In this document: positions 1 through 12,480 of the stretch, one piece after another
How the letters are laid out: each line of letters begins with the position of its first letter
How positions within the stretch are numbered: position 1 is the stretch's first letter
Assembly (NCBI GenBank): GCA_041497675.1
Contig: JBGQGY010000110.1
Location: forward strand, 1 to 12,480
Length of the DNA: 12,480 nucleotides
Reading direction: 5' to 3'
Origin: a bacterium
GTDB taxonomy: Bacteria; Sysuimicrobiota; Sysuimicrobiia; Sysuimicrobiales; Humicultoraceae
Position numbers and translations under genes: made by a program
Notes under the pieces: generated by a model
Databases searched by the model: none
Seen by the model: the letters and a program-made list of their open reading frames with translations, nothing else
Told to the model about the DNA's origin: nothing

Positions 1-1
1 A

Positions 2-1594
2 GAGGCCGGCGTGGTCGGCGAGACGGTGCGCGCCGAATTCGTCGTCACGGTCGATGGAACCGTGGAACGGCGCCCCGAGGGCACCGTGAACCCACGCCTG
101 GCTACCGGGGAGATCGAGGTACGGGCCAAGTCGGTGAACGTGGTCTCAGCGGCCCTGACGCCGCCGTTTTCCCCGGGTGATGAAGGGGTCGTGGACGAGG
201 CGCTGCGCCTGAAGTATCGGTTCCTGGACCTGCGCCGGCCCAAGATGTTTCGCAACCTCTTGCTGCGTCATCGCGCCAGTATGGCCGTGCGGGAGAGCCT
301 CGACCGGCTCGGATTTGTGGATGTCGAGACCCCGTTGCTGATCCGGAGTACGCCCGAGGGCGCCCGCGACTTTATTGTGCCCAGCCGGCTGCAGCCCGGT
401 CGATTCTACGCGCTGCCCCAGTCGCCGCAGTTGTTGAAGCAGCTGTTGATGGTCGCCGGCGTCGATCGGTATTTTCAGATCGCCCGGTGTTTCCGCGATG
501 AGGATCTGCGGGCGGACCGGCAGCCGGAATTCACCCAAATCGACATCGAGATGTCGTTTGTCGATCAGGACTCGATCCTGCAGGTCACGGAGGAGATGGT
601 GGCCGCCGTTGTTCGCCGCGTGCTCGACGTCGAGATCACGCGGCCTTTTCCGCGCATCTCGTACGCCGACGCCATGCTCCGTTACGGATCCGACAAGCCT
701 GACCTGCGGTTTGATCTGCCGATCACCGATCTGACCGATCTGGCGGAGGCCAGCGGGGTCGAACGGTTTCGGGCCGCCGCGGCGGGTGGCGGGGTCCTGC
801 GCGGTCTGCGGCTCCCGGGGGCGGCGGGGATGAGCCGTCGGGACGTGGACGCGTTGATCGCGTCCGCTCAGGCTGCGGGGGCGGAAGGTCTGGCGACACT
901 CGCCCTCACGACCGACGGGCCAAAGGGATCGGTGGCCCGGCATCTCACCGACGGCGCGCGCGCGCACATCGCCGCGCGCACCGTCGCGAAGGAAGGTGAC
1001 CTCGTGCTGTTCGTCGCAGGCCCGGACACCGTTGTCGCTTCAGCGCTGGGCCGTCTGCGTCGCGATCTGGCCGAGCGTCTGAATCTGCTGCCGGCCGGCG
1101 GCGCGATGCGGTTTCTCTGGGTGCTGGAGTTTCCATTGTTGGAGCATGACGCTGAGCGGGGGCGCTATCTCGCAGTCCACCATCCCTTCACGGCGCCGAT
1201 GCATGAAGACCGGTCGCTGTTGGAGACGGCGCCGCTGCGTGTTCGCGCCACGGCGCACGACCTCGTGTTGAACGGGGTCGAACTCGGTGGCGGCAGCGTC
1301 CGCATCCACGAGCGTGGCCTGCAAGAGCAGATGTTTCAGCTCCTGGGCATCGGTCCCGAGCGCGCGCAGGAACGCTTCGGCTTCCTGCTCGACGCGCTAC
1401 AGTACGGCGCGCCGCCCCACGGCGGTATCGCGCTCGGCCTCGACCGGTTCGTCATGCTGCTCGCAGGCGAATCGACGATCCGCGAGGTGATCGCCTTCCC
1501 AAAGACGGCCAGCGCCGCGGATCTGCTCATGGGCGCCCCCGGCCCCGTTGATCCCGACCTGCTTCGGGAAGCGCATATCGCCGTTGCGGAGTAG
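2..1594 (+). CDS. aspS: Aspartate--tRNA ligase, bacterial type with GAD insertion; 5'-truncated by the window edge
   Basis: Recognisable AspRS motifs: NPRLATGEIE, LRLKYRFLDLRR, STPEGARDF, YALPQSPQ, motif 2 CFRDEDLRADRQPEFTQIDIEMSF, HHPFTAP, ELGGGSVRIH and motif 3 GAPPHGGIALGLDR. The frame is open from base 2, so the GTG at 11 is not the true start. Stop TAG at 1592-1594. Confidence 0.97.
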   Translation, partial: EAGVVGETVRAEFVVTVDGTVERRPEGTVNPRLATGEIEVRAKSVNVVSAALTPPFSPGDEGVVDEALRLKYRFLDLRRPKMFRNLLLRHRASMAVRESLDRLGFVDVETPLLIRSTPEGARDFIVPSRLQPGRFYALPQSPQLLKQLLMVAGVDRYFQIARCFRDEDLRADRQPEFTQIDIEMSFVDQDSILQVTEEMVAAVVRRVLDVEITRPFPRISYADAMLRYGSDKPDLRFDLPITDLTDLAEASGVERFRAAAAGGGVLRGLRLPGAAGMSRRDVDALIASAQAAGAEGLATLALTTDGPKGSVARHLTDGARAHIAARTVAKEGDLVLFVAGPDTVVASALGRLRRDLAERLNLLPAGGAMRFLWVLEFPLLEHDAERGRYLAVHHPFTAPMHEDRSLLETAPLRVRATAHDLVLNGVELGGGSVRIHERGLQEQMFQLLGIGPERAQERFGFLLDALQYGAPPHGGIALGLDRFVMLLAGESTIREVIAFPKTASAADLLMGAPGPVDPDLLREAHIAVAE

Positions 1595-1613
1595 CGGAGG
1601 AAAGTGCTAGCAT
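1584..1613 (+). promoter_or_regulatory. Putative sigma70/SigA promoter for the 6S RNA
   Basis: TTGCGG (1584-1589), an 18-nt spacer, then extended -10 TGcTAGCAT (1605-1613), about 15 nt upstream of the 6S closing stem. Confidence 0.5.
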
Positions 1614-1628
1614 GTGAGTCACATAAGG

Positions 1629-1814
1629 GTTCTCTGCCGTGTGCGAGGCGGGCTGATAGCTCCGATCCAATGGCTACGTCCCGGGAGCCTGGCTCCAGTC
1701 GCCACGAGGCATACCGACAGTACGTTCGCCGGCAGCCCAAGCGGCCGGGGAGGCACCCACCTTGCGAGAGCGCAGGGTTCGGGAGCTTTCAGTTCGTACG
1801 GCGCGGTGGAGAAC
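1629..1814 (+). ncRNA. ssrS: 6S RNA (SsrS), about 186 nt
   Basis: Closing stem GTTCTCTGCCGTGT (1629-1642) pairs with GCGCGGTGGAGAAC (1801-1814). GCTGATAGCTCC (1652-1663) pairs with GGAGCTTTCAGT (1782-1793). It carries the GGGAGCC and GGCACCCACC..GCGAGAGCG..GGGTTC elements typical of Bacillota-type 6S RNA. Its position between aspS and rarA matches the known ssrS synteny. Confidence 0.88.
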
Positions 1815-1822
1815 GAGTGACA

Positions 1823-1857
1823 CGAGACGGCCACAGGGATGACCTGCGGCCGTCTCG
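1823..1857 (+). terminator. Strong stem-loop directly 3' of the 6S RNA (terminator or processing hairpin, no U-tract)
   Basis: CGAGACGGCC-a-CAGG-(gatga)-CCTG-c-GGCCGTCTCG: a 14-bp stem with one mismatch. Confidence 0.5.
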
Positions 1858-1919
1858 CACGTCTGGCGGCGTCCCATCGGCGGCGCCGCTTCGTGCGACG
1901 ATGAAACGGGGGGCTGGGG

Positions 1920-3299
1920 ATGTCGCTCTTCGAGCCGGGCGCGCACGATCTCTCCACGGCGCCGCTTGCCGCGCGCCTGCGGCCACAGTCGCTGGACGAG
2001 TTTATCGGCCAGGATCACCTGATCGGCGACGGCCGGGCGCTACGTGCAGCCATCGAGGGCGACCACGTGCACAGCCTGATCCTCTGGGGCCCGCCGGGCA
2101 CCGGTAAAACCTCGCTGGCCCTGCTGATCGCCGGAAAGACGCGGTCACACGTCGCGCAGGTGAACGCCGTGACGGCCGGCGTGGCCGACCTCAAGCGCGT
2201 GATCGCCGACGCCCGCGATCGCCGCACGTTCCACCGGCAGCGTACGCTGCTGATCATCGACGAGATCCACCGTTTCAACAAGGCGCAGCAGGACGTGCTC
2301 CTGCCCCACGTCGAGGACGGCACGGTCATCTTGATCGGCGCCACCACCGAGAATCCGTTCTATGAAGTGAATGCGACGCTCGTCTCGCGGTCGACCGTGG
2401 CACAGCTCGAGCCGTTGAGCGATGAGGCGATCCGCGCGATTGTCTCGCGAGCGCTCACCGACCCCCGCGGCCTGGCCGACCGGGGTCTCGACGTGGACGC
2501 CGACGCGATGGACTACCTGGTCGGGGTCAGCAACGGCGACGCCCGTACGGCGCTCAACGCCCTCGAGGCCGCGGCGATCGCGGCGCCAGAGACCGGCGGC
2601 CGCCGGCACGTGACGATTGGCGTGGCGCGCGACGCCAGCCAACACCGCGTGCTGCGCTACGACCGCGAGGGCGACCAGCACTATGACATGATCTCGGCGT
2701 TCATCAAGAGCATGCGCGGTTCCGACCCCGACGCGGCCGTGTACTGGCTCGCCCGCATGCTCGCTGCGGGCGAAGATGCGCGGTACATCGCCCGGCGCAT
2801 GGTGGTGCACGCCGCCGAGGATGTCGGGATGGCCGACCCGATGGCGCTGCTCGTAGCGACGGCCGCCGCCCACGCGGTGGAGTATGTCGGCCTGCCCGAG
2901 GCGCGCATCCCCATGGCCGAAGCGGCCATCTACATCGCGACCGCGCCGAAGAGCAACGCGGTGGTCAGGGCCATCGGCGAGGCCATGCACGATGTGCGGG
3001 AGCGGCGCGCGGATCCGGTGCCACGATCCCTGCGAGACTTGAGTCATCCCCAAGCCGCCACGCGGCTTGGCCACGGTGTCGGGTATCAGTACCCCCACGA
3101 TTTTCCGGAGGGATTCGTCCGACAGTCCTACCGGCCCGACGGTGTCCAGGGGCGGCGATACTACCGGCCAACCACGCATGGCGTGGAGGCGGATGTGCGG
3201 CGGCGACTCGACGCGTGGTGGGGAACAGAGTCCGAGACAGTCTCGAGCGAGGAGCCGTCTCCGGAATCCGGCGGGAGCGAGGGCCGCCGCAGCGGTTAG
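1920..3299 (+). CDS. rarA: Replication-associated recombination protein A (RarA/MgsA AAA+ ATPase), 459 aa
   Basis: PLAARLRPQSLDEFIGQDHL, Walker A WGPPGTGKT, Walker B IIDEIHRFNKAQQD, GATTENP, HYDMISAFIKSMRGSDPDAA, EDVGMADP, APKSN, GYQYPHD. Confidence 0.96.
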   Translation: MSLFEPGAHDLSTAPLAARLRPQSLDEFIGQDHLIGDGRALRAAIEGDHVHSLILWGPPGTGKTSLALLIAGKTRSHVAQVNAVTAGVADLKRVIADARDRRTFHRQRTLLIIDEIHRFNKAQQDVLLPHVEDGTVILIGATTENPFYEVNATLVSRSTVAQLEPLSDEAIRAIVSRALTDPRGLADRGLDVDADAMDYLVGVSNGDARTALNALEAAAIAAPETGGRRHVTIGVARDASQHRVLRYDREGDQHYDMISAFIKSMRGSDPDAAVYWLARMLAAGEDARYIARRMVVHAAEDVGMADPMALLVATAAAHAVEYVGLPEARIPMAEAAIYIATAPKSNAVVRAIGEAMHDVRERRADPVPRSLRDLSHPQAATRLGHGVGYQYPHDFPEGFVRQSYRPDGVQGRRYYRPTTHGVEADVRRRLDAWWGTESETVSSEEPSPESGGSEGRRSG

Positions 3300-3318
3300 C
3301 GCCTGCCCGCGAGCGGCT

Positions 3319-3347
3319 TTGACACTCTTGAACCTAGTTGCTACGAT
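3319..3347 (+). promoter_or_regulatory. sigma70/SigA promoter for mnmA-ytxH-cca-small ORF
   Basis: Perfect TTGACA (3319-3324), exactly 17 nt, then TACGAT (3342-3347) with an extended -10 TG at 3339-3340. It sits in an AT-richer intergenic stretch. Confidence 0.8.
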
Positions 3348-3380
3348 TGATAGGATAGTCGAACATTTTGTGGGGGCACG

Positions 3381-4472
3381 ATGGCGAAGATCGCCGTCGC
3401 GATGAGCGGCGGGGTAGACAGCGCTGTGGCGGCGGCCCTGCTCACCGAGCAGGACCATGACGTTGTTGGTCTGACCATGAACCTGTGGCCGTCGTGGTTG
3501 ACCGAACCGGCCGCCGGCAGTCAGACGTGCTGCGGCGTCGGTGCGATCGACGACGCCCGCGCTGTGGCCCGCACGCTGGGGATCCCGCACTACGTGCTCA
3601 ACCTACGCGAGGCCTTCGAGCGCGCCGTCATTGACTACTTCTGCGACGAGTATGCGCGCGGCCGCACGCCCAACCCGTGCATTGCGTGCAACCAGTCGAT
3701 CAAGTTCAAGGTGCTGTTGAAGAAGGTGATCGACCTGGGGTGCGATGCCCTGGCGACCGGGCACTACGCCCGGATCGGCCGTGATCCGGTGACCGACCGG
3801 TTCGTGTTGCTGCGTGCGGCCGACGCTGCCAAAGATCAGTCCTACGTCCTGTACGCGCTGACCCAAGAGCAGCTGGCGCGGCTGCAATTCCCGGTTGGGG
3901 CGTACCGCAAGCCCGACATCCGCGCGATCGCGCGCCGGGCGAATCTCGCGGTCGCTGAAAAGCCCGACAGCCAGGAGATCTGTTTTGTGCCGCAGGGGCA
4001 CTACGGTGACCTGGTGGCCTCGCGGCGGCCGGAGGCGGCGCGTCCCGGGCCAATCATCGATCGATCGGGCGCGGTGCTGGGCACGCACGCGGGGATCGCG
4101 CGCTACACCGTGGGGCAGCGCCGTGGCCTGGCCATCGCGCGAGGGGAGCCCACGTACGTGATCGGCATCGACCCGGAACAGAACGCGGTGATCGTAGGGA
4201 GCCAGACCGATCTCATGCGTGGCCGCGTCACCGTGGGGCGTGTTAACTGGATCGTGCCACCACCGCCGCCGGCGCTGGTCACTGCTCGAGTGCGGCACGC
4301 TGCGGTCGACGTACCCGCGGCGCTCGAAACACGTCCCGACGGGTATATCGATGTTGTATTCGCCGCGCCACAGCGGGCGGCAGCGCCCGGACAGGCGGTC
4401 GCCTTTTATGACGGCGAGCGCGTCCTGGGCGGCGGCATCATCGAATCTGATCTCAAGGAGGCTGGATCATGA
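3381..4472 (+). CDS. mnmA: tRNA-specific 2-thiouridylase MnmA (C-type), 363 aa
   Basis: PP-loop AMSGGVDS, TPNPCIACN, ATGHYAR, KDQSY, KPDSQEICF, YTVGQRRGL, PGQAVAFY..LGGG. Confidence 0.97.
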   Translation: MAKIAVAMSGGVDSAVAAALLTEQDHDVVGLTMNLWPSWLTEPAAGSQTCCGVGAIDDARAVARTLGIPHYVLNLREAFERAVIDYFCDEYARGRTPNPCIACNQSIKFKVLLKKVIDLGCDALATGHYARIGRDPVTDRFVLLRAADAAKDQSYVLYALTQEQLARLQFPVGAYRKPDIRAIARRANLAVAEKPDSQEICFVPQGHYGDLVASRRPEAARPGPIIDRSGAVLGTHAGIARYTVGQRRGLAIARGEPTYVIGIDPEQNAVIVGSQTDLMRGRVTVGRVNWIVPPPPPALVTARVRHAAVDVPAALETRPDGYIDVVFAAPQRAAAPGQAVAFYDGERVLGGGIIESDLKEAGS

Positions 4473-4801
4473 GCAATCGAACCGACTTCGTCGCCGGCTT
4501 CATCCTCGGCGGGTTGCTGGGGACCGCGATGGCGCTGCTGTTTGCCCCGCGGCCCGGCGAGGAGACGAGAGAGCGGCTTCTGGAGTCCGCGGAGGAATTG
4601 CGCGAGCGGGCCCGCGAGCGCGCCGACGATGTGGTGCGGAAAGTTCGCGACGCCACTGACGATCTTTCGCAGCGCGGCCGGACGACGCTCGACGAAGGCG
4701 CGGCCAAATTGCGCGACGCCATCGATCGCGGCCGCGAGACGTTCGAAGAGCGCACGCGCGGCAAGCGGGGTCCTGGCCAGGAGCAGCGCCCGGAAGGCTA
4801 A
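4469..4801 (+). CDS. YtxH-domain protein (N-terminal membrane anchor plus charged helical tail), 110 aa
   Basis: FVAGFILGGLLGTAMALLFAPRPGEETRERL matches the YtxH signature. SD AAGGAGG upstream; ATGA overlap with the mnmA stop. Confidence 0.9.
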   Translation: MSNRTDFVAGFILGGLLGTAMALLFAPRPGEETRERLLESAEELRERARERADDVVRKVRDATDDLSQRGRTTLDEGAAKLRDAIDRGRETFEERTRGKRGPGQEQRPEG

Positions 4802-4802
4802 C

Positions 4803-6167
4803 ACGGCGCTGCTGCCCCGGCTTCCCGAAGACCTCTCACCAGGGCTGGACATCATCCGGCGGCTTCGCGACGCCGGGTGGGATGCGTATCTCGTCGGGGG
4901 AGTTGTCCGCGACCTGTTGTTGGGGCGCGAACCCCACGACCTCGATATCGTCACGTCGGCGCGCCCTGAGTCGGTCACCGATCTGTTTCCCCACACCGTG
5001 CTCACCGGCGCCGAGTTTGGCGTCGTGACCGTCGTCGTCGAGGGGCGGACGTTTCAGGTTGCGACGTTCCGCCGCGAAGGACCGTACCTCGACGGACGGC
5101 GGCCAACCTACGTCGAGTATGCAGATTTGCGCGAAGACGTGCTCCGCCGTGATTTTACCGTGAACGCCCTCGTGTACGATCCGATCGCCGACCGCGTGCT
5201 CGACTTCACGGGTGGCCTTGCCGATCTGGAGCGCCGGACGCTCCGGACTGTTGGCGAACCGGCTGCCCGGTTTGGCGAGGACAGGCTGCGGCTGCTTCGG
5301 GCGGTGCGGTTTGCGACCGAACTCCAGTTTTCCATTGAGCCCTCGACCCTTGACGCGATCCGCACGCTCGCGCCGACCATTGCCGGGGTGAGCGGCGAGC
5401 GGATCCGCGACGAGGTGCTGCGACTGTTGGTCGCGCCGGACCGCGCCGCCGGCGTGCGATTACTGCAGTCGAGCGGTTTGTTGGGGATCGTCCTGCCTGA
5501 AGTGGCCGCCATGGATGGTGTCCCGCAACCTCCGGAGTTCCATCCGGAGGGGGACGTCCTCACCCACACGTGTCTGGCGCTGCAGCACCTCAACACTCCG
5601 ACGCCCGTGCTGGCCCTGGCCACCTTGCTGCACGACGTGGGGAAGCCGGCCACCTTGACGGTCGCCGACCGCATCCGGTTTCATGGGCATGCCGATGTTG
5701 GCGCGCAGATGACAGATCAAATCTGCCAACGCCTGCGTATGCCGGTCGCCGACATGCGTGCCGTCGTCACCCTCGTGCGCGATCATCTGAGGATCGGCGA
5801 TCTGCTGCAGATGCGGCCCGGAAAGGCGACGCGATTCCTGCGGCGGCCGGACTTTGCCGACCTGTTGGAACTGCACCGGGCGGATTGTCTGGCCAGTCAC
5901 GGGGATCTGAGCATCTATCAGTGGGCTGCGGCCGCGCGCCAGGCGCTCGACGCGGCCGGGCCGCCGCCCCCGCGATGTATCACCGGCGACGATCTGATCG
6001 CGCTTGGGTACGCGCCGGGACCGCGATTTGCGGAGATGCTGGAGGCCGCGGACGTCGCGCAGGCCGAGGGTGAGATCCGGAGCGCCGAAGAGGGCCGGGC
6101 TTGGATTCTTGTGCACTTCCCGGCAGGAGGCGAGTCGCAGCGCGTGGAACCGCCACCGCATGTCTGA
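4803..6167 (+). CDS. cca: Class II CCA tRNA nucleotidyltransferase with HD domain; start uncertain (ACG 4803 or CTG 4809/4812), about 454 aa
   Basis: YLVGGVVRDLLLG..DLD, flexible loop TFRREGPYLDGRRP, EDVLRRDFTVNAL, template motif FGEDRLRLLRA, VSGERI, and HD domain FHPEGDVLTH..LLHDVGK..FHGH. The first ~87 aa of the ORF-track product overlap ytxH out of frame and look non-coding. Confidence 0.9.
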   Translation, partial: TALLPRLPEDLSPGLDIIRRLRDAGWDAYLVGGVVRDLLLGREPHDLDIVTSARPESVTDLFPHTVLTGAEFGVVTVVVEGRTFQVATFRREGPYLDGRRPTYVEYADLREDVLRRDFTVNALVYDPIADRVLDFTGGLADLERRTLRTVGEPAARFGEDRLRLLRAVRFATELQFSIEPSTLDAIRTLAPTIAGVSGERIRDEVLRLLVAPDRAAGVRLLQSSGLLGIVLPEVAAMDGVPQPPEFHPEGDVLTHTCLALQHLNTPTPVLALATLLHDVGKPATLTVADRIRFHGHADVGAQMTDQICQRLRMPVADMRAVVTLVRDHLRIGDLLQMRPGKATRFLRRPDFADLLELHRADCLASHGDLSIYQWAAAARQALDAAGPPPPRCITGDDLIALGYAPGPRFAEMLEAADVAQAEGEIRSAEEGRAWILVHFPAGGESQRVEPPPHV

Positions 6168-6300
6168 GCGTGACCTTGTAGGGTTCTTTCTGTGGGCCAT
6201 GGCGTTCATGATCGCCGTTGGGGGGATGATTCTCCAGATGTGGCCCAGCTTGGTCGGCTTTGTGGACCGGACCTTCCTCAACCCGCCGCGCCGTCGGTAG
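6160..6300 (+). CDS. Small single-pass membrane protein, 46 aa (MSERDLVGFFLWAMAFMIAVGGMILQMWPSLVGFVDRTFLNPPRRR)
   Basis: ATG 6160 overlaps the cca stop (ATGTCTGA). About 20 consecutive hydrophobic residues and a basic C-terminus. It fills the gap up to the hairpin at 6330. No clear SD. Confidence 0.6.
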   Translation: MSERDLVGFFLWAMAFMIAVGGMILQMWPSLVGFVDRTFLNPPRRR

Positions 6301-6329
6301 GACGACAGCGGTCGTGGCGGACCGTAGGC

Positions 6330-6376
6330 CGAAACCGTGAAGGCCCGCCCCGAGTGGGCGGGCCTTCACGGTTTCG
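6330..6376. terminator. Perfect 21-bp inverted repeat between convergent genes; likely bidirectional terminator, possibly REP-like
   Basis: CGAAACCGTGAAGGCCCGCCC (6330-6350), loop CGAGT, GGGCGGGCCTTCACGGTTTCG (6356-6376). Confidence 0.75.
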
Positions 6377-6395
6377 ATGCGCCGGAATGCGGGTC

Positions 6396-7526
6396 TTACT
6401 CGCCTTTGCCTCCAACGGCTGCGGGCGCCCGCATGGTGAACTCTTTTTCCAGCCGGTTGAGTTTGACGACGATACCGCCGTACTCCAGCTCCGACATGGG
6501 CAGCATGGCCGGTTCGAAGAAGCCCTGGCGGCGCATGTCCATGGCCTTGACCACCGTCTGATCCCGGACGTGATGCCAGAACGGATCGCCAAACAGGTCG
6601 ATCGGCTGGGTCAGCCGGCCGTCGTGAATCGAGAAGCCTAACGCCGACACCATTGGACAGCAGAAGTACGTTGAGGCCGGCGTGTTGATCGGCACCGGCA
6701 TTAGCGGGAGGTTGTGGCTTCCCCGCGTGTCGCCGGCCACGAAGGGGGCCAGCGCAAACGGCGGACCGAATTCCTCCGTCGCTGGGAAGATCCGTTGGGT
6801 CCGCACGACGGCCACCGGATCGTCCTTCCCGACGTACCGGCCCGCAATATTACGCAGCCGGCTGGTCGCCACCGCGACCGCCTGCTCATTGGGATGTTTC
6901 CGCGACCAGATGGACTCGATGACGTACCGGTGCGTGTCGCGCAGCAGCGCCGCGATGTCATAGAGGCGCTCGGGAGCGTCCAGCGCGATGATGCGGTCGC
7001 CCTCGGTGTGGTCGACGTCCATGATCACGAACTTGAAGCCTTCGTGCAACGCGTCGGAGAGCAGCAAACCGGGTGAATACATCGGATCGGCGAACGACAA
7101 GTACAGGGGGAGGTTGAATGCGCCCGGCTCGGTCTTGTCCGCCGCCAGGATCATGATCGCCTCGTTGGGCCGTTCGTCGAACTCGATCTCCGCAGACCCC
7201 GGGCCCAATCCCTTGACGTTGCCGGAGAAGGCATCCTTCAAGAGGTCCTGCCCGGCGCCATAGAGTCCCTGGCGTTTCGCGACCTCCGTGCCGGCGCGGA
7301 ACGCATCCCAAGCGAGTTCGTGCACCTTCGGGTGCCCGACACCGTGGGCGTGGGTCATGATCAGGCACACGTCGTCGCCGGTGTGGCAGACGGTGCTGTC
7401 GATGAGTAGGGTGCCGGTGACGCCGTGGACGCGCTCGCGAACCAAGTCCATCAGCTCCCGGCTGGGAACCGTATGACCTCCCACAGCCCCAATATCCGCC
7501 TTGATGACGCTGACCGTTACCCGCAT
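6396..7526 (-). CDS. fbp: Bifunctional fructose-1,6-bisphosphate aldolase/phosphatase (class V FBPase), 376 aa
   Basis: SVIKADIGAVGGH, GDD..LIMTH, GLYGAGQDLLKDAFSGNVKGLGPG, ADKTEPGAFNLPLY, Schiff-base loop YVGKDDP, RGSH..PLMPV and ELEY. SD-like GGGGG/AGGA upstream. Confidence 0.96.
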   Translation of the reverse strand: MRVTVSVIKADIGAVGGHTVPSRELMDLVRERVHGVTGTLLIDSTVCHTGDDVCLIMTHAHGVGHPKVHELAWDAFRAGTEVAKRQGLYGAGQDLLKDAFSGNVKGLGPGSAEIEFDERPNEAIMILAADKTEPGAFNLPLYLSFADPMYSPGLLLSDALHEGFKFVIMDVDHTEGDRIIALDAPERLYDIAALLRDTHRYVIESIWSRKHPNEQAVAVATSRLRNIAGRYVGKDDPVAVVRTQRIFPATEEFGPPFALAPFVAGDTRGSHNLPLMPVPINTPASTYFCCPMVSALGFSIHDGRLTQPIDLFGDPFWHHVRDQTVVKAMDMRRQGFFEPAMLPMSELEYGGIVVKLNRLEKEFTMRAPAAVGGKGE

Positions 7527-7597
7527 GCGTCCTGTCCCCCTTGTAGCCGAGTTACCGGTTCTTCGCTATTGACAGTGATGCCCCTTCTCTCCTTTTA

Positions 7598-7606
7598 TTA
7601 TCCACA
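7598..7606 (+). promoter_or_regulatory. Consensus DnaA box
   Basis: Exact TTATCCACA in the divergent fbp/parA intergenic region. It overlaps a possible minus-strand -10 (GATAAT, 7597-7602). Confidence 0.5.
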
Positions 7607-7629
7607 AGCGGGCAGACTTCCATCCTCCA

Positions 7630-7657
7630 AAAGGATATTGTTTGCAGAGGGTCGAAC
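7630..7657 (+). promoter_or_regulatory. SigH-like promoter upstream of parA
   Basis: AAAGGATAT-N12-GTCGAAC versus the Bacillus SigH consensus RNAGGAWWW-N11/12-RNNGAAT (one mismatch). Confidence 0.5.
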
Positions 7658-7660
7658 AGC

Positions 7661-7693
7661 GGGGGAACTGCCCGGTGAAAGCCGGGCTCCCCC
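7661..7693 (+). other. GNRA-capped hairpin in the putative parA 5' UTR
   Basis: GGGGGA-(act bulge)-GCCCGG-t-GAAA-g-CCGGGC-TCCCCC, ending 8 nt before the SD GAGGTG (7702-7707). Confidence 0.55.
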
Positions 7694-7717
7694 CGGAAAC
7701 TGAGGTGGCACGGGCAG

Positions 7718-8533
7718 GTGAGCGCTGAGGCGCTGGTCATCGGGTTGGTGAACCAAAAAGGCGGCTGTGGCAAGACCACCACGGCCGTCAATCTGAGCGC
7801 CTCCCTCGCCGCCGCTGGTCACCAGACCCTGCTCGTTGATTTGGATCCGCAGGCGAATGCCAGCGTGAGTCTGGGCATCGATCCTGCAGCCCTCGAGCGA
7901 ACCGTCTACCATGTCATTGTCGACCCTAACCCGGATGACGGGCTGCCGATGGCCTCCGTCATCCGCAAGACGAGGGTCAAGCGGTTGGATGTCGCGCCCT
8001 CATCGATCGACCTGGCCGCCGCCGAACTCGAGCTGGCGGCGCGGATCGGTCGCGAGACGACCCTCCGAAAGCGTCTCGCCCCGCTGCGGTCGCAGTATGA
8101 TTTCATCCTGATCGACACGCCGCCGTCGCTCGGGTTGCTCACGCTCAACGCCCTCGTGGCCTGCGACGGTATCATCATTCCGATCCAGACGCACTACTAC
8201 GCGCTGCTGGGCATGCGGCAGCTGTTGCGGACGCTGAAGATGGTGCGTGACGAGGTCGGCCATCAGGTCGAGATTATCGGCGTGCTGCCGACCATGTATG
8301 ATTCGCGGACGACGATCAGCAGAGAGATCCTCCACGGCATCCACGACTTCTTCCCCAACAAGGTCTACCAGACGACCATCCACTTCAACATCAAGCTGGT
8401 CGAGTCGTCCATGGCCGGCGTGCCGCTGTTCATCAAGAATCCGGACTCGCGGGGCGCGAAGGAATACACGAATCTGGCTCAAGAGGTGATCGGATATGCC
8501 AAACGGGCGCGAGGAGCTCCGGCGAGGCGTTAG
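7718..8533 (+). CDS. parA: ParA/Soj-family ATPase (type Ib, no N-terminal HTH), 271 aa
   Basis: Deviant Walker A NQKGGCGKTTT, DLDPQANAS, Walker B ILIDTPPSLGLLTLNAL, TMYDSRT. GTG start with SD GAGGTG. No parB follows. Confidence 0.93.
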   Translation: MSAEALVIGLVNQKGGCGKTTTAVNLSASLAAAGHQTLLVDLDPQANASVSLGIDPAALERTVYHVIVDPNPDDGLPMASVIRKTRVKRLDVAPSSIDLAAAELELAARIGRETTLRKRLAPLRSQYDFILIDTPPSLGLLTLNALVACDGIIIPIQTHYYALLGMRQLLRTLKMVRDEVGHQVEIIGVLPTMYDSRTTISREILHGIHDFFPNKVYQTTIHFNIKLVESSMAGVPLFIKNPDSRGAKEYTNLAQEVIGYAKRARGAPARR

Positions 8534-8903
8534 AGATCTGATCGAGATCGCGTCCCGCGAGATGGAAGCGCTGGAAGACCCGACGCCCCCGGCGCCGCCG
8601 GTAGCGGAGGCCGCGACGCGTGACTCCAGGCCGATCCTCCGCCTGGTGCGCGATGTCGCCCCGGTGCCTGCCGAGATGCTCGCACCGGCCCACGGCCCCA
8701 CCGGCGCTCCGGACATCATTGCCGGCCCGTCAAAGAAGGGCGTCTGCGCGGCCTACTACGTCAGTCGGAAGTGCTGGGAAGTGGCGGACGCGTACTGCAA
8801 CCAAGCGCTGCACGTCTGCATGCTGCGAGAGTGCCCGGTGTACCATCTCAACCGCGAGGAACTGGAGCAGCGATTCGCCCGGAAGTTCTCCCATCTCTGG
8901 TAG
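8496..8903 (+). CDS. Hypothetical ParA-partner protein with Cys-rich (CW-type) C-terminal module, 135 aa
   Basis: SD GAGGTGAT at 8483-8490 lies inside parA, and the start overlaps parA by 38 nt. N-terminal LRRGVRDLI, a Pro/Ala linker, C-x8-CW-x6-C-x6-C-x4-C-x3-H, ending FSHLW. Confidence 0.82.
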   Translation: MPNGREELRRGVRDLIEIASREMEALEDPTPPAPPVAEAATRDSRPILRLVRDVAPVPAEMLAPAHGPTGAPDIIAGPSKKGVCAAYYVSRKCWEVADAYCNQALHVCMLRECPVYHLNREELEQRFARKFSHLW

Positions 8904-8911
8904 ACCGCAGG

Positions 8912-9547
8912 CTATTGGCGGAGGTCGAGGTTCAGCAGTTCCCTCAGATCGGAGATCCAGGCCCACGGGACGACGCCGCGCGATTCGACCTCGGCGCGCC
9001 GTTCCCCAAACCCGATGAACCGCACGCCCGCGCCCTCGGCGGCGAGGCCGTCGATCCATGAGTCACCGACCATGTACGCGTCGTGCAACGGGCCCAGCCG
9101 CTCGACGATCAAGCGGATGCCGGATGGATCGGGTTTCAACGCGGGGACGTCGTCGCGTGTCATGGCCAGATCCAACAGGGGTGTCAGCGCCATCGCCTGC
9201 AGCAGCCGGTGCGTCGCCGGACGGGCGTTGTTCGTCAGCAGCGCCAGCCGGAACCCCCGTGCCGCTAGATGCTCGAGCACTTCGCGGGCATGCGGCATGG
9301 CGGTGGCGCCGGCGAGCCCTTCGGCCTCATAGCGCTCGATCGTGGCCCACAGCGATGGAGCCAGATCCGGCGTGGCCGCCGCTGCCTGATCGACGAGGTC
9401 GCGGAGCGGATGGCGCATCAACTCCTCGCGCGCGGCAGGAAGGGGCGATCGGGCTGCCCATTGGTCGATCAGGCTGGCCCGGAGCTCGGCGAAGTTGATC
9501 CGCGAGTCGATGAGCGTGTTGTCGAAGTCGAAGATGATCGCGATCAT
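8912..9547 (-). CDS. HAD-superfamily hydrolase (phosphoglycolate phosphatase-like), 211 aa
   Basis: Motif I IFDFDNTL, motif II LTNN, motif III KPDP, motif IV VGDSWID. ATG at 9547 has AGGA about 8 nt upstream and is preferred over the ORF-track GTG at 9577. Confidence 0.9.
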   Translation of the reverse strand: MIAIIFDFDNTLIDSRINFAELRASLIDQWAARSPLPAAREELMRHPLRDLVDQAAAATPDLAPSLWATIERYEAEGLAGATAMPHAREVLEHLAARGFRLALLTNNARPATHRLLQAMALTPLLDLAMTRDDVPALKPDPSGIRLIVERLGPLHDAYMVGDSWIDGLAAEGAGVRFIGFGERRAEVESRGVVPWAWISDLRELLNLDLRQ

Positions 9548-9618
9548 CGTGACGTCCTGACATTCCATCTTTGTCACCGGGTTCCTGGTGGGACCACGCC
9601 GCGCGGAGAGGGAGTACG

Positions 9619-10923
9619 ATGACCACGCCGCAGCCGACGACCATCGAGATGCTGGGGCAGCACATCGGACAGGAGGTCGAACTGTCCGGTTGGCTGGCGA
9701 ACCGTCGTAGCAGCGGCAAGATCCACTTCCTGCTGCTCCGCGACGGCACAGGCACGGTGCAGGCGGTGATGGGCCGGCAGGACGTCCCCGAGGACACCTT
9801 TGCCGCGGCCGATCACCTCCCGCAAGAGAGCAGCCTGATCCTCACCGGCGTCGTACGCGCCGATCCACGCGCCCCCAGCGGCGTCGAGGTGACCGTCCGG
9901 TCGATCCGCGTGATCCAGCAGGCCGAAGCGTATCCCATTACGCCGAAGGAGCACGGGGTCGAGTTTCTCATGGATCACCGGCATCTGTGGCTCCGCAGCC
10001 GGCGCCAGCACGCGATCCTGAGGGTGCGGGCCGAGGTCATCCGCGCGATGACCGACTACCTCGACGACCACGGGTATCTGCGCGTGGACGCGCCGATCCT
10101 GACGCCGGCCGCGGTGGAGGGGACCACGACGCTGTTTGCCACCGAGTACTTCGATCTGGGAACCGCGTATCTGACCCAATCCGGTCAGTTGTACAACGAG
10201 GCGGCTGCGATGGCGTTTGGCCGCGTGTACTGCTTCGGACCGACGTTTCGTGCAGAGAAGAGCAAGACCCGCCGGCACTTGATCGAGTTCTGGATGCTGG
10301 AACCCGAAGCCGCGTTCCTCGATCTCAACGGCTACATGACGCTGGCCGAGGGGTTTGTCGCGTACGTCGTGGGCCGGGTCTTAGAGCGGTGCCGGGTCGA
10401 GCTGCGCACGGTGGAGCGCGACGTCGCACCGCTCGAGCGCGTCCAGGCGCCGTTTCCCCGCATCTCGTACGACGAGGCGCTGCGGGTGCTCGCCGAACAG
10501 GGCAAACCGGTGACCTGGGGAGACGATCTCGGCGGTGATGAGGAGACGGTTGTGAGCAACGCATTTGACCGGCCCGTCTTCGTGCACCGGTACCCCACGC
10601 AGTGCAAGGCGTTCTATATGCAACCCGATCCACAGCGGCCCGAAGTGGTGCTCGGCGCCGATCTCCTGGCGCCGGAGGGCTACGGTGAGATCATCGGCGG
10701 CGGTCAGCGCATCGACGACCTCGATCTGCTCCGCCGGCGACTGGCCGAACACCGCCTGCCGGAGGAGGTCTACCGGTGGTACTTGGACCTCCGCCGGTAC
10801 GGGTCGGTGCCGCATTCGGGGTTCGGCATCGGGATCGAGCGCACTGTGGCCTGGATCTGTGGGATCGACCATATCCGCGAGACGATTCCGTTCCCGAGGC
10901 TGCTGAACCGACTGTACCCGTAG
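9619..10923 (+). CDS. asnS: Asparagine--tRNA ligase, 434 aa
   Basis: OB-fold [36 protein letters not shown], motif 2 [63 protein letters not shown] before ATG 9619. Confidence 0.96.
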
Positions 10924-11004
10924 TCGGTGCCCAGGGATGGTCCAATGAGTGCAGGAGTCGAGTTACGCGGATGGAGAAGCCCGATGTGAGCATGACGCAA
11001 AGAA

Positions 11005-12480
11005 GTGTCCGCGACAGCCTGCTCAGGTCCTGGCGGGGTTTCTGTCATGGTCATAGTGGCTCTACTCGGTCTCACCGGACTCGCGGTGGTACTCTTCGGT
11101 GCCGGTGGGGTCATTGGGCTTCACGTTGATTCGGCGCAATACATCGAAGCGGCCCGAAATCTGCTGAAAGGCTATGGACTGAGTCAGGTGTTCGAGACCG
11201 GACCGGATCCGGTGACTGTGTCGGCACCACTCTACCCTGCGATGCTCGCGATGCTCGGAGTCTTCGGTCTCGATCCCTTGGACGGGGCAAAGTGGTTGAA
11301 TGCTTTCCTCTTTGGCGCCAATATTAGCCTCGTCGGATACGCCATTTATCGGAGCACCAATTCGAGGGATGGCTGCCGTCCTGGGAGCATTCCTCGTTCT
11401 TGCCTCTCCCCACGTACTCTATGTCCACATGATGGCCTTGACGGAGCCGCCGTTCATTTTTTTCGCTATGTTAGGAGTATTTCTGGTCGCAACGTCCGCG
11501 GAAAATCCCAGGGCGCTTTACGCGGCCGCCGCGGCCGCCGCATTGGCCTGGCTTGCGCGATACCCCGGTCTGGCGGTCGTAATCGCTGGGACCGCGGGGA
11601 TTCTCGTGCTGCGAACGCACGCTCATGGTCGTAGAATTCGAGATGCGGCCATGTTTGCCGTGCTGCCGTTGCTCCCGGTGACGCTCTGGTTCCTCAGGAA
11701 TGTCTTGGTCGCTCACGTTGTGACGGGGAGGGGGACCGGATTCCATCCGATCACGGTTGAGCAAATCAAGCCTGCCCTGCTAGCGTACTCGTCGTGGCTG
11801 GTTCCCGAGACGCTTCCAGCCTCGTTCGGCATCTTCAGGAACATCTTCTTGATTGCAGTCATCGGGAGCTTTGTGGGTCTAAGCATTGCACTACTGCGCG
11901 CCAACCGGCGGGCGCACAGAACCGAACCTGCCGGTCCTCTTTTGTCGAGATTCTCCACACTGCTGTTATTGTATGTCTCCTTCTACAGTGGGTTTTTGGT
12001 CCTTGCCGCGTCCCTCAGTGGTTTCTATAAGGCCCCCCTGGGGTTTCGGTATCAGGTGCCGATTTACGTGGCTTTGACGGTTCTCATCGTCTCCCAGGGT
12101 CACTATCTTTTGCGTGGCGCACGTACTCGCCTCCTTCGAGTGGCCACGCTGGCATTCTGCGTCGCTTTCGCGGCATCGTACTCCATTCGGGGAGCAGTAT
12201 GGGTGATGAACAGTCATAGCCGGGGGCTGGGATATGCTAGCAGGATGTGGAGACAGTCCGAGACCATCACAATGGTTAAGGCGCTCCCTCCTGACATTTG
12301 GGTTTATTCGAATATTCCCGAAGTAATCTATCTGCTGACCGGGAGGCCGTCTGGCTCCCTTCCTGGAAAAACGGAGAGCGAATATCGCTCGGAATTGGCC
12401 CGGATCGATCGAAGACTCCGGAACCGAGAAGTGCTGCTTGTGTATTTTCGTGAGGTTCCAGGCCGTGACTTTCCAGGCCG
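11005..12480 (+). pseudogene. Frameshifted multi-pass membrane glycosyltransferase (GT-C/PMT/ArnT-like); 3'-truncated by the window
   Basis: Frame 1 (11005 to ~11367): a TM helix, then DSAQYIEAARNLLKGYG..PLYPAMLA..WLN. Frame 2 is stop-free from 11300 to the window end and reads MAAVLGAFLVLASPHVLYVHMMALTEPPFIFF..ARYPG..WFLRN..RYQVP..VYSNIPE, with many TM segments. The two parts join by a +1 shift near 11360-11368. The start is uncertain, and a sequencing error cannot be excluded. Confidence 0.7.

Follow-up and report, generated by a model that had tools for sequence, protein, structure and literature searches.

An orphan parA gene and its overlapping partner

The window analysed here is a 12,480-nt stretch of a Sysuimicrobiota genome, in which a gene for an orphan ParA/Soj-type ATPase and a gene for a small partner protein overlap by 38 nt (Table 1). 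The original prediction, made from the DNA alone, had described both reading frames, their overlap and a Shine-Dalgarno sequence within the parA 3' end, and all of these were confirmed from the sequence. GGAGGTGAT is also seen 5' of the partner start in related loci on sequence inspection. No parS palindrome had been noticed, and when we scanned the window using a parS consensus there were 0 matches at up to 3 mismatches. In a repeat search of positions 7400-9000 no repeat arrays or palindromes stood out, and simple sigma-70 and terminator scans returned 0 sites.

Table 1. Positions of the genes and sequence features at the orphan parA locus
Feature	Position	Strand	Details
Orphan ParA/Soj-type ATPase gene	7718-8533	+	GTG start at 7718, TAG stop at 8531-8533; 271 aa
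Partner gene	8496-8903	+	ATG start at 8496, TAG stop at 8901-8903; 135 aa
Partner ribosome-binding site GAGGTGA	8483-8489	+	Within parA 3' end; 6 nt 5' of ATG
N-terminal motif R5-E-E-L-R-R-G-V-R-D-L-I16	8508-8543	+	Proposed ParA-binding/ParA-activating helix
LRRGVRDLI codons	8517-8543	+	Partner N terminus
Linker island R45-P-I-L-R-L-V-R52	8628-8651	+	Conserved, inside disordered linker
C-terminal five-cysteine module	8727-8900	+	C84, C93-W94, C101, C108, C113-P114, then helix ending HLW
Bipartite upstream motif	7630-7659	+	AAAGGATAT at 7630-7638, 12-nt spacer, GTCGAACAG at 7651-7659; resembles sigma-H-type promoter

The partner belongs to a phylum-wide family paired with ParA

The partner matched no Pfam or NCBIfam family, in agreement with the claim that it lacks both the ParB CTPase box and a helix-turn-helix (HTH), and a PDB sequence search with its profile gave a single match that was not meaningful (E 0.33). 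Partners in this family are 130-369 aa long. We identified 186 homologues at E<=0.01, and the family was present in 91/94 Sysuimicrobiota genomes, 54/54 high-quality genomes and 31/31 genera, while a search of 1.84 billion representative proteins returned only 67 matches. The ESM Atlas placed the whole partner in its own cluster (0.96), with unnamed Chloroflexota clusters at 0.80 and 0.77 that serve as leads only. A literature search found no publication describing such a ParA/cysteine-rich partner pair. Judged by these searches, the partner is a member of a new, previously undescribed family.

The gene is single-copy in the window's own genome, and in 60/61 fetched loci a ParA orthologue lies immediately upstream, abutting or overlapping it, which bears out the suspected pairing. 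The flanking genes are syntenic housekeeping genes (cca, FBP aldolase/phosphatase, HAD hydrolase and asnS), with no cargo gene linked, and they vary among loci while the parA-partner adjacency persists. The operon has probably been inherited vertically throughout Sysuimicrobiota (CSP1-3).

The ATPase is of the ParA/Soj subgroup

Pfam analysis of the orphan ParA gave matches to AAA_31 (E 1.8e-57) and CbiA (E 4.4e-22), and its orthologues in the 60/61 loci showed 66-94% identity. The Walker A motif, KGGCGKTT at residues 14-21, is of the deviant type with the signature lysine present, and KGGC[GA]KTT was found in 58/58 orthologues, all with a Cys at the usual Val position. The closest solved structure was Myxococcus xanthus ParA (8ray_B, 1.5e-59), and identity to the Soj of the same genome was 48%. 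In M. xanthus ParA, a structural mapping reported in bioRxiv 10.1101/2025.03.14.642875 places a pocket for the ParB peptide at the dimer edge, formed by L150, G151, L152 and L192. Using the 8ray_B alignment (offset 19) these residues correspond to L138, G139, L140 and V180, which are kept across the orphan ParA alignment. At the position of M. xanthus R238, a basic residue for non-specific DNA binding, the orphan ParA has K226. This lysine hardly varies among the orphan ParAs and retains the charge, and the genome's own Soj has an Arg there. By its Walker A motif, AAA_31 match and pocket residues, the predicted product is a member of the ParA/Soj subgroup. Identity as MinD was considered and rejected, as the score against the MinD equivalog TIGR01968 was 51.7 bits with a cut-off of 212.9, and the C-terminal tail (...AKRARGAPARR) is basic and not amphipathic.

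We also examined the remaining ParA-like genes of this genome. A separate parAB locus, as raised by the original prediction, is present in the form of a canonical rsmG-soj-spo0J cluster on contig C33, where the only ParB_N of the genome is also located, and ParB_N was detected in 58/60 phylum genomes that are at least 90% complete. Soj and the orphan are the only ParA-type ATPases in the genome. Three further genes are ParA/MinD-like: one is CpaE-like and adjoins a T2SSE ATPase (Pfam), a P-loop gene adjoining a NusG-like gene probably encodes a tyrosine-kinase-like ATPase, and contig C36 has a 371-aa frame that we take, from its match pattern alone, to be probably Mrp-like.

The partner N terminus resembles the ParB activating motif

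Across 129 aligned homologues every part of the proposed four-part partner anatomy was conserved. At the N terminus R5, L8, G11 and R13 are invariant, with R9 and R10 retained in 127/129 and 128/129, respectively, and the consensus is L8 R9 R10 G11 [VIL]12 R13 x [LF]15 I16. The ParB motif of the phylum, L-G-[RK]-G-L-[GAS]-[AS]-L-[IFL], was found in 29/29 loci, and the partner peptide aligns in register with its form LGRGLGALI, so that the suggested ParB-like peptide is both conserved and matched to the phylum's own ParB. Five of the nine positions are common to both, and these include four hydrophobic positions and the central Arg, a residue that is critical according to the M. xanthus study (bioRxiv 10.1101/2025.03.14.642875). 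Two changes relative to the ParB motif are themselves conserved, namely G to R at position 2 and G/A to R at position 6.

The codons for this region partly overlap the 3' end of parA. However, where the two frames share bases, conservation is far stronger in the partner than in the ParA tail, and conservation of the partner N terminus is therefore not explained by the overlap; it also extends past it, to I16, S20 and E22. AlphaFold2 modelled residues 3-27 as a helix with pLDDT 76-91. In bioRxiv 10.1101/2022.06.09.495121, partners of A/D ATPases are described as contacting their ATPase via a charged N terminus. We propose that the N-terminal helix of the partner is likewise a peptide that would bind and activate ParA.

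A hypervariable linker leads to a conserved cysteine module

Beyond this helix, the AlphaFold2 model has residues 31-77 disordered and residues 80-135 folded. The linker, which had been described as probably disordered, shows pLDDT <50 in the model, and among homologues it is Pro/Ala-rich (22% Pro, 19% Ala), hypervariable and 39-283 aa in length. It nevertheless contains the RPILRLVR island (R45-R52), each position of which is kept in 97 to 126 of 129 sequences. Partners with long linkers also carry K/R-rich tracts directly before the cysteine module.

Within this module C84, C93, C101, C108 and C113 are invariant in 129/129 partners, while His106 (122/129) and His133 (124/129) are not strictly so. 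The C-terminal end reads ...RFARKFSHLW, with W135 in 128/129, and the net charge of the module is positive. Modelling was confident both in the full-length partner (pLDDT 85-94) and with the module folded alone (84.1), and gave short helices only and no strand. Foldseek with the full partner model found 0 matches in the PDB, a VIA-align wide search with the same model gave a best Z of 3.1 with single-helix matches only, and the module alone gave a best Z of 2.6; likewise, comparison of the module with named ESM Atlas clusters gave no usable match. The predicted fold is therefore without a match in structure searches, yet that does not in itself prove a new fold.

Relatives of the module were nevertheless detected by profile comparison. 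Using hhalign we obtained a match to small CWE proteins with a probability of 98.4% (E 5.1e-15), and the two share the motif C-x-AY-x5-CWEV-x4-C-x6-C-x4-CPVY; this profile similarity identifies the free-standing CWE proteins as homologues of the cysteine module. Searching directly for homologues with P0185 yielded only 2 proteins. Five of 13 CWE proteins in turn matched NF045718, the two-CW domain, at sub-threshold level (best E 6.7e-5, 23.2 bits; the 80-position model has a cut-off of 35 bits). This domain is an uncharacterised module of signalling proteins with seven cysteines and two CW dipeptides, and the literature searched contained no mention of a "two-CW domain". Membership of the partner itself was rejected, as it gave no match at E<=10 and has five cysteines and one CW, corresponding only to the second CW half; unlike the two-CW domain, the partner also continues into a C-terminal helix of its own, which ends in HLW. 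The genes beside CWE-protein genes include CheW/MCP genes, CobW, and a pairing of Fe/Mn superoxide dismutase and multihaem cytochrome genes. ParA was seen at 0/10 loci of module relatives, and the partner is the only two-CW-like member found that is joined to a putative ParA-binding peptide.

The module most likely carries a metal or iron-sulfur centre, although cofactor binding is an extrapolation here because the partner misses the two-CW model, with five and not seven cysteines. The idea that metal or redox state may gate the system has some indirect support, as relatives of the module are encoded next to genes for signalling, redox and metal functions.

A sigma-H-like element lies upstream of parA

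An element related to the bipartite motif in Table 1, AGGA[GTA]A..N..GGTCGAAC with fixed spacing, was present in 37-38 of 58 parA upstream regions, with the remaining 20 or 21 having no motif within 220 nt, and in 7 loci a start codon lies 7 nt 3' of GTCGAAC. The element fits the sigma-H consensus RNAGGAWWW / RNNGAATWW quoted in PMC8510167, which is that of Bacillus subtilis. A SigH orthologue is present and SigH occurs phylum-wide, in a lineage without Spo0A and without a Min system. On motif similarity, a sigma-H-type promoter probably drives transcription of the operon. A position weight matrix scan of the window's own genome gave 6 matches above 14 bits compared with 0 in a reversed-genome control; those other than the parA site were weak or intragenic, and no regulon could be defined from them. 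A small upstream ORF was rejected as the reason for conservation of the motif, since the frame and peptide are unconserved while the DNA is conserved. A 5'-UTR hairpin at 7658-7725 (-32 kcal/mol) had a z-score of only -1.12 and is not significant.

Contigs from RNA libraries covered parts of parA in four runs, where DNA carry-over is possible, and one (8381-8531) spans the partner start. Contig starts near 7675-7693 and the uncovered stretches are no evidence of a transcript end.

Comparison with known ATPase-partner systems

ATPases of the ParA/MinD group control the arrangement of chromosomes, divisomes, carboxysomes, flagella and chemoreceptor arrays, and for many "orphan" ParAs neither partner nor cargo is known. 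Among the systems nearest to the pair described here is canonical ParAB, with which it shares a Soj-type ATPase, a motif of aliphatic residues and Arg in the same register at the partner N terminus, and the pocket residues of ParA. However, unlike ParB, the partner has no ParB/Srx CTPase domain (PF02195, GxxRxxA box), HTH or dimerisation domain, and consists instead of a disordered linker and a five-cysteine module; its motif also carries two extra conserved arginines, and the window has no parS.

McdB is a small, largely disordered protein with a charged N terminus and an invariant C-terminal Trp, and is linked to McdA and carboxysomes. The orphan pair is similar in that a ParA-type ATPase gene is followed by that of a small, largely disordered partner with a charged N terminus and terminal Trp, and the original prediction had drawn this analogy, mentioning the Trp. 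We find the analogy weak, as the Trp lies inside the confidently folded cysteine module (pLDDT ~87) and not on a free tail. In addition, the orphan ParA keeps the signature lysine, the flanks of the pair hold no carboxysome or microcompartment genes, and every family of the phylum has the pair, but only some have the Calvin cycle (PMC11604079).

In PomXYZ the N-terminal peptide of PomX activates PomZ, and with this and other A/D ATPase partners the principle is alike, in that a short positive N-terminal peptide of an otherwise unrelated protein activates the cognate ATPase (10.1101/2022.06.09.495121), but we detected no sequence relationship and the partner here is much smaller. The type Ib plasmid partition pair ParF/ParG resembles the orphan pair in having a small partner 3' of the ATPase gene with a flexible, Arg-bearing N-terminal tail; it differs in that the orphan pair is chromosomal and phylum-wide, with a Soj-like and not ParF-like ATPase, no ribbon-helix-helix match and no iterons.

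A proposed second positioning system and its possible cargo

We consider it an even chance that the two-gene operon encodes a second dedicated ParA-type positioning ATPase with its cognate partner, beside Soj/Spo0J. From the pairing, conservation, motif similarity, pocket conservation and cysteine-module homology we infer binding, ATPase activation, the nucleoid as matrix, metal binding and a cargo. Extrapolating from the general workings of ParA/MinD systems, an ATP-bound dimer of the orphan ParA would sit on the nucleoid, and the two Arg changes in the partner peptide relative to the ParB motif would prevent cross-talk between the two systems. The disordered Pro/Ala linker with its RPILRLVR island would tether the peptide to the five-cysteine module, which in turn would either attach to cargo or report redox or metal state.

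The cargo itself would be something universal in the phylum. PMC11604079 assigns flagella and chemotaxis, as well as the Calvin cycle, to only some families, and on that account these systems cannot be the cargo of a universal pair. The original reading of a ParA with its adaptor thus held for pairing, conservation and motif, but the flanks, which are housekeeping genes, provided no cargo.

This reading would give an orphan ParA a universally conserved partner of a new family with a legible domain logic of peptide, tether and cysteine module. It would also offer a natural case of two ParA systems avoiding cross-talk, by two conserved changes to Arg in the peptide together with a small number of changes around the ParA pocket. 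The two-CW-like cysteine modules, so far uncharacterised, would gain a first lead to their function, and cell biologists would gain a marker for a phylum that is widespread and uncultured. A bolder version, which we think unlikely, is that the partner is a cofactor-bearing sensor, expressed from a sigma-H-type promoter, in which the disordered linker ties a ParB-mimicking activation peptide to a two-CW-like metal or iron-sulfur module; redox or metal state would through it gate whether, or where, a universal structure is positioned on the nucleoid, and the system would be an invention defining Sysuimicrobiota. If true, no ParA/MinD positioning system before it would have had a partner that doubles as a sensor with a cofactor.

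Alternative explanations

The pair could instead be a second DNA-partition system of type Ib, like ParF/ParG, in which the cysteine module would act as a DNA-binding domain of zinc type that recognises a chromosomal centromere or operator, with a DNA locus as the cargo. In type Ib systems a small partner whose N-terminal tail carries Arg is encoded after parA, which is the order seen here, and the net positive charge of the module, the K/R-rich tracts before it in long-linker forms, and the conserved element upstream of parA, which could be an operator and not a promoter, all fit. However, that element has promoter geometry with a spacing of exactly 7 nt to a start codon in 7 loci, and the repeat and parS searches above revealed no candidate site. 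Furthermore, the only relatives of the module are signalling-type CWE/two-CW-like proteins, no DNA-binding family or fold was matched, and a canonical ParABS system is already there. We regard a type Ib system as distinctly unlikely.

A similarly small likelihood attaches to a division-site or nucleoid-linked regulator like MipZ or PomXYZ. The pair would then place the divisome or keep it away, in a phylum without a Min system, with the partner contacting one of the divisome components; among the readings as a second positioning system, this one names a particular cargo. MinC_C was found in 0/60 phylum genomes at least 90% complete, and in the window's own genome (98.6% complete) the best MinD score was 74.6 bits against a curated cut-off of 212.9, and no DivIVA passed its cut-off. 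Soj and the orphan are its only ParA-type ATPases, and the presence of the pair throughout the phylum is what a housekeeping function would lead one to expect. This evidence is purely circumstantial, however, as many Min-less bacteria have no such pair; the flanks show no linkage to division genes, and we detected nothing in the partner that resembles PomX/PomY or the partners of MipZ.

The chances are slimmer still that the partner is a redox- or metal-responsive regulator that switches or titrates the orphan ParA and is not a cargo adaptor, its N-terminal helix perhaps serving mainly for self-association. Proteins related to the cysteine module stand alone or go with signalling and are not structural adaptors, the Cys that replaces Val in every orthologous Walker A hints at thiol chemistry on both proteins, and the N-terminal helix, at residues 3-27, is long. 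On the other hand, the register with the ParB motif and the coupled translation of the two genes favour a direct activation of the ATPase, which is how adaptor systems work, and conservation of the linker island, together with the HLW end, suggests further binding partners.

Finally, mere adjacency of a functionally unrelated small ORF with a coincidental likeness to the ParB peptide is very hard to credit: while a complex prediction with two ParA, two ATP and partner residues 1-35 gave no usable answer (score 0.00, which is no verdict and speaks neither for nor against binding), the overlapping adjacency persists in 60/61 loci across 31 genera as the flanks vary, and the motif is invariant and in register with that of ParB.

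Orphan ParA and partner form a two-gene operon

The original prediction of a ParA paired with a putative adaptor was strengthened on all points testable from sequence, through conserved pairing, a separate parAB in the same genome, conservation of the ParB-like peptide and the lack of a match to any characterised unrelated family. ParA/MinD systems as such are known, and what is new in this pair is the partner family. The coordinates of both genes proved as described, with a 38-nt overlap and the ribosome-binding site of the 135-residue partner, GAGGTGA (8483-8489), within parA. As the next gene, encoding a HAD hydrolase, converges on the operon, the operon comprises two genes. The other genes of the 12.5-kb window are housekeeping genes. 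Among them, ~110 Arg/Ala-rich residues (4542-4870) open the long CCA-adding enzyme ORF, in which the PolyA_pol domain begins at residue 115; given the overlap of this N-terminal part with other frames, translation probably starts farther downstream.

Features of the window and related genes of the same genome (G000; C, contig; L, fetched locus)
Feature	Position	Strand	Remarks
aspS	2-1594		housekeeping gene
6S/SsrS RNA gene	1628-1816	plus	in the aspS-rarA interval; matches Rfam RF00013 over the whole model at 59.5 bits (gathering score 46.4)
rarA	1920-3299		named from sequence
mnmA	3381-4472		named from sequence
CCA-adding enzyme gene	end at 6167
Class V FBP aldolase/phosphatase	6396-7526	minus
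Upstream element of parA	AAAGGATAT 7630-7638, 12 nt, GTCGAACAG 7651-7659	plus
ParA-like gene	GTG 7718 to TAG 8533	plus
Partner gene	ATG 8496 to TAG 8903	plus	135 aa
HAD hydrolase	8912-9577	minus
asnS	9571-10923
CpaE-like receiver-ATPase gene	G000		adjoins T2SSE ATPase
Second P-loop gene	G000		adjoins NusG-like gene; read as tyrosine-kinase-like
371-aa frame	G000:C36		read as Mrp-like on match pattern only
SigH (Spo0H-type) gene	G000:C47:14217-14810 (L100)
Copy of upstream element, GGAGATCGTTTGCTATGGGTCGAACA	G000:C89:12946-12981 (L099 2447-2482)

The 271-residue product of the first gene is a Soj-type ParA (Pfam AAA_31, 1.8e-57), closest among solved structures to M. xanthus ParA (8ray_B, 1.5e-59) and then to T. 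thermophilus Soj, and it scores below every NCBIfam equivalog cut-off, MinD included. The genome is 98.6% complete in 272 contigs and has its canonical rsmG-soj-spo0J locus, with a ParB beginning ...KALGRGLAALIPG, on another contig; the Soj of this locus is 48% identical to the window ParA. Since one of the three other ParA/MinD-like genes is CpaE-like and the remaining two are read as tyrosine-kinase-like and (on match pattern only) Mrp-like, Soj and the orphan are the only ParA-type ATPases of the genome.

Walker A reads KGGC[GA]KTT in all 58 ParA orthologues from related loci (G in 42, A in 16), and Cys17 of the orphan (KGGCGKT, 7766-7768) replaces the Val of both the genome's Soj and M. 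xanthus ParA. Together with a cysteine-rich partner, this residue hints at thiol or redox chemistry. In a preprint (bioRxiv 10.1101/2025.03.14.642875), NMR and mutagenesis placed the pocket for the ParB peptide in M. xanthus ParA at L150, G151, L152 and L192; in the 8ray_B alignment these correspond to L138, G139, L140 and V180 of the orphan, and the DNA-binding R238 to K226. The pocket-adjacent E176 is replaced by Leu in the orphans, which read YYALLGM where Soj has YYALEGL.

The partner family occurs throughout one uncultured phylum and only there

Neither Pfam nor NCBIfam offers a family for the partner, even at E<=10. A word-indexed search returned 186 homologues at E<=0.01, every one unnamed or 'hypothetical', while a profile search of all 1.84 billion representative proteins gave just 67 matches at E<=0.001, with 48 at E<=1e-30. 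The species-genome collection yielded 61 partner loci, titled either as Candidatus Sysuimicrobiota (CSP1-3) lineages or with placeholder labels. Within this GTDB phylum the partner was present in 91/94 genomes, a tally that takes in two unpublished ones (G017 and G024), in 54/54 high-quality genomes and in 31/31 genera; completeness is 65-72% for the three genomes that lack it. The window's own genome has one copy.

With the window's ParA as tblastn query, 60 of the 61 loci showed an orthologue, 66-94% identical, whose end reaches or overlaps the partner start. The sole exception, L059, starts at a contig end, and its missing N-terminal half lies together with ParA on a different contig (L067) of that assembly. 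Syntenic housekeeping genes flank the pair (of 61 loci, cca at 48, a HAD hydrolase at 43, asnS at 36 and FBPase at 35) in varying arrangement, with no hint of a cargo among these neighbours.

A ParB-like peptide precedes a linker predicted to be disordered

Anatomy of the partner was derived from 129 aligned sequences and an AlphaFold2 model. At the N-terminus R5, L8, G11 and R13 are invariant, E6, E7, R9 and R10 reach >=95% conservation, which extends to I16, S20 and E22; residues 3-27 form a predicted helix (pLDDT 76-91). Could the overlapping parA frame account for this conservation? The same bases encode a far more variable ParA tail, which excludes it.

The N-termini of the phylum's own ParB, extracted at 29 loci (two loci of unpublished genomes left out), all read L-G-[RK]-G-L-[GAS]-[AS]-L-[IFL], and the partner motif, L-R-R-G-[VIL]-R-x-[LF]-I, stands in the same register, with four large hydrophobic positions and a central Arg in common. 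At the level of sequence, the partner peptide mimics that of ParB. Two differences are conserved, Arg for Gly and Arg for Gly/Ala, and these, with the substitutions near the orphan's pocket, are plausible specificity determinants.

The linker that follows spans 39-283 residues (median 57; 22% Pro, 19% Ala; pLDDT <50) and is hypervariable, except for a conserved mid-linker island, R45-P-I-L-R-L-V-R52 (8628-8651), which is probably a binding motif for some other protein. Partners in family f4 of the phylum (L060-L063) reach 329-369 residues, with linkers of ~250 residues and strongly basic K/R-rich tracts right before the cysteine module, which may add DNA or nucleoid affinity.

The cysteine module has small relatives

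The C-terminal module has the motif G-V-C84-x-A-Y-x5-C93-W-E-V-x2-A-x-C101-N-x-A-L-H-x-C108-x2-R-x-C113-P-V-Y, with all five cysteines in 129/129 sequences and pLDDT 85-94, and the C-terminal helix closes with H133-L-W135 (W in 128/129, Y once). Neither a solved-structure match nor a fold match was found for the module. On the most economical reading, the five invariant cysteines would hold a metal or Fe-S centre.

The partner profile search gave four weak hits, with E from 1e-5 to 9e-5, on small proteins. Such relatives, here termed CWE proteins, have the pattern C-W-E...C...C-x-A-Y-x5-C-W-E-V-x4-C-x6-C-x4-C-P-V-Y, and the partner module (45 sequences), compared with five of them by profile-profile alignment, gave 98.4% probability (E 5.1e-15, 50 columns). 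NCBIfam NF045718, 'two-CW domain', was matched by 5/13 CWE proteins, all under its 35-bit cut-off (best 23.2 bits, E 6.7e-5). Of this seven-cysteine pattern, the partner module matches the second half and retains five cysteines; it is therefore no member of NF045718 as defined, and is probably a remote, truncated cousin. Our literature search found no paper with the term 'two-CW domain'. No ParA lies near the CWE genes at 10 metagenome loci, where the scanned neighbours were two CheW genes with an MCP, an Fe/Mn superoxide dismutase with a multihaem cytochrome, DUF5714 and CobW.

A putative sigma-H-type promoter precedes parA

AGGA[GTA]A[TAG]..N..G(G)GTCGAAC occurs at fixed spacing in 37-38 of the 58 regions (220 nt each) examined upstream of parA; sigma-H promoters have spacers of 11-12 nt. 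The element agrees with the sigma-H consensus quoted in PMC8510167, RNAGGAWWW / RNNGAATWW, which comes from B. subtilis. At seven loci GTCGAAC ends exactly 7 nt before a start codon, as expected for the -10 element of a leaderless mRNA. The genome's SigH scores 350.7 bits against the TIGR02859 cut-off of 294.8, which B. subtilis alone passed among 14 control genomes, and SigH exceeds it in 31/33 genomes at least 95% complete (G017 counted) of this non-Firmicute phylum. No Spo0A over cut-off was found in the window's own genome. We infer a sigma-H-type promoter from these matches, the alternative being that the element is an operator. No wider regulon was definable in the window's own genome; the C89 copy matches the window site at 21/26 positions and sits between two ORFs of the minus strand, and no obvious gene follows it on the plus strand.

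Candidate roles of the pair

By the account in PMC11604079, flagella and chemotaxis occur in 2/5 families of the phylum and autotrophy pathways in 3/5, and on that account a phylum-universal pair cannot serve them. MinC was found in 0/60 phylum genomes at least 90% complete, and in the window's own genome MinD and DivIVA both stayed below cut-off; because of these absences, placement of the division site is an attractive, if circumstantial, guess for what the pair does.
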